Source: Candidatus Margulisiibacteriota bacterium
GTDB taxonomy: Bacteria > Margulisbacteria > WOR-1 > O2-12-FULL-45-9 > XYB2-FULL-48-7
Length of the DNA: 64,000 bases
Reading direction: 5' to 3'
Assembly (NCBI GenBank): GCA_041658645.1
Contig: JBAZZV010000006.1
Span: 19,486 to 83,485, forward strand
The first letter of the stretch is position 1. The number at the start of each line of letters is the position of its first letter. This document shows, piece by piece, positions 1 to 64,000 of the stretch. The notes under the pieces are model-generated. The model saw only the letters and a list, made by a program, of their open reading frames with translations. It had not been told where the DNA came from and did no database searches. The position numbers and the translations under genes were made by a program.

Positions 1-636
1 GCCCTCTTTCAGGCTTTTGACCGGCCGGTCGGGCCGCACCCGGGCGAAGAAGCAGACTTCGTCACTATAGATGTTGCCCAGGCCGACGATATTTTGCGGG
101 TCCATCAAAAAGACCTTGATCTTATTGTTGGGCTTTTTCTTCAATCTCTCTTTGAAGACGTTGAGCGTAAAACCGGCATCTAAAGGTTCGGGGCCCAGTT
201 TCATGGCCTCGAGCTTTTCTTTTAACTCCCCGCTCCGGTAAAGGCGCACCCAGCCGAACTTGCGGACATCGTTAAAATAAAGATGCGAGCCGTCGGTGAA
301 AGTGAAAGTCGCGTGGGTAAAGCGGTTGGGATCTTTTTCAAAGCCCTCTTTGATCGGGTGGCCGCCGACCACTTTTTTCTTTTGGCCGCTGTAGACCAGC
401 TGGCCGGTCAGCTTGAGATGGAACCAGAGCCGCCAGTCGTCCGTGAGGTCGATGATCAGCATTTTGGCCCGGCGCTCGATCGCTTTGATCCGCAGGCCAG
501 CAACTATTTTTTTATATGCCGGCAGCGGCCGGTTGATCATCTTTCTCCAGTCGGAATCAAAGCCGGCGATCTTTTTGCCGATGATGGTTTTGGCCAGGCC
601 CCTTTTGATCGTTTCTACTTCCGGGAGTTCAGGCAT
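1..636 (-). CDS. mutM: Formamidopyrimidine-DNA glycosylase (Fpg/MutM), N-terminal 212 codons; C-terminus lies beyond window start
   Basis: Minus-strand translation from ATG (revcomp 634-636) gives MPELPEVETIKRGL..., the canonical Fpg N-terminus with catalytic Pro2/Glu3; followed by H2TH-like region. Confidence 0.85.
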   Translation of the reverse strand, partial: MPELPEVETIKRGLAKTIIGKKIAGFDSDWRKMINRPLPAYKKIVAGLRIKAIERRAKMLIIDLTDDWRLWFHLKLTGQLVYSGQKKKVVGGHPIKEGFEKDPNRFTHATFTFTDGSHLYFNDVRKFGWVRLYRSGELKEKLEAMKLGPEPLDAGFTLNVFKERLKKKPNNKIKVFLMDPQNIVGLGNIYSDEVCFFARVRPDRPVKSLKEG

Positions 637-647
637 GATGAAAGACC

Positions 648-765
648 CAATGACTAATGTCTAATGAACTAATGACTAATTGTGGTTCGCTTCGCATTAT
701 GCATTTAATAAACATTATGTTTGGCGTTCCTTCATTCGGCATTCGTCATTAGTCATTCGTCATTA
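648..765. repeat. MITE-like element with imperfect inverted arms built from AATGAC(T/G)AATG / CATT(A/C)GTCATT units (repeat family 1)
   Basis: Left arm 648-682 caatgactaatgtctaatgaactaatgactaattg, right arm 732-765 tcattcggcattcgtcattagtcattcgtcatta; related single arms at 26873-26905 and 46744-46783. Confidence 0.6.
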
Positions 766-766
766 T

Positions 767-1807
767 CTAAAGGCTTTCTTTGTAGATCTCGATGACCAGG
801 TCGAAAATGGTCAGGATGAGCGGGCCGATCAGGATGCCGGCGATGCCGAACAACTGGATGCCGCCAAGGATCCCGAAGAGGATGATCAGCGGGTGGATCT
901 TGGCGTTGTCGCCGACGATCTTCGGCTTCAGGAAGTTATCGATCAAGCTGATGACAAAAGTACCGTATAATAAAAGTGTAACGGCCCGCCAGTATTCCCC
1001 GGTCGTCGTCCCGACGATCGCCAAATAGGCAACGATCGGCACCCAGACGATCGCCGCCCCCAGCAAGGGAATGATCGAGATGATGGCGGTCAGGAAACCC
1101 CAGAGGACAGGATTGGGGACCCCCAGGAGGAAAAAACCTAGCCAGGCCAGGATCCCCTGGATGATGCCAACGACGATCTGCCCCATGATCATGCCGCGGC
1201 TCAAGTCATCGAACCGGTTCAGGATCTGGCGGTAACGCCCCTCGGCCAGGGGGACGATCTCGCCAAAGAACTTATAGAGGTCCTTGCCGTGAGCGAGGAA
1301 ATAGTAGATCGAGAAGATCGTGATGAAAATGTTCAGGACAACGCTCGGGACGCCGCGCAGCAAGCTCTGCAATATACCGATCAGCTGGCCGGCCAGGTCG
1401 GTCGCCACCTCCTTGAACTGCGGCAGGTAACCCGACCATTGGGTAATGAACGGCGGCAGGTGCGACACGTTCATTTGCGGGTTTTGCAAAAAATTCTGCA
1501 GGAAAATATAACCGTCCCGCACCTCCTGGGTCAGGATCAGGCTGACGATCACGGTTGGGATCAAGACGATCAGGATGATCAGGCCGCAAGTTAAGAGCGA
1601 GGCGATCTTCTTGGCCGGCAGGCGGGCGGGAACCAGCGGCAATAATTTAATGTAGACCGGATAAAAGACGTAAGAGAGCGCGGCCGCCGAAAGGATGGCA
1701 ATGATAAATGGCCGGATGATCAGATAAGAGAGGAGCAACAGGATAACCACAAAAACTATTCCGGCCGTGCGGCGGTAGCTCTCCAAGCGTTCTTGTTCTT
1801 TTGTCAT
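767..1807 (-). CDS. AI-2E family transporter (PerM/UPF0118 permease)
   Basis: 346 aa, multiple TM helices, typical AI-2E layout with C-terminal GxxG-rich TM block. Confidence 0.75.
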   Translation of the reverse strand: MTKEQERLESYRRTAGIVFVVILLLLSYLIIRPFIIAILSAAALSYVFYPVYIKLLPLVPARLPAKKIASLLTCGLIILIVLIPTVIVSLILTQEVRDGYIFLQNFLQNPQMNVSHLPPFITQWSGYLPQFKEVATDLAGQLIGILQSLLRGVPSVVLNIFITIFSIYYFLAHGKDLYKFFGEIVPLAEGRYRQILNRFDDLSRGMIMGQIVVGIIQGILAWLGFFLLGVPNPVLWGFLTAIISIIPLLGAAIVWVPIVAYLAIVGTTTGEYWRAVTLLLYGTFVISLIDNFLKPKIVGDNAKIHPLIILFGILGGIQLFGIAGILIGPLILTIFDLVIEIYKESL

Positions 1808-1824
1808 ACGGGAATTATAGCAGA

Positions 1825-3831
1825 TTAAAGCTTTGGTGTAAGCTCGACCGGCAGGACGTAAAGGCTGACCCCCATCTTATATAACTGGCGCTGGACAGCG
1901 AACAAAGTATGGTTGTGCAGAAAGCGCGAGAGGAGCGAGCGGCGCGGGAAGTTGATCTGCCCGCCGAAGAAGGTCGCGTTCGGATAGCGCTCCAGGATCT
2001 GCGGCACCAGTTTTTCGATCTGTTCGCCGGTATCGATGCCAAAGATCGCCTCCCCTTCGGCATGGTAGCCGTGGCGCCGCATTAAATTAACGTAACGGCC
2101 CAGCTCGTACTTCACTTTTTTCTCGACCCGGTCGAGCTCTTCGGTCCCTTTGAACGCCCCGGCATCGATCAGACCAACCTGGACAAAGACAAAGTTATGG
2201 AAATCATCCAGGAAAGACGGAAAAATGTGAAAGAGCGTTTTCAATCCGACCGCCGTGTAATCCTTGACAAAGACGACCGCTGTTTTATTCCGCGCGTTGA
2301 ACGGCTCGTCTTTGCGGTTACGCACTGGGATCTCGCGCACCGGCTGGGTCGCCTCGACCTCTTCGACCAGTTTTTCCATTTTCTTGATCTGCCGGTCTGT
2401 CCCCTCGTAACTTCTTTTAATAATGAACATCAGCCCGACCAGCGTCCCGGTGATCAACAGGGTGATCCAGCCTCCCTCGAAGAATTTGACCACCACGACT
2501 GAAACCAGGATAAAACCGGTCAAAAGGAGACCGATCCCGTTGATCGCCAGTTTAGACCGCCATTTCATGACCGTCTTCCGCTCCGACCACCAGTGCTTGA
2601 CCATCCCCGACTGGGAAAGACAAAAAGTAATGAAAACATTAATACTATAAAGAACGACCAGGTAGCCGACCGACCCGTTGGTCACGACCATCAGGACCAG
2701 GGCCCCTATCCCCATGATCAAAATACCGTTGAGGGAGACCAGCCGGTCGGAAAGGAGCGCGAACCGTTTTGGCACCCAGCGGTCGGCCGCCATATTGGCC
2801 AGGACCCTCGGACCGTCAATAAATCCGGCCTGGGCGGCGACAAAAAGGATCGCCGCCTCCGAGACCAGGGTAACCATAATAAAAACGACCCCAAATATCC
2901 CCCAATTGCCGGCGACCCGCTCAAAGAGGACCGCGTTGATCGTTTTACCGGCCACCGGCTCGATCTGATAAAGAGCATAAGCGAACATCAAGCCCAGGAC
3001 GACCGACGCCAGTGAGATCACCATGTACTTCATCGTCTTCTTGGCCGTTTGCACCTTAGGTTCTTTCAGGATCGGTAAACCGTTACTGACCGCTTCAATG
3101 CCGGTATAGGTCCCCGCTCCCATACTGTAGGCGCGCAGCAACAGAAAGATCATCCCTAGGAAACCGAGCTCGGAGCTGGAACTGCGCACGTCGACCGCCG
3201 TCGCCCGGGCGACTTCCGGCAGATTAAGTAGGTGGGTGACCAGGGCATAGATAATGACGAAAGCGTGGGTCAAAACAAAGAGCATGAAGATCGGCATCAG
3301 CACCATGACCGACTCCTTGACCCCGCGCAGGTTAAGGATGATCAAGACGACCAGCGCGGCCAGGGCAACCGGGACCTTCCAGACCAGCCAATCAGGCGGG
3401 AGGAGACTGAAGAGCGCGTCGGCGCCGCTGGCGATCGAGAGGGTGATCGTCAGGATATAATCGATCAGCAGGGCGCAGCCGGAGATCATGCCGATCGCCG
3501 GGGAGAGAAGTTTGCTGGCGACGATATACCCGCCCCCGCCAGTCGGAAAAAGCTCGACGATCTGGGAATAGCTTTCCGCGATGATAAAGATGGTCAGGGC
3601 GGTCGCCAGGGCGACCAGTAGTCCAAGAAAGTGGTGTTTGCCGAGCGTGATAAAAGCTTCCGACGGGCCGTAGCAGGAAGATGAAAGACCATCCGCGCCC
3701 AGCCCAACCCAGGCAAAAAAGGCGATCAGGGAGAGGTGCTGAAAAACGGAACGGTCCAGCGGGTTACGCGCTTCGCCGATAAATATATTCTTCAATCTTC
3801 CCGGCAGGGAAGGCTGCTTAGCGGGTATCAT
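1825..3831 (-). CDS. APC-superfamily amino-acid permease with long C-terminal cytoplasmic domain
   Basis: 668 aa; N-terminal ~450 aa with 12 predicted TM and APC-type motifs; soluble ~200 aa C-terminal extension. Confidence 0.65.
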   Translation of the reverse strand: MIPAKQPSLPGRLKNIFIGEARNPLDRSVFQHLSLIAFFAWVGLGADGLSSSCYGPSEAFITLGKHHFLGLLVALATALTIFIIAESYSQIVELFPTGGGGYIVASKLLSPAIGMISGCALLIDYILTITLSIASGADALFSLLPPDWLVWKVPVALAALVVLIILNLRGVKESVMVLMPIFMLFVLTHAFVIIYALVTHLLNLPEVARATAVDVRSSSSELGFLGMIFLLLRAYSMGAGTYTGIEAVSNGLPILKEPKVQTAKKTMKYMVISLASVVLGLMFAYALYQIEPVAGKTINAVLFERVAGNWGIFGVVFIMVTLVSEAAILFVAAQAGFIDGPRVLANMAADRWVPKRFALLSDRLVSLNGILIMGIGALVLMVVTNGSVGYLVVLYSINVFITFCLSQSGMVKHWWSERKTVMKWRSKLAINGIGLLLTGFILVSVVVVKFFEGGWITLLITGTLVGLMFIIKRSYEGTDRQIKKMEKLVEEVEATQPVREIPVRNRKDEPFNARNKTAVVFVKDYTAVGLKTLFHIFPSFLDDFHNFVFVQVGLIDAGAFKGTEELDRVEKKVKYELGRYVNLMRRHGYHAEGEAIFGIDTGEQIEKLVPQILERYPNATFFGGQINFPRRSLLSRFLHNHTLFAVQRQLYKMGVSLYVLPVELTPKL

Positions 3832-3899
3832 GGCTGTTCAAGGCAAACATCATAGCACAAGTTGATTTCAGCGTAAAATAGTTATAAGATACCGCAATC

Positions 3900-5213
3900 A
3901 TGTTCAAGATCAGGCCGAGTTTGATCATCGTTATCAGCTTTTTGCTGGTCATTCTGACCGGCGCCATCCTCCTTTCTCTGCCGCTCGCTTCCTCGCAAGG
4001 GACAACGACCAATTTCCTGGACGCTTACTTCACGGCCAATTCCGCCACCTGCGTGACTGGACTGGTCACGCTCGACACCGGGACCCATTTTTCACTCTTC
4101 GGCAAGATCATTTTGATCCTCCTGATGCAGATCGGCGGCCTCGGTTACATGACCTTTTCGACCTTCATGGTCCTCGTCTTCCGCCACAAACTGTTCATCT
4201 CCCAGAAGCTCGTTATCCAGGAAGCGCTCAACGTCTATTCCAGCCGCGACGTCATCAATGTCCTGCGGCGGATCTTTGGCATCGTCTTTTTCTTTGAGGG
4301 GGTCGGCGCCCTGATCCTCGCCCTCCGCTGGTGGCCGGAGTTCGGCTTACCCAAAGCGATCTTCTGGGGAGTCTTTCACTCGGTCTCGGCCTTTAACAAT
4401 GCCGGTTTCGCCCTGCCGGCTAAATTTGCCAATCTTATCCCTTACGCCACCGATTGGGTCATCAACCTGACAGTTACCACCCTGATCATTTTCGGCGGGC
4501 TCGGCTTTATCGTCATTGCCGATATCCTCCAGCACAAACGCTTTTCCCTCCACTCCAAAGTGGTCATCTTCACCACCCTCTGCCTGCTCATCGGCGGAAC
4601 GATCTTTATCTTCGCCCTGGAACATAACAACCCCAAAACGATCGGGGGAATGAGCCTCCCCCACCAGGCGCTTGCCTCATATTTCCAGGCGGTCACCCCG
4701 CGGACCGCCGGCTTCAACACTATCGATTACGGCAAGATCGTCCCGGCCACCGCCCTCTTCTCGATGTTCCTGATGTTCATCGGGGCAAGCCCCGGCGGCA
4801 CCGGCGGCGGCGTCAAGACCACGACCTTCGCCCTCATCATCATGACGATCGGCGCCACCCTGCGCGGGGCCAAAAACACCATCATGTTCGACCGGCGCGT
4901 GCCGGCCGAAACGGTCCGCCGCGCCTTTGCCATCACCTCCCTCGCCCTGGCCCTCGTCGCGATCGCCGTCTTCGCCCTGAACCAATCGGAAACATTTGGC
5001 CTGACCGAGGTCGCCTTTGAGACTTTTTCCGCTTTCGGCACCGTCGGGCTCTCCATGGGGATCACCCCCTTCTTGAGTTCTCTCGGAAAAATCATCATAA
5101 TAACCGTCATGTTCATCGGGCGGGTCGGCCCGCTGACCCTGATGCTCGCCCTGGCCATGGAACAAAAAGAACCAAAGATCGAAGTTCCGAAGGAGGGAAT
5201 ATCAATCGGATGA
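3900..5213 (+). CDS. ktrB: Ktr/Trk system potassium uptake membrane subunit (KtrB/TrkH family)
   Basis: 437 aa; four MPM repeats with selectivity-filter-like glycine motifs (e.g. GLGY, ATGGGVKTTT). Confidence 0.85.
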   Translation: MFKIRPSLIIVISFLLVILTGAILLSLPLASSQGTTTNFLDAYFTANSATCVTGLVTLDTGTHFSLFGKIILILLMQIGGLGYMTFSTFMVLVFRHKLFISQKLVIQEALNVYSSRDVINVLRRIFGIVFFFEGVGALILALRWWPEFGLPKAIFWGVFHSVSAFNNAGFALPAKFANLIPYATDWVINLTVTTLIIFGGLGFIVIADILQHKRFSLHSKVVIFTTLCLLIGGTIFIFALEHNNPKTIGGMSLPHQALASYFQAVTPRTAGFNTIDYGKIVPATALFSMFLMFIGASPGGTGGGVKTTTFALIIMTIGATLRGAKNTIMFDRRVPAETVRRAFAITSLALALVAIAVFALNQSETFGLTEVAFETFSAFGTVGLSMGITPFLSSLGKIIIITVMFIGRVGPLTLMLALAMEQKEPKIEVPKEGISIG

Positions 5214-5875
5214 AAAAACAATTTGCGGTGCTAGGGATCGGTCGTTTCGGCAGTAAGATCGCCCGGGAGTTATTTTACAAAGGGCAGGAAGTCGTGGCTA
5301 TAGATAAAGACGAGAAGGTGATCGACGACATCAAGGACGAGGTGACCCACGCCTATGTCGGCGACATTACCGATTCGGACGCGCTGAAAGAGGCCGGCGT
5401 AGCCGACTGCGACACGGTCATCATCGCCGAATCCTCGAACATGGAGAGCAATATCATCGCCGCCCAGATCTGCAAGGAGCTGGGGGTCGCCCAGGTGATC
5501 TGCAAAGCGCAGAACACCCTGCACGGCAAGATCCTAGGAAAACTAAGCGTCGACCAGATCGTCTACCCGGAACAGGACACCGCCATCAAGCTGGTCAATA
5601 AGCTGACCAGCCAGGGGGTGCTGGACTATTTTGATATCGGGGAGAATCTAACTATAGTCGGGGCCAAAGCACAGACCGAATGGGTCGGCCGGAAACTCTC
5701 CGACCTTGACCTGCGCAACAAGTTCAACATCACGGTCCTGGCGCTCCGGCGCGGCGGGGAGAATATCGTTATCCCGGCTTGGAGCACGGTCATAGAAAAA
5801 GAGGATACGATCGTCTTCTTCGGCCGCGAGGATTCGCTCAAGAAGATGAACCTCGACATCACCCACCGGACCTAG
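5210..5875 (+). CDS. ktrA: Ktr/Trk system NAD-binding regulatory subunit (KtrA/TrkA)
   Basis: 221 aa; GxGxxG Rossmann motif (GIGRFG), RCK_N and RCK_C domains; 4-nt overlap with ktrB. Confidence 0.85.
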   Translation: MKKQFAVLGIGRFGSKIARELFYKGQEVVAIDKDEKVIDDIKDEVTHAYVGDITDSDALKEAGVADCDTVIIAESSNMESNIIAAQICKELGVAQVICKAQNTLHGKILGKLSVDQIVYPEQDTAIKLVNKLTSQGVLDYFDIGENLTIVGAKAQTEWVGRKLSDLDLRNKFNITVLALRRGGENIVIPAWSTVIEKEDTIVFFGREDSLKKMNLDITHRT

Positions 5876-6537
5876 GCCAGGCGGTCACCGCATTCGCCGC
5901 AGAACCGGGTCCCGGCCGGACTTTCCGCGCCGCATTTGGCGCACTTGACCAGGCCGAGCGGCGAGCCGCAATTGGCGCAAAACTTCCCCTCACCCGCCGG
6001 CTTGCCGCATTTGGGGCAGAGAGTCTGCTTGCTCTTGATCTCTCCCTTGAAAACGGTCGTCGCGTCGGCGGCCGCTTCGATATCCTTGACCATCTTCTTC
6101 GCCTTGGCCGCGGCAACCTCGATCGCCTGGCGCGGGGCATCGTCTACGCAGAGCCCTTCCTGCTCGTTCCAGTCAGTCGGACAGACCCATTTCTTGCACT
6201 TGGGGCAGCGGTGGAAATGCTCTTTGGCCTCGTTTTGCGCCCGCTCGAAAGCTTCGTCGTGCTCCTTCTGCCATTCCGGCGACATCCCGTTGAACCGCTG
6301 GGTCAACAAGTCCGCGCCGCGCTCGATGTTGGAACCGATATTGTATTTCCCCATCATCGACGCCGCCATCGAAACCCCAGCCGCCAGCCCTTTGAAGAAA
6401 CCAGCTTTCTTGGCAGTCTTTGATTCCACAAATTTAGTCTTATACCCTTCCCGGCAAAGATCGCAGTAAAAGGTGAACTGGAAGCCGGCCTCGGTCGAAT
6501 TGTCCTGCATGTTATCGGTAAAAGATTGGAGCGCCAT
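5872..6537 (-). CDS. Zinc-ribbon protein with multiple CxxC pairs, C-terminal double zinc ribbon
   Basis: 221 aa; CDLC, CPKC...C, CPKCG...CANCG...CAKCG...CGECG motifs. Confidence 0.6.
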   Translation of the reverse strand: MALQSFTDNMQDNSTEAGFQFTFYCDLCREGYKTKFVESKTAKKAGFFKGLAAGVSMAASMMGKYNIGSNIERGADLLTQRFNGMSPEWQKEHDEAFERAQNEAKEHFHRCPKCKKWVCPTDWNEQEGLCVDDAPRQAIEVAAAKAKKMVKDIEAAADATTVFKGEIKSKQTLCPKCGKPAGEGKFCANCGSPLGLVKCAKCGAESPAGTRFCGECGDRLA

Positions 6538-6539
6538 CG

Positions 6540-6872
6540 TTATTTACCTCCCTGGAGCGGTTGCCCGCATTTCACGCAATTGTCGCCGAGCGGCGGTTGT
6601 TCCGTCCGGCATTTCGCGCAGACCACGGTCAACCGGGCGCCGCATTTATCACAGTAGTCACCAAAGAAAGTCGGCTGGGCGCATTTCGGGCAGGCCGTTT
6701 CCAGCTTCAGTCCGCATCCTTCGCAGTTTTTCCAGTTTGGCTTGACCGGGTTGAGGCATTTCGGGCAGCGGGGAGAACCGGCCGGATTGACCTTGCCGCA
6801 GAGCGGGCAGACCTTGGCGTCGGACGAGACCAATTCGTGGCAGTAGCGACAGGGGACTTTATAACCAACCAT
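6540..6872 (-). CDS. Double-zinc-ribbon protein
   Basis: 110 aa with ~8 CxxC pairs (CRYC, CPLCG, CPKC, CEGCG, CPKC, CDKCG, CAKC, CVKCG); translationally coupled to neighbours. Confidence 0.6.
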   Translation of the reverse strand: MVGYKVPCRYCHELVSSDAKVCPLCGKVNPAGSPRCPKCLNPVKPNWKNCEGCGLKLETACPKCAQPTFFGDYCDKCGARLTVVCAKCRTEQPPLGDNCVKCGQPLQGGK

Positions 6873-8041
6873 CAGGAACCCTCCTTCTTGGTTTCGATCT
6901 GGAGCAATTCTACCACACTATTTTTCCATTGTTCCGCGTCGGAGTGGATGGCGCGGCCGAGAAAGCGCTCGCGCAACAATTTTAAGCCCGGCAAACGGGC
7001 GACCGAGAACTTATAGCGCTGGTACTGCGGCTCCTCCAGCTTTTCGGCCGGCAGATAGACCGGTTCGCGGCGGAAATTTATTTCGCAAAGCGCCCGGTTA
7101 AACTGCGGCAGGTCATCCGTTCCGGTCAGGCGAAAAAAGTAGGTCGCCCGCCCCTCGGCTTCCCCCTCTTCAGGGGCCAAAGAGACCGCTTCCAAAGCAA
7201 CCGCCCTTTGCTTAGGCAAAGGGATCAGCGCCCAGAGGTAGTCGGCCTCGCCGCCGCCACCCAGTCCGCGCTTGAGGCCGAAGAGGACCTTTTCCCGGTC
7301 CGCCAGGGAGAAGAGATACTTGATATCCCCTTTATCCACGGCGGCGGTCAAACGCTGTTCTAAAACGGACCAGAGTCCGGGTGCTAATTTTTCCACGTCG
7401 CTCTTCGCGGCCGCCCGACCCTCGCGGAAATATTCCGCCAGCTTTAAGGTCGTTTCGGTACTCAAGCCGGGTGACAACGCTTTGAGGAGGGCCTGCGCCC
7501 GCAGGCTAAGTTCAGCCAGGGCGGTTTGCAGTTCGCGGGAGAAAGGTTCGAGCCAGCTTCCCATCAGTGCAAAAACATACTGTTGGCTAGCCGTCTTGAC
7601 GGTCAAACGGTAGTCGGCCTGGCTATTGGCAATAATATCCGCCAGCGGAACGCGGATCAGCTCCGCTTTATCGGGCATGATGACCAGGGCGGTCTCGTAG
7701 AGCCGGAGCTCGCACGGCACGCCGGCCAGGTCCGCCTTGACGTCGCCCAGCCTGATCTTTTCCTTGATCAACAGATCCTGGATGATGAGCTCGTTCCGCT
7801 GTTTTGCCAAGGAACGGAGGAAGTCTTCGTAGTCATGGCCGAGCTGGTCCAAAGCGAGCTTTTCGCCGGAAAACATGACGAGGGAAACACGATAGCCGGC
7901 GCCGGAGAGTTCGATAATATCGCGCAGGCCGAAATAAAGAGCGCTCCCCTTCGCCGGCAGGAGCGACAATCCCTGCTCATCCAGAGTGAGCCGGCATTCG
8001 CCGCGCTCCCCTTTAAATTCGTAACTCCCCTTAAAGCCCAC
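6872..8041 (-). CDS. Hypothetical protein, first gene of the three-gene Zn-ribbon operon
   Basis: 389-aa ORF, no recognisable domain; stop/start abutment with downstream Zn-ribbon gene. Confidence 0.5.
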   Translation of the reverse strand: MGFKGSYEFKGERGECRLTLDEQGLSLLPAKGSALYFGLRDIIELSGAGYRVSLVMFSGEKLALDQLGHDYEDFLRSLAKQRNELIIQDLLIKEKIRLGDVKADLAGVPCELRLYETALVIMPDKAELIRVPLADIIANSQADYRLTVKTASQQYVFALMGSWLEPFSRELQTALAELSLRAQALLKALSPGLSTETTLKLAEYFREGRAAAKSDVEKLAPGLWSVLEQRLTAAVDKGDIKYLFSLADREKVLFGLKRGLGGGGEADYLWALIPLPKQRAVALEAVSLAPEEGEAEGRATYFFRLTGTDDLPQFNRALCEINFRREPVYLPAEKLEEPQYQRYKFSVARLPGLKLLRERFLGRAIHSDAEQWKNSVVELLQIETKKEGS

Positions 8042-8049
8042 TCGGCAGT

Positions 8050-8556
8050 TTAGAAGCTAAGGCTCTGGCTGACCGAGCCGGTCGCGTAAGCGTTATAGGA
8101 TGAAGTCGTTATATTCGTATGGTTCAGATCGGGCATCATGACCCGATATTCCACGCCGGCCGAGAAACCGTTCAATTCAAACTTGATACCGGCTTCACCC
8201 TGGCCGCCGGAAGTTTGGGTCGAAGCGCCGCCAACCGTGGTCGTATTGTAGCTGACCCCGGCCCCAACATAAGGGCGGATCAGCCCGGCGATCGTCTGGC
8301 TATATATCAAGTCGACGGAGACCGGCATATAGGTAACATCGATCCCGCTCGCCTTGTAGGTAGTCGTCTCCACCATCCCCCGGAGCGCCAGGTTTGGAGT
8401 AATGGCATAATCAGCCGACGCGCCCAGCATGACCGAAGCGCTGTCGGCGCCGGAACCGTTATACATACCGGCCCGGCCTGATAAATTTATTGTACCGGCC
8501 AGAACAGGGGCCACCGTTAAACAAACCAGGGACAAAACAAGCGCAAACTTTTTCAT
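8050..8556 (-). CDS. Outer-membrane β-barrel protein (OmpW/OmpA-like) with signal peptide
   Basis: Start MKKFALVLSLVCLTVAPVLAG, preceded by GGAGGTG RBS; alternating amphipathic strands; C-terminal ...SLSF. Confidence 0.7.
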   Translation of the reverse strand: MKKFALVLSLVCLTVAPVLAGTINLSGRAGMYNGSGADSASVMLGASADYAITPNLALRGMVETTTYKASGIDVTYMPVSVDLIYSQTIAGLIRPYVGAGVSYNTTTVGGASTQTSGGQGEAGIKFELNGFSAGVEYRVMMPDLNHTNITTSSYNAYATGSVSQSLSF

Positions 8557-8602
8557 AGGAGCACCTCCGGATAAATAATACCATATGATATACTTGATTG
8601 CG

Positions 8603-9253
8603 ATGAAAAAAATCCCCATCGACCTGATATTTTTCGATCTCGACGGGACACTGACCGACTCGATCCCGCCGGCGATCACCGCTATTCAGAAGATGATGCG
8701 CGAGCTCGGTTATCCGGCCAAATCCGCCGCCGAGATCCACCGTTTCGTCGGTTTCGGCGAGTTCCCGCTGATCACCGGTTCGATCGGCACTGAAGAGCCG
8801 GAGAAAGTTTCTGCCGCTATGCGCCTTTACGAAAAATATTACCAGGAAGAGGGACTGCTCCAAGTCCCGCTCTACCCTCACGTCAAGGAGATGCTCGAAC
8901 ACTTTAAAAGCAAAACGAAAGTGATCATTTCTAACAAAAAAAGCTCTTTCATCCACATCCTCCTCCGGAACCTCCGGATCGATCATTATTTCAAAGAGGT
9001 CCTCGGCGGCGACAATTCCCCCTGTCTCAAGCCCGACCCGTGTGCCATCCTGGAGCTGTTGAAAAAATACGGCGTTCCCAAAGAACGAGCGGTCCTCATC
9101 GGCGACATGACGGTCGATATCGAGACCGGCCGGAACGCCGGCATCCAGACTTGCGGCGTCACTTATGGTTTTGACGGGCCAGAAAAGCTGGCCGCGACCA
9201 AACCGGACCTCCTGCTCGACGATCTAATGAAGCTGACGGGGTCGATCGAATAA
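8603..9253 (+). CDS. HAD-superfamily hydrolase (phosphoglycolate phosphatase-like)
   Basis: FFDLDGTLTDS motif I, ...SNK motif, GDxxxD motif IV; alternative upstream ATG at 8585. Confidence 0.75.
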   Translation: MKKIPIDLIFFDLDGTLTDSIPPAITAIQKMMRELGYPAKSAAEIHRFVGFGEFPLITGSIGTEEPEKVSAAMRLYEKYYQEEGLLQVPLYPHVKEMLEHFKSKTKVIISNKKSSFIHILLRNLRIDHYFKEVLGGDNSPCLKPDPCAILELLKKYGVPKERAVLIGDMTVDIETGRNAGIQTCGVTYGFDGPEKLAATKPDLLLDDLMKLTGSIE

Positions 9254-9840
9254 TGAAGATCACTACGCTCAAAGTCGGCTCGATCCGGACCAACTGTTAT
9301 ATCGTAGAAGATGAAGCGACGAAAAAAGCTCTGGTCATCGATGCCGGGGCGGAGCCGGAGCGGATCCTTGGCTTGCTCCAGAAAAACGGGTTAAAGCTCG
9401 AGTTGATCATCGCCACTCACGGCCACTTTGACCACCTGGAGGGGGTTCGCCGGCTCAAGGAAAAAACCGGCGCCCGTTTCCTGATGCACCAGGCCGATCT
9501 GTTCGGCTTGAAAACGACCGACGCCCCCCAACCGGACGGCTTCCTGGCTGATTCAAATACTTTTGAAGTTGGAGGTTTGAGGTTTGAAGTTCTTCACACG
9601 CCTGGCCACAGCCCCGGAGGGATCAGCCTGTATAATGAAAAAGAGCAAGTCCTGTTCAGCGGCGATACTTTATTCCAGGGGACCTACGGCCGGGTCGACC
9701 TCCCCTTTTCGGATGAAGGAAAAATGATCAATTCGCTCCAACGTCTGCTTAAATTACCTCCGGAAACGGTCGTCTACCCCGGCCACGGGAACGCCACGAC
9801 GATCGGGGCCGAACGGAACGTAATTAAGACCGCCTGGTAA
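9253..9840 (+). CDS. MBL-fold metallo-hydrolase (glyoxalase-II/YcbL-like)
   Basis: HGHFDH motif, FEVLHTPGHSPG, downstream D and H ligands. Confidence 0.8.
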   Translation: MKITTLKVGSIRTNCYIVEDEATKKALVIDAGAEPERILGLLQKNGLKLELIIATHGHFDHLEGVRRLKEKTGARFLMHQADLFGLKTTDAPQPDGFLADSNTFEVGGLRFEVLHTPGHSPGGISLYNEKEQVLFSGDTLFQGTYGRVDLPFSDEGKMINSLQRLLKLPPETVVYPGHGNATTIGAERNVIKTAW

Positions 9841-9857
9841 TGTGATATAATTTCCTC

Positions 9858-10778
9858 ATGAACCTATTTTCCGCCTTTTTAGTGATCGCCGGCCTTTGTT
9901 TATTTGAGATCATCTCGAGCATTGATAACGCCATTATCAACGCCGAGGTCCTGACGACGATGGGCCAAAAGGCGCGGCGCTGGTTCCTCTTCTGGGGGAT
10001 CCTGTTCGCGGTTTTCGTGGTCCGCGGTTTTCTTCCCTGGCTGATCGTCTGGGCAGTCAATCCCGCGCTCGGCCCGCTCGGCGCGCTGACCGCCACTTTT
10101 TCCAACGACCCGTCGATCGTGGCAGCGGTGGAAAGCTCGGCCCCGATCCTGTTGGCCGGCGGCGGGATATTCCTGGTCTTTCTTTTCCTCCACTGGCTTT
10201 TTCTGGAGGACAAGAACTTTGGCCTCCCCAGGACGGAGAAGTTCTTCCTTCGCCAGGGGGTCTGGTTCTACGCGGTCGTCTCCGTCCTGCTGACGCTGGT
10301 CGCCTGGTTCGCGCTGCAGCGCGACGCGATGATGGCCTTCGGGGCGATCGTCGGCTCGTCGGCCTTTTTCATCACCCACGGCTTCAAGCAAAACGCCGAG
10401 GAGAACGAAAAGAAGCTGCTGGGCAGCGGTTTTTCGGACATCAGCAAGATCTTCTATCTGGAGATCATTGACGCCACTTTTTCGATCGACGGGGTGCTGG
10501 GGGCGTTCGCCTTCACGATGTCGATCCCGCTGATCCTGATCGGGAACGGCTTGGGCGCCATAGTCGTCCGCCAGTTAACGATCGGCGGCATCGGCCAGAT
10601 CAAGAAATATCTTTATCTGAAAAACGGGGCAATGTACTCGGTCCTGGCGCTCGGAGTGATCATGCTGTCGCGCGCTTTCGGCGTCCACCTGCCGGAATGG
10701 CTCTCCCCGGCCATCACTTTCGGCGTGGTCGGCTTCTTCTTCTACAAATCACAGCTAAATTTGGCCAAAGAAGTATAG
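9858..10778 (+). CDS. DUF475/TerC-like integral membrane protein
   Basis: 306 aa, polytopic, duplicated SIDNAI / SIDGVLGAFA motifs. Confidence 0.55.
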   Translation: MNLFSAFLVIAGLCLFEIISSIDNAIINAEVLTTMGQKARRWFLFWGILFAVFVVRGFLPWLIVWAVNPALGPLGALTATFSNDPSIVAAVESSAPILLAGGGIFLVFLFLHWLFLEDKNFGLPRTEKFFLRQGVWFYAVVSVLLTLVAWFALQRDAMMAFGAIVGSSAFFITHGFKQNAEENEKKLLGSGFSDISKIFYLEIIDATFSIDGVLGAFAFTMSIPLILIGNGLGAIVVRQLTIGGIGQIKKYLYLKNGAMYSVLALGVIMLSRAFGVHLPEWLSPAITFGVVGFFFYKSQLNLAKEV

Positions 10779-10840
10779 TATAATAATTCCGGTCATGACT
10801 TCAGTCCCGAGCTCACTCGGGACACCCAGACCTCACTATT

Positions 10841-11938
10841 ATGTTAGTCCAGATAGATTTTGAGAAAAAGCCGCTGCTCTTCACCTCTCCGCTGGAGGTC
10901 ATCACCTGCCGGGAGCCGGCCAAACTGGCCACAACTTTCACCGCCATGGAGAAAGCCTTGGCCGCGGGTTATTACCTGGCCGGCTTTATCTCCTACGAAG
11001 CCGGCTATGCCTTCGAAACGAAATTAAAAGATAAAGATCATTACGATTTCCCTCTGGTCCAGATGGGCGTTTATCACGCTCCGTCAACAAAGTCGTCAGT
11101 CGCTTGCCGCCTGCCCCGAGCGAAGTCGAGGGGTCTGTCGTCTGTCGTCTCGAATCCTACCCTCAACCTGACCCGGGAAGAATATTACGCCAACATCGGC
11201 CGGATCAAGCATTATCTCGAGATCGGCGATACTTATGAGATCACCTATTGCGTCAAGTTCCGTTTTGAGACGAACGACCAACCGTACGCGCTTTACTCCG
11301 AACTCCTCCGGAAGCAACCGGTCCCCTATCCAGCCTATATTGAGACCGACCGCTATAAGCTCCTTTCGCTCTCACCGGAACTATTTATGAAAAAAGAGGG
11401 GTCCTTCATCACCACCAAACCGATGAAAGGGACTTGGCCGAGGAGCCGCGATCCGTTCGGCGGGCTCCGCCTCCATTTCGACGGGAAGAACCGGGCGGAG
11501 AACGTGATGATCGCCGACCTTCTGCGCAACGACCTGGGGCGGATCGGCTCCAATGTCCGCGCCCCCAAACTTTTCGAGGTCAAACGCTACACGACACTTT
11601 ACCAGATGACCTCAACGGTCACCGCCACTATCCCCACTGATATCCCGCTTTATCAACTCTTCAAGGCGCTCCACCCCTCCGGCTCGGTGACCGGCGCGCC
11701 GAAGATCCGCTCAATGGAGATCATCCGGGAGCTGGAGAACGAAGAGAGAAAAATATATACCGGCGCGATCGGCTATATTACGCCCAATAAAGACCTCTTT
11801 TTCAACGTCCCGATCCGGACGATCTTATTGGAAGGGGAACGCGGAGAAATGGGGGTAGGCGGAGGCATTGTCTGGGACTCGACTCCGGAAGGCGAGTTCG
11901 AGGAGTGCCGGATCAAGTCAAGATTCTTGATGGATTAA
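10841..11938 (+). CDS. Chorismate-binding enzyme, aminodeoxychorismate synthase component I-like (short PabB/TrpE family)
   Basis: 365 aa; C-terminal chorismate-binding signature LSPELF..., TTKPMKGT, GAPK, GAIGY, GGGIV; internal region 11090-11170 shares a motif with 26946-26976. Confidence 0.75.
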   Translation: MLVQIDFEKKPLLFTSPLEVITCREPAKLATTFTAMEKALAAGYYLAGFISYEAGYAFETKLKDKDHYDFPLVQMGVYHAPSTKSSVACRLPRAKSRGLSSVVSNPTLNLTREEYYANIGRIKHYLEIGDTYEITYCVKFRFETNDQPYALYSELLRKQPVPYPAYIETDRYKLLSLSPELFMKKEGSFITTKPMKGTWPRSRDPFGGLRLHFDGKNRAENVMIADLLRNDLGRIGSNVRAPKLFEVKRYTTLYQMTSTVTATIPTDIPLYQLFKALHPSGSVTGAPKIRSMEIIRELENEERKIYTGAIGYITPNKDLFFNVPIRTILLEGERGEMGVGGGIVWDSTPEGEFEECRIKSRFLMD

Positions 11939-13965
11939 AATATTTGAGGCAAAAAATGCGCCGCCCCGATGTGGCCGGCTTCTTCCGCGCTTTCGGCAAT
12001 GTATAAAAGATTTACGCTTATTCCCCGCTTTTTTAATTCCGCTTCCGCCGTCCTGATGATCATTTCCGCCGCCTCTCCCTCAATAATCGAACCCATCAAG
12101 GCTGCATTTTCTATATCGTAATAATTTAAAAGCTCAACGATCGAGGCCGCGGCATATCCGCCGATTTCCTGGTATATCTTTCGGGCATCTTCTCTCCCCT
12201 CGCTACTTGCGCCCGCCAACATTTCTTTTATTTTTACTGGCGCGCTATTTTCATCAAGCTGGTATTTTTGGAGCAAGCCATGCTTGCCGGCCAAATGCAC
12301 GATCCCCCGAAATGACAAGTAATTTCCCATCCGTCCGCGATAATACGGATCCGCTTGCGCCTCATCGGTCATGTTGACCCTGACTTTATTGTAACCGTTA
12401 AAACCCGAGGGAACGGCTCCCGCCTGGTCCACATAACCGGCGCACAGGGTAGTTCCAAAACGCAGCGCTAAAAGGTTATTCTTTCTCAACTTTTTATGTA
12501 AATGCAAAGCCAGCAGGTTCCCATCATTATCGACCAGGCAGGGAATTCCATTGAATTCGGAAGAGATCAATTCCGGCAGCCTGCTCCAGGTATTCATGCT
12601 GTTGGGAGTAAAATCCCTGATCACTCCCAGCGGGATCTTTAGCGGCCTGCCGTCTTTAACCGAAGACGCGACAGAAACTCCAATCGCCTCAATCGAAACT
12701 TGACTAAGACCGACTACCCGCCTGGCATTTTCCAATATCCTGGCGATTAAACCGTCCGCATCGCTCCTCTCGCCGCTCTTTCCCCAAGTCCTCATTTCAA
12801 AGAATTTTCCTACCGGCTCGATTTCACCGGTTGAGCCAATTTTCATGATCGAGATCCTGGTCTTGGTCTGACCGATATTGATGCCCAAAACCGTCCCGGG
12901 CATTCTTATAACTGATTTTTCCCGGTCAGTGACAATGCTTCCCGCCGGATGAGTTTCGATAAAAGAAGAAACATCAAACAGCCCCATCATCTCCTTGATC
13001 GAATAACGCCCTAAACTATTACCGCCGTACTCGTTATATTCTTCGTCAAACCTCGCGGCAACCATTGGCGGCAGATCCCTAAAATCAGATTCTATTTTGA
13101 TCCCGGCGGCGCCGAAACAGACGGCATAATTATTTATTACCGCGGCCAAATAACGCGAAACTATTCTTATGATTTCAGGAGGAGCGACTCTTGGGATTTG
13201 GATCATGAATTTCTTTTCGCTGCCGCCGCCGTTAAAGCTCACCTCTATTGAGCCAAATTGGTCCGGACGGGCCGCGGCAAAATCGGCGATTGCCACAAAT
13301 GCGTCATGCCAATCGGCAATTATCGGCTTTTCGTTTAATTCCAGCATTTTCTGATTTGCCCGGCCAACTGCGGCTGGTCCGGCAGCATCAATTGTTCGCG
13401 GGCTTTCTGCCATCACCGGTACGCCTTCATCCAGCAAACGGGCAATGCTCTCTGCCTTTTCGCCGCCGAAGAATGCCAGTATTTGCCCGACTTTCATCCC
13501 GCCATCGTGGCTCAATTTGACGATCGTTTTTAGAATCTTTACGATTTCGAGTTCTTCGCAGTTATTAAACAATGTGCGCATGATGTAAAGTCCGGTCTGC
13601 TCGAAATGAGCTCTTTCAAGCATTCTGGAGGTATCTTCGGGATATCTTTCCGCGGCCGCCAAAACTATTGGCGCAACGTCTGACGGATAATGAAATGAAG
13701 CAAAAGATACTATGTCGTCAGCAACGAAAACGAATTCCCGTCCACGCCATCTTTTTTCGTGGAAATTTCCCAGGGAATGAAGAACCTCCGCCGCATACTC
13801 CGGCTGCCAACTGGTCAGCCGATGCGCCGCCCTAGAAACATAACTTAATCTTAAATAAGCGGCATCGTCTTTTATTTGCTTATTTAACGCGGCAACCTTA
13901 AGACAGCTCCTCAGATCAGCGGCTGGTCTTGTATTTTTCTCGCCCCAAAGAATATTTGCTCTCAT
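11935..13965 (-). CDS. Large hypothetical protein with C-terminal ROK/BadF-type sugar-kinase-like ATPase domain; lower GC than surroundings
   Basis: 676 aa; C-terminal half with GINIGQTKTRI, GVSVAS, DNDGN motifs of ROK/ASKHA fold; N-terminal ~330 aa unassigned. Confidence 0.5.
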   Translation of the reverse strand: MRANILWGEKNTRPAADLRSCLKVAALNKQIKDDAAYLRLSYVSRAAHRLTSWQPEYAAEVLHSLGNFHEKRWRGREFVFVADDIVSFASFHYPSDVAPIVLAAAERYPEDTSRMLERAHFEQTGLYIMRTLFNNCEELEIVKILKTIVKLSHDGGMKVGQILAFFGGEKAESIARLLDEGVPVMAESPRTIDAAGPAAVGRANQKMLELNEKPIIADWHDAFVAIADFAAARPDQFGSIEVSFNGGGSEKKFMIQIPRVAPPEIIRIVSRYLAAVINNYAVCFGAAGIKIESDFRDLPPMVAARFDEEYNEYGGNSLGRYSIKEMMGLFDVSSFIETHPAGSIVTDREKSVIRMPGTVLGINIGQTKTRISIMKIGSTGEIEPVGKFFEMRTWGKSGERSDADGLIARILENARRVVGLSQVSIEAIGVSVASSVKDGRPLKIPLGVIRDFTPNSMNTWSRLPELISSEFNGIPCLVDNDGNLLALHLHKKLRKNNLLALRFGTTLCAGYVDQAGAVPSGFNGYNKVRVNMTDEAQADPYYRGRMGNYLSFRGIVHLAGKHGLLQKYQLDENSAPVKIKEMLAGASSEGREDARKIYQEIGGYAAASIVELLNYYDIENAALMGSIIEGEAAEMIIRTAEAELKKRGISVNLLYIAESAEEAGHIGAAHFLPQIF

Positions 13966-14123
13966 AAATTAATCACTATGATATATCCCTAATTAACAGG
14001 GAAAATTTCATAGTTATTTTATTTAAGAAAACTGAAAAGCCATTGAGCTTGAAATATCTTGATTTTTTTACAATTGGCCCCCAGTCCCCTGAAATCCCCG
14101 CAATAATTCACGGATAATAGATC

Positions 14124-14741
14124 ATGAAACCCAGCTCAATATCAGAGCCGGCCCCGGCAACGGGGAAACATTATAGATCGAGGATCACTCTGGCCGAACG
14201 AGCGCAGATTGCGGCGCAGGAGCGGACGATCGGTCTGGAGCAAGCGCGGGCGCACTGCAACTTAGCTCGGTTCGAGCTGGGCGGCAACCAATTTCAATTA
14301 TTTCGCAGCGGAGGATTCAACGATCCGGAGCTTGTAGCGCTGGTCGTTTCACATCTAGGTTCTGTATTTAAAGGTTTTTCGATCGGACTTTTTTTTACGG
14401 ACAACGATGGGACCACTTTTGTTCATGCCATGGTCGCGGCGGCCGGAGCTATCCATTCGTCAAGTCTTTATCAACCCGCCAAAACAGCACTCGAACTCTT
14501 CAAGCTCTGTTTCAATATTAAGGAGGGCCGCATGGAAATGAGCCATATAGAATCCAAGATACTGGGCAAAGGCGGCCAGGCTCTGATCGCGCTCTATAAT
14601 ATTGCCCGTGAGTATGGAGCCAAGATCATCAAATATGACGTCCGCGCAGCCAACCGGCCCGCCCAGTGTTTATATGCGAATCTGGGTTTCGGTACCCCCA
14701 ATAGTTGGCGTAACCAATGGATCGTTAAGATCATCCCCTAG
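14124..14741 (+). CDS. Hypothetical protein with C-terminal GNAT acetyltransferase-like region
   Basis: 205 aa; C-terminal ...GAKIIKYDVRAANRPAQCLYANLGF resembles GNAT core; the gene sits exactly between a 33-mer and lipoprotein upstream sequence that are contiguous in the second copy (16277-16320). Confidence 0.45.
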   Translation: MKPSSISEPAPATGKHYRSRITLAERAQIAAQERTIGLEQARAHCNLARFELGGNQFQLFRSGGFNDPELVALVVSHLGSVFKGFSIGLFFTDNDGTTFVHAMVAAAGAIHSSSLYQPAKTALELFKLCFNIKEGRMEMSHIESKILGKGGQALIALYNIAREYGAKIIKYDVRAANRPAQCLYANLGFGTPNSWRNQWIVKIIP

Positions 14742-14803
14742 TCCCCAATCAAAATTACGAATGATGAATGCGGACTGCGGAATAATTCTGTTATAATACG
14801 TCC

Positions 14804-14989
14804 GTGAAAAAGCTCTCGATCTTTTTTAGCCTGATAACGCTACTTTTGATCACTCTCTACGGTTGTGGCCAAAATAGCCAACCCTCAACCGGTCCGATTT
14901 TCACCGACCCCGCGACTAAGATCGCCGAGCTTTCGACCCAGGACTTTACTATTAAGATCTTTTACGAGGCGGTGGCGCTGGAGCCGTAA
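14804..14989 (+). pseudogene. Truncated N-terminal duplicate (61 codons) of the lipoprotein gene at 16376-17113
   Basis: 14742-14990 is ~90 % identical to 16311-16560, including upstream region, GTG start and lipobox LITLYGCGQ; stop after ...ALEP. Confidence 0.7.
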
Positions 14990-15052
14990 AGTGGTATAAT
15001 TACACACGAGCGGTTTTATAGGATCAGGAATTCGCATTACGGGGAGGAAAAA

Positions 15053-15613
15053 ATGAAGATATTGAAATGGTTTCTGATCGTTGTCCTTATCGTCATCGCC
15101 GCCGTGCTCTCTTTTCTCTGGTACCTGGGAGTTTTCAGCACTTTAAAAGTCAGCGAGAGGGAAATGGGCCCCTTCACCATCGCTTATAAGCATTACGTCG
15201 GGGAATATAAGGACACCGGCAAGGTCTTCATGGAAGTCTCTAATGCGATGAAAGATCTCGGCCTGGAGGTTTCTAATAAATCGGACAGCCTCGGCATCTA
15301 TTATGACAACCCGGCCACGGTGGCAAAAGACAAATTGAGAAGCGACTGCGGCATCGTCATTGCGGGCAAAGACCTGGCCAAAGCCCCGGCCCTGCTGAAA
15401 AAGGGCCTCAAAGTGATGACCATTGGGAAAAAGCCCTGCGTGGTGGCCGAATTCCCCATTCGAAACGTGATGTCATTCATGGTCGGCCCGGCCAAAGGCT
15501 ATCCCGCGCTGGCTAAATACGCCGCGCAAAAAAATCATAAAGCAGGCCGGATGTACGAATTCTATGACATGAAGAATAATTTGATCCTCTTCACGCTGGA
15601 GATCGCCAGGTAA
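15053..15613 (+). CDS. Membrane-anchored GyrI-like (effector/small-molecule-binding) domain protein
   Basis: N-terminal TM helix, then GyrI-like pattern incl. GIYYDNPATV...RSDCGIVI. Confidence 0.55.
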   Translation: MKILKWFLIVVLIVIAAVLSFLWYLGVFSTLKVSEREMGPFTIAYKHYVGEYKDTGKVFMEVSNAMKDLGLEVSNKSDSLGIYYDNPATVAKDKLRSDCGIVIAGKDLAKAPALLKKGLKVMTIGKKPCVVAEFPIRNVMSFMVGPAKGYPALAKYAAQKNHKAGRMYEFYDMKNNLILFTLEIAR

Positions 15614-15665
15614 AAAAGGACGGGCCGGTAAAAAAATGCATGCCCGGCCGGAAAACGGCGGCAGA

Positions 15666-16220
15666 TTAAGCTTTAATATTTTCAGCCAGGCGAAAAAAAC
15701 GGCCGAGTGTTCTTTTATCCGCAAAATCGTAACCGTGACTATGATACACAAAGTCGCAGGAAGTCACAACATTCTGCTTTTTGCCGATCAAAGTTGACGT
15801 TAGTTCATACCCGCTCACTGATAATTGAGCACCCAAAATCTTATAGGTGTCATCCAATTCGGTCATGTTCAGCAGCCGAAATTCGCGGCCGGGCTCTCTA
15901 TTCCGCCACCCGATATAAGCCATGGCATCCTCATAATTGATGCAATCCACGGAAGCACCGGCTTTGCCTCTTTTTACAAGAGAAATAAGTGGCCGCGCGT
16001 TGTCCCCCGTGATCTGATAGTCGGACTCTTTGACGAATTTACGGAATTGGCCGACCGTGACTTCGCCTCTCATGACCCTGTATTTTTTCCCCGGGATCTC
16101 GATCATTTCTTCGCAACGAGGGCCCCTGCTACCCCTAACCGGCCCAAGCCCGGCCAGCCGCTGCGCCGGCAATCTTACTCCTGATCTTTTTATTTCCATA
16201 TATATCTTTCTCCTGTTCAT
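15666..16220 (-). CDS. FGE-sulfatase/SUMF1-family-like domain protein (short)
   Basis: YRVMRGEVTVGQFRKF...SVDCINYEDAMAYIGWRN resembles the FGE-sulfatase family fold; only 184 aa, possibly truncated. Confidence 0.4.
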   Translation of the reverse strand: MNRRKIYMEIKRSGVRLPAQRLAGLGPVRGSRGPRCEEMIEIPGKKYRVMRGEVTVGQFRKFVKESDYQITGDNARPLISLVKRGKAGASVDCINYEDAMAYIGWRNREPGREFRLLNMTELDDTYKILGAQLSVSGYELTSTLIGKKQNVVTSCDFVYHSHGYDFADKRTLGRFFRLAENIKA

Positions 16221-16375
16221 ATGTATATTGGAAAATAAATCGGGAGATTTCAGGCAATCTTAGCCAACCGAAAAGTCAGTCCCCTGAAATCCCCGCGATA
16301 ATTCACGGATTAGTCCCCAGTCAAAATTACGAATGATGAATGCGGACGGCGGAATAATTCTGTTATAATACGTCC

Positions 16376-17113
16376 GTGAAAAAGCTTTCGATCTTTTTTA
16401 GTCTGATAACGCTACTTTTGATCACCCTCTACGGCTGTGGCCAACAGAATCAAAGCTCCACCGGCCCGATTTTCACCGACCCCGCGACCAAGCTCGCCGA
16501 ACTGGCCAGCCAGGACTTTACTGTTAAGCTTTTTTACGAGGCGGTGGCGCTGGAGCCGAAGCTGAACCAGGCCGGGGTCCGGGCCAGCATCGGTTTCTGG
16601 TCGCGCTCGCCCAACCGGGACAATCTGGTCGTCCTCCTGAACACGATCAACGCTTACGTCTCAACCGAAACCTATCGGGCGATCTGGGATGAAGGGACGA
16701 CAACCGCTACCGCCCAGCAGTATCCCTCTTACATCACCATGAACAAGGAATACTGGTATGAGCGCGCTTATCCGTTAAGCGACGGGACAGTTTCGATCGA
16801 AGGGGCCCACTACGCCGACCCGCATCCGGTCACGACGCTCGAGGCGGACCTGATCTGGGGAGCTTATTCCCAGCGCTACACCGACACAGCCAAACTGATC
16901 CGGCAGGCGACCGGCATTACGGTCGAATCGTGGTGTTTTGTTCAGGGTGCGCGGGCGCCAAGAATATTCTACGCTTTCGAATTGCCCGAATTAGTCTCGC
17001 TGGAAGCAACCGGGGATGTCTACGTCCATTTCGCTACGACTTATGAAGCCAGTTGGTTAAACGCGAGCCAGTGGATAACAGGGACAACGAATGCCCCGAC
17101 GCCGGAGCCGTAG
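16376..17113 (+). CDS. Lipoprotein of unknown function (full-length copy); GTG start 6 nt after TATAAT
   Basis: MKKLSIFFSLITLLLITLYGCGQ lipobox; TATAAT 16364-16369. Confidence 0.7.
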   Translation: MKKLSIFFSLITLLLITLYGCGQQNQSSTGPIFTDPATKLAELASQDFTVKLFYEAVALEPKLNQAGVRASIGFWSRSPNRDNLVVLLNTINAYVSTETYRAIWDEGTTTATAQQYPSYITMNKEYWYERAYPLSDGTVSIEGAHYADPHPVTTLEADLIWGAYSQRYTDTAKLIRQATGITVESWCFVQGARAPRIFYAFELPELVSLEATGDVYVHFATTYEASWLNASQWITGTTNAPTPEP

Positions 17114-17136
17114 AATAGATGCTTACACTACTTAAA

Positions 17137-17826
17137 TTACTTTCCTGTCGTTTGTAGTGTAAGAATTATTTCTTGCGCCTCTTTCTCACGCATAACCAAA
17201 TGCGCCTTTGACCATTCCAGGGCCGCAATAATGGCCTTCTTCCAGGGTTTAGGCAATTCTTCATAGTAATCAATGATTAGTCGTTTGTCACTCGCCGTTA
17301 GCGCGAGTATCGCATGTTCAAGGTCTTTGCGTTTCTTATCTGTATTCTTTCTTCTGGCCGCGATTAACAGCTTGTGTAGTCCAAAACAAACCATATTCGG
17401 GACCAAAACATCAATGCTCTGTTCTTTTACCCATACCGGATTTTTAAAAAGGATATCAACAAATCGTAAAGGGATCGCCTTAATGCTTAGGTTCCTGACC
17501 TCTTTCGCCCCAACCTCTCCCCGACCCCTTTCCGGAGTCAAGAACTCTACTTTTAGATCTGTCCCCCACATATAGATCGAACCATCTGAATTAAACCCGG
17601 TTTTGAAACCCAATGGGGCCAACAACGCAGCAATATCAATTTTATTTTTGGCTTTATATGGGCTGGGGATAAGAAAATCAATATCTACAGTCCTAAAAGG
17701 ATACGCTTTCACGCCAAAATGTTTCTGATAAAGAAGAAAACACCAGCTACCGATCAACTCGACACCCTCATCCCATAAGCCGTTTTCCTGAAATACTCGC
17801 AATATTTTATGAACAATGCCGATCAT
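17137..17826 (-). CDS. Nucleotidyltransferase-fold protein (AbiEii/GSU2403-like putative toxin)
   Basis: 229 aa; ...FRTVDIDFLIP... NTase-like segment; ATGA overlap with upstream small gene. Confidence 0.5.
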   Translation of the reverse strand: MIGIVHKILRVFQENGLWDEGVELIGSWCFLLYQKHFGVKAYPFRTVDIDFLIPSPYKAKNKIDIAALLAPLGFKTGFNSDGSIYMWGTDLKVEFLTPERGRGEVGAKEVRNLSIKAIPLRFVDILFKNPVWVKEQSIDVLVPNMVCFGLHKLLIAARRKNTDKKRKDLEHAILALTASDKRLIIDYYEELPKPWKKAIIAALEWSKAHLVMREKEAQEIILTLQTTGK

Positions 17827-18128
17827 TTTTGCTTTTTTCTGCCTTTTGTTCTATTTAATATCTTGATCATTTCCTTTGTTTTTTTTAATTCCTTTATCAA
17901 TTTCATCCTTTCGTTTATTTTCTCCTTTATTTCCTCCGGCTCATCCTTTCCCAGGTATTTGTGAACCACTTTCGGCCCTCTCCTGACTTGAAGATAATAA
18001 TAATTCTTTCCGCCGATTTTCCTCTTCTTGACGCTCCCTTTAGGCAGGCGCCCTAAACGGGCGATGATCTTTTTCTCAGTCTGGAGATAATAATCCATGC
18101 TTTCCTTTAAGATATCTTTTAAAACCAT
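17823..18128 (-). CDS. Small basic partner protein of the NTase gene (putative antitoxin/regulator)
   Basis: Start MVLKDIL preceded by AGGAGG; KIGGKNYYYLQVRRG motif; 5' part of the six-frame ORF up to 18248 is probably untranslated. Confidence 0.45.
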   Translation of the reverse strand: MVLKDILKESMDYYLQTEKKIIARLGRLPKGSVKKRKIGGKNYYYLQVRRGPKVVHKYLGKDEPEEIKEKINERMKLIKELKKTKEMIKILNRTKGRKKQK

Positions 18129-18140
18129 CACACGCCTCCT

Positions 18141-18180
18141 TACACTACATTTGTAGATTATATCGGCTTTGTAGTGTAAT
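18141..18180 (-). promoter_or_regulatory. Palindromic operator TTACACTACA...TGTAGTGTAA flanking a TATAAT -10 box upstream of the NTase-partner operon; a second copy of the same inverted repeat lies at 17123-17165 just past the operon stop
   Basis: Minus-strand reading ttacactacaaagccgaTATAATctacaaatgtagtgtaAGGAGGcgtgtgATG. Confidence 0.5.
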
Positions 18181-18263
18181 AGCAAGCGGCTATTCAATCG
18201 GCTGCTTATTGCCCAACAAATATCAAAATATGGTATTTTGTTGGGCAACTAGCGTTAAGCGGT

Positions 18264-18461
18264 TTGCGTTTCGAATCGTGGTGTTTTGTCCAGGGTGCGC
18301 GGGCGCCAAGAATATTCTACGCTTTCGAATTGCCCGAATTAGTCTCGCTGGAAGCAACCGGGGATGTCTACGTCCATTTCGCTACGACTTATGAAGCCAG
18401 TTGGTTAAACGCGAGCCAGTGGATAACAGGGACAACGAATGTTCCGGCTCCGGAACCCTAG
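18264..18461 (+). pseudogene. C-terminal duplicate (65 codons) of lipoprotein gene 16376-17113
   Basis: 18262-18461 ~97 % identical to 16921-17113. Confidence 0.75.
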
Positions 18462-18970
18462 TTTCCGGCCCCCTGTCCCTGACCTCCTTCATTATAAATC
18501 ACTTTTCGATTCCGATTATCCATGAACGAAACCGTAAACGGCGCGTTGAACTTGGTGCGATTGCCGGCTTTATCGGTCATGATAATGTGAAAATTAAACT
18601 TGCCGTCGGACAGGGTCGCGATCGTCCAAGCGACGTTGAGCTTCTTCCCTTTTTTGAGATTGGCGGCAGCTAAGACATCTCCGGTTAGACGCTGCCGGCC
18701 GTTCCCCATCCACGCCTCGACTTCGACGCTGACATCCTCGTCGGCGGAAAACGTCATGACCGGCAAATTAGTGGGGGTCATGACATTTTGAGGGGAAACG
18801 GTGGGCCGGAAGAGAAACCCGGGCGGTTTTTTATCAATAATTTTTTTCTTTAACTTCGTGTTTTTAACCGGTTGTTTGGCGATCTTTTTGACGGCGCCGG
18901 CTACCGGACCGGCTCCTGGCAGGAGCGAGAAGGAAAAAAGAACGATCACCAGGTAGATAATTGATCTCAT
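18458..18970 (-). CDS. Secreted hypothetical protein
   Basis: Start MRSIIYLVIVLFSFSLLPGAGPVAGA (signal peptide); no known domain. Confidence 0.5.
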   Translation of the reverse strand: MRSIIYLVIVLFSFSLLPGAGPVAGAVKKIAKQPVKNTKLKKKIIDKKPPGFLFRPTVSPQNVMTPTNLPVMTFSADEDVSVEVEAWMGNGRQRLTGDVLAAANLKKGKKLNVAWTIATLSDGKFNFHIIMTDKAGNRTKFNAPFTVSFMDNRNRKVIYNEGGQGQGAGN

Positions 18971-19246
18971 GGGCCTAATTGTAGCCCTTTCTGTTGAGGG
19001 AGACAAGTCAAACCCCCAATCCTCGCCCCCAACCGGCTCAAAGCTCCTGACCCACGCCTCCAGCAATCCCGAAACCCTGGCGACCGGATACCCTTTAACG
19101 GTCCTAGCCGGCACAGCCTGGGCCTATCTCCTCCCAATCGTGATAATCGGCATTTTGTTGATGGTCACGTTTAAAGAGCACGGGAAATAGAAGGGAAAGT
19201 AGCCCTAGTATCCGCCTGGACATCAATAGTGAGGTAAAATTCGGGG

Positions 19247-19630
19247 CTAGTTTTCCGTCGCGCCTAAATAAGCGAACGATTGTGGCGGGCATATGCCATA
19301 CTTGGATTTAATATCATACGACTCTTCATACTTAATATAATTTTTTATTTTAATCGCATATCCGGTTTCCTTCCCGCAAAAATAGTCATGAAAATAATCC
19401 ATTGATATTCCCGCGAACATTTTAGTGTTTTCCCACAAAGAATGTAAATCATCTGATATTATTGATTCTATTTCGAATTCCCCGATCACCCTCCCCACTG
19501 GTGCTGACGCGTAAACGACGACTCGATTTACGCCCTTCCTTTTAAATATCGCTCGCCTAAATTCATACTTTTTTTCCCCGCAAAATATCTTGTCAGCATA
19601 TTCCGGCTTAATGGATAATAATACTTTCAT
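19247..19630 (-). CDS. ASCH (PUA-like) domain protein
   Basis: MKVLLSIKPEYADKIFCGEKKYEFRR... matches ASCH N-terminal consensus; low-GC; 23-nt overlap with upstream PIN gene. Confidence 0.65.
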   Translation of the reverse strand: MKVLLSIKPEYADKIFCGEKKYEFRRAIFKRKGVNRVVVYASAPVGRVIGEFEIESIISDDLHSLWENTKMFAGISMDYFHDYFCGKETGYAIKIKNYIKYEESYDIKSKYGICPPQSFAYLGATEN

Positions 19631-21134
19631 TTGTTTTCGTCTCCTTTAGGATTAGATTAAGTTGATCTTTGCTAATTCGTGCAAACCCCCTTGGCGCCGA
19701 ATCAATATCTTTTATAATTTTTAAGTCTATTAGCTCCTTCAGGTTTAATCGCCTAGGGAATGAGTATGCACAAAGGAAATATACTACAAATGGGCGCCTC
19801 CCAGGGTTATAGTTCCACCATCCTGACAGCTCCTCTCGCGTAAATACACTTCGCTTCCCACACAATTCAATAAATCTTTCTTCATTTTCGATGTTGTCCT
19901 TCACCCCTTCGATTATACCGATTGTAGTAATTACAGACTTGAAATATCCCCCGGTTCTATAGAATACGATTAAGTCCCCTCTTCTTATGTTCCTTTCGAT
20001 TGATCTGCTTATGTAAACCTTACTAATCGCGTTACGAAATGGCTTGTCACCTTCGTAGTCCTCGGGCAATTCTGTTCGAAGGATCGAATCAGGCAAGAGA
20101 GTGGTATGATATTCTGGATATATTGGAGTGATAAATATATTATTGTCTGCCGAAATATAAGGGAAAGTAATTTTGGGCGCAGTGGGATTAAACTTTGGCG
20201 TAAAATCACGCACACACACCTCCTCCACGTCCCTGCAACTTGATGATTTTTTGTAACCATAATGATTGAAACCGAATTTCCTTAATAATTCTTTCAATCT
20301 CAACCTTTCAATACGCTCGTCGCAAATAGTCACATATATTTCTTCGGCCTTAAATAGTAGCGCGTGGTCAAAGACAATTTTCAAGAACCGTTCTCCCAAA
20401 TTAAACCCATTTGCGGCCACCTTAAATGTGCCGATTTTTAATCTTTTTTTACTGGCAAAAGCCGGTTCGATATCCGGGTATTTTTCCCCCTTATTCTCTA
20501 TTTTGATGTATAAAAAAGCTAATATTTTCTCATCCTGCATACAAACATACGCATCATCTTCTGATTTTCTATTAAACCAATCATCGAATCCGGGATAATC
20601 TTGTCTTAATGAATCAAAAAATTCATCTCTAATGTTTAAGTTGCCGAAATGCTCTTTTCTTACAGATAAAACCTTATAATTTATCAATGATGGATTCTCA
20701 GCTCTGACTCTTGCCAAAAACCCATCGATTGTAAAAACCGATGATGCTAGGCCAAGCCGGATCGCCTTATCATGAACACCACCATCTTCACTAATTAACA
20801 GGTCGACCCTTTTATTCATCAACTCATTCAACAACAAAGAATCATTAGTATCATTCTCGTTTTTGTCTAGCGGGAAACAGAGAGATTCAATCAATGGGTG
20901 GATAGGCGCTTTAGTTCGTAATACCGTATAACTTCCCAGCTTAATAAGAAAAGCTTTTACTGTTTTTGGGTCACGATGTTTTTCAATTTCCTCAACCGAA
21001 AGTGGGTGCGCACATTTAACAAAGTGCAAATCATCAAGCCATTTGAATAAAATGCCGATATCTGGGTCGACTGGGGTCGTTGCCTCTCGATGAATGATAA
21101 TATTCGTATCGAGTAAGACTTTTTTCCCTGTCAT
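19608..21134 (-). CDS. Multidomain protein: N-terminal PIN nuclease, central GNAT-like acetyltransferase, C-terminal PUA-like (ASCH/EVE-like) region
   Basis: VLLDTNIIIHRE + downstream acidic residues (PIN); ...ILAFLYIKIEN...RLKIGTFKVAANGFNLGERFLKIVFDHA...LLRKFGF (GNAT-like); RGDLIVFYRTGGYFKSVITTIGIIEGV (PUA-like); ~38 % GC. Confidence 0.55.
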   Translation of the reverse strand: MTGKKVLLDTNIIIHREATTPVDPDIGILFKWLDDLHFVKCAHPLSVEEIEKHRDPKTVKAFLIKLGSYTVLRTKAPIHPLIESLCFPLDKNENDTNDSLLLNELMNKRVDLLISEDGGVHDKAIRLGLASSVFTIDGFLARVRAENPSLINYKVLSVRKEHFGNLNIRDEFFDSLRQDYPGFDDWFNRKSEDDAYVCMQDEKILAFLYIKIENKGEKYPDIEPAFASKKRLKIGTFKVAANGFNLGERFLKIVFDHALLFKAEEIYVTICDERIERLRLKELLRKFGFNHYGYKKSSSCRDVEEVCVRDFTPKFNPTAPKITFPYISADNNIFITPIYPEYHTTLLPDSILRTELPEDYEGDKPFRNAISKVYISRSIERNIRRGDLIVFYRTGGYFKSVITTIGIIEGVKDNIENEERFIELCGKRSVFTREELSGWWNYNPGRRPFVVYFLCAYSFPRRLNLKELIDLKIIKDIDSAPRGFARISKDQLNLILKETKTNESIIIH

Positions 21135-21209
21135 TTATAGCCGAATTCTACGCTCTTTACAGGAAATAGCAAGCTCGGCCCTGAGTTCTATTGACAAGCA
21201 AATATAGCG

Positions 21210-21989
21210 GTGGGAGAATCTCCCCTGAACCTATTTTTGGGTAATAACATGACAAAGAACAAAAGAGCGTTTAAATTTCTTAGCGATTACATTAGACATT
21301 TAGAAAATGTAATTGATGAGAATGGACTAACCTTATTTCGGGGATTGGGCAAGGACTACCCTCTAGTACCTCGAATTGCAAGGATATTACTTAAAAACCC
21401 TCTTACAGCGACAGAAAATAGAATGATGAGGGATTTTCAATTAAAAAGCAGACCCTTCTTATCTATTGTTCCAAATTCTAGCTGGGATTGGTTAGCCTTG
21501 GCCCAACATCATGGATTACCAACCAGGTTAATGGACTGGACTAACAATCCGCTTGCCGCGTTATGGTTTGCCGTAAAGGATCCTCCTATAAATAATAATG
21601 ATGGCATTGTTTGGATGTTCAACGTCAATAAAGCTGATGTCCTTTCAGAAGACGAGAAAAAAACACTTAGCCCCAATCGTAACGGTCAAACAAGAATTTT
21701 TCAGCCAAACCATATCGCCGACCGCATTGCGAACCAAGGCGCATGGTTCACGGTCCATAAGTATAATTTTAGTAGAACGACACATAACGGATTTGTCCCA
21801 TTAGAGAACATGAAACGATATAAGCACTGTTTGACGCGATACCGAATTCCAGCAAAATATTTTTATGACATTCGATTTCATCTCGACTTGTGTGGTTTTA
21901 ACCATGCGTCATTATTCCCTGGGTTAGACGGCCTATGTAAACATTTATCTTGGTATCATTCTCTGCTAGAAGATGAAATAGACAAGTAA
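21210..21989 (+). CDS. FRG-domain protein
   Basis: LFRGLGKDYPLVPRIAR and AQHHGLPTRLMDWTNNPLAALWFA match FRG hallmarks (YRGQ...L.PS..R; QHYGLPTRLLDWT); low-GC; divergent from PIN gene. Confidence 0.7.
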   Translation: MGESPLNLFLGNNMTKNKRAFKFLSDYIRHLENVIDENGLTLFRGLGKDYPLVPRIARILLKNPLTATENRMMRDFQLKSRPFLSIVPNSSWDWLALAQHHGLPTRLMDWTNNPLAALWFAVKDPPINNNDGIVWMFNVNKADVLSEDEKKTLSPNRNGQTRIFQPNHIADRIANQGAWFTVHKYNFSRTTHNGFVPLENMKRYKHCLTRYRIPAKYFYDIRFHLDLCGFNHASLFPGLDGLCKHLSWYHSLLEDEIDK

Positions 21990-22038
21990 ACACTTCATCG
22001 TTTTTATTGCCCACACCATTCCAACCGTCACAACGGCA

Positions 22039-22431
22039 CTACTTCTTCCCCAGCGTCAAATTCATCGGACAATCGATCATCTTCAGCTCTTTATCGATAA
22101 CCACGATATGATCGGCGTCTTTTTGGAGGAAATTGTAGATATCCTGCGGCTTGTCGTAGTTTAGCTGGATAACCGCCCTGCCCTGGGAAGCATGTTTTTG
22201 CCATTTGCCGATAGAAGTGAAAGTTTTATCCCCATCCCGGGTGGCCAGGTAGGTTTCCTTGAGAAAATAAGTGCCGTTCGGGTATAAGGTCAATTCGGTC
22301 TTGAGGCCGGCGCAATCGGCGCCGGGGAGGACCCCTTCATATGTCGTCCCCGAACCTTGGCCGTTGAAGATGAAGAAGCCAACTCCCAAGATCAGGACAA
22401 GCGCTGCGATCCCCCAGCTCCATTTTGGCAT
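22039..22431 (-). CDS. NlpE N-terminal-domain-like lipoprotein (copper-resistance/CutF-like)
   Basis: YEGVLPGADCAGLKTELTLYPNGTYFLKETY matches NlpE N-domain motif YxGxLPCADCxGIxTxLxL. Confidence 0.6.
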   Translation of the reverse strand: MPKWSWGIAALVLILGVGFFIFNGQGSGTTYEGVLPGADCAGLKTELTLYPNGTYFLKETYLATRDGDKTFTSIGKWQKHASQGRAVIQLNYDKPQDIYNFLQKDADHIVVIDKELKMIDCPMNLTLGKK

Positions 22432-22436
22432 GGCGG

Positions 22437-22919
22437 TCAGAAATAAATGTGCACGCCGAGATTGCTGTTCAGGAAATAAAGCCAGGTCGTCCGGCTCCCG
22501 GCCGACATCTGGCTAAGGTAAGTGGCGAAAAATACCTTGCCGTCCAGCGCGACATGATCGTTAATAAAGACCTCGCCGCCGACAAAAGGATTGAACGCCA
22601 CCCGGTCAAAAGAGACGCCGGCACTAGAGCCCTGATTGTCCTGGACCGTCGTGCCGATCTCGAGCAGGGTGTTCGGATAGACCTCGCGAACATAAAAAAG
22701 CCCCAGCGCGAGGTTGTCAATATTGCTGTCAGCCTGGCCGCTCTGCGTGCTGTTAGAGTAAAAGACGCTAAGATCTAACCCAAAATTGTTGTTCACGAAG
22801 CCCCGAACACTTAAAGAGGTAGCCCGCAGGCCGACCCCGGTCTTGCCGCCCAGCTCCAGCGCCAGCGACGTGCCGGCCAGTAACGTGACCAGGAGCAGAA
22901 GCAAACACGCTTTTTTCAT
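22437..22919 (-). CDS. Small outer-membrane β-barrel protein (paralog 1)
   Basis: Signal peptide MKKACLLLLLVTLLAGTSLA; C-terminal ...HIYF. Confidence 0.6.
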   Translation of the reverse strand: MKKACLLLLLVTLLAGTSLALELGGKTGVGLRATSLSVRGFVNNNFGLDLSVFYSNSTQSGQADSNIDNLALGLFYVREVYPNTLLEIGTTVQDNQGSSAGVSFDRVAFNPFVGGEVFINDHVALDGKVFFATYLSQMSAGSRTTWLYFLNSNLGVHIYF

Positions 22920-22929
22920 GAATTTCTCC

Positions 22930-23415
22930 CTATAAATAAATGTGCGCGCCGAGCTCGCCGGTCAGGACGTTAAGCGCAGTCGACCTGGACCCGGCTTCCA
23001 TCTGGCTGCTGTAAGCGCCAAAGAAGACCTTGCCGTCCAGTCCAACGTGGTCATTGATAAAGCACTCCGCTCCGATGAACGGATCGAGCTCGAGGCCGCT
23101 GTAAAAGGTGCCGGCATCGTACCCCTGCCACCCCAGCACATTCACGCCGATCTCAAGCAGTGTATTGGGGTAGATCTCCCACGCCCTAAAACAGCCGAGC
23201 GAATAATCGTATTCGGTGCTGTCCTGCTGGCCGCTCCGGGTCCTGTTAAAATAACTGGCCGTTACATCGAAGCCCAGATTATTGTTCACGAAGCGCCGGA
23301 CCGAAAAGCCGCTAACCTGCAGGCCGAGCCCGGTTTTACCGCCAAGCTCCATCGCCATCGACATGCCGGCCAGCAACGTAACCAGGAGCAGAAGCAAACC
23401 TGCCTTTTTCATCAA
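22930..23415 (-). CDS. Small outer-membrane β-barrel protein (paralog 2, tandem duplicate)
   Basis: ~50 % identical to the neighbour; signal peptide; C-terminal ...HIYL. Confidence 0.6.
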   Translation of the reverse strand: MMKKAGLLLLLVTLLAGMSMAMELGGKTGLGLQVSGFSVRRFVNNNLGFDVTASYFNRTRSGQQDSTEYDYSLGCFRAWEIYPNTLLEIGVNVLGWQGYDAGTFYSGLELDPFIGAECFINDHVGLDGKVFFGAYSSQMEAGSRSTALNVLTGELGAHIYL

Positions 23416-23541
23416 CGATCCCTCCTTATGGGATTCAAACTGCGCTAATACTAGCGCCGCAGTCAGCCGAATGCAAGAGGAACTCTTCGCCGCCCCAAAA
23501 AAAGTGAGGGCGAGTTATCGATTAAAGCAGAAAACAGTGGA

Positions 23542-24660
23542 TCACCGGCGATGGGCGATCAGCCAATCCAAGCTCCTTTCCCAAACCTCACCTTCCGCGT
23601 TATTACCAATGACCAGATCGTTGTGCCCGCTCCCTTTGATGACCACAAAATTCGTCTCAGCTTGAGGCGTCAAGGCTTTTTGGGCCAGGCGGACGCTTTC
23701 CGGCGGAGCCAATTTATCCTTTTCGCCGGCAATAAATAAACAGTTCGGCCGCTCCCCTCGCCTGCTTCTCAAACCGGCATAGTAATCAAAATCCCCGCCT
23801 AATGAAACAAACCCCTCGCGAATGAATTGACTATATGAGTTTTCCAGGCCGGAAGGGATCGGCTCAACGATTCTGGCAAAAAAAGCGCGCAAAGTCTTAT
23901 GTTTTACATTATCTGGTTCATATAAAAAATCAAACTGCCTGCTTTTTAAGGCTCGATCCGGCAATAAAGCGGCCAGACTGGCAAAGAGATGGAGTTTGGC
24001 CGAAAGAGTCCCGCCGATCGTTTGTTCTTCCGCTCCTAAAATCTTTGAGAACCGGTTTATATTAGCGATCAAACGAGCCAAAGAAAGAGTAATGCGAATT
24101 GGGCTGCCGATCGCCACCAAATTGCCGATCCGATCGTCACCGTATTTTGCCAGATAGGCATAAGCCAGCATCCCGCCCATGCTAAAACCGACCCAGGAAA
24201 GGCGCTCGGTCCCCGCGTCTTTAGCTACCAGGTCGAGGACCAGCGGCAAATCAAGATTGACCATTTGGTCAAAATTCAAAGCGGGCGACACATTATAACG
24301 TTTACCGTAATAAACGCTCTCGGGGCAATGGCGGGAGACAAAACGGTTATAAACCAGCTCCGAACTTGGGTAATGCCAAAGATAAACCGCGAACCCCTGA
24401 CTGGCCAACAAATTAGCAAAAGACCTGGCATGATCAAAAGTCAGGATCTGGCCGTTATCCGTTCTTAAACGGAAAAGATTGCCGTTACAGGCGATCCCTG
24501 GGGCCATAATGACCGGTCCCAGCCGCGGCTTCCAGGCGGCGGTGGTGGTGATCTTTTTTACGAAGACTTCCCGTCCACCCTGGTTCGCGAACAGGCTTTT
24601 GCCCGTTAAATAATACGGACTGGTCAACCGTGAATGATCTTTAGGAGCAATGATTGTCAT
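23542..24660 (-). CDS. α/β-hydrolase-fold protein (lipase/esterase-like)
   Basis: GFSMGG nucleophile elbow; 372 aa. Confidence 0.65.
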   Translation of the reverse strand: MTIIAPKDHSRLTSPYYLTGKSLFANQGGREVFVKKITTTAAWKPRLGPVIMAPGIACNGNLFRLRTDNGQILTFDHARSFANLLASQGFAVYLWHYPSSELVYNRFVSRHCPESVYYGKRYNVSPALNFDQMVNLDLPLVLDLVAKDAGTERLSWVGFSMGGMLAYAYLAKYGDDRIGNLVAIGSPIRITLSLARLIANINRFSKILGAEEQTIGGTLSAKLHLFASLAALLPDRALKSRQFDFLYEPDNVKHKTLRAFFARIVEPIPSGLENSYSQFIREGFVSLGGDFDYYAGLRSRRGERPNCLFIAGEKDKLAPPESVRLAQKALTPQAETNFVVIKGSGHNDLVIGNNAEGEVWERSLDWLIAHRR

Positions 24661-24744
24661 ATCACTATGACTTCGCTGAAAATAACCGGGGATTTCAAGG
24701 GGATTGCCAAGCCGCTGTTCGCCATGTCATTGCAGTTAAATAAA

Positions 24745-24880
24745 TGTCCTAGCCATCGAAACATCATGCGACGAGACCTCCGCTTCTGTAGTAAAAGACG
24801 GGAGCGAAGTTTTGTCGAACGTCATCTCTTCCCAGGTCGAATTCCACAAAAAATACGGCGGGATCGTGCCGGTGGTTTGC
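24745..24880 (+). pseudogene. Degenerate duplicate of the tsaD 5' end (first ~45 codons)
   Basis: ~75 % nt identity to 25912-26046, ending in the identical 22-mer aaatacggcgggatcgtgccgg. Confidence 0.7.
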
Positions 24881-24907
24881 TTCCCCCAAGCGATTAATTG
24901 ACTTCTC

Positions 24908-24923
24908 CGGTGTAATATATTAC
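24908..24923. promoter_or_regulatory. Perfect 16-bp palindrome GTGTAATATATTACAC plus extra GGTGTAA half-site, 25 nt upstream of the MNT gene (putative TA operator)
   Basis: Direct reading of sequence. Confidence 0.5.
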
Positions 24924-24948
24924 ACTTATCGGTGTAAGGCCAAACAAT

Positions 24949-25503
24949 ATGATCTCCCTGAAATCAGAAATAACACAGCAAGTATTGAACTATTTTTTCC
25001 TGAACCCGCAGGAAAGCCTTTATATCAATGAGCTGGCCAGGCAGCTTTCCCTTGACAAAAGGAACCTGGTAAAAAAGATCAAAGAGCTGGAAAATGATGG
25101 TCTTTTGATCAGCTGGTCGCGCGGCAATCTGAAGCTTTACGCCATTAACCGAAAGTTCCCCTTATACAAGGAGTACAAAAACATTGTGCTCAAAACAGTC
25201 GGCTTTGAAAAAGAACTTAAAGACGTTCTTAAAGGAACGGCCGGCGCCGAGAAAGCCTATATTTACGGCTCATATGCGAGGGATAAAATGGACGCTCACA
25301 GCGACATTGATCTTCTGGTTATCGGCAACCACGGGGTTGTTCTGCTGCAAAGAAAGATTTCACGCCTCCAGAAAAAAATTGGCCGTGAAATAAATGCCGT
25401 GAATATGAGCGCCGGGGAGTTCAGGAAACGCAGGGCAAACCAAGACCCTTTCCTTCAAAACATTTTAAAAAACAAATATATTGAGATCAAAAATGAAATT
25501 TGA
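24949..25503 (+). CDS. Minimal nucleotidyltransferase (MNT-type) with N-terminal wHTH
   Basis: GSYARD...SDIDLLVIG NTase motif; AT-rich. Confidence 0.7.
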   Translation: MISLKSEITQQVLNYFFLNPQESLYINELARQLSLDKRNLVKKIKELENDGLLISWSRGNLKLYAINRKFPLYKEYKNIVLKTVGFEKELKDVLKGTAGAEKAYIYGSYARDKMDAHSDIDLLVIGNHGVVLLQRKISRLQKKIGREINAVNMSAGEFRKRRANQDPFLQNILKNKYIEIKNEI

Positions 25504-25897
25504 TAACAAATATTTCAGCCAGCATGATTTCCCCAAGGCGCAGATCGAGAAAAACCTTGGCAATGCCATTAAAGACTTGAATATCGCTAAAAAAGACAAT
25601 ATTTTAGATGTAAAATTTAATTACGCTTACTCCGCCCTATTAAAAACCGGCCTCACTTTATTGAGCCAACAACAGATCAAAATAAAAAGCGCGCCCGGAC
25701 ATCACATCAAGATCATTGAAGCAATGGCTGAATTATTAAAAGATGATTCGATCGCTGACGTTGGGAACGCCATGCGTTCAAAGCGAAACATTGATATGTA
25801 TTCCGGCGGCATTGAAGTCACCAAAAAGGAATGCGAGGAATATATTGATTTTGTTGATAAGATTGTTGTTCAAGTAAAAGCTTTTCTCGCTTTTTAA
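25493..25897 (+). CDS. HEPN-domain protein, partner of the MNT
   Basis: Overlaps the MNT gene by 11 nt; α-helical ~135 aa with MRSKRNIDMY segment. Confidence 0.55.
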   Translation: MKFDNKYFSQHDFPKAQIEKNLGNAIKDLNIAKKDNILDVKFNYAYSALLKTGLTLLSQQQIKIKSAPGHHIKIIEAMAELLKDDSIADVGNAMRSKRNIDMYSGGIEVTKKECEEYIDFVDKIVVQVKAFLAF

Positions 25898-25899
25898 AT

Positions 25900-26949
25900 A
25901 TGCTTATCCTCGCCATCGAAACCTCCTGCGACGAAACCGCGGCGGCCGTGGTCCGTGACGGCCAGGCCGTCCTCTCGAGCGTCATCTCCTCCCAGATCGA
26001 TTTCCACCGGAAATACGGCGGGATCGTGCCGGAGGTCGCCGCCCGGAAACATATCGAGGTCATAACGCCGGTCATCCAGGAGGCGATTTCAATCGCCGGT
26101 GTCGGCTTTAAGGAGATCGACGCCGTCGCCGTCACTTACGGCCCCGGCCTGATCGGTTCGCTGATCGTCGGCCTCTCCGCCGCCAAAGCGATCGCCTGGT
26201 CACTTGGCAAACCACTGATCGGAGTGAACCACCTTGAGGGTCACATCTACGCTAACTTCTTAACTTCCAACTTCAAACCTCAAACTTCAAAACAAATTAT
26301 AAATCCAAAATCAGAAATTCCAAACTTTCCATTCATTTGTCTTCTGGTCTCCGGCGGCCACACCATGATAATAAAAGTGAATGGTCACGGGCAGTACGAA
26401 ACCATTGGGCGGACTCGCGATGACGCCGCGGGGGAAGCTTTCGACAAGGTCGCCCGTTTTCTCAAACTCGGTTACCCCGGCGGCCCAATCATCGATAAAT
26501 TAGCTAAAGAAGGAAACCCCAAGGCAATTAACTTTACCCGCCCTATGCTAAATGATGGGTACGACTTCTCGTTTAGCGGGATCAAGACTGCTGTAGTCAA
26601 CTTTGGTACCAGGTACCAGGTACCAGGTACCAGGGTCGAAGATGTCGCAGCGTCGTTCCAGCAAGCCGTCGTCGACGTCCTAGTCGAGAAGACAGTCCGG
26701 GCCGCGCTTGACCACGGTTGCCGGACGGTTACAATCGCCGGCGGGGTCTCGGCTAACTCCCAGCTCCGCCAGGAGCTAATGACCAAAGGCAAAGCAGCCG
26801 GACTCAACGTCATCATCCTACCGTTCGAGTACTGCACCGACAACGCCGCCATGATCGCCTGCGCCGGTTATTACAAATTCATTAATTCGTCATTAGACAT
26901 TAGTCATTCGTCATTTTCCCTAGCCCCCGTTGCCAGTCTCAAGTTGTAG
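25900..26949 (+). CDS. tsaD: tRNA N6-adenosine threonylcarbamoyltransferase TsaD, carrying three in-frame repeat insertions
   Basis: [31 protein letters not shown]-terminal CTDNAAMIA; inserts at 26258-26335, 26609-26636, 26873-26905. Confidence 0.85.
   Translation: MLILAIETSCDETAAAVVRDGQAVLSSVISSQIDFHRKYGGIVPEVAARKHIEVITPVIQEAISIAGVGFKEIDAVAVTYGPGLIGSLIVGLSAAKAIAWSLGKPLIGVNHLEGHIYANFLTSNFKPQTSKQIINPKSEIPNFPFICLLVSGGHTMIIKVNGHGQYETIGRTRDDAAGEAFDKVARFLKLGYPGGPIIDKLAKEGNPKAINFTRPMLNDGYDFSFSGIKTAVVNFGTRYQVPGTRVEDVAASFQQAVVDVLVEKTVRAALDHGCRTVTIAGGVSANSQLRQELMTKGKAAGLNVIILPFEYCTDNAAMIACAGYYKFINSSLDISHSSFSLAPVASLKL
26258..26335. repeat. Family-2 dispersed repeat (single arm) inserted in-frame in tsaD
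   Basis: cttccaacttcaaacctcaaacttcaaaacaaattataaatccaaaatc...; relatives at 34646-34720 and 58655-58790. Confidence 0.6.
26873..26905. repeat. Family-1 repeat arm (cgtcattagacattagtcattcgtcatt) forming the 3' end of tsaD
   Basis: Similar to 648-765 and 46744-46783. Confidence 0.55.
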
Positions 26950-26987
26950 CGCTTGCCCCGAGAATATCGAGGGGTTATAATGGCTCC

Positions 26988-27266
26988 ATGAAGATCGATG
27001 TGGAGCATGTCGCCCGGCTCGCCCGGCTCGGTTTAACCGAAGAAGAAAAAGCGCTCTTTTCCCAACAGCTCTCCGCCATCCTCGACTTTGCCGCCAGCTT
27101 GCAAAAGCTTGAGACTGGCGACCTGCCGCCGACCGCCCACGCCATCCCGATGAAGAACATCTTCCGCGAAGATGAAGCTATCCCTTGCGAAAATGTCGAT
27201 GATATTCTGGCAAATGCGCCTGAGGAAGAGGAACATATGTTCAAGGTACCTAAAATACTGGAATAA
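26988..27266 (+). CDS. gatC: Asp/Glu-tRNA amidotransferase subunit C
   Basis: MKIDVEHVARLARLGLTEEEKALF... canonical GatC. Confidence 0.85.
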   Translation: MKIDVEHVARLARLGLTEEEKALFSQQLSAILDFAASLQKLETGDLPPTAHAIPMKNIFREDEAIPCENVDDILANAPEEEEHMFKVPKILE

Positions 27267-27267
27267 A

Positions 27268-27335
27268 TGTAGGGACAACCCTTGTGGTTGTCCGAAATAA
27301 ACGGACAGGGACAAGCCCTGTCCCTACATTTTCCA
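27268..27335 (+). other. Composite nested palindrome/stem-loop between gatC and gatA
   Basis: atgtagggacaacccttgtggttgtcc...ggacagggacaagccctgtccctacat: two inner hairpins enclosed by outer stem atgtaggga/tccctacat. Confidence 0.5.
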
Positions 27336-27344
27336 ACATAAGCC

Positions 27345-28796
27345 ATGTACACAAAAACAGCCCACGAACTTTGTAATGTCCTCTCCGAACGGAAGATAAG
27401 CTCCGTTGAATTGACCGGCCTGGTCCTGGCCAGGATCGAACAGGTCGAACCGCGGATCAAGGCGTTCGTCAGCTGGGACCAAGAGGCCGCGCTGGCCCAG
27501 GCTTACGCCGCCGATGAAAGGTTGAAGAGCGGCCAGGGGGTTACCCCGCTAACCGGTATCCCGATCGCCGTCAAAGACAACATGTGCACTCGCGGGGTCA
27601 CCACGACCTGCGGCTCCAAGATACTTAGTAACTACCTCCCGCCGTATGACGGCACAGTCGTAGCCAAACTGAAGGCGGCCGGCGCGGTCATCGTCGGCAA
27701 AACGAACATGGACGAGTTCGCCATGGGCTCCTCGACCGAGAACTCCGCTTTCCATCCCACTCATAATCCGTGGGATACCGGCACCGTCCCCGGCGGCTCG
27801 TCCGGCGGTTCGGCCGCGGCGGTCGCCGCGCATGAAGCGATCCTGGCGACCGGTTCGGACACCGGCGGCTCGATCCGGCAACCGGCCGCTTTCTGCGGCG
27901 TGGTCGGGCTAAAACCGACCTACGGCCTGGTCTCCCGCTATGGGCTGGTCGCTTTCGCCTCATCGCTCGACCAGATCGGCCCGCTGACTAAAGATGTCGC
28001 CGACTCGGCTTTGCTGCTGAACGCGATCGCCGGCCATGATCCGAAAGACTCGACCTCGGTCAACCAACCGGTCCCCGATTACCTCGGGGCACTTCAGACC
28101 GATATCAAGCGCCGCCGGGTCGGCCTGATCAAGGAATTAATGGGGGCTGGGATCGCCCCCGAAGTCAAAGCGGCGGTCAAAGCGGCCGCCGACAAATTGT
28201 CCAACCTTGGGGCGGAGATCAGCGAGGTCTCGCTCCCCTCTTTCGAACACGCGGTCGCCACCTATTATCTGATCGCCCCGGCTGAAGCGAGCTCGAACCT
28301 CGCCCGCTATGACGGGGTTAAATATGGCCAGAGGTCCAAAGAGGCCAAAGACCTGATCTCAATGTATTACAACACCCGCCGGGAAGGTTTTGGCCCCGAA
28401 GTGAAGCGCCGGATCATGCTCGGCACTTACGCCCTCTCCGCCGGCTACTACGACGCTTACTATTTGAAAGCACTTAAGGTCCGGACGCTGATCAAGCAGG
28501 ATTTCGATCGGGCGTTCAGCGGCTGCGACGCGCTTATTTCCCCGACCGCCCCGACCGTCGCCTTCAAGCTCGGCGAAAAGACAGCCGACCCGCTCGCCAT
28601 GTACCTCTCCGACATCGCCACCATCCCGGTCAACCTGGCCGGCCTCCCGGCCATTTCTCTCCCCTGCGGCTTCAGCGGCAACCTGCCGATCGGCTTGCAG
28701 ATCATCGGCCCGGCTTTCGCCGAAGAGACGCTCCTCCGCCTCGCGTTCGCCTACGAACAAGGAACTGAATGGCACATAAAAAAAGCACCGCTCTGA
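27345..28796 (+). CDS. gatA: Glutamyl-tRNA(Gln) amidotransferase subunit A
   Basis: Amidase signature [13 protein letters not shown], 483 aa. Confidence 0.9.
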
Positions 28797-30241
28797 TCCT
28801 CGGGCTGGCCCTGACCGGACTGGCGGCCTGCGCCGCCCTGGCCGCCAGCCAGGCTGACATCAAGAAATTCCCGCCGGTCTCCGGCGAGATCTACGGCCAG
28901 GCCTCACCCAGCGTCCGCTCGATCACGGTCAACGGCAAACCGGTCTCCTTCGACTCCGGCCAGAACTTCAAGGCGGCCGTCAATCTCCGGCCGGGAGAAA
29001 AATATCTTGTCCTCAAGATCAATTACGAGGGATTGCGCATCATTAAAAAATACCTGATCTTAAGGAAGACCGCGATCAAGAAGTTCAAGGTCTTCGTCCC
29101 TAAAGAGAAGATCGAGAAGGATGTCCAGGCGTCAAAACGGGCCCGGGCGGCCGAGCTGAAAACGCAAAGGGGAGAACAGGCCAGACAGCGGGCCCTGCAA
29201 GCCCTGGCCAAGCAAGAACGGGCCAGGGTCCTCCAGGCCGAGCGGGAAAATAACTGGCTGAAGAAGGTCCCCTCACCCAAATTCTATGCCAAGGAATTCC
29301 GGGGGAGCAACGAAGTGCTCGCCCTTAACCAGGCGGTGGTGGGCGATAATTACGGACTCCCCTTCAAGACGCCGATCGATTCGGTCACCCGGCTCAATGA
29401 ATTGCTGAAAGTGACCAATTTTTACGAACTGGGCAGAAAGAAACATCCGAACGCCCCGCTCTCGCCGCAAGCCAGGGCCCTGGTCGAGGAAACCGCCGCT
29501 TACCGGGGGCGACCCTTTGAGCAGCTCTCCCCTTACCAGCAAAAGAAGGTCCTCCTCCTGAACCGCCTGTTGCTGGAAGCGTTCTATCCCTCTGTCCCCC
29601 AGCGGGATACCTGGTGGGTGGCGACGCCGAAAACAAAAGAAGAAGCTAAATGGCTGAAAGCGGTCCCTTCGCCGAAATATTACGCCAGCGAGTTCACCGG
29701 GGGAACGGCCGAGGTCGCCGCCCTCAACGAATTGATCGCCCGGGACAACTACGGTCTGCCGTTCCGCGCCCCGCTCGACTCGGTTGACCGGCTGAACGAA
29801 CTGTTACAGACGCCGAACTTCTATGAGTTGACCCAAAAGAAGAACAAGGTCTTTGTCCCCTCGCCGCTCCTGGCCGCCCTGATCAAGGAGACGGCCGACT
29901 ACCGTAACCTCCCCTTCTGGAAGCTTGATCCGGTCCGGCAGAAAAAGATCCGGCTGTTGAACCGCCTCCTCCTTTCAACCCTCTATCCGGAAGCGCCGCA
30001 GCGGGCCGCCTGGGGGATCACCGCGGCGGAAATGCCGCTCCCCAAGGTCAAGGAATATCTCTATGTCTGGGAATTCAGTGAAGGGAAGCTCCTCATCGCC
30101 AAGGAGACCAAAGGGAAATACTCGGCCGAGGTCTATCTCCCGGTCTCCCAGGAATGGCTTGACCTGCGCGGCATCAGCGAAGCGGAGCTCCGCCAGCTGA
30201 TCGAGAAACCGGTCAAAACCTTTAAACCTAAGAAAAAATAG
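28769..30241 (+). CDS. Secreted/lipoprotein hypothetical with two ~120-aa internal repeats
   Basis: Signal [23 protein letters not shown]; repeats [15 protein letters not shown]...NYGLPF...RLNELL...FYEL...LLNRLLL...YP..PQR; start overlaps gatA 3' end. Confidence 0.55.
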
Positions 30242-30243
30242 AT

Positions 30244-31173
30244 CTATTTTCTTCCCAAGCTTCTTAATTTCCCAATTGCCCCAGCCGCCACCACATCGTC
30301 ATCGTCCTTCAGCAAACCTGTTAAAATTTTGAAATAAGTAACAGAGTGGGGATCAAGTTTGTCGGTGACTTTTTCTCTGGCTGCCCAATAGCCGCGGTTC
30401 GCCGCCCCATACCTTAATAAGTCGAACTCCGAATTAAAAGACCCCCTGCCGTTTAAGACGTCATATGCATTCCTGGCAATACTTCTTTCGGCATCCAATA
30501 AAGCAAAAAGACAACCAGTTGATGTGTCCGGAGATCTTGCGGCCTCGTCTTTTAATTCTTGATGGCAGCTTTTCGCTGCCGCGTCCATAATTTTATTTTT
30601 AGCGACATTCCCTCTTTTAATTAAATTCTCAAATGCTCCTATTGCCACCTCTCTGCTGGCATCGACTCTTACGCGTTTCAGAAGAACGTCAACTGGCGTA
30701 ACTGACGATCCTGCCGCTGCCCCCCTGATGCTCGAATTAGGGCTGTTACTCGCCATCTCCATAAGCATGTCTTCATCAACGATCTCCCTTCCCCTCAAAG
30801 TCTCTAACGCAGCCAAAGCCACGTCACTGTCAACCATACTATCTCCGATTAATTCAAAAAGGGTTCGGTTCGGCAGTCCGGAAATCGCGTTCTTTAATTC
30901 ATCCAGGATTGACGTTGTCTCTTCTGCCGGTTTTTCTGTGATAAGCAATTTGGCTTGAGCCGCTCTAATGACCTCCTCGGAGCATTCTGATGCCGGCCTT
31001 CTACTTTCAAAACCGATAACCCCCTTGAGAGTTTCGCGGTCCAAGTGCCCGGATTCCACGGCGGCCAGTCTTAATTCTCGCTGTGGGCTCATTGCCCTTT
31101 TCTTGGCCGCCGCCAATTCTACTTGAACAATAATTCCAATTTTTCCCGTCCCCTTTACTCCGCTCATGTTCAT
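30244..31173 (-). CDS. HEAT/PBS-lyase-like repeat protein; lower GC
   Basis: Start MNMSG with AAGGAGAAT RBS; repeated ...A..ALG..G motifs (SIRGAAAGS, ARNAYDVLNGRG, AANRGYWAAREKV, VAAGAIGKLRSLG); upstream six-frame extension would overlap gatB. Confidence 0.5.
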   Translation of the reverse strand: MNMSGVKGTGKIGIIVQVELAAAKKRAMSPQRELRLAAVESGHLDRETLKGVIGFESRRPASECSEEVIRAAQAKLLITEKPAEETTSILDELKNAISGLPNRTLFELIGDSMVDSDVALAALETLRGREIVDEDMLMEMASNSPNSSIRGAAAGSSVTPVDVLLKRVRVDASREVAIGAFENLIKRGNVAKNKIMDAAAKSCHQELKDEAARSPDTSTGCLFALLDAERSIARNAYDVLNGRGSFNSEFDLLRYGAANRGYWAAREKVTDKLDPHSVTYFKILTGLLKDDDDVVAAGAIGKLRSLGRK

Positions 31174-31272
31174 ATTCTCCTTTATTTTTTCCTTAACCTG
31201 TCGCCCATATTTATCAATAGTTCGGGCCGGTAATTTCACTATATTTCTGATAAAAATGTTATAATCAGGGTC

Positions 31273-32715
31273 ATGAAATTCGAAACCGTGATTGGCCTCG
31301 AGACCCACGCCCAGCTTTTGACCAAAAGCAAGATGTTCTGCTCCTGCCCTAATCTCTTCGGCGACCAGCCGAACACCAATATCTGCCCGGTCTGCACCGG
31401 CCAGCCGGGGGTACTGCCAGTCATTAACAAACGAGCGGTCGAACTGGCGATCAAGACCGCCCTCGCCCTGAACTGTAAGATCGAGCCGCGGAATGTCTTC
31501 GCCCGCAAGCACTATTTCTATCCCGACCTGCCGAAGAACCTGCAAATATCCCAGTACGAACTCCCCCTGGCGACCGGCGGCTATTTAGAGATCGAAGTTG
31601 ACGGGGTCAAAAGAAAGATCGGCATCACCCGCATCCATCTCGAAGAAGATGCCGGCAAGCTCGTCCACCTGGGAGCCGCCCGGATCATGGGGGCCGAAGC
31701 TTCGCTGGTCGATTACAACCGGACCGGCACCCCGCTGATGGAGATCGTCTCCGAGCCGGACCTCCGCTCCCCCCGGGAAGCGGCCGTCTATACCCAAACG
31801 CTGGCCAACATCCTCCGCTATCTTGAGGTCTGCGACGCCAAAATGGAGGAAGGGTCGCTCCGCTGCGATGCCAACCTCTCGCTCCGCCCGGTCGGCGAGA
31901 AAAAACTCGGCACCAAGAGCGAGATCAAGAACATGAATTCCTATAAGGCGATCGAAAAGGCGCTCCTCGCCGAGGAAAAGAGGCACGCCGAGATCCTCGA
32001 GGAAGGCGGCAAGATCGTCCAGGAGACCAGGTTCTTTGACGACGTGACCGAAACGACCACCGGGATGAGGAACAAAGAATTCGCCCACGATTACCGCTAC
32101 TTCCCTGAACCGGACCTGGTCCCGATCGAACCGGCAGCCGAATGGGTCGAGGCGATCCGGCAAACTATCGGCGAACTCCCCTGGCAGCGGCAGTTCCGCT
32201 TCACCTCGGAGTTCAAGCTACCAGCTGAAATAGCGGCGATCCTCCTGGCCGACAAACCGATGGCTGATTTCCTCGACGCGACGGCCAAGCTCTACGATAA
32301 ACCGGCGATCATTGCCAACTGGTTGGTCGGTGACCTGAACGGTTATCTTAATGAGAACAAATTAAAGATCTCCGCCCTGAAGTTTGTCCCGGCGCAACTA
32401 GCCGAATTGCTCCAATTGATCGAGGCCGGCACGCTAAGTAACAAGATAGCCAAAACTGTGTTGAGCGAAGTCTTAAAGACCGGCCAGCAGGTCAAAGACG
32501 TGATCGCCAAATCGGGCTTGACGCAGATCAGCAATGAGGATGAACTCAAAAAGATCGTTCAGGAAGTGATCGACAACAATCCAAAGCAAGTTGAACAGTT
32601 TAAGTCGGGCAAAGAAACAGTGATGATGTTCCTGGTCGGTCAAGTGATGAAGTTATCAAAAGGCCGGGCCAACCCGGCCTTAGCCAATCAGCTGCTCAAG
32701 GAAGCGCTCAAATAG
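31273..32715 (+). CDS. gatB: Asp/Glu-tRNA amidotransferase subunit B
   Basis: MKFETVIGLETHAQL... canonical GatB, 480 aa. Confidence 0.9.
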   Translation: MKFETVIGLETHAQLLTKSKMFCSCPNLFGDQPNTNICPVCTGQPGVLPVINKRAVELAIKTALALNCKIEPRNVFARKHYFYPDLPKNLQISQYELPLATGGYLEIEVDGVKRKIGITRIHLEEDAGKLVHLGAARIMGAEASLVDYNRTGTPLMEIVSEPDLRSPREAAVYTQTLANILRYLEVCDAKMEEGSLRCDANLSLRPVGEKKLGTKSEIKNMNSYKAIEKALLAEEKRHAEILEEGGKIVQETRFFDDVTETTTGMRNKEFAHDYRYFPEPDLVPIEPAAEWVEAIRQTIGELPWQRQFRFTSEFKLPAEIAAILLADKPMADFLDATAKLYDKPAIIANWLVGDLNGYLNENKLKISALKFVPAQLAELLQLIEAGTLSNKIAKTVLSEVLKTGQQVKDVIAKSGLTQISNEDELKKIVQEVIDNNPKQVEQFKSGKETVMMFLVGQVMKLSKGRANPALANQLLKEALK

Positions 32716-32716
32716 T

Positions 32717-34336
32717 TTAGAGTTGGTCTAATTTGTCCAACAGTTTTTTATACCGATGAATATATCTCTGCCAGGCGGGGACGTTAGTAACAGGCTCGTT
32801 CCGGGTTTCGAAAAAGAAGCCTAGCTGTAAGATATAGGAAGCCCCTTTCCTTAATTTCGCCACTTTCTCTTCGCGGGTCAGCGTCGGATCGTATAATTTG
32901 GGCAACGCTTTTTGCAGTCCGTCGACCCGGCCCTTACACCTTATCAGCCACGGATCACGCATCTCATCCCGCAGAAATGTCTTAAGAAAATCGTCAAGCC
33001 GGCTTTCGATCCAACCAAGCCAGCGCGAGCTGGTCAATGATCTTGGATCGGCTAAGTTTTCAACGATCGAAACGGCAAAAGCCATTAAATGATCGATTAT
33101 CTTTTTTTCCGCTTCCCGCTTAAGCTCCCCGATCCGTTTGGCCTGCACCGCTAAGACCTCCTGGCGCAAATTGAGCGAATCCTCCGCGACCCCCAGCAGG
33201 CTTTGCGCCAACCGGACCGCCTGATCGGAGCCGACCAGCGTAACGTGCAGCGCCGCTTCCAGCTCAACGCAGGCTTTATCTTTATGCCAGGCAAAGAACG
33301 AAGTGAAGCGCTCATGCAACTCCAGCAATTCCGGCCATTGACCGAGCGGATCGGCCGCGATCGCTTTGATCTGTTCCAGATAAACTTTATTGTCATCTAA
33401 TTCCTGGGTGATCTTCTTCTGTTCCTTGCCGATCATGCTCAATAATTTAGCGGTCGAGACCCGGTGCGGGATCGATTCCCGGCGTAAAAGACCGCTCGGA
33501 GTCAGCCGATAGCCAACCTGGTTGACGATCCAATCTCCTTTGTGTTCACCAGTTTCGATCAGCGAGATCTTCCAGTTTTGGGCCGGGCGGGTGTAGCGCA
33601 AGCGCCTGACCATTAGTTCATCGAGTCGCTTGACCAAACGGCCGGTTAAATACTGCAGGCCGGTGTCGGCCGCAACATTGTTCCCTTTGCCCTGCAAACA
33701 ATCGACCGCTTTTTGCAGGCTTTCCTTGTCCCGCTCGACGCTGAAAGGGAAATTACCTAGAAAAGATGAGAGGACTGTACAGACCTCCTGAAAAGGGTCG
33801 GCCGCGAGCGGCAGGCCCTGTTTCTTTCTGGCGGAGCGCTCTTCTCCAGCCTTATACAGTTCTACTCTGACCCGCAGGATCGTTTTATAAAGGAACAAAG
33901 CGGCGTATTCCGGGTCGCGGGCAAACGCTTTTTTCTCTTTATCAAAGGATGTTATTAATTCCGCCATTGGCTGAGGTTCGTAAGGGGTCGCTTTTGCGGC
34001 GCCATTTTTGGCGCGGGCCGCGCCGTTCCCTAAACGAGCCACCCCCTTCTCGTTAACCGAAAAAGCCAAAGCGGTCCCGGCTAACCCAGACGGTACGATG
34101 ATCTTTTCTATCCGCCCGCCACGCTGGTGTAAAACTTCGATCGCCTTTTCGGTCGCCTGGGGATGCAAACTAGCCAGGGTTTCAAGATTGGCGCGTGAGC
34201 TATCGGTAATCGGAGCGGCGGTCCGCCGGATAAGATTCCCGACCGCGGTCCAATATTTTGGTTCAGCAGTAACTCTTTTTTCAATTCGCTGAAGCTGAAA
34301 ATATCTCGATCTTAAGGTCTCCAATAGTGTTTTCAT
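32717..34336 (-). CDS. Large hypothetical protein (539 aa), predominantly α-helical, no recognised domain
   Basis: Long ORF with coding-like composition. Confidence 0.45.
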   Translation of the reverse strand: MKTLLETLRSRYFQLQRIEKRVTAEPKYWTAVGNLIRRTAAPITDSSRANLETLASLHPQATEKAIEVLHQRGGRIEKIIVPSGLAGTALAFSVNEKGVARLGNGAARAKNGAAKATPYEPQPMAELITSFDKEKKAFARDPEYAALFLYKTILRVRVELYKAGEERSARKKQGLPLAADPFQEVCTVLSSFLGNFPFSVERDKESLQKAVDCLQGKGNNVAADTGLQYLTGRLVKRLDELMVRRLRYTRPAQNWKISLIETGEHKGDWIVNQVGYRLTPSGLLRRESIPHRVSTAKLLSMIGKEQKKITQELDDNKVYLEQIKAIAADPLGQWPELLELHERFTSFFAWHKDKACVELEAALHVTLVGSDQAVRLAQSLLGVAEDSLNLRQEVLAVQAKRIGELKREAEKKIIDHLMAFAVSIVENLADPRSLTSSRWLGWIESRLDDFLKTFLRDEMRDPWLIRCKGRVDGLQKALPKLYDPTLTREEKVAKLRKGASYILQLGFFFETRNEPVTNVPAWQRYIHRYKKLLDKLDQL

Positions 34337-34389
34337 GATTATCTTTCGCCAGCTAGGCCGGAAAATTTCAGCTATGTTATAATTAAAAC

Positions 34390-35058
34390 ATGAGCGATAT
34401 CGCCTACCAAATAGGGGATTCCCTGTATTTAAATATTACCAACCGCTGCACGAACGAATGCCCGTTCTGTATCCGGAATAAAGGCCGGCAATTCAACCAG
34501 CAATATGACCTCTGGTTGAATAAAGAACCAACTGTTGATGAGATCATGGCCGCGATCGGCGATCCGGCTAAATACGAACAAATAGTCTTTTGTGGATATG
34601 GTGAACCGACAATTCGGCTGGACATCATTAAGACGGTTACCGCCGAATTTAAATCCAAACTTCAAACCTCAAACATCCAAACAAAAGACAAATCCCAATT
34701 ATCCAACCTCAAAAACGCCGCATCACCTATTATCAGGCTGGATACGAATGGAACCGCCAACCTCTTCTGGGGGCGGAACATTTTGCCGGAATTGAAAGGA
34801 TTGATCGATTTCATTTCCATCAGCCTGAACGCGGAAAACGCTGAAAAATACAATAAACTTTGCCGGCCGATGTTCGGCGAGCAAACCTATGCCGCCGTCC
34901 TCGATTTTATCCGAACGGCCAAGAGTTTCATTCCCGTGGTCGAAGCGACAATCGTCGACCTCCCCGGAGTGGATAAGGAAGCGTGTCGCAAGGTCGCTAA
35001 AGAGCTGGGGGCGAGTTTCCGGGTCCGCCCCTATTATGAGGAGAGCTATGTCAAATAA
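34390..35058 (+). CDS. Small radical-SAM protein with in-frame family-2 repeat insertion
   Basis: CTNECPFC (Cx3Cx2C) near N-terminus; ~222 aa; insertion ...FKSKLQTSNIQTKDKSQLSNLKNAAS... Confidence 0.6.
   Translation: MSDIAYQIGDSLYLNITNRCTNECPFCIRNKGRQFNQQYDLWLNKEPTVDEIMAAIGDPAKYEQIVFCGYGEPTIRLDIIKTVTAEFKSKLQTSNIQTKDKSQLSNLKNAASPIIRLDTNGTANLFWGRNILPELKGLIDFISISLNAENAEKYNKLCRPMFGEQTYAAVLDFIRTAKSFIPVVEATIVDLPGVDKEACRKVAKELGASFRVRPYYEESYVK
34646..34720. repeat. Family-2 dispersed repeat (single arm) in-frame within the radical-SAM gene
   Basis: aaatccaaacttcaaacctcaaacatccaaacaaaagacaaatcccaattatccaacctcaaaaac. Confidence 0.6.
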
Positions 35059-36379
35059 GTATGATGTCGTTGTCTTAGGCGGCGGGCCGGGTGGTTACGC
35101 CGCGGCGATCCGGGCCGCGCAGCTGGGAGCGAAAGTCGCCCTGATCGAGAAGGACAAGCTCGGTGGCGTCTGCCTCAACCGCGGTTGCATTCCCACCAAA
35201 GCCATCATCGCCTGCACCTCGCTTTTCGAAAAGTTCCAGAAAGCGGAAAGTTTTGGCATCTCGGCCGGCAAGCCGACCATCGATCTCGCCAAAGTGATCG
35301 AGCGAAAGAATACGCTCGTAGCCAAGATCGTCAAAAACCTGCAGGGCTTGATCGAAAAGAACAAGATCGAGATCATAAACGGCAACGGGAAAGTCATAGC
35401 TCCGGGAAACATTGAAGTCACATTAAATAACGGTAGTAAATTGTCAGTTGTTAGTAGTAAGTTAATTATTGCTACCGGGTCTGTCCCCAGCTGTCTGCCC
35501 GGGTTGAGCTTTGATAAAGACCGCTACCTCTGCAGCGACGATGCGCTTGAGCTGAAAGAAGCACCGGCTAAGATTACGATCGTCGGCGGCGGAGTGATCG
35601 GCATTCACTTCGCGGCAATCTACAGTACACTGGGTTCCGAGGTCACTATTTATGAAGCCCTGCCGGAAATATTGACCGGTATCGATGAAGAAGTCGTCGC
35701 TTTGGTCAAAAGGATCTTAAACCGAAAGAAAGTCAAGGTTTTGACCGGCACCCGCTTCGACCCGGCCCAAGCCAAAGGCAAGACACTGATCTGCGTCGGC
35801 CGCACACCAAATATTATGGGGCTCGAAACTTTGGGCCTGAAAATGAGCAAGCGAAGCGTTTGGGTCAGCGAAAAGATGGAAACAAGTGTCAAAGGCGTCT
35901 ACGCGGTCGGCGACGTTTGCAGCCAAACCATGCTGGCGCATGTCGCGTATGAACAGGGCGTCGTGGCGGCGGAAAACGCGCTGGGCGGGAATAGAACGTT
36001 CAATTACGATTGTATTCCGATCGGCATTTATACCAATCCGGAGATCGGTGCCGTCGGGCTGACCGAAAAAGCGGCGCGCGAGAAAGGCATTAATGTCAGT
36101 ATCGGCAAGTTCCCCTTTGGCGCGCTGGGAATCTCGCAAGCCATGGGTGAGATCGAAGGATTCGTCAAATTTGTTTGTGATGAAAAAGGCAAGATTTTAG
36201 GCGTTCATATCATCGGACCGGAGGCCACGTCACTCATCGGCACGGCTGCCCTGGCGATAAAGAACAATTTATCGATTGAACAGATCGCAGAAACTTTCCA
36301 GTCCCACCCCTCCTACCCCGAAGGTCTGCAGGAAGCGGCCGAAGCGGTCCTAAAGCGGGCGCTGCATATTTTTAATTGA
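35047..36379 (+). CDS. FAD-dependent pyridine-nucleotide-disulfide oxidoreductase, dihydrolipoyl dehydrogenase family
   Basis: GGGPGGY FAD motif, GGVCLNRGCIPTK redox-disulfide motif, NAD-binding GGGVIG, C-terminal dimerisation domain. Confidence 0.8.
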
Positions 36380-36394
36380 ATCTCTTAAGTCAGT

Positions 36395-37852
36395 TTAGCC
36401 CGCGAATACCTTATCAATAATACTTCTAAAAAAAGGAAGAAAGCTTTGGTTTTCCCATGATTTCCCATAACTTCCTGAAAGACTGCTCATTAATTCATGT
36501 GAAAGGCCAATTTCTTCTTTCCAAGGATCGCCCGGAGCTAATCCATATGAAGAAAACGAATAATCTTCAGGCTCGATCCATTTTACTAATTCTCTTCGCA
36601 CTCTCGTTCCCGGGTACGGCATAAGAGGAAATATTCTCACTGAAACCTTTACCCCTTCTTCCGATAATCCCAAAAAAGTTTCCATGTCATCAGCGATGGC
36701 TCGAGCTGACTCCCTGTCTTCAAAAGGAGTTATTATATAAGATAAAAATAGTTTATGCGGCGGAATGTCCGGAGCCCGGGTATGCACTGTTTTTAAAGCC
36801 CGAATAAACTTCGCCAGAGCCTCTTTCTCGTCATCAAGTTGTTTCTGGCTTTTAACCTTCCCTCGCAAGTTACTGCCGGCGACCCGAGCGCTTTGTTCCG
36901 TCACCACATCGCGCCCGATGAAAAATTTAAAAAAGGCGTGCCGCAACAAAAAGGGCCCCAATTTGTTCCGATAATCATCCGAAACTATCAAGGATGGGTC
37001 AAGAAACGTTATTTTAAAAACTGGTCGTTCTCTGTCATATAAGCCTTCAAATACCTCACGATAATAATCAAATCTTCTTGTTTCAAATGGGTTGGAATCA
37101 TATAGTGACAATTGACCTGGAGCAAGATTAGCAAAAACCGGCCGGAGGCTGTCAATCACTGTTCCGGCTGCAAATAACGGGGAACGGCTTAAAGGAATCG
37201 CGCAAAAACCGCATCTGTTTTCACATGAGTCATCAAAGATCGTTCCAATCAGTCTCGATCCTTCGGTATATGTATAGGGGACTGTTCGTAATTGTGGGAA
37301 TTTACCGTAACCATGCCCCTTAACCTCTTCGCCGGCAGAGCCTAAATAATAAAGCCCGGGACTGGCTATCAGATCCTTTTGACCATGTTGATTAATAACT
37401 AAATCAATAAACGGCTGAGCGTGACCAACCACTACCGAATCCGCCAATTTTGAGACCAAAGCGGTTTCAACCGAATCGCGGTAACCCTCAAGTTTCTCTC
37501 TTTTAAAATGCGGCCCTCCCGCTACTATTCTTGCTTGCGGAAATTCTTGCCGTATCAATTCAGCTAAAGCTGTAAATTTAAAATACTCTTCCGAAGTGGT
37601 CGACAGGCCGAAAACCGCGTCGTTTTCACCCGCCACCGTTCTTTTCAGCTCTTCGATGATTACTGCCCTATCGCGCCAGAGATCCAGACCAACGGCAGGG
37701 TCCCCAGGAAAATGAAGCACATTATTGAATCCTGCCTGTCTTAACGAATCCTCAATCGTTTTTAATCCTAGACGCTTTTCTGGGTTAAAATGATGATTGA
37801 GCCAATGTGCCCCGATGCGGTAGTAACCAGCGCTTGTTAAAATGACTTTCAT
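36395..37852 (-). CDS. B12-binding-domain radical-SAM protein; lower GC
   Basis: CENRCGFCAIP Cx3Cx2C; N-terminal Rossmann-like B12-binding-like region; start MKVIL (alternative 37885). Confidence 0.6.
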   Translation of the reverse strand: MKVILTSAGYYRIGAHWLNHHFNPEKRLGLKTIEDSLRQAGFNNVLHFPGDPAVGLDLWRDRAVIIEELKRTVAGENDAVFGLSTTSEEYFKFTALAELIRQEFPQARIVAGGPHFKREKLEGYRDSVETALVSKLADSVVVGHAQPFIDLVINQHGQKDLIASPGLYYLGSAGEEVKGHGYGKFPQLRTVPYTYTEGSRLIGTIFDDSCENRCGFCAIPLSRSPLFAAGTVIDSLRPVFANLAPGQLSLYDSNPFETRRFDYYREVFEGLYDRERPVFKITFLDPSLIVSDDYRNKLGPFLLRHAFFKFFIGRDVVTEQSARVAGSNLRGKVKSQKQLDDEKEALAKFIRALKTVHTRAPDIPPHKLFLSYIITPFEDRESARAIADDMETFLGLSEEGVKVSVRIFPLMPYPGTRVRRELVKWIEPEDYSFSSYGLAPGDPWKEEIGLSHELMSSLSGSYGKSWENQSFLPFFRSIIDKVFAG

Positions 37853-37940
37853 AATAGTTTTATCCTGTTTTTCATTGCCTGACATATATCGATATCATTA
37901 AAAATATATTTCATTCATTTATAAATCTTTATATAAAGAT

Positions 37941-37999
37941 AAGGCGGAGATCCTACCCCAAAGGCCTGCAGGTAGCGGTCGAAGCGGGCGTAAAGCGGG
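37941..37999 (+). pseudogene. Degenerate duplicate of the lpd 3' end
   Basis: ~85 % identical to 36311-36369. Confidence 0.6.
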
Positions 38000-38010
38000 C
38001 GCTGTCTATC

Positions 38011-38634
38011 TTATAAACACTGTTTTCTTTCGGGTAATTCCAGGATTGGTGATTGAAACACCGCTTCCAGCATTCTAAAACCTCCACTTGATCTATATTG
38101 TTCAAAAAATCTTATGATCGAGGGGCTTTCTAAATAATTTCTAATCATGAGACTTTGCGGATGAAGCGCCGTAATGAATATTAATTTGCGTTGGGCCTCT
38201 GACAATCTTGAAACGGCCTCCCAAAAATCCATTAACACCTCACCATCGCTCCGATCGTCGCCGTATCCCGCTAATAAGTTCTGATCAAGCAAGCCAATCA
38301 GCCCCGGCAAAAAAGAATGGATCTCATCAAGCACATAAATATCAGCGACTGGCGCCCGGCTTAAGTCCGCATCAATCATACATCCGTGATGTGAATTATG
38401 ATGGTAACAACACAATTCGTTTTTTTTCAAATAGCTCTGCCATGCCGGGTTTTTAAACAGGCTTGTTTTGCCGATCTGTGTATTAGCGTTAAAATTGCTT
38501 TGATTTGTCCCGGTAACAACAAGCCGCGGAGAACAACCAACTAAGCGGATCAATGTTTCAATTCTATTGCCATCGGTTTTGGTCGGATAATATTTAGTTA
38601 TTATTAGTGGACCAACCGGAGCTACTCTTGTCAT
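38011..38634 (-). CDS. Hypothetical protein (207 aa) downstream of the radical-SAM insert
   Basis: ORF only; Cys/His-rich segment CCYHHNSHHGC. Confidence 0.4.
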   Translation of the reverse strand: MTRVAPVGPLIITKYYPTKTDGNRIETLIRLVGCSPRLVVTGTNQSNFNANTQIGKTSLFKNPAWQSYLKKNELCCYHHNSHHGCMIDADLSRAPVADIYVLDEIHSFLPGLIGLLDQNLLAGYGDDRSDGEVLMDFWEAVSRLSEAQRKLIFITALHPQSLMIRNYLESPSIIRFFEQYRSSGGFRMLEAVFQSPILELPERKQCL

Positions 38635-38671
38635 GCAAGATTGTCATTTAAAACCAGACAAAATTTCAGGG

Positions 38672-40297
38672 TTATTTAAGCAGGCTTTTCGCCGTCATCG
38701 CTTTGGGGATCGGCAGGCCCATCAAATCGAGCACGGTCACACCGACATCAGGGATGATGCCGGACTCATTCAATTTAACCTCTTTGCCGAGGACCCAGAA
38801 CGGGACCGGATTGAGAGAATGCTGGGTGCTGGCGACTTCCTGGCCCTTATTTTCCAGCTTCATCTCGTCGGCATTCCCATGGTCGGCGGTGATGATAAAG
38901 ACCCCGCCCTTGGCCGTCCAGGCGGGGACTAATTTTTCTAAACAGGCGGAGATGTCGCCGATCGCTTCGGTCGCGGCCGCCAGGTTGCCGGTATGGCCGA
39001 CCATATCGCCATTCTGGAAATTATGGACGACCAGCGAATACTCGCCCCGGTCGATCGCCCCCAGCGCGTAGTCGGTCTCCAGAAAGGCGGTCATCTCCGG
39101 CACCCAGTCGTAATGCTTCCCCTCTTCGGTCCGCTCCTTCAAGGTCATATCCTGGGCCAGATGGCGGTCTTCTCCCGGGAAAGGGTCCGCCCTCCGGCCG
39201 GAGAACCAGCCGGTGACATGAGCGAACTTCTCCGGACCGGCCAGACGCAATTGTTTTAAGCCGGCTTCGGATACGATCTGGCCAACCGTATCCGGGACCT
39301 CCTTCTCGGGGAAGGCGGTCAGGGCGTTCAAGCCGTGATAATACTCGGTCATCGCCACGAACAGGAGCCCGGCAACCTTGGCCCGCAACCCCTGAATCTC
39401 GTTGTAGCTATTGTCGTCGATCGGCTTCGTCCCTTTTTTGTAATTAAAATATTTCTTGTCCGTTTCGCAGAAGGCGGCCGTCAGCTGGATCGTCCGGTCC
39501 TGCCGGTAGTTCCAGTAAATGACCGAATCGTTCGGCCTCATCCCCTGATAATCACCGATAACCGTCGGCCTGATAAATTCATCAGTTTGCCCGCGAGCAT
39601 AAGAATTATCGATCGCTTCACGGGCAGTGGCGGCTTTAAATTCCCCCGTCCCTAGTACCAAGCACCTCATGCCTATTAGCGTCTTATCCCAGGACGTATC
39701 CCGATCCATCGCGATCTCCCGCCCCATCACTGTTGCGACCCTGGTCCCTGGTCCCTGGTCCCTGATCGCTTCTTCCAGCATCGGCAAATATATTTCTCCC
39801 GCCGCCTTCGGATTAGTGTCACGGCCGTCAGTAAAGAGATGAATAGCGATGTCGGTCAAACCGTTCTTTTTAGCCAACTCGAGCAAGGCGAAAAGATGGC
39901 GAATGCTGGCGTGGACAGTTCCGCCATGTCCTTGCAGGAGCCCCATGAGATGGAGGGTTGAATTATTCTGTTGACAACGGGTGACCGCCGCCGTCAGGGC
40001 ATCGTTGCGGAAGAAACTCCCGTCATCGATCGCCACATTGATCCGTTCGATCGACTGGTAGACGATCCGCCCCGCTCCCATGTTCAGGTGGTTGACCTCG
40101 GAGTTCCCCATCGTCCCGGCCGGCAAGCCGACCGCCAGGCCGGAACATTCCAGTTTGGCGTAAGGGTGATTTTTGAACAAGTCGGCAATGAACGGCGCCT
40201 TTCCCTGGTCGATCGCGTCGTAAATGGCGTTCTTCGGCCCCTGCTCTCCGACCGCGAAGCCATCCAGAATGCAAAGATAAACCGGTGTTGTTTTCAC
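38672..40297 (-). CDS. gpmI: 2,3-bisphosphoglycerate-independent phosphoglycerate mutase
   Basis: LCILDGF, metal-binding and ADHGNAD-type motifs; probable GTG start 6 nt after TATAAT; contains (agggacc)x3 tandem repeat at 39740-39766. Confidence 0.85.
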   Translation of the reverse strand: MKTTPVYLCILDGFAVGEQGPKNAIYDAIDQGKAPFIADLFKNHPYAKLECSGLAVGLPAGTMGNSEVNHLNMGAGRIVYQSIERINVAIDDGSFFRNDALTAAVTRCQQNNSTLHLMGLLQGHGGTVHASIRHLFALLELAKKNGLTDIAIHLFTDGRDTNPKAAGEIYLPMLEEAIRDQGPGTRVATVMGREIAMDRDTSWDKTLIGMRCLVLGTGEFKAATAREAIDNSYARGQTDEFIRPTVIGDYQGMRPNDSVIYWNYRQDRTIQLTAAFCETDKKYFNYKKGTKPIDDNSYNEIQGLRAKVAGLLFVAMTEYYHGLNALTAFPEKEVPDTVGQIVSEAGLKQLRLAGPEKFAHVTGWFSGRRADPFPGEDRHLAQDMTLKERTEEGKHYDWVPEMTAFLETDYALGAIDRGEYSLVVHNFQNGDMVGHTGNLAAATEAIGDISACLEKLVPAWTAKGGVFIITADHGNADEMKLENKGQEVASTQHSLNPVPFWVLGKEVKLNESGIIPDVGVTVLDLMGLPIPKAMTAKSLLK

Positions 40298-40310
40298 TGG
40301 TCTATTATAC

Positions 40311-40343
40311 AAAAAAAAGCCCGGCAGTTAAAGCCGGGCTTTT
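40311..40343 (-). terminator. Rho-independent terminator for the com-like gene
   Basis: On minus strand: aagcccggc-tttaact-gccgggc followed by tttttttt. Confidence 0.7.
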
Positions 40344-40361
40344 CAGTTTATCGGAAACTAC

Positions 40362-40568
40362 TTAATTCTGCAGGAAATCGTACTTAATGACGCCGCGTTC
40401 CAAGATCTTTTTGGTGACGTTGTTCTCGGGCACTTCATAGACAATGACCGTCTCGTCATCATAGAGGTTCATCGTCTTGCACTTGGGACACTTGATCTCG
40501 ACTTTCGACCCCTCCTCCACCTTGGCCAGCAGCCGGTGGCAGAATTTACAGCGGAATTCTTTCATCAT
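40362..40568 (-). CDS. Com-family zinc-ribbon protein (Mu Com-like)
   Basis: MMKEFRCKFCHRLLAKVEEGSKVEIKCPKCKTMN matches Com pattern ...RC..C.KLL.K....EI.CP.CK. Confidence 0.6.
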   Translation of the reverse strand: MMKEFRCKFCHRLLAKVEEGSKVEIKCPKCKTMNLYDDETVIVYEVPENNVTKKILERGVIKYDFLQN

Positions 40569-40727
40569 AATATTGTCGTCCTCCTTTATCGTCTTCCTGT
40601 TACCATTTGTTTATCGGGCCGACATATGAATAATTTCACTGTTTTTTTAAATTTTCCGCCAAAGGCGGATCCGCCTTCGGCGGACACCTAATTTATGCCG
40701 CGCCCGCCGCGTGCTATAATCCCTGGG

Positions 40728-42722
40728 ATGAGACAAGCGCTGATCTGTGCCACCGTGGTCCTGACCGTAGCCTTGCTCAGCGGATGCTCCAACATGAGCC
40801 AGAAAAAAGATAACCTGACCGACCTCGATACTACCGTCCGCCCGGGGGACGATTTCTACCGCTATGCCGTTGGCCATTGGCAGAAAAACAATCCAATCCC
40901 GGCGGAATACAGCAGTTGGGGGAGTTTCGTCATCCTCGGCGAGGAAAACCTCAAGGTCCTGCGGGAAATAATGGAGCGGGCGGCTAAACGGCCGCGTGAT
41001 AGCCGCGAAAAAATGGTCGGCGACTTCTATGCCGGCGGGATGGATGAACAGAAGATCGAAGCGGCCGGGCTGCAACCGCTTCAACCCGAACTGGCCAGGA
41101 TCGAAGCGATCAGAGATCTGACCGGGTTAGCTTTGGAACTCGCCCATATGCAGCAAACAACTTCCGACCCCCTCTTCTCTTTCGGCGTCGCCCCCGATCT
41201 CGCTCGGAGCGATCGGCAGATCGTTCACCTAGACCAGGGGGGCTTGAACCTGCCGGACCGTGATTATTACCTGAAAAACGACCTTTACTCCAGGGAGATC
41301 CGGACCAAATACCAACTTTTTGTCGCCAGGATATTCAAGCTGATGGGGGAAGACGAGCGAACCTCCGCCGCGTCAGCCCGGACGGTCCTCAAGATCGAGA
41401 CAGCCCTCGCTAAAATATCGAGGACCAAGGTCGCCTTGCGCGATCCCCGGCAGAACTATCATCCGCAATCCCTGGCCGCGCTGGCCAAACTTGCCCCCAA
41501 CTTCGCCTGGCCGCTCTATTTCCGGGCGATCGGGCTGACCAAACCGGGGAAAATCAACGTCGGCCAGCCGGAGTTCTTGGCCGGGCTAAATAAACTGCTG
41601 GTCAAGATCCCCCTGGCGGAATGGAAAGTTTATCTGGCCTTCACCTTGGTCAATGATAATGCCGAGTATTTAAGCTCGGCTTTTGTCAATGAAGAATTCG
41701 CTTTTTACGCCAAGACGATGAACGGCAACCAGGTCCTCCGCCCCCGCTGGAAACGGGTCGTCGGTACGGTCAACGCTTATCTTGACCATCCGGTCGGCCG
41801 TCTCTTCGTCCAAAAGCGCTTCTCTCCCCACTCCAAAAAACGCGCCAGCCAGATGATCGAGAGCATCCGCCGAACGTTTGCCCGGCGGATCAAGGGGCTT
41901 GATTGGATGAGCCCGCGGACAAAACAGGCCGCCCAGCAGAAGCTGGCAGCGATGACCTTTAAGATCGGCTATCCGGACAAATGGCGCGACTATTCGAAGT
42001 TGAAGATAGAACGCAACTCGTATCTGGCCAATATCTTTCGCGGCAATTATTTTGACTTCCACTATGAACTGAATAAGGTTGGTAAACCGGTCGACCGGCA
42101 GGAGTGGCAGATGCCGGCCCAGATCGTCAACGCCGGCTATATGCCGCAACGCAACGAAATGATCTTCCCGGCCGGGATCCTCCAACCCCCGTTCTTCGAT
42201 GCGGCGGCCGATGACGCCATCAATTATGGTTCGATCGGCACCATCATGGCCCACGAGATGACCCATGGTTTCGACGACCAGGGAAGGAAATTTGACGCCA
42301 AAGGAAACCTCAAGGATTGGTGGAGTAAAAAAGATGAAGCCAACTTTAAAGCCAAAACCAAAGGAGTGGTCGCCCAGTTTGGCGCCTACACCCCCTTTCC
42401 CGGCCTGCCGCTTAACGGCAAACTGACCCTCGGGGAAAATCTTGCCGACCTTGGCGGCTTAAGCCTCGCCTATGAAGCACTCGGCTCTCTCCCGGCCGGG
42501 AAAAAGCCTCAACCCCGTTTCTTTCTTTCTTACGCCAGGGTCTGGCGGAACAACACCCGCCCGGAACGGGCCAAGCTCCTGATCAAGGTTGACCCCCACT
42601 CCCCCGCTCAATATCGGGTCAACGGCCCGCTTAGCAACCTGCCGGAGTTTTATCAGGCGTTCAACCTCATCTCTGGTGAGGCCATGTATAAACCAGCCGC
42701 CCAGCGTGTTAAGGTCTGGTAA
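40728..42722 (+). CDS. M13-family metalloendopeptidase (PepO/neprilysin-like) lipoprotein
   Basis: HEMTHGFDDQG zinc motif, GENLADLGG, lipobox LLSGC; TATAAT 7 nt upstream of ATG. Confidence 0.85.
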   Translation: MRQALICATVVLTVALLSGCSNMSQKKDNLTDLDTTVRPGDDFYRYAVGHWQKNNPIPAEYSSWGSFVILGEENLKVLREIMERAAKRPRDSREKMVGDFYAGGMDEQKIEAAGLQPLQPELARIEAIRDLTGLALELAHMQQTTSDPLFSFGVAPDLARSDRQIVHLDQGGLNLPDRDYYLKNDLYSREIRTKYQLFVARIFKLMGEDERTSAASARTVLKIETALAKISRTKVALRDPRQNYHPQSLAALAKLAPNFAWPLYFRAIGLTKPGKINVGQPEFLAGLNKLLVKIPLAEWKVYLAFTLVNDNAEYLSSAFVNEEFAFYAKTMNGNQVLRPRWKRVVGTVNAYLDHPVGRLFVQKRFSPHSKKRASQMIESIRRTFARRIKGLDWMSPRTKQAAQQKLAAMTFKIGYPDKWRDYSKLKIERNSYLANIFRGNYFDFHYELNKVGKPVDRQEWQMPAQIVNAGYMPQRNEMIFPAGILQPPFFDAAADDAINYGSIGTIMAHEMTHGFDDQGRKFDAKGNLKDWWSKKDEANFKAKTKGVVAQFGAYTPFPGLPLNGKLTLGENLADLGGLSLAYEALGSLPAGKKPQPRFFLSYARVWRNNTRPERAKLLIKVDPHSPAQYRVNGPLSNLPEFYQAFNLISGEAMYKPAAQRVKVW

Positions 42723-42726
42723 ATTT

Positions 42727-42755
42727 TGAATTTTTCTCCCCCCTATGTTAAAATA
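42727..42755 (+). promoter_or_regulatory. σ70-like promoter for tRNA-Gly (TTGAAT-17 nt-TAAAAT)
   Basis: -10 ends 8 nt before tRNA 5' end. Confidence 0.5.
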
Positions 42756-42763
42756 ATTACTAT

Positions 42764-44195
<1,432 letters not shown>

Positions 44196-44226
44196 AGCTC
44201 CCCTCACCCTAGCTTCGTTCAAGCTT

Positions 44227-44262
44227 AGACCCCTCTCCCTCAGGGAGAGGGGTCTTTGTTTT
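44227..44262 (+). terminator. Rho-independent terminator after eno; a second hairpin follows at 44285-44308
   Basis: agacccctctccct-cag-ggagaggggtct + ttgtttt. Confidence 0.7.
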
Positions 44263-44359
44263 GGTAAAGCTGAGGTGAGGAAAACCCTTCTCCCACAGGG
44301 AGAAGGTCACAAGCCTCAACTAAGTTAGATGAGGGGAACGCCATTAGGTGAGGGCTGCC

Positions 44360-45079
44360 TCAAACCTTCAAGGTCGAAGCTAAAAGTTTCTGCGTGTAAG
44401 GGTCTTGTGGACTGCCTAGTACCTGGTCCCTGGTACCCAGTTCCACCAGTTTTCCTTCTTTCATGACCGCTATCCTGTCGCTCATGTAGCCGATAACATT
44501 AAGGTCGTGAGCGATAAAGAGATAAGTCAGGTTCAGCCGAGTTTTAACCTCTTTTAAAAGCTTCAGAATATCAACCTGGATCGAGACATCCAGCGCCGAG
44601 ACCGGCTCATCGAGGACCAGGAATTTCGGGGCGGAAGCAAGCGCCCGGGCGATCCCCACCCTCTGCCTCTCCCCGCCGGAAAGTTCATGCGGCCAGCGCC
44701 TGGCATAGGCGGCCGGCAACCTCACTAATTCGAGCAGTTCAGCCACTCGCCCGTTAATCTTGGCCTTGGGGAGAAGCTGATGGATCAAGATCGGCTCACC
44801 GATCGCTTCCCCTATCCTGATCCGGGGATTGAGCGAGGTCTGCGGGTCCTGGAAGACGATCTGGCAATCGCGGCGGACATTCTCAATTCCGTAGTAATTG
44901 ACCTCGCCGGAACTCGGTTCGATCAGACGGAGCAGTAAACGAGCCAGGGTTGATTTCCCCGATCCGGATTCTCCGACCAAGCCCAAAGTTTCGCTGTACT
45001 CGATAGTAAAAGTAACGCCGCCAACCGCCCGGACCGAACCGAAGGCCCTGGTTAGATTGTTCGCTTTGATCAACGCCAT
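44360..45079 (-). CDS. ABC transporter ATP-binding protein (oligo/dipeptide DppF/OppF type)
   Basis: GESGSGKST Walker A, LSGGERQR signature; contains gggtaccagggaccaggtac repeat at 44405-44435. Confidence 0.85.
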   Translation of the reverse strand: MALIKANNLTRAFGSVRAVGGVTFTIEYSETLGLVGESGSGKSTLARLLLRLIEPSSGEVNYYGIENVRRDCQIVFQDPQTSLNPRIRIGEAIGEPILIHQLLPKAKINGRVAELLELVRLPAAYARRWPHELSGGERQRVGIARALASAPKFLVLDEPVSALDVSIQVDILKLLKEVKTRLNLTYLFIAHDLNVIGYMSDRIAVMKEGKLVELGTRDQVLGSPQDPYTQKLLASTLKV

Positions 45080-45083
45080 CAGC

Positions 45084-45185
45084 TTAGATCCGGAAAATGA
45101 TGATGACCAGCAAGATCGTGATCGCCGCTAAAAGAACTAGAGCAAGGCCATTGATCCAGTTCGGCAAACGTTCCGTTAATTTCAT
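45084..45185 (-). CDS. Possible 33-aa single-TM small protein between the two ABC ATPase genes
   Basis: MKLTERLPNWINGLALVLLAAITILLVIIIFRI; preceded by AAGGGGTG RBS. Confidence 0.35.
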   Translation of the reverse strand: MKLTERLPNWINGLALVLLAAITILLVIIIFRI

Positions 45186-45187
45186 TA

Positions 45188-45979
45188 TTATTCACCCCTT
45201 CCGTTCAAGACTTTCAAGGCGCCTAACAGCCTGGCAGTATAAGCGGACCGGGGCGCCGCCAGAAGATCGGCCACGCTCCCCGCCTCCACCACCTCCCCCT
45301 GATAAACCACTAACGCTTTCTGACAAACCGCTTTAATGATCCCAAAATTATGAGTTATGTAAATTATGGATAGGTTCAAGCTTTTTTGCAACTCTTTTAA
45401 CAGCTTCAGTATCTCCGCCTGGATGGTAACGTCGAGCGCGGTAGTTGGTTCATCCGCGATCAGCAGTTCCGGCTGGCAAGCCAGCGCCAGCGCGATCATT
45501 ACGCGCTGCTTCATCCCGCCCGAAAACTGATGGGGATAGTCCCTCGCCCTGGCCGCCGGATCGTTGATCTTCACCAGATCAAGTAAGGCAATCGTCTTGG
45601 CCCAGGCTTCTTTCCTTTTTAACCCTTGATGCAATTCGATGGTTTCCGCGATCTGATCACCGACCGTGAAGAGCGGATTAAGCGAAGTGAAGGGATCCTG
45701 GAAGATCATCGATATCCCGGCCCCGCGGATCTTGATCATCTCTTTTTCCGGCAGGGTCAAGAGCGCCTGGCCGGCAAAGGTGATCTCCCCGGCGTCGATC
45801 CTGGCCGCCGGCGGCAGGAGGCGCATGATCGCCAGCGCGATCGTTGACTTCCCGGAGCCTGATTCGCCGACGATCCCCAGCGCTTCACCCTTGGTGACGG
45901 TAAAGCTCATCTCTTTGACCGCTCGAACCGGCTGGTCATTGACCAGATAGCTGACCGACAGCCCTTTAACCTCTAACAT
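45188..45979 (-). CDS. ABC transporter ATP-binding protein (DppD/OppD type)
   Basis: [17 protein letters not shown]. Confidence 0.85.
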
Positions 45980-46781
45980 TTAACTTCTCCCGCAACCCTT
46001 CGCCAACAAAATAAAGTGCTAGGACTGATATTAAAATTAAGACCCCCGGAATGATCGCCATCCACGGAGCATCGCGCATGTACGCCTGCGAATCCATCAA
46101 CATATTTCCCCAGGAAGACATCGGCGGTTGGACGCCGAGGCCAAGAAAAGAGAGGGCCGATTCGGTCAGGACAGCGCCGGCCATCCCCAGCGTTGCGGCG
46201 ACGATGATCGGGCTGGAGGCGTTCGGCAAGATATGGCGGAAGATGATCCGGAAGTCAGAACAGCCGATAGCGCGAGCGGCTTCCACATACTGCAACTCCC
46301 TGATCCGGAGGAATTCACCCCGCACCAGCCGCGCCACCCCCATCCAGGAAGTCAGCCCGATAACGATCATCACATTATAGATATTGGGAGTCAACATCGC
46401 CTGGATCGCCAGGATAAGAAAGATCGAGGGGAACGCCAGCATCACATCCACCCCGCGCATAATGACACTATCCAGCCAACTGCCGTAATAGCCGGAGAGT
46501 GCCCCAAGCAAAGTCCCGATCAACACGGAAATTATGACGGCAACCGCGCCAACGGTCAGCGAGATCCGCGCGCCGTAGAGCGCCCGGCTTAACAGATCAC
46601 GCCCCAGATCATCAGTCCCGAACAGATGCCGGAGTGACGGCCCCTGGATCTCCGATTCAGTGATCTCGGACGGATCAAACGGAGCCAGTGCCGGAGCAAA
46701 TATCGCGGCAGTTATCATGATTAAGATAATAATAATACCAACATTCGTCATTCGAAATTGGTTATTCGTCATTTTATTCAT
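45966..46781 (-). CDS. ABC transporter permease (DppC/OppC type); N-terminus encoded by a family-1 repeat
   Basis: Permease EAA-like region ALSFLGLGVQPP; N-terminal MNKMTNNQFRMTNV from repeat. Confidence 0.8.
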   Translation of the reverse strand: MNKMTNNQFRMTNVGIIIILIMITAAIFAPALAPFDPSEITESEIQGPSLRHLFGTDDLGRDLLSRALYGARISLTVGAVAVIISVLIGTLLGALSGYYGSWLDSVIMRGVDVMLAFPSIFLILAIQAMLTPNIYNVMIVIGLTSWMGVARLVRGEFLRIRELQYVEAARAIGCSDFRIIFRHILPNASSPIIVAATLGMAGAVLTESALSFLGLGVQPPMSSWGNMLMDSQAYMRDAPWMAIIPGVLILISVLALYFVGEGLREKLNVRG

Positions 46782-46783
46782 AA
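46744..46783. repeat. Family-1 repeat arm (cattcgtcattcgaaattggttattcgtcatt)
   Basis: Similarity to 648-765 and 26873-26905. Confidence 0.5.
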
Positions 46784-47679
46784 CGAATCCTCGGGTCGAC
46801 CAACGCGTAACATATATCCGCCAACAGATTTCCCAAAACGATCAGCACGGCGGAGAACATGACGATCCCCATAATGACCGGATAATTGCGCTGGAAGATG
46901 CACTGGACCCCCAACCGACCCATCCCCGGCCAGGCGAAGATCGTCTCTATAATGAAAGCTCCGCCAAAGAGGTCGGGGAGTGATAAACCAAATATAGTCA
47001 CGATCGGCAGAAGAGCGTTACGCAAAGCGTGTTTATAGATGACGATCCATTCCGGCAAACCTTTAGCCCGCGCCGTCCGGATAAAATCCTGGTTGAGGAC
47101 CTCGAGCATCGCCGACCGCTGGTAGCGGGTCAAGCCGGCCAGGCTCCCGATCGTCATCGTGATGAGCGGCAAGACGATATTGCCGACCGCCGGCAGCCAG
47201 TGGAGCTGGACCGAGAAGAGGAGCATCAGCATCAGGCCGAGCCAGAAGGTCGGTATCGCCATCCCGGTAAAAGAGAGGAAGGTGACCGTATTATCGAACC
47301 AGGAGTTTTTCCTGACCGCCGACATTACCCCGAGCGGGATGCAGATCAGGAAGGTCAGGATATATGAGGGGATCATCAGCATCAGGGTCAGCGGCAGCCG
47401 CTCGGCGATCTCGCTGATGACCGGCTGGCCGGTCGTATAGCTCCGGCCAAAGTCGAGGAGAACGGCATTCTTCAGCCAGAGAAAATATTGGATATAGACT
47501 GGCTGGTCCAGCCCCCAGTTGGCGCGCACACGCATTAGTTCTTCGGGTTTGACGTTGGGATCGATAAAAAGAGCGGTCGGGTCACCGGGAGCCAGGTGCA
47601 TGACGAAAAAGGAAATCAGGGAGATGCCGATCAGGAGCGGGATCAGCTGCAGCAGTCTTTTTACAATGTATGCGCGCAT
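46774..47679 (-). CDS. ABC transporter permease (DppB/OppB type)
   Basis: 301 aa, 6 TM, binding-protein-dependent transport inner-membrane component. Confidence 0.8.
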   Translation of the reverse strand: MRAYIVKRLLQLIPLLIGISLISFFVMHLAPGDPTALFIDPNVKPEELMRVRANWGLDQPVYIQYFLWLKNAVLLDFGRSYTTGQPVISEIAERLPLTLMLMIPSYILTFLICIPLGVMSAVRKNSWFDNTVTFLSFTGMAIPTFWLGLMLMLLFSVQLHWLPAVGNIVLPLITMTIGSLAGLTRYQRSAMLEVLNQDFIRTARAKGLPEWIVIYKHALRNALLPIVTIFGLSLPDLFGGAFIIETIFAWPGMGRLGVQCIFQRNYPVIMGIVMFSAVLIVLGNLLADICYALVDPRIRYE

Positions 47680-47732
47680 CTAGCGTTATTTTAAACTAAC
47701 GCCGACAAATGCGCAAATATCAGGGCGGCTTA

Positions 47733-48299
47733 CTATTTCAAATAATCGGGCAATTGGTCGGCCAGGATCAGCAGAAAGCTTGCTCCGCCGAAACGATAGA
47801 CATCTTTGGCTGGAACGGTATAAACAAAAAACCTTTCTGTGGTTTCTGCCCCTCTTGCCGCAGTCAACATGCCGTTCAATTTATCTTCAGCCATTTTTGC
47901 GCCCCGGGGAAAATCGAGCGCGGCCAGATCAGGGTTTGAAAACAACCTGGCCAGTTCGGGCTCGCTAAACCGGGCGGCCAGCGCTTCATTAACCGCTACC
48001 CTTTGCCCCGTTAAATGATCGATATTCTTGACGCCGGCATCCCCGCCGCTGATTACAATCTGCGAGCTGGCTACTCCGAGTTTTTTAGGATCGATCTCGA
48101 TCGTTTGCAAATAATGCGTTTGCAAATAATGATATTTTATCGCCTGCCGGTCCTCGACACCTTCGCGTTTGGCCTTTTGTGATAAAGAAAAGAAAAACCG
48201 CCGGCGAGCGATCTGAACTGCATTATTTGAAATTGGTTTACCATCCATGGTCAATACCTCCTGAAAAGATTGGGGCCAATTCTTTATCCGCCTGGCCAA
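47733..48299 (-). CDS. Hypothetical protein; contains 13-bp tandem duplication (tttgcaaataatg x2, HYLQTHYLQT)
   Basis: ORF only. Confidence 0.4.
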   Translation of the reverse strand: MARRIKNWPQSFQEVLTMDGKPISNNAVQIARRRFFFSLSQKAKREGVEDRQAIKYHYLQTHYLQTIEIDPKKLGVASSQIVISGGDAGVKNIDHLTGQRVAVNEALAARFSEPELARLFSNPDLAALDFPRGAKMAEDKLNGMLTAARGAETTERFFVYTVPAKDVYRFGGASFLLILADQLPDYLK

Positions 48300-48406
48300 G
48301 CCAAAATTTCATTGTTTTTTAAAAGGGTTAAAATCCTGGTTATTTCTGTTTGATAAAAATCTTTTCGCGGTGGCGCAGCAGTCAAAATACATTAATGAAA
48401 AAGTTT

Positions 48407-50503
48407 CTACAACCCTTTACTTTTTCTTAGCGCCGCCGCTGGGTCAGCTGGATTATTAACCGCAAAGCGCCAGGCATCAGACGGGGTAACTCCCTGATCT
48501 TGGTATTTAGCTGCCAGGTCTGCCGCCACTTTGAGTGCTTTCTTCAGCGCCGCTTCGGTATCTTTATACCCACCCGCAAAGTGCCAGGCATCGGACGGGG
48601 TAACTCCCTGATCTTGGTATTTATTCGCCAGGTCTGCCGCAACCTTTAGCGCTTTCTTTAGCGCGGCTTCGGCATCTTTATACTCAACCGCAAAGTACCA
48701 GGCATCGGACAGGGTAACTCCCTGATCTTGGAATTTATTCGCCAGGTCCGCCGCAACCTTTAGCGCTTTGGTTAGTGCTGTCTCTGGCTTGTCTGGATTA
48801 TAAACCGCAAAGTACCAGACATCAGACTTGGTAACTCCCTCAGATTCGTACTTTTTCGCTAGTTCAGTCGCTACCTTGAGCGCTTTCTTTAGCCCTCTTT
48901 CTGGATCGGTTGGATTTCTAACCGCAAAGCGCCAGGCATCGAACGGGGTAACTCCCTCAGATTCGTACTTTTTCGCTAGTTCAGTCGCTACCTTGAGTGC
49001 TTTCTTCAGCGCCGCTTCGGCATCTTTATACCCAACCGCAAAGTGCCAGGCATCGGACGGGGTAACTCCCTGATCTTGGTATTTATTCGCCAGGTCTGCC
49101 GCAACCTTTAGCGCTTTGGTTAATGCTATCTCTGGCTTGTCTGAATTTCCAACTGCAAAGCGCCAGACATCAGCCTGGGTAACTCCCTGATCTTGGTATT
49201 TATTCGCCAGGTCTGCCGCAACCTTTAGCGCCTTGGTTAGTGCTGTCTCTGGCTTGTCTGGATTATAAACCGCAAAGTACCTGGCATCGGATGGGGTAAC
49301 TCCCTGATCTTGGTATTTATTCGCCAGGTCTGCCGCAACCTTTAGCGCTTTGGTTAGTGCTGTCTCTGGCTTGTTTGGATTATAAACCGCAAAGTACCTG
49401 GCATCGGATGGGGTAACTCCCTGATCTTGGTATTTATTCGCTAGTTCAGTCGCTACCTTGAGCGCTTTCTTCAGTGCCGCTTCTGGATCGGCTGGATTAC
49501 TAACCGCAAAGCGCCAGGCATCAGACCGGGGAACCCCCTCAGCCTGATATTTATTCACCAAGTCAGTCGCTGCTTTGAGCGCTTTCTTCAGTGCCGCTTC
49601 TGGATCGGCTGGATTACTAACCGCAAAGCGCCAGGCATCAGACCGGGGAACCCCTTGAGCTTGATATTTATTGAAGAGATAATCAATATAACCAGCTGGC
49701 ATTAGTCTTTTTACCATTGTTGGAATTTGTTTAGGGGAAAATTTAGCAGTTAGATATTCTTCCACGGTTTTCATCAGCATAAGGGTTAGCCTTTCCGCGC
49801 CAACTTCCCTGGAACGGATTAAGAGCTGGTCGGCATCACTGGGTAAAAGCATCCCCCAGGCAACCAGGCGGCTTAATTTGGCCTCGTTACTCCTGACCAA
49901 TGCTTCAGCCGCCAAGGGAATAGTAGTTCCTGATTCGATATCAGGCAGAGAAAAACCGCTGAAATGCCAATGCCTCGTTATCTCCCCGGATAAATATTCA
50001 AAATAATTTATTTCTATTTGAGACAATGAACCGCATCTGCCTCGAGGAAGTTCCGTTGGCTGAAAAGAATAATCAGGAGTAGTAAAAGGATATTCTGTCG
50101 GCTGAAGCGGCCCCTCTTTTTGAATGATCGGTTGCGAGTATGCCGGCGCCACCTTAGTAATAGGAGAAGCGTCAACGATCTCCAATCCTTTCACTTGAGC
50201 AACTACATTTTGCTGGCCGTTGAATTCGCTTATGATCATCTCCCTGATCGGTTTGTGTGGCGAATTCGCGGCAATAAGAAACTCAAGGTTTCTTCCCCCA
50301 ACCTGGCCGATAGCCAAGACAACAACTGTCGGAGTTTTTTTCAAGCAGTCAATCGCCATTGCGGTTATTGTTCCATTGGTGTTCAAGCCGTTGAAATGAT
50401 GGCCTGGAAAAGTGAATTGACGGTAAGCCTGGAGCAAGCTCACGGTTTTCGCAGAAACCTTCCCGGCGCATGGGAATACACCTATTTTATTGATCGCAAC
50501 CAT
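48407..50503 (-). CDS. Repeat protein: ~330-aa N-terminal domain plus ~11 tandem 38-aa helical repeats
   Basis: Repeat unit ...GVTPSDAWRFAV.NPDKPEAALTKALKVAADLANKYQDQ... Confidence 0.55.
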   Translation of the reverse strand: MVAINKIGVFPCAGKVSAKTVSLLQAYRQFTFPGHHFNGLNTNGTITAMAIDCLKKTPTVVVLAIGQVGGRNLEFLIAANSPHKPIREMIISEFNGQQNVVAQVKGLEIVDASPITKVAPAYSQPIIQKEGPLQPTEYPFTTPDYSFQPTELPRGRCGSLSQIEINYFEYLSGEITRHWHFSGFSLPDIESGTTIPLAAEALVRSNEAKLSRLVAWGMLLPSDADQLLIRSREVGAERLTLMLMKTVEEYLTAKFSPKQIPTMVKRLMPAGYIDYLFNKYQAQGVPRSDAWRFAVSNPADPEAALKKALKAATDLVNKYQAEGVPRSDAWRFAVSNPADPEAALKKALKVATELANKYQDQGVTPSDARYFAVYNPNKPETALTKALKVAADLANKYQDQGVTPSDARYFAVYNPDKPETALTKALKVAADLANKYQDQGVTQADVWRFAVGNSDKPEIALTKALKVAADLANKYQDQGVTPSDAWHFAVGYKDAEAALKKALKVATELAKKYESEGVTPFDAWRFAVRNPTDPERGLKKALKVATELAKKYESEGVTKSDVWYFAVYNPDKPETALTKALKVAADLANKFQDQGVTLSDAWYFAVEYKDAEAALKKALKVAADLANKYQDQGVTPSDAWHFAGGYKDTEAALKKALKVAADLAAKYQDQGVTPSDAWRFAVNNPADPAAALRKSKGL
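48446..49680. repeat. Tandem array of ~11 near-identical 114-bp units (in-frame, coding)
   Basis: Period 114 nt, unit begins ccgcaaagtRccaggcatcRgac... Confidence 0.8.
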
Positions 50504-50654
50504 TACTAATATATATCGCCTAAAAAAGAGAGAAATTTCAAAATTTGTGGAAATAGAGCCGATGAAAAAATCGTTTTCTGAAGCCTGAAAATGACATTCT
50601 CGGTTCCTCGCCGTTTGGAAACCGCGACGTTTAGTCGCCGGTTTCCAAAATATA

Positions 50655-52193
50655 TCATTTTTTTATAAACACTTTTTCAAGATGGAGGAACATCCCGGCC
50701 GGACCGGGCTTGGACAACCCGCCGACCCGGGTGTTAACGCCGGAAACCGACTTCGGATACCAGAGAAAAATATACGGCTGGTCGTCAGCGATCAGTTTCC
50801 AGATCCGGGCATAGATCCGCTTCCGCCCACCCCGGTCGATCGTCGTCCTCCCCTCCTCCAAAAGCCGGTCAACCTCGGGGTTCTTATATTTGACGAAGTT
50901 AAACCCTTTGGGATACTGGCTCGAATGCCAAATCGAATAAGCGTCGGGATCAAGGCCGAGCGACCACCCCATGATCAGTGCCTCAAAATCTTTCGGGTCT
51001 TTCGGCGCGTTAACTATTTTGAGAATAGAGGACCATTCCATCACCCGAACCTTAACTTTGACCCCCACCTTCTTATACTGCTGCTGGAGGATGACGGCCG
51101 CCTTTTCCCGCTCTTTGTTCCCCTGGTTGACCAGGATGGTGAATTCGAGGTTCTCCGCTCCCGCCTCTTTCAATAATTGCCGCGCTTTATCTTGGTTGTA
51201 CGGATATTTAGCTACCTCGCCGGAGTAAGCCCAGGAGATCGGCGCGGAAGGGGCATAAGCTGGTGTCGCTAGACCCCGAAAGATCAGGCCGACGAGTTGT
51301 TTCCGGTCTGTAGCGTAAGCCAGCGCCTGCCCGACCCTCCGGTCGGTAAATTTAGGATTGGCCAGGTTCAACCCGAGATAGACATAGAGCAAAACATCGG
51401 ACTCGTAAACGCCTATCCCTTTGACGCTCTTCATTCTGGTGTAATCTTTTGGCGGGATCCCCGCCTCATCGATCTCCCCCGCCTCCAGGGCGACCAGGGC
51501 GGTGTTATCATCCGGGATAATCTTATAAACGATCTGTTTAAGCAAAGGTTTCCCCAGGTAATAATCGGGATTGCGGCGGACGGTAATGTGGTCGCCGGTC
51601 TGCCACTCCTGGAAGATAAAGGGTCCGGTCCCGACCGGCCGGCGGTTGAACTTGGCCGTGTTGATATCCTCACCTTGCAGCAGATGTTTAGGGATAACGC
51701 TCATCGCCGCGTGGGTCAGGAAAGGGGCGAACGGCTTAGGCAGAACAGCCTGCACGGTATACTTGTTAACCGCCCGGAAAACGATCGGCCGACCGTCAAT
51801 AATATAATCGCTCCGGCGGACCGAATTCACTTTGGGGTTGAGGATCGAGTTGAAAGTAAAGACCACGTCATCGGCCGTGAACGGGACGCCATCGTGCCAG
51901 AGAACATCGCGGCGTAATTTGAAAGTCCAGGTCCGGCCATCGCGGGAAACCTGCCAGCTGGCCGCCAGGTCGGGAACGGGTTCAAGATTCTCGTTGAAGC
52001 TGATCAGCCCGGAAAAAATAGCGCTTTCCACCGCGGAGGAGACATTGTCGGTCGAAAGAATCGGATTTAAAAGAGAAACTTCGCCACCTAAACTGAATTT
52101 AAGTCCCCCGTCGGGGTCAACCTGCCCGGCCAGGGCGGCCGTCACCAACAGACAACTACATATTAGACAGTTCTTGAAGTTGCGCCATTCCAT
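50655..52193 (-). CDS. ABC transporter substrate-binding protein, family 5 (DppA/OppA-like)
   Basis: 512 aa, signal peptide, SBP_bac_5 architecture. Confidence 0.8.
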   Translation of the reverse strand: MEWRNFKNCLICSCLLVTAALAGQVDPDGGLKFSLGGEVSLLNPILSTDNVSSAVESAIFSGLISFNENLEPVPDLAASWQVSRDGRTWTFKLRRDVLWHDGVPFTADDVVFTFNSILNPKVNSVRRSDYIIDGRPIVFRAVNKYTVQAVLPKPFAPFLTHAAMSVIPKHLLQGEDINTAKFNRRPVGTGPFIFQEWQTGDHITVRRNPDYYLGKPLLKQIVYKIIPDDNTALVALEAGEIDEAGIPPKDYTRMKSVKGIGVYESDVLLYVYLGLNLANPKFTDRRVGQALAYATDRKQLVGLIFRGLATPAYAPSAPISWAYSGEVAKYPYNQDKARQLLKEAGAENLEFTILVNQGNKEREKAAVILQQQYKKVGVKVKVRVMEWSSILKIVNAPKDPKDFEALIMGWSLGLDPDAYSIWHSSQYPKGFNFVKYKNPEVDRLLEEGRTTIDRGGRKRIYARIWKLIADDQPYIFLWYPKSVSGVNTRVGGLSKPGPAGMFLHLEKVFIKK

Positions 52194-52572
52194 TCCGTTT
52201 GTATCCTGTCAGCGTATATTTGCCGCTCGGATCATCGTAACTGTAAACGATCCGGCCGGCCGTGTCTGAATCGGAGTACTCCTTACCGGTGAACGGGTTT
52301 TTCGGAATACCGGCAACATATCCGCCGGCCATCAGATAGTCGCGGCAGAGCGAAGCCAGGGTAATGTTCTTGGCCATGGGATAAACATCATTCTCCATCT
52401 GGTAAGCTTCTACCGCCAGCTGGACGGTATGCATGACCCCCCGGACGGCCGCTTCCTTACCCCGGTCGCGCGCTCCCAACAAATTAGGGACCAGGAAAAC
52501 CGAGAGCAAACCGATTATCCCGATAACGACCAGGACCTCAATTAACGTAAAACCTTTTTTCATACTAACCAT
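52156..52572 (-). CDS. Type II secretion/type IV pilus pseudopilin (GspG/PulG-like prepilin)
   Basis: KKGFTLIEVLVVIGIIGLL prepilin N-terminal motif. Confidence 0.75.
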   Translation of the reverse strand: MVSMKKGFTLIEVLVVIGIIGLLSVFLVPNLLGARDRGKEAAVRGVMHTVQLAVEAYQMENDVYPMAKNITLASLCRDYLMAGGYVAGIPKNPFTGKEYSDSDTAGRIVYSYDDPSGKYTLTGYKRNGMAQLQELSNM

Positions 52573-52605
52573 CTCCTTATATTATAGGGTTTAGACAATA
52601 AAACT

Positions 52606-53625
52606 TCAATTCAAAGCTGAAATCATGTTCATCAGCGGGAGAAAAATCCCCATGACAACCAAGCCGACAAAGAGGCCGACCGAGAGGGTCATGACCGGCT
52701 CGATCAGAGCGGTCAATCTTTTAAGGCTCATCTCCCTCTCCCGCGCCTGGTAATGAGAAACGCTCAAGAACATTTCGGCCAGCCGGCCGGAATTTTCGCC
52801 GACCTTAAGCATGTCGGTCATCTCGGGCGGGAAGAATTGGCCGGCCGCCAGAACTGACGATAATTTTTCCCCGTTGATCACCTTATCGCGCGCCGCCAGA
52901 ATGGTCGAACGGAAAGCTCTCCCGCGGGAGGTCTCGGCCGCCACCTGCAACGCTTTATCGATCGGTGTCCCGGTGTTGAGCAAAGCGCCGATCGTCCCTA
53001 ACCCCTGGATGATCTCCTCTTGTTTCATAATACTTCCGACGAACGGCAAACGGCTGGCGACATCAGCTTTTCTGCGCCAAACAACCAAGCTCGCCAGCAA
53101 ACCGCCGATGATCAGGATCGGGAACAATTGCGCGAACAGATCAGCTGAACCAAGAATTATCCGGGTGATCAGAGGCAATTCACCGCCGATATCGGCAAAC
53201 ACGCCGCTCAACCCGGGAAGAACAAAGACGGCCAGGCCGATGAGACAAACGAGGCTTAAACAGAATATAAAAGCGGGATAAACGAGGGCGCTGATCAGTT
53301 TTTCTTCGATCTCCGCCCGCTCTTCGTAATATTTGGCGAGCTGGCCGAGGGCATCCTCAAGGCTCCCATTACTCTCTCCCACTTTTATTGAACTGGCGGC
53401 CAAAATTGGCAAATAGTTGACGAGCGCTTCACTTAACATCAGCCCGTTGTTTAACTTCTCGATTACCTCCGGCATCATGTTGTAAAACTTTTTTTTACCT
53501 GCTTTACTTGCAATTGATAAAGCTGAGAGTAAGGGAACGCCGGAGGAGAGGAGCATCTTAAGTTGCGAACAGAAGTAAGCCGTCTGACGCTTATTAAGCG
53601 TCCGCTTAGAAGACATCTTCATCAC
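52606..53625 (-). CDS. Type II secretion system F / PilC-family platform protein (short)
   Basis: GspF-like duplicated domain, 339 aa. Confidence 0.7.
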   Translation of the reverse strand: MMKMSSKRTLNKRQTAYFCSQLKMLLSSGVPLLSALSIASKAGKKKFYNMMPEVIEKLNNGLMLSEALVNYLPILAASSIKVGESNGSLEDALGQLAKYYEERAEIEEKLISALVYPAFIFCLSLVCLIGLAVFVLPGLSGVFADIGGELPLITRIILGSADLFAQLFPILIIGGLLASLVVWRRKADVASRLPFVGSIMKQEEIIQGLGTIGALLNTGTPIDKALQVAAETSRGRAFRSTILAARDKVINGEKLSSVLAAGQFFPPEMTDMLKVGENSGRLAEMFLSVSHYQAREREMSLKRLTALIEPVMTLSVGLFVGLVVMGIFLPLMNMISALN

Positions 53626-54005
53626 TTAGGCCTAAATCCCTTTAATATTCGCTTGTAAATTAGTTCTCTTCTAGAGAAATTAACCAATAAGCCTAGCTCA
53701 AGGTCAGCTTCTCTCAAATATTTTAATACTTGAATAACATTATTTCGTGAAAACCTTGGCGTGGCTTTTATTTCAAGGACAATCTTGTTGTCTACGAGAA
53801 AATCAGCATATTGATTACCAATCAATCCGTTTCTTAATATCTCTATTTTCTGTTGTTCGCGGTAATTAATAGCCTGTCTGGTAAATTCCTTGGCGATCGA
53901 TCGTTGATAATGCTTTTCAGCTAGGTTAGGCCCAAGTTCATTATGGACCTTAAAAAGAACTCCGATTATCTTATAGCTTAGTTCTGGATAAACAAGATTT
54001 GCCAC
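53622..54005 (-). CDS. GxxExxY-family protein
   Basis: GLIGNQYADFLVDNKIVLEIKA (GxxExxY-like), 127 aa. Confidence 0.6.
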   Translation of the reverse strand: MANLVYPELSYKIIGVLFKVHNELGPNLAEKHYQRSIAKEFTRQAINYREQQKIEILRNGLIGNQYADFLVDNKIVLEIKATPRFSRNNVIQVLKYLREADLELGLLVNFSRRELIYKRILKGFRPK

Positions 54006-54164
54006 TTGATCAACTCCGCTTGGCTTAGAGCAATCTTATTACCAGGTACAACACGAATGCACTAATGATGGCCCGAATGCTCTAATATTTGCTGTCTTAT
54101 TAGGATATTAGGACCCATATTCGTGTATTCGGGTTGTATATGTCTATCGACGAAATCTCGCCAC

Positions 54165-55643
54165 CTACTGTTGGATCCGGGGAAAAAGAACGTCACCCTT
54201 ATTGACCTTGGTTCCGTCGGGGTTAAGCTGAACGATGATCCTGGCAGCGGTCTCGGGCATGAAGGGGGTAATTAACCCGGCCACGGTCTTCAGGACCTCG
54301 TAAAGATTGGCCATGACGATGGCCAGCTGTTCCTTCTCCCCTTTCTTCGCCAACGACCAGGGGGCCTGTTTCTCAATATAAACGTTGGCCGCAGTGATCA
54401 AAGCCCAGACCACCCCCAGAGCGTCAGAGAAAGCCAATTCATCCATAGCCTGGGTGAAAGCCGCCGGCGTCTTCTTCAGCAGAGCAATTAAATCATCTTC
54501 TTGCCCCTGGACCCTAGGGACTATCCCATCAAAGTATTTCTCGATCATAGTCAGGGTCCGGCTTAAAAGGTTCCCCAGATCGTTGGCCAGATCGGTGTTG
54601 TAGCGATTAATGAAGAGCTTCTGGGAAAAATCGCCGTCAACCCCGAACGGCACTTCACGTAAGATGAAATAACGGACCACATCAACCCCATACTGTTTAG
54701 CTAAAGCTATCGGGTCAACGACATTCCCCTTCGACTTGCTCATCTTCTCCCCCTCGACCGTCCACCAGCCGTGCCCAAAAACCTTCTCCGGCAGGGGGAG
54801 CGAAAGAGCCATTAGGATCGCCGGCCAGATGACCGCATGGAAACGGACGATCTCCTTCCCCATCAGGTGGACCTGCGCGGGCCACCATTTGTTGAACTTG
54901 GCGTCATCCTGCAAGTAACCGATGGCGGAAATATAGTTGATCAGGGCGTCAAACCAGACATAAACGACATGCTGGGGATCGTCCGGAACACTGACCCCCC
55001 AGGGGAAAGCGGTCCGGGTCACCGAAAGGTCTTTCAACCCCTGCTTGATGAACTGGGTGATCTCGTTGCGGCGTGAGGCCGGCTGGATAAAACCGGGGTG
55101 GTCCTCAATGTATTTCAGTAAACGGTGCTGGTAGCCCGAGAGCTTAAAGAAATAGGAGTCTTCCTTGAGAAGATCGGTCGGGCGGCCGCAATCGGGGCAA
55201 AGCTTGCGCCCTTCCATATCCTCTTTCAATTCCCCTTCAGCCCAATAGGTCTCACAGGTCACGCAATACCACCCCTGGTATTGGCCCTTATAAATATCCC
55301 CTTGCTTCCGCAAACGGCTAAAGATCTTCTGGACGCACTCTTCATGCCGCGGTTCGGTGGTGCGGATAAAATCGTCGTATTTGACGTTCAACACTTGCCA
55401 GGCGGACTTGAACCGTTCGACGATCTCGTCGACGAAGGCCTGCGGCTGCTTCCCCTGCCCCTCCGCCGCTTTCCAGACCTTCTGCCCGTGCTCGTCTGTC
55501 CCGGTCAGGAAGTGGACCTCAAACCCCTTCGATCGCTTATAACGAGCCAAAACATCAGCCGCGATCGTCGTATACGCATGGCCGATGTGAGGGATATCGT
55601 TCACGTAGTATAGCGGCGTGGTCAGATAGAACTTTTGCGCCAT
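54165..55643 (-). CDS. metG: Methionyl-tRNA synthetase (short form without C-terminal tRNA-binding domain)
   Basis: Start MAQKFYLTTPLYYVNDIPHIGHAYT (HIGH), KMSKS; six-frame ORF extends to 55727 but MAQKF is the conserved N-terminus. Confidence 0.85.
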   Translation of the reverse strand: MAQKFYLTTPLYYVNDIPHIGHAYTTIAADVLARYKRSKGFEVHFLTGTDEHGQKVWKAAEGQGKQPQAFVDEIVERFKSAWQVLNVKYDDFIRTTEPRHEECVQKIFSRLRKQGDIYKGQYQGWYCVTCETYWAEGELKEDMEGRKLCPDCGRPTDLLKEDSYFFKLSGYQHRLLKYIEDHPGFIQPASRRNEITQFIKQGLKDLSVTRTAFPWGVSVPDDPQHVVYVWFDALINYISAIGYLQDDAKFNKWWPAQVHLMGKEIVRFHAVIWPAILMALSLPLPEKVFGHGWWTVEGEKMSKSKGNVVDPIALAKQYGVDVVRYFILREVPFGVDGDFSQKLFINRYNTDLANDLGNLLSRTLTMIEKYFDGIVPRVQGQEDDLIALLKKTPAAFTQAMDELAFSDALGVVWALITAANVYIEKQAPWSLAKKGEKEQLAIVMANLYEVLKTVAGLITPFMPETAARIIVQLNPDGTKVNKGDVLFPRIQQ

Positions 55644-55665
55644 ATGTGAATTATACAGATAATAA

Positions 55666-57519
55666 TTGAAATTTTCAAAAAAGGAGCCCGATAAGCAGTA
55701 TATGGCCATCGAAAAAGCCGCAACCATAATGGATAGAACACGTAATTTATTGGCGCGTCCGTTAAGTAAAGCGGTCTTAGCCCTCGGCCTTGCCTCTTCA
55801 GCCCTGATCCCCTCTCATCAAACAGTCAGGCAAGCCCCGACCGCTAGTTTTTTTGACCCCAGCATAAAATTGCCCGATGCGATCAAAAACATTAAACGGT
55901 TAACACAGGAAATTGCTGAAAGCTATCCCAACCAAAACCTGGGACACTTGAGGCCGATTTTTGACAATCTTTCGATTTATGCGGAAAAATATTCGGTTCC
56001 CTGGCTGAAACAGCTCTACGATAATAAAAGAGAAATCCTTCGGCTGCTGGATAACGCGAAAAGGATCGCCGATCATGAGCCGGCCGCGCGGCAAGAGCTG
56101 AATAAAGAAGAAACAGACGACCTGCGGGCAATTTTATCGGCCAGAACTCTATTTGACCTTTTGGACCATTTTGTCCCCCAGACAAGCAGAACGGTTACGG
56201 TTACCCCTCCGGGCAATTTACCTCCGTTCGAAATCCAGCTGACTCCCGACCGGAGCGCCAGGACCATGTATAAAATGATCACCTCATCTCCACGGTTGCA
56301 AGCCAACACTCATTCGTCCAGCGGCACCCATGAGGAATTAAACGCAGGCAGCGGAAAAATGGAGCAATGGGTTGCCGGCAAGATCTGCGACAGCTCGCCT
56401 GCCTCTTATGACAAAACTTACGCCCAATTTTATATCGATGCGCTCGGAATAAACAGGTCGCTGCCGTTGCCCGAACTGGATCGGCTGATCGCCGAACTGG
56501 AAGCAAAATTCAAGGGTCAGGTAGCCAATCCGGCCAGGATCTGGATCAGCGATTTGGAACCGGCAAAAGAAAGCAATACCTGGGCGCTCAACTCCAATTT
56601 CGCTTTTAGATATGTTGACTTAAAACTTCATGCCGACGCGTTCCGCCTGATAAAAACACATCAATTCGCCTTCAATGAGGCGGCCCGAAAATTACATGAC
56701 TCCCATCCAGACATTTCCTCTGAACTATTTAGAAGCTTTTTGATGGCCCATTCACTGATCACGCATACCTGGCTGCGCTGGGACGATGTCTGGCAAGACG
56801 CAGGAGCAGCTTCAGCCTTCGGCACGGCGGCACAAGCGTTAAACTTTGGGGGAACATATAGCGCTTATAAAAAACAAGGTTACGCTTTTGGTATCACATT
56901 TAAACAAGGGGACACGATGTATGATTGCCCGTGGGGATTGGCTTCTCTAATGAAACTCCCCGTCCCCTTCCAAAGCCTGGGACATAACACCGTCATGGCG
57001 GGCGATCTATTGATCGCCGGAGAACGCGACGGCGGCCAGCTCTGGCATAAATATTTTCCCGAGTTCGAAATGACCGAAGAGAACGCAATCAGGATCGCCC
57101 TCGATCCGGTCAACTCACTTTACGCCGTGGCTCTTGTCTGCGATGCAAAATTAGATGATTTAAACAAAACCGTTTTCAGCAACCCGAACGTCGGCCTGCC
57201 GAGCGACGTTTATCCGTATATAAAAAATCCTGAGGACGCCAGGCGCTATCTGATGATCGAGCTGATGGGCCATTTGCGGGCTTTCCCCGAAGTGGGGATA
57301 AACTTTCCGAACGCTTTCCCTTTCAATATAGACTCCTGGAATCTCGGGCTGGGCGCTTCTTATAATTTATTGATCAGCCGAATACTGGGCGAAAACAGCG
57401 CCCTGCCCTATTTAAAAGGGAGCTTTGTGGTAGATTCAGGCGAGAAGTTAGACGCTTTTCACCACAGAAAACCAGAAAAATTCCCGGCGATAATGTGGAC
57501 GTTGACGCGCAATGATTGA
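55666..57519 (+). CDS. Large hypothetical protein, possibly secreted
   Basis: 617-aa ORF; hydrophobic segment AVLALGLASSALIP near N-terminus; no known domain. Confidence 0.4.
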   Translation: MKFSKKEPDKQYMAIEKAATIMDRTRNLLARPLSKAVLALGLASSALIPSHQTVRQAPTASFFDPSIKLPDAIKNIKRLTQEIAESYPNQNLGHLRPIFDNLSIYAEKYSVPWLKQLYDNKREILRLLDNAKRIADHEPAARQELNKEETDDLRAILSARTLFDLLDHFVPQTSRTVTVTPPGNLPPFEIQLTPDRSARTMYKMITSSPRLQANTHSSSGTHEELNAGSGKMEQWVAGKICDSSPASYDKTYAQFYIDALGINRSLPLPELDRLIAELEAKFKGQVANPARIWISDLEPAKESNTWALNSNFAFRYVDLKLHADAFRLIKTHQFAFNEAARKLHDSHPDISSELFRSFLMAHSLITHTWLRWDDVWQDAGAASAFGTAAQALNFGGTYSAYKKQGYAFGITFKQGDTMYDCPWGLASLMKLPVPFQSLGHNTVMAGDLLIAGERDGGQLWHKYFPEFEMTEENAIRIALDPVNSLYAVALVCDAKLDDLNKTVFSNPNVGLPSDVYPYIKNPEDARRYLMIELMGHLRAFPEVGINFPNAFPFNIDSWNLGLGASYNLLISRILGENSALPYLKGSFVVDSGEKLDAFHHRKPEKFPAIMWTLTRND

Positions 57520-57550
57520 TCGCGGATTCGGGAAACAGTCAACAGCGAAA

Positions 57551-58786
57551 CTAATCTTTGATCGGGAACAAGATCCTTATCGCCGTGACGTTTGACAGCG
57601 CTGTATTCGCCCAGGCGGGAACATCTCCGGTCAGGTCATAGTCGTCAAATTCCTCCGCCGGCATCGGCTGCCAATTATCTTTCCCTTTCAATTTAACCTC
57701 GACCAGGAAACGGCCTAACAATTTATTTTCCCAGTCGTCAGCCAGCAGATCGTTCTCACCGTAGACCGGGCGGAGGAAATATTTAAATAATGGGGCTGTT
57801 CCTTCGAGCGACGCCCCGCCGACCTCCGCCGGGCCGACGACCAGCCACTGGGTCAGCTCCCGGACCGACTTCATCGTCTGCCCGTGGAGAGAGGGAACGA
57901 TCTGAAAGCCGCCGATCTTCCCCAGGCGCGAAGTACAAACATCGATCACCCCGGGATGGTTGGCCCGGAGCCGGCCGACCGAGGCGTACTTGGTCCCGTC
58001 AAAGCGCCCGACCCCAATGACCGGGCGAAGGACCTCGCCGATCACTTTTTCCCCGCCGGCAAAATAATTCACGGTCACTTTACCGCCGAACTTGTTCTCA
58101 AAAATGATCTCTTTGGGTTGATCGGCCGCCCGCTCGACCATAATATAGAGCTTGTCGTTCAGTTGAGGGACATAGCCTACCGGCAGCGGCACGATGGCAT
58201 AACCGGGACGCGACAACATAACCCGGTTCCCCACGAACGGCGAGTATTCCCCGCCAAAGATCGACTCCCCGGCCGGGATATCGGTATAGAGCGAGGAATC
58301 GGAGCTTAAGTAAGAGCGATATCGGGACTGGGTCTTGAGGAATTCCCTGGGGAGGAGGCTGAAGATGACACCAGAACCGGTCGCCGCGCCAAGCGCGGTC
58401 TTGATGTGGATAGCATTGACCGCGGTGGCCGCTATCCGCCCATCGCCAACCCAGCGTGAAGCGGCATACCCTTCGGGATTAGTTTTAATTGTCGGATAAA
58501 CCACTTTACCCAGTTGAACGTAACTTTTCCCGCCGTCGGCGCTGACCTCGACCGTCCCCCCCGCCTGGTTCCAGATCTTAATCCGGTACTGCTCCTTGAA
58601 AATAGGGGTATTCTCGTGGTCCAACGGAGAGAGCGCGAAAGCCGGAGCAGTAACATCCAACATCAAACATCCAACCTCAAAACAAATGGCAACGATCAAA
58701 CAACAAATACCAAAATATTTGGTTATTGGAAATTGATATTTGATATTTGTTTTGAAGTTGGAAGTTGGAAGTTTGAAGTTCTTCAA
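57551..58786 (-). CDS. Hypothetical protein (start uncertain; 5' region coincides with a family-2 repeat)
   Basis: 411-aa ORF; possible starts at TTG 58786, or ATG of MLDV... Confidence 0.4.
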   Translation of the reverse strand: MKNFKLPTSNFKTNIKYQFPITKYFGICCLIVAICFEVGCLMLDVTAPAFALSPLDHENTPIFKEQYRIKIWNQAGGTVEVSADGGKSYVQLGKVVYPTIKTNPEGYAASRWVGDGRIAATAVNAIHIKTALGAATGSGVIFSLLPREFLKTQSRYRSYLSSDSSLYTDIPAGESIFGGEYSPFVGNRVMLSRPGYAIVPLPVGYVPQLNDKLYIMVERAADQPKEIIFENKFGGKVTVNYFAGGEKVIGEVLRPVIGVGRFDGTKYASVGRLRANHPGVIDVCTSRLGKIGGFQIVPSLHGQTMKSVRELTQWLVVGPAEVGGASLEGTAPLFKYFLRPVYGENDLLADDWENKLLGRFLVEVKLKGKDNWQPMPAEEFDDYDLTGDVPAWANTALSNVTAIRILFPIKD

Positions 58787-58790
58787 GACC
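58655..58790. repeat. Family-2 repeat, full palindromic copy (two inverted arms around ccaaaatattttgg)
   Basis: Left arm catccaacatcaaacatccaacctcaaaacaaat; right arm atttgttttgaagttggaagttggaagtttgaag. Confidence 0.6.
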
Positions 58791-60270
58791 TTAACAATTC
58801 TATGAAGGTCCGCACCGGCACACCGGTCGCCCCTTCCGGTAAGTACCCGCGCCCCTTGTTGAGGAAAGCGGTCCCGGCGATATCGAGATGGGCCCAGGCG
58901 GTCTCACCGACAAATTTAGCCAGGAAAGCGGCGCCGCTGGAAGGGGACGCCTTACCGGTCCCGGAAGTGTTCTTCAAGTCGGCGATTTTGCTTTTCAAAG
59001 CTTCTTTGTATTCGTCATAGAGCGGCAGCTGCCACATCTTCTGGCCGCAGTTGTTGCCCGCCGCGATCACCCGGTCGATCAGCGCCTGGTCATTGCCGAT
59101 CACCGCCGTGGCCGCATCCCCCAGGGCGACAATACAGCCGCCGGTCAGGGTCGCCACATCTATTAGTTTGGTCGCGCCCCTTTTTTTGGCGTAAGTGATC
59201 GCGTCGGCCAGGATCATCCGCCCTTCGGCGTCGGTGTTGGTCACTTCGATCGTATAGCCCGCCAGGGAGGAGACGACATCGCCCGGCTTGGTCGCGTGGC
59301 CGGAAGGCATATTCTCGGTCAGCGGGATAACACCCAGGACGTTCTTCTTCGGCTTCAGGTCGGAGAGCAGGCTCATCACGCCGAGCACGGCGGCCGCCCC
59401 GGCCATGTCGGACTTCATCTCGTCCATATTCTTGGATGGCTTAAGCGAAATGCCGCCGGAATCAAAAGTGATCCCCTTGCCGATCAGGGCGATCTTGGCC
59501 TTGGAGCGCGGATCGCCGCGGTATTCCAGGGCAACGAGGCGCGGCGGCTGGTTCGAACCCTTGGCCACTGCCCAGAGCGCCTCCATCCCCGCTTTTTTCG
59601 GGTCAAGGACGGTGAACTTTAAACCGTTGATCCGGGCGATCTTTCTGGCCAGTTCGGCAAAACGGACCGGGGTCATCCGGTTGGACGGCTCATTGACCAG
59701 GTCACGCGCGTGGTTCTCCGCTTCGGCAATGATCAGGCCGAGCTTGGCCCCCCGGCTGATGGCGCCAAGCTTTGTCCGGTCGTGATCGACCAGCACCAGC
59801 TCTTTGACCGCGAACTGCGGCTCGTCGTTATCTTTGGCATAGCCGGCGAACTTATACAAGCCAAGGATCGCCCCTTCAACCAGCGCCTTGGCCGCCTCTT
59901 CCGGATCAAGGTCGCCGCAGCCGCAACCGTGGACGATCGTCACGACCCGTCCGGCTTTGATCTCTTGGGCTTTTTTGATCAGCGCGGCCGCCGCCCGGCG
60001 TCCCGCTTCCAGGTCAAATTTATCCTGCTTACCCAGGCCGAGGACGGCCACCTTGCGTACTTTCAATTTACCCGGGCAATGGATGACGGTGATCTTATCC
60101 GCCTTACCGTCGATCTCGCCATCTTTGATCAGGCGGCTGATCATCCCGCCGAGGGCCTGGTCCGCCACCGCGGTCGCGCCAGTCGGCTTCTTGACCCCCG
60201 CGAATAAACCGACGACCAACAGGTCGCCGCTGATCCCAGTCAGCGAGCCGCTCTCTACCCTGATCTTCAC
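58783..60270 (-). CDS. pepA: Leucyl aminopeptidase (M17 family)
   Basis: NTDAEGRM signature, 495 aa. Confidence 0.85.
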   Translation of the reverse strand: MKIRVESGSLTGISGDLLVVGLFAGVKKPTGATAVADQALGGMISRLIKDGEIDGKADKITVIHCPGKLKVRKVAVLGLGKQDKFDLEAGRRAAAALIKKAQEIKAGRVVTIVHGCGCGDLDPEEAAKALVEGAILGLYKFAGYAKDNDEPQFAVKELVLVDHDRTKLGAISRGAKLGLIIAEAENHARDLVNEPSNRMTPVRFAELARKIARINGLKFTVLDPKKAGMEALWAVAKGSNQPPRLVALEYRGDPRSKAKIALIGKGITFDSGGISLKPSKNMDEMKSDMAGAAAVLGVMSLLSDLKPKKNVLGVIPLTENMPSGHATKPGDVVSSLAGYTIEVTNTDAEGRMILADAITYAKKRGATKLIDVATLTGGCIVALGDAATAVIGNDQALIDRVIAAGNNCGQKMWQLPLYDEYKEALKSKIADLKNTSGTGKASPSSGAAFLAKFVGETAWAHLDIAGTAFLNKGRGYLPEGATGVPVRTFIELLRS

Positions 60271-60827
60271 TAGAACTTCACCTTGGGGGCTTCTTTAGCC
60301 TCCTTGGCCGCTTCAAAGAAAGCTTTCTCCCGCTCAAAACCGAACATGCTCACAAAGAAAGCGGTCGGCAAGGTCTTGGCAGTAACATTGTATTCCTGGA
60401 CGGCGTCGTTATAGCGCATCCGGGCGACCGAGATCCGGTTCTCCGTGCCGGCCAACTCGTCCTGCAGGGCCCGGAAATTCTCGGCAGCCTTTAATTGCGG
60501 ATAGTTCTCGGCGACCGCCATCAACCGGCCGAGAAAACCTTCCATCTGGTTCGCCGCGGCAACCTTCTCGTTGGTGTTGCTGGCGCCGGCCCAAGCGGTC
60601 CGCGCCTTGGCCACGTTCTCAAAAAGTTCTTTTTCATGCGTCGCGTAACCCTTGACCGTTTCGACGAGGTTCGGGACCAGATCGTAGCGCCGCTGGAGCT
60701 GCGTTTCGACCTGCGCCCAATTAGTTTTGACGTTCTGGTCCTTACCGACCAAACCGTTATAAAGACCGACCAGCCACATCCCACCCACCAGAACAACGAC
60801 CAGTATCCCAATTAACCATTTCCACAT
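60270..60827 (-). CDS. lemA: LemA-family protein
   Basis: Start MWKWLIG after AAGGAGG; N-terminal TM, LemA core. Confidence 0.75.
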   Translation of the reverse strand: MWKWLIGILVVVLVGGMWLVGLYNGLVGKDQNVKTNWAQVETQLQRRYDLVPNLVETVKGYATHEKELFENVAKARTAWAGASNTNEKVAAANQMEGFLGRLMAVAENYPQLKAAENFRALQDELAGTENRISVARMRYNDAVQEYNVTAKTLPTAFFVSMFGFEREKAFFEAAKEAKEAPKVKF

Positions 60828-60926
60828 ACTATTTCCTCCTTCGTGATTGGAATCCTGCGACTGAACGTCGCGGCTTCCAATCATATTCAGGAAACCGCGA
60901 AGTTTATTCGCCGGTTTCCTGAATGT

Positions 60927-61736
60927 TTACCAACTTCTCCCCGCACCACCACCACCACTGCCCCCGCCGCCAAACCTCCCCGAACCGCTCGACCAACCAC
61001 CGCCACCAAAACCGGAAATTCTGGTATATGATAACACAAAACCGAGGCAGGCTCCAACCAACGCCCCAACGCCGCCAAAGAGCATAAAGCCGAAAACCGC
61101 CCCCACCCCGGCGCCAAACAGCCCGGCCACGATCCCCGAAGCAAAAGTGGAAAGGATAACTATGATGACAAAAGCAATATTGATCGTGAACTCCGGATCG
61201 AACTTACCTGTCCAGGACAAATGGGTAGCCCCTGCGCCGGCTAAGACCTCGCCTTCTTCGCTCGCCCGGCCGGAGATCCGGTCGGCTAAAGCGGTGACCG
61301 TGTTCAGCAATCCGGCAGAGTAGTTCCCTTGTTTGAAGTACGGTATGGCATATTCATCGAGGATCCGGCCGGCCCGGGCGTCGGTGATGATCCCTTCCAG
61401 GCCATAACCGACTTCTACTTCGACCCGCCGCTCGTCCCGGGCAAAGAGGACCAGCAAGCCGTTATCTTTATTCTTCTTGCCGATCCCCCATTTCTCAAAT
61501 AACTTGACCGCGTACTCTTTGGAATCGAGCGGCGCGACGGTCGCGACAATGGCCAGGGCGATCTCGGCCGAGGTCTGTTTTTCCAGCTGACGGCAAACCT
61601 CTGCTATCTTTTGGCTAGACGACGCGTCCAGCAAGCCGATATAATCGTTGACAAAACCTCGGGAGAGCGGTAGATCGGGCGCCGCGGCCAAGGCGGCGGA
61701 GCAAAGCAGGCACCAGCAGAGCAAAACTCGTTTCAA
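60927..61736 (-). CDS. TPM-domain protein (YgcG-like) with C-terminal TM and Gly-rich tail
   Basis: Signal peptide, TPM domain, TM helix, GGGGSGGGG tail. Confidence 0.7.
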   Translation of the reverse strand: MKRVLLCWCLLCSAALAAAPDLPLSRGFVNDYIGLLDASSSQKIAEVCRQLEKQTSAEIALAIVATVAPLDSKEYAVKLFEKWGIGKKNKDNGLLVLFARDERRVEVEVGYGLEGIITDARAGRILDEYAIPYFKQGNYSAGLLNTVTALADRISGRASEEGEVLAGAGATHLSWTGKFDPEFTINIAFVIIVILSTFASGIVAGLFGAGVGAVFGFMLFGGVGALVGACLGFVLSYTRISGFGGGGWSSGSGRFGGGGSGGGGAGRSW

Positions 61737-62455
61737 TTTGTCCTCTTGCTAAAATTCAGGAAAAAACCAAGGGCCGCCGCCAGGGCCATCCCCGGCACTC
61801 CCAGAAACATGTAACCAAATAGCCCGCCGACCGCGATACTGAAGCCCATCAGAAATCCGCCGCCGGTCACCAGGGTCAGAGCGATCGCGACCAACACCAG
61901 AAGAAAAAGAGGGAAAGAGGCTTTTTCCCAATTCAGCCCGCCAAACCAAGCCCCCTTGGTCGGCCAGTGAGCCAGGATCTGCTGAATGATAAGCCCGGAG
62001 CCGACCTCAACCCCCTGGGAAAACTTACCTTCGGCGAGTTCCGCCATCACGCTCCACTCCATCTGCTCTTTTTCTTCCTGGGTAAAAAGCTTGTCGACCT
62101 GCCGGCCCAGAATGATCTTGACCTGGCGGTCGACGATCGAGACCAGCAGCAGGACGCCATGCTCCAGGCCGTCTTTGGCCTGGCCAACATCCCAGCGGTC
62201 ATACAATTGCTGGCCGTAAGCCTGGGCATCGATCACTTCCATCATCTCCACCGAACGAATGACGACCACCCGGTATTTGACCGAAGTGATCCGCTTCAGT
62301 TCGCCGGCCAACTTCTCAACTTTATCCCTGGTATAAGCGTCAACGACCTCGGCGTAATCCGACACGACCCCCTGCTCCTTGATCAGTTCGACTTTCTGGG
62401 CGGAAGATATGGAGAGGAGGAGAAGGCAGGTCAAACCGGCCAAGAACAGCCTCAT
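61733..62455 (-). CDS. TPM-domain protein (second copy in the LemA-TPM-TPM operon)
   Basis: Signal peptide + TPM domain + C-terminal TMs. Confidence 0.65.
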   Translation of the reverse strand: MRLFLAGLTCLLLLSISSAQKVELIKEQGVVSDYAEVVDAYTRDKVEKLAGELKRITSVKYRVVVIRSVEMMEVIDAQAYGQQLYDRWDVGQAKDGLEHGVLLLVSIVDRQVKIILGRQVDKLFTQEEKEQMEWSVMAELAEGKFSQGVEVGSGLIIQQILAHWPTKGAWFGGLNWEKASFPLFLLVLVAIALTLVTGGGFLMGFSIAVGGLFGYMFLGVPGMALAAALGFFLNFSKRTN

Positions 62456-62874
62456 TAGAAGAAGATCGCCAGTTCCCGGGCCGCCGACTCCGGGCTGTCA
62501 GAGCCGTGGACCAGATTTTTGATAATGCCCTGCTCATTGATCACTTCGGCTTCACGCAGGTCGCCGCGGATCGTGCCGCGGGCCGCCGCCAGCGGGTCGG
62601 TCTCGCCCATCAATTCGCGCAGGCGGGCGATCGCCCCTTCGCCCGCTACCGTGCAGGCAACGACCGGGCCGGAAGTGATGAACTTGACCAGTCCGGGATA
62701 GAATTTTTTTCCCAGATGCGGCCGGTAAAGGTCAGCCGCTTCCGCCGGGGTTAATTGGAGAATACGGCTCGTCTCGATCTTCAGGCCGGCCTGGTCAACC
62801 CGGGCAAAGATCTCTTTTTCGAGGCCGCGGGCAACACCGTCAGGCTTGATCATGAAGTAGCTCTTTTCGAGCAC
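62455..62874 (-). CDS. ndk: Nucleoside-diphosphate kinase
   Basis: YFMIKPDGV, NLVHGSDS (active-site His). Confidence 0.85.
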   Translation of the reverse strand: MLEKSYFMIKPDGVARGLEKEIFARVDQAGLKIETSRILQLTPAEAADLYRPHLGKKFYPGLVKFITSGPVVACTVAGEGAIARLRELMGETDPLAAARGTIRGDLREAEVINEQGIIKNLVHGSDSPESAARELAIFF

Positions 62875-64000
62875 GCTTGATCGCCTCCTTGACCCGGTGC
62901 GGAGCTGTCCCGCCGGTGATATCGCGATTGGCCAGGCTGCTTTCGACCGACAACACGCGGGTCGCGTCGTAGCCGAAAGCGTCCGAAAATTCCTTCAGCT
63001 GTTTCAGCGAAAGGTATTCCAGCTCCATGTTCGATTCTTCACAGAAAGCGACGATCTTACCAACGATCGCATGAGCGTCGCGGAATGGCACGTCATGGCC
63101 GACCAGATAATAAGCCAGGTCGGTCGCGGTCAGGAAACCTTTTTTCGCCGCCGCTTTCATTACGTCGGCATTGACCTTCATCGTGGCCAGCATCTCGACA
63201 TAGATCGAGAGGACCGCCTTGACGGTATCGACCGAATCAAAGAGCGCTTCCTTGTCTTCCTGCATATCACGGTTATAAGCGAGCGGCAGCCCTTTCAAGG
63301 TTGTCAGCAGGCCAAGCAGGTTGCCAAAAACGCGGCCGGTCTTCCCCCGGCTTAATTCGGCGATGTCCGGGTTTTTTTTCTGGGGCATGATCGACGAGCC
63401 AGTAGTGTATTTGTCAGAGAGCTCGATAAAATCAAATTCGTAGCTCGACCAGATGATCAGTTCTTCGGAGAGGCGGGAGAGATGCATCATCAAAACTGCC
63501 GCGGCAGAGTTGAAGTCAATGGCAAAGTCACGATCGGAGACCGCGTCCAGGCTGTTGCGCGAGACCTTGGCAAAACCGAGGTCGCGAGCCAGCGCCTCCC
63601 GGTCGAGCCCGAAGGCCGCCCCGGCCAGCGCCCCGGAACCGAGGGGCATGACGTCGGCTTCCAAAGCGACCGCCAAAAAACGCTCCTTGTCCCTCTTCAG
63701 CATTTCGTAATAGGCGAGAAAATGGTGCGAGAGGAGGACCGGTTGGGCCCGCTGCAGGTGGGTATAGCCAGGCATGACGACCTTAAGATTATTGTCCGCC
63801 AGGTCAAGCAAACACCCCTGGAATTTATTCAGGCCGTCGACAATACTGGCTACTTCCGCTTTAACGTACATCCGGAGGTCGGTCGCCACCTGGTCGTTGC
63901 GGCTCCGGCCGGAATGGAGCTTCTTGCCGATCTCGCCCACCTTGTTGATCAGGAAGGTTTCGATGTTCATGTGGATATCTTCCAGTTCCGGGGAGAGGGC
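62840..64000 (-). CDS. argH: Argininosuccinate lyase (N-terminus beyond window end)
   Basis: HSGRSRNDQVATD, GSSIMPQKKNPD fumarate-lyase signature. Confidence 0.85.
   Translation of the reverse strand, partial: ALSPELEDIHMNIETFLINKVGEIGKKLHSGRSRNDQVATDLRMYVKAEVASIVDGLNKFQGCLLDLADNNLKVVMPGYTHLQRAQPVLLSHHFLAYYEMLKRDKERFLAVALEADVMPLGSGALAGAAFGLDREALARDLGFAKVSRNSLDAVSDRDFAIDFNSAAAVLMMHLSRLSEELIIWSSYEFDFIELSDKYTTGSSIMPQKKNPDIAELSRGKTGRVFGNLLGLLTTLKGLPLAYNRDMQEDKEALFDSVDTVKAVLSIYVEMLATMKVNADVMKAAAKKGFLTATDLAYYLVGHDVPFRDAHAIVGKIVAFCEESNMELEYLSLKQLKEFSDAFGYDATRVLSVESSLANRDITGGTAPHRVKEAIKRARKELLHDQA

Follow-up and report, generated by a model that had tools for sequence, protein, structure and literature searches.

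A lineage-restricted protein with a predicted alpha-solenoid between dppA and dppB in a Candidatus Margulisiibacteriota genome, and its possible role in transcription

Organization of the locus

The DNA analyzed here (hereafter the window) is a 64-kb stretch of one contig from a Candidatus Margulisiibacteriota genome, in which a dppA-like and a dppB-like gene enclose a slot that holds two further genes on the same strand (Table 1). A preliminary description of this DNA had placed a repeat-containing gene between the dppB- and dppA-like genes together with a second open reading frame (ORF), an arrangement confirmed by the ORF list and Pfam, and the larger of the two reading frames, here called REP, is real, lying on the minus strand and encoding 698 aa. 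The second ORF, earlier given as 47733-48299, is also present, with its start most likely at the ATG at 48248 and not at 48299; NCBI protein MFA4844275.1 is identical to the resulting 171-aa product (ORF171), for which searches of Pfam, NCBIfam and PADLOC gave no hit. The product identical to that of the dppA-like gene carries the NCBI label 'peptide-binding protein'. The assignment to Candidatus Margulisiibacteriota agrees with the names that NCBI gives to proteins identical to those encoded next to REP and to the REP relative P0066.

Table 1. Features of the REP locus, in positions of the window
Feature	Position	Strand	Basis
dppB-like permease gene, downstream flank	46774..47679	-	Pfam BPD_transp_1 and BPD_transp_1_N
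Variable cargo slot, 2,975 bp	47680..50654	.	gap varies among related contigs; lower G+C
ORF171, second cargo gene, 171 aa	47733..48248	-	ATG with AGGAGG 8 nt upstream
REP coding sequence, 698 aa	48407..50503	-	ORF list; start common to homologue P0002; exact product on 3 contigs of 50-200 kb
11 tandem units, aa 278-698	48410..49672	-	Tandem Repeats Finder, unit parsing, identity matrices, AlphaFold2
582-bp segment (five units) missing from contig L001	48750..49331, equally 48793-49374	-	breakpoint scan, zero mismatches both sides
N2, helical cap, aa 138-277	49673..50092	-	pLDDT 92-98; helices from 162 to 283
Pro-rich linker, probably disordered, about aa 116-137	50093..50158	-	pLDDT <50 at residues 119-137
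N1, beta-rich N-terminal domain, aa 1-115	50159..50503	-	AlphaFold2 pLDDT mostly >90
Strong hairpin, no U-tract, directly after dppA stop codon	50617..50646	-	sequence, RNA fold
dppA-like solute-binding protein gene, upstream flank	50655..52193	-	Pfam SBP_bac_5, E 8e-101

A synteny survey of the junction in about 18 related contigs agrees with the earlier proposal of an insertion into the dpp cluster, as dppA abuts dppB in five of them (gap of 0-24 bp), and 11 others have a gap of 0.66-3.8 kb with unrelated genes. The slot has a G+C content of 44-50%, against 52-58% in the flanks, and no direct repeats flank it. The related contigs spanning the junction yielded no REP homologue, no kinship was found between REP and the other dppA-dppB cargos, and the window holds no second copy of the family. 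By these sequence comparisons, REP is one of many alternative cargos between dppA and dppB, and no part of the transporter. The intergenic RNA around the hairpin has a predicted fold of -40 kcal/mol (z-score -2.97), and simple promoter and terminator scans gave nothing above shuffle expectation.

The repeat array

Tandem Repeats Finder reported an array at 48448-49672 with a period of 117 bp, 10.5 copies, 81% matches and a score of 1211, as well as a higher-order period of 348 bp. The earlier count of about 11 units is correct, and the unit length of 114 bp that went with it applies to only three of them (units 6, 9 and 10, 38 aa each); seven units have 39 aa (117 bp), and the last is shortened to 34 aa (102 bp). 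Pairwise identity between units is 71-98% in DNA and 50-97% in protein (mean of 69%), with a pN/pS of about 0.5, and the only close pairs in DNA are 3/4 (98%), 1/2 (92%) and 6/10 (92%); at a mean DNA identity of 79%, the picture of near-identical units produced by a recent expansion does not fit the array overall. The units are recombinant mosaics of each other, a signature of intragenic recombination.

A second assembly (ENA ERZ27249422) provides a contig, L001, that matches the window at 100% identity across 9,246 bp, apart from the in-frame loss of units 4-8, the apparent BLAST mismatches all falling within a mis-extended repeat alignment. The missing segment can be placed in two ways because the breakpoint lies within a 43-nt identity (Table 1). 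Loss of five units from otherwise identical DNA supports the earlier suggestion that the array is prone to contraction or expansion. In total, 11 units are found on three contigs versus six on one, a difference that reflects either copy-number polymorphism or assembler collapse.

Units follow the consensus GV[TS]xxDAWxFAxxNPxxPExAL and, by DSSP on the AlphaFold2 models, each 38-39-aa unit holds two helices, a short one of about 10 residues (SDAWRFAV) and a long one of about 18-20 residues (PExALKKALKVAADLANKYQDQ). The pLDDT of the repeats is 85-94 in the first model and 85-98 across both, and the models predict an alpha-solenoid of helix-loop-helix units. The rod is mildly basic: its 421 residues in REP carry a net charge of +7, and the repeat region has a pI of 9.0-9.7 in all nine proteins tested. 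GV[TS]xxDAWRF resembles the turn and recognition helix of a helix-turn-helix, yet no domain-level match supports this idea, since the Pfam hits to TFIIF_beta, HTH_3 and MCM_WH only sum sub-threshold repeat matches.

The N-terminal part and predicted localization

The preliminary description had left an N-terminal domain of about 330 aa unassigned and had proposed structure prediction for it and for the repeat unit. The non-repeat part has 277 aa, and the AlphaFold2 model of REP (pLDDT 90.8, pTM 0.62) returned the two-helix repeats together with a division of the N-terminal part into N1, a linker and N2, of which N1 gave no significant fold match. The predicted strands of N1 lie at residues 46-50, 60-68, 71-79, 88-94, 97-103 and 105-114 (AlphaFold2 with a 19-sequence alignment), and 13 family members carry this domain. 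Searches of N1 against Pfam and PDB sequences gave no match. Several folds were considered for it and rejected: a double-psi beta-barrel (the designed barrel 7dww), an RlpA-like fold (two viral proteins, one of them annotated as a double-psi beta-barrel) and, over short segments, Arr (6cz7) or NuoG (7nz1), all with E-values of 3-4, as well as a relative of EssD (non-significant, E 0.66). The linker differs in length and sequence between family members. N2 combines a conserved PD[FY]S[FY]xP motif with a helical cap that passes unbroken into the repeats, and contains the family signature SLVRSN-ARLxRLVAWGML; it is kept in P0002 and P0004-P0011, which include fusions to sigma factors.

No hydrophobic segment was detected in REP (maximum Kyte-Doolittle 19-residue mean of 1.44), and hydropathy and the AlphaFold2 model revealed no signal peptide, transmembrane segment, lipobox or anchor. 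The protein is modeled as folded from residue 5, and its Cys12 is not conserved in the family. Hydropathy and the folded N-terminus thus predict that REP is a cytoplasmic protein.

Family members and sigma-factor fusions

Word-index searches with the full protein, with N1 plus N2 or with a 19-sequence profile returned one to three hits each, and exhaustive HMMER alone revealed the family, with 72 relatives at E<=1e-3 among 1.84 billion representatives and unit numbers from 2 to 17. Two scans of the GTDB representative genomes, with N1 patterns and with N2 patterns, found no relative, nor did searches of IMG/VR, phage and plasmid records; PADLOC models of anti-phage defense did not match REP, PHROGs models gave only summed sub-threshold repeat hits, and literature searches turned up nothing on the REP family or on Margulisbacteria sigma factors with a repeat extension. 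REP is lineage-restricted. The gene neighborhoods of family members have nothing in common, and the family module occurs with many different N-termini; in P0040 (2,211 aa) it forms the C-terminus of a protein with GNAT and HPr domains and a weak kinase-like hit.

The only recurrent fusion in the family joins the module to a sigma factor. In P0004, P0005, P0021 and P0035, the domains Sigma70_r2, r3 and r4 lie C-terminal to N2 and the repeats, and the best NCBIfam matches of the four proteins are of the RpoD/SigA type. The four cases are separate, with divergent repeat regions. P0004 aligns to REP positions 137-415 (E 1e-150), and across N2 and the repeats REP shares 41-45% identity with the sigma fusions. 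REP itself gave no hit to Sigma70 Pfam domains, a profile of the four fused sigma domains detected no sigma-like ORF in the window at E<=10, and in no locus examined does a REP gene adjoin a sigma gene. A 313-aa gene upstream of a sigma fusion (L014) had been considered as an N1 homologue and was ruled out by translation.

Comparison with known repeat proteins

REP has no significant Pfam or PDB match, and none of its structural matches to nucleic-acid binders is significant. The single Pfam model above its whole-protein cutoff is DUF6894 (PF21834; 34.5 bits vs 24.1), and we reject membership, as not one stretch is significant by itself, the score sums repeats and one of the 73 family members matches. 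P0001 also carries DUF6894 as its precomputed label.

Among known structures, the nearest neighbors are mTERF proteins. All of the top eight Foldseek PDB hits of a 4-repeat model are MTERF1, seven of them solved with DNA, at marginal values (E 0.035-0.35, probability up to 0.90), and the second model likewise has MTERF1, MTERF3 and MTERF4 near the top of its hit list; these matches are non-significant, with E of at least 0.035, TM-scores of 0.2-0.26 and an rmsd of about 10-12 A. REP resembles mTERF proteins (MTERF1, MTERF3, MTERF4; PF02536), which are associated with transcription, in having short helical units stacked into a curved or superhelical basic solenoid. It differs in that mTERF units have about 30 residues and three helices, against 38-39 residues and two helices, and in that mTERF proteins are organellar or eukaryotic, unlike the bacterial REP; Pfam mTERF (PF02536) had no hit in REP or the family.

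Pentatricopeptide-type (PPR) proteins offer a helical-hairpin repeat of similar size (35 residues, against 38-39 in REP) and a local resemblance over 24 residues, ALkxAxxLaxkYkdkGVsPsD in REP versus LEEALELFEEMKEKGIKPD in PPR. Homology to PPR was rejected, however, as hhalign of a 2-unit profile against the PPR consensus gave a probability of 7.6% over 24 columns. Designer-PPR entries in the PDB matched with 6-8 bits per unit and per-unit E-values of 17-130, their low overall E-values arising because identical designer units are summed; Pfam PPR is absent from the REP hits at E<=0.1 and from the family lists of the 73 members. With tetratricopeptide and Sel1-like repeats (TPR/Sel1), which are frequent bacterial interaction scaffolds, REP shares two-helix repeats arranged in a solenoid and a variable copy number, but neither its consensus nor its pattern of helix lengths is the same, and no TPR or Sel1 Pfam hit was obtained at E<=0.1.

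The fused module lies N-terminal to sigma regions 2-4, the usual place of regulatory extensions of sigma-70 factors, among whose N-terminal extensions are region 1.1, the non-essential region and lineage-specific ones. Sigma region 1.1 is short and acidic, whereas the fused module is repetitive and basic and spans 550-900 residues; REP, unlike sigma-70 factors, has no sigma domain.

Discussion

Our overall reading, held tentatively at a probability of roughly 0.4, is that REP is a cytoplasmic, lineage-restricted and length-variable solenoid, carried as alternative cargo, whose module most likely acts in transcription. The four sigma fusions, the basic module and the marginal mTERF neighbors together point to transcription, and we infer that this lineage-specific solenoid most likely binds nucleic acid or a partner in transcription. 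The module would offer an extended surface for nucleic acid, or for a partner at RNA polymerase or the nucleoid, with the repeat number setting the length of the binding surface and the variable unit columns 10, 15, 19, 22, 26 and 29 setting its specificity. REP would then be a free-standing form of the module, and N1 may stand in for the sigma domain as an output or partner domain. Against a transcription role, the sigma link comes solely from domain fusion in relatives, and the neighborhoods of family members share no genes; against nucleic-acid binding, +7 over 421 residues is a weak charge. A more specific form of this reading, which we consider a long shot, makes N2 plus the repeats a solenoid that reads nucleic acid and, in Margulisbacteria, serves an RpoD-like sigma factor as an arm reading promoters or upstream elements, the free-standing REP having its target length reset as units are gained or lost. 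Each unit might then contact a few nucleotides through columns 15, 19, 22, 26 and 29, for which mTERF, PPR and TALE proteins would be the models.

The strongest competing explanation is that REP is a generic protein-protein scaffold in the style of TPR or Sel1 repeats, with no specific role in transcription, that its repeats bind some protein ligand, and that the sigma fusions recruit this ligand or are one of several unrelated uses of the module. The ligand of an alpha-solenoid is very often a protein and not a nucleic acid, and most bacterial alpha-solenoids are known as protein binders; the module's occurrence in P0040 and behind many other N-termini, together with the lack of a significant nucleic-acid binder in the structural searches, fits such a scaffold. 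A general-purpose scaffold sits less well with a family in which the one fusion that recurs is to sigma factors, in four separate cases with divergent repeats, in which the repeat rods are basic throughout and for which mTERF is among the best PDB matches of both models, filling the top eight places for the 4-repeat model. We regard the scaffold as possible, though on the unlikely side.

It is considerably less likely that REP is a sigma-less decoy or an anti-sigma protein that occupies the docking site or the partner of a repeat-bearing sigma factor and thereby modulates the activity of that factor. Such competition would suit two proteins that share N2 and repeats at 41-45% identity, and the accession of P0004 (ERZ27247851) is numerically near that of the window contig (ERZ27247322), which suggests that both come from the same study, but the window contains no module-bearing sigma factor for REP to compete with, and the REP gene stands next to no sigma gene at the loci examined.

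If the preferred transcription role holds, the REP family would parallel, within one bacterial lineage, the solenoids that bind nucleic acid in organelles, the 550-900-residue repeat arm would be an unusual extension of a sigma factor, and Margulisbacteria, an uncultured sister lineage of the Cyanobacteria, would harbor a candidate transcription-associated system that has no annotated counterpart. Were the solenoid to read nucleic acid, it would amount to a new mode of promoter selection for a bacterial sigma factor; should it prove to be a protein-binding scaffold, REP would be an ordinary orphan repeat protein.

The length of the array has its own alternative explanations. We propose that the array changes as its units undergo gene conversion and unequal, in-frame recombination with one another, which would yield alleles of different length (11 and six units have been seen) and no on/off switching. 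That the array or its copy number is instead an assembly artefact is very unlikely. All contigs are short-read MEGAHIT (k141) assemblies, mis-assembly of tandem arrays is common, and six units in one assembly against 11 in the others is what a collapse could produce. No exact repeat inside the array is longer than 82 bp, however, so that at the final k of 141 the 11-unit path is unique, and this, along with the three contigs that carry the 698-aa product, one of which matches the window at 100% identity along 8.1 kb, leaves no obvious sign of an artefact in the 11-unit array. An unbroken reading frame throughout, and homologues from other samples and species with the same type of array at 2-17 units, argue in the same direction.

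Still more improbable is the preliminary proposal of a phase-variable protein, or one variable in binding valency, with recently expanded repeats, taken here as a surface or adhesin-type protein. A tandem array that differs in copy number between assemblies and in which adjacent units 3 and 4 are nearly identical (98%) would be expected of such a protein. Phase variation in this sense is contradicted by unit lengths of 117 or 114 bp within the coding sequence and a 582-bp indel in frame, as all unit lengths are multiples of 3 bp and a change in copy number thus alters the length of the protein and not its on/off expression. A surface location is made unlikely by the lack of any export signal or anchor and by the presence of the same module on cytoplasmic sigma factors in relatives, and a recent expansion by the mean unit identity of 79% and the pN/pS of about 0.5. 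What survives is a variable binding length, which is a reasonable idea for an intracellular ligand.

That REP is a co-transcribed accessory of the Dpp/Opp peptide transporter is scarcely credible: it shares the strand of dppA and dppB, lies between them and received no convincing promoter or terminator of its own from the simple scans, but no functional tie to Dpp is evident, because its homologues sit in unrelated contexts away from ABC transporters and the cargo of the slot differs among relatives (absent in five, unrelated in 11), and its G+C content falls below that of the flanks. The dppA-dppB junction, as a hot spot for cargo, could serve as a marker of strain-level variation in this lineage. 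On one related contig (L028), dppB is directly preceded by two paralogous homologues of ORF171 that share its C-terminal motif.

Structure of the repeat array

REP, the 698-aa repeat protein encoded between dppA-like and dppB-like genes, is a real, cytoplasmic and lineage-restricted alpha-solenoid protein with an array that is shaped by intragenic recombination. Parsing of the protein divided aa 278-698 into 11 units, in agreement with the number of about 11 in the preliminary description; the unit length of 114 bp given there holds for three of them (units 6, 9 and 10; 38 aa), whereas seven others span 117 bp (39 aa) and the last is cut to 34 aa. The non-repeat part comprises 277 aa, rather than ~330, and the units are not near-identical as had been stated, with pairwise identities of 71-98% for DNA (mean 79%) and 50-97% for protein (mean 69%), only three close pairs (3/4, 98%; 1/2, 92%; 6/10, 92%), and pS and pN of ~0.36 and ~0.18. 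Three subtypes can be distinguished, an extra higher-order period of 348 bp was detected by Tandem Repeats Finder, and the units are mosaics of one another: the 5' half of unit 6 is 94-98% identical to units 3, 4 and 10 and its 3' end 95% to unit 2 (vs. 67-69% to units 3/4), and in unit 8 the 5' end goes with unit 7 and the 3' end with unit 3. This mosaicism represents a footprint of recombination or gene conversion inside the array.

No exact repeat within the array exceeds 82 bp, which is below the k of 141 of the MEGAHIT assemblies in which the array occurs; the path through 11 units is thus unique at the final k. Three contigs of 50-200 kb encode precisely this 698-aa product, and one of them (L007) matches 8,097 bp of the window at 100% identity. 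A fourth contig (L001, 9,246 bp), from another assembly, is 100% identical to window positions 48137-57964 apart from a clean, in-frame 582-bp gap, which takes out exactly units 4-8 and has its breakpoint within 43 nt of identity. These otherwise identical assemblies hold 11 vs. 6 units, reflecting either a genuine contraction/expansion allele or a low-k assembler shortcut. Because every unit length is a multiple of three, such events alter protein length and not reading frame; they are not phase variation in the classical sense, and the phase-variable character proposed earlier is not supported.

Features of the window and of compared contigs (window coordinates unless a contig is named)
Feature	Position	Strand	Description
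tRNA-Gly(GCC)	42764-42836
Enolase ORF	42795-44195		TTG start; mechanical listing
dppA-dppB slot	47680-50654
ORF171	47733-48248	minus	171 aa; identical to MFA4844275.1, 'hypothetical protein WC632_04905'
Duplication in ORF171	48102-48131		exact 15-bp tandem duplication (CGTTTGCAAATAATG x2)
REP CDS	48407-50503	minus	ORF, 698 aa
REP array	48448-49672		period 117, 10.5 copies, 81% matches, score 1211 (Tandem Repeats Finder)
Hairpin	50617-50646	minus	strong, 13-bp stem, no U-tract; directly after dppA stop codon
PDDEXK_3-family small gene	53622-54005	minus	Pfam assignment via identical locus L001
P0021 gene call	L014 7768-8000		seems truncated (GCA_016223205.1)
TPR-like repeat protein	L002 6490-7794	minus	434 aa

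Predicted fold and comparison with known families

Neither a signal peptide nor a transmembrane segment nor a conserved lipobox was found in REP, and a reading of the variable binding valency suggested previously as that of a surface protein is not supported. AlphaFold2 with a 2-sequence alignment gave confident repeats and a non-confident N-terminus; with 19 family sequences, aa 1-355 were modeled at pLDDT 90.8 and pTM 0.62, as a beta-rich domain (N1, aa 1-115), a proline-rich disordered linker (residues 119-137) and a helical cap (N2, ~140 to 277) that continues unbroken into the repeats. Two helices make up each unit, first a short one (SDAWRFAV) and then a long one (PE.ALKKALKVAADLANKYQDQ). 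Invariant in the window's units are K2, G7, V8, D12, F16, A17, L28, K30, A35 and L38, and the most variable columns (10, 15, 19, 22, 26 and 29) are spaced in a way that would put them on one unit face. Repeat regions were mildly basic in all nine proteins tested (pI 9.0-9.7).

The sole Pfam match of REP was to DUF6894, as a sum over the repeats with no single significant stretch, and NCBIfam, PADLOC and PHROGs searches returned nothing meaningful. PDB matches by sequence were designed helical repeats and, with a 2-unit profile, also designer PPR proteins, but at 6-8 bits per unit; hhalign of this profile against the PPR consensus gave a probability of 7.6%. Foldseek yielded nothing at E<=0.001. 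The eight top-ranking entries for a 4-repeat model were all MTERF1, and seven of these are complexes with DNA (E 0.035-0.35, probability up to 0.90, TM-score 0.2-0.26); MTERF1, MTERF3 and MTERF4 recurred with a second model. No assignable fold was found for N1. REP and its relatives are a new repeat family in the known alpha-solenoid class.

Family members and sigma factor fusions

Word-index searches recovered three relatives only, and an exhaustive HMMER search of 1.84 billion representatives recovered 72 proteins at E<=1e-3, including 11 with E under 1e-30. Scans of GTDB representative genomes, with the patterns applied here, and of IMG/VR, phage and plasmid records gave no relative; NCBI lists a Candidatus Margulisbacteria MAG as the source of one member (P0066). 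Architectures in this small family are modular, with N2 plus repeats as the common core, N1 in 13 members, 2 to 17 units, and 60-residue units with an insertion in some members.

In four relatives (P0004, 965 aa; P0005, 1081 aa; P0021, 936 aa; P0035, 1299 aa), N2 and 550-900 residues of repeats are followed by Sigma70_r2, r3 and r4, with best NCBIfam matches to RpoD/SigA-type models, although under the curated cutoffs. Their sources are differing samples and assemblies, two NCBI MAGs among them, and sigma is the only recurrent fusion within the family; in P0040 the module is C-terminal, in a protein with GNAT and HPr domains and a weak kinase-like hit. No sigma-like ORF was found within the 64-kb window. 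We infer a role of the N2-repeat module in transcription, where it would offer a long surface that binds nucleic acid or a partner; the number of units would set the length of this surface. A generic protein-binding scaffold is the main rival explanation. Should the module turn out to read nucleic acid in a modular way as an attachment of sigma factors, the family would gain much in interest.

Two observations concern individual loci. An in-frame ATG ~78 codons upstream of the P0021 call adds a segment resembling the P0013 N-terminus, and the homologue P0002 is adjoined, in divergent orientation, by a 434-aa protein unrelated to the REP family, in which TPR-like units of 37 aa (NYPNS..AQYRIAxIYDEKLQDYPNAIAEYRK) are repeated in tandem almost without change.

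The dppA-dppB junction

Proteins identical to the neighbors of REP are named at NCBI as from 'Candidatus Margulisiibacteriota bacterium' MAGs (MFA4844273.1, MFA4844275.1, MFA4844276.1). A metagenome scan with DppA, followed by local tblastn, gave ~18 related contigs (DppA 72-79% identical), in which the order T2SSF, pseudopilin, dppA, gap, dppB, dppC is conserved. The slot is closed in five (0-24 bp) and open in eleven, where 0.66-3.8 kb hold unrelated genes: apparent Lgt/LspA-like membrane proteins (by eye from sequence motifs, no profile), multi-wHTH proteins, a TPR protein with an AAA ATPase, an apparent ROK-type kinase (by eye) and two paralogues of ORF171, the second gene of the window's slot. 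The junction (loci L017-L033, L059 and L068) is a hot spot for cargo genes in this lineage. No REP homologue was found on any of these contigs, and homologues in other genomes occupy unrelated contexts; REP is therefore one slot cargo and no Dpp component, and a dpp-related reading of its place in the dpp operon, noted before, is not supported. The slot has a G+C of 44-50% vs. 52-58% in the flanks, and no direct repeats were found around it.

No family match was found for ORF171. Both of its homologues on L028, which lie directly upstream of dppB, share its C-terminal motif ...RFGGA..L.L...LPDYLK. The duplication in ORF171 encodes HYLQT twice, and the 6-unit contig L001 stops right next to it, at 48137, a hint that the population may be heterogeneous at this site as well.

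Several further features were noted. On the closest related contig (L031, DppA 97% identical), T2SSF, pseudopilin and dppA are present, dppB is absent within 7.5 kb downstream, and unrelated genes, apparently for a hydrolase, threonine synthase and aspS (by eye), occur instead; the dpp cluster is therefore rearranged or split there. Stabilizing hairpins are known after binding-protein genes of other ABC operons, and the dppA hairpin is positioned alike. The PDDEXK_3 gene is flanked by the T2SSF gene and metG; the stretch it occupies is notably poor in G+C (38-43%), and the gene has the look of a further small insertion. Finally, the tRNA-Gly(GCC) overlaps the 5' end of the enolase ORF, placing the true enolase start further downstream.
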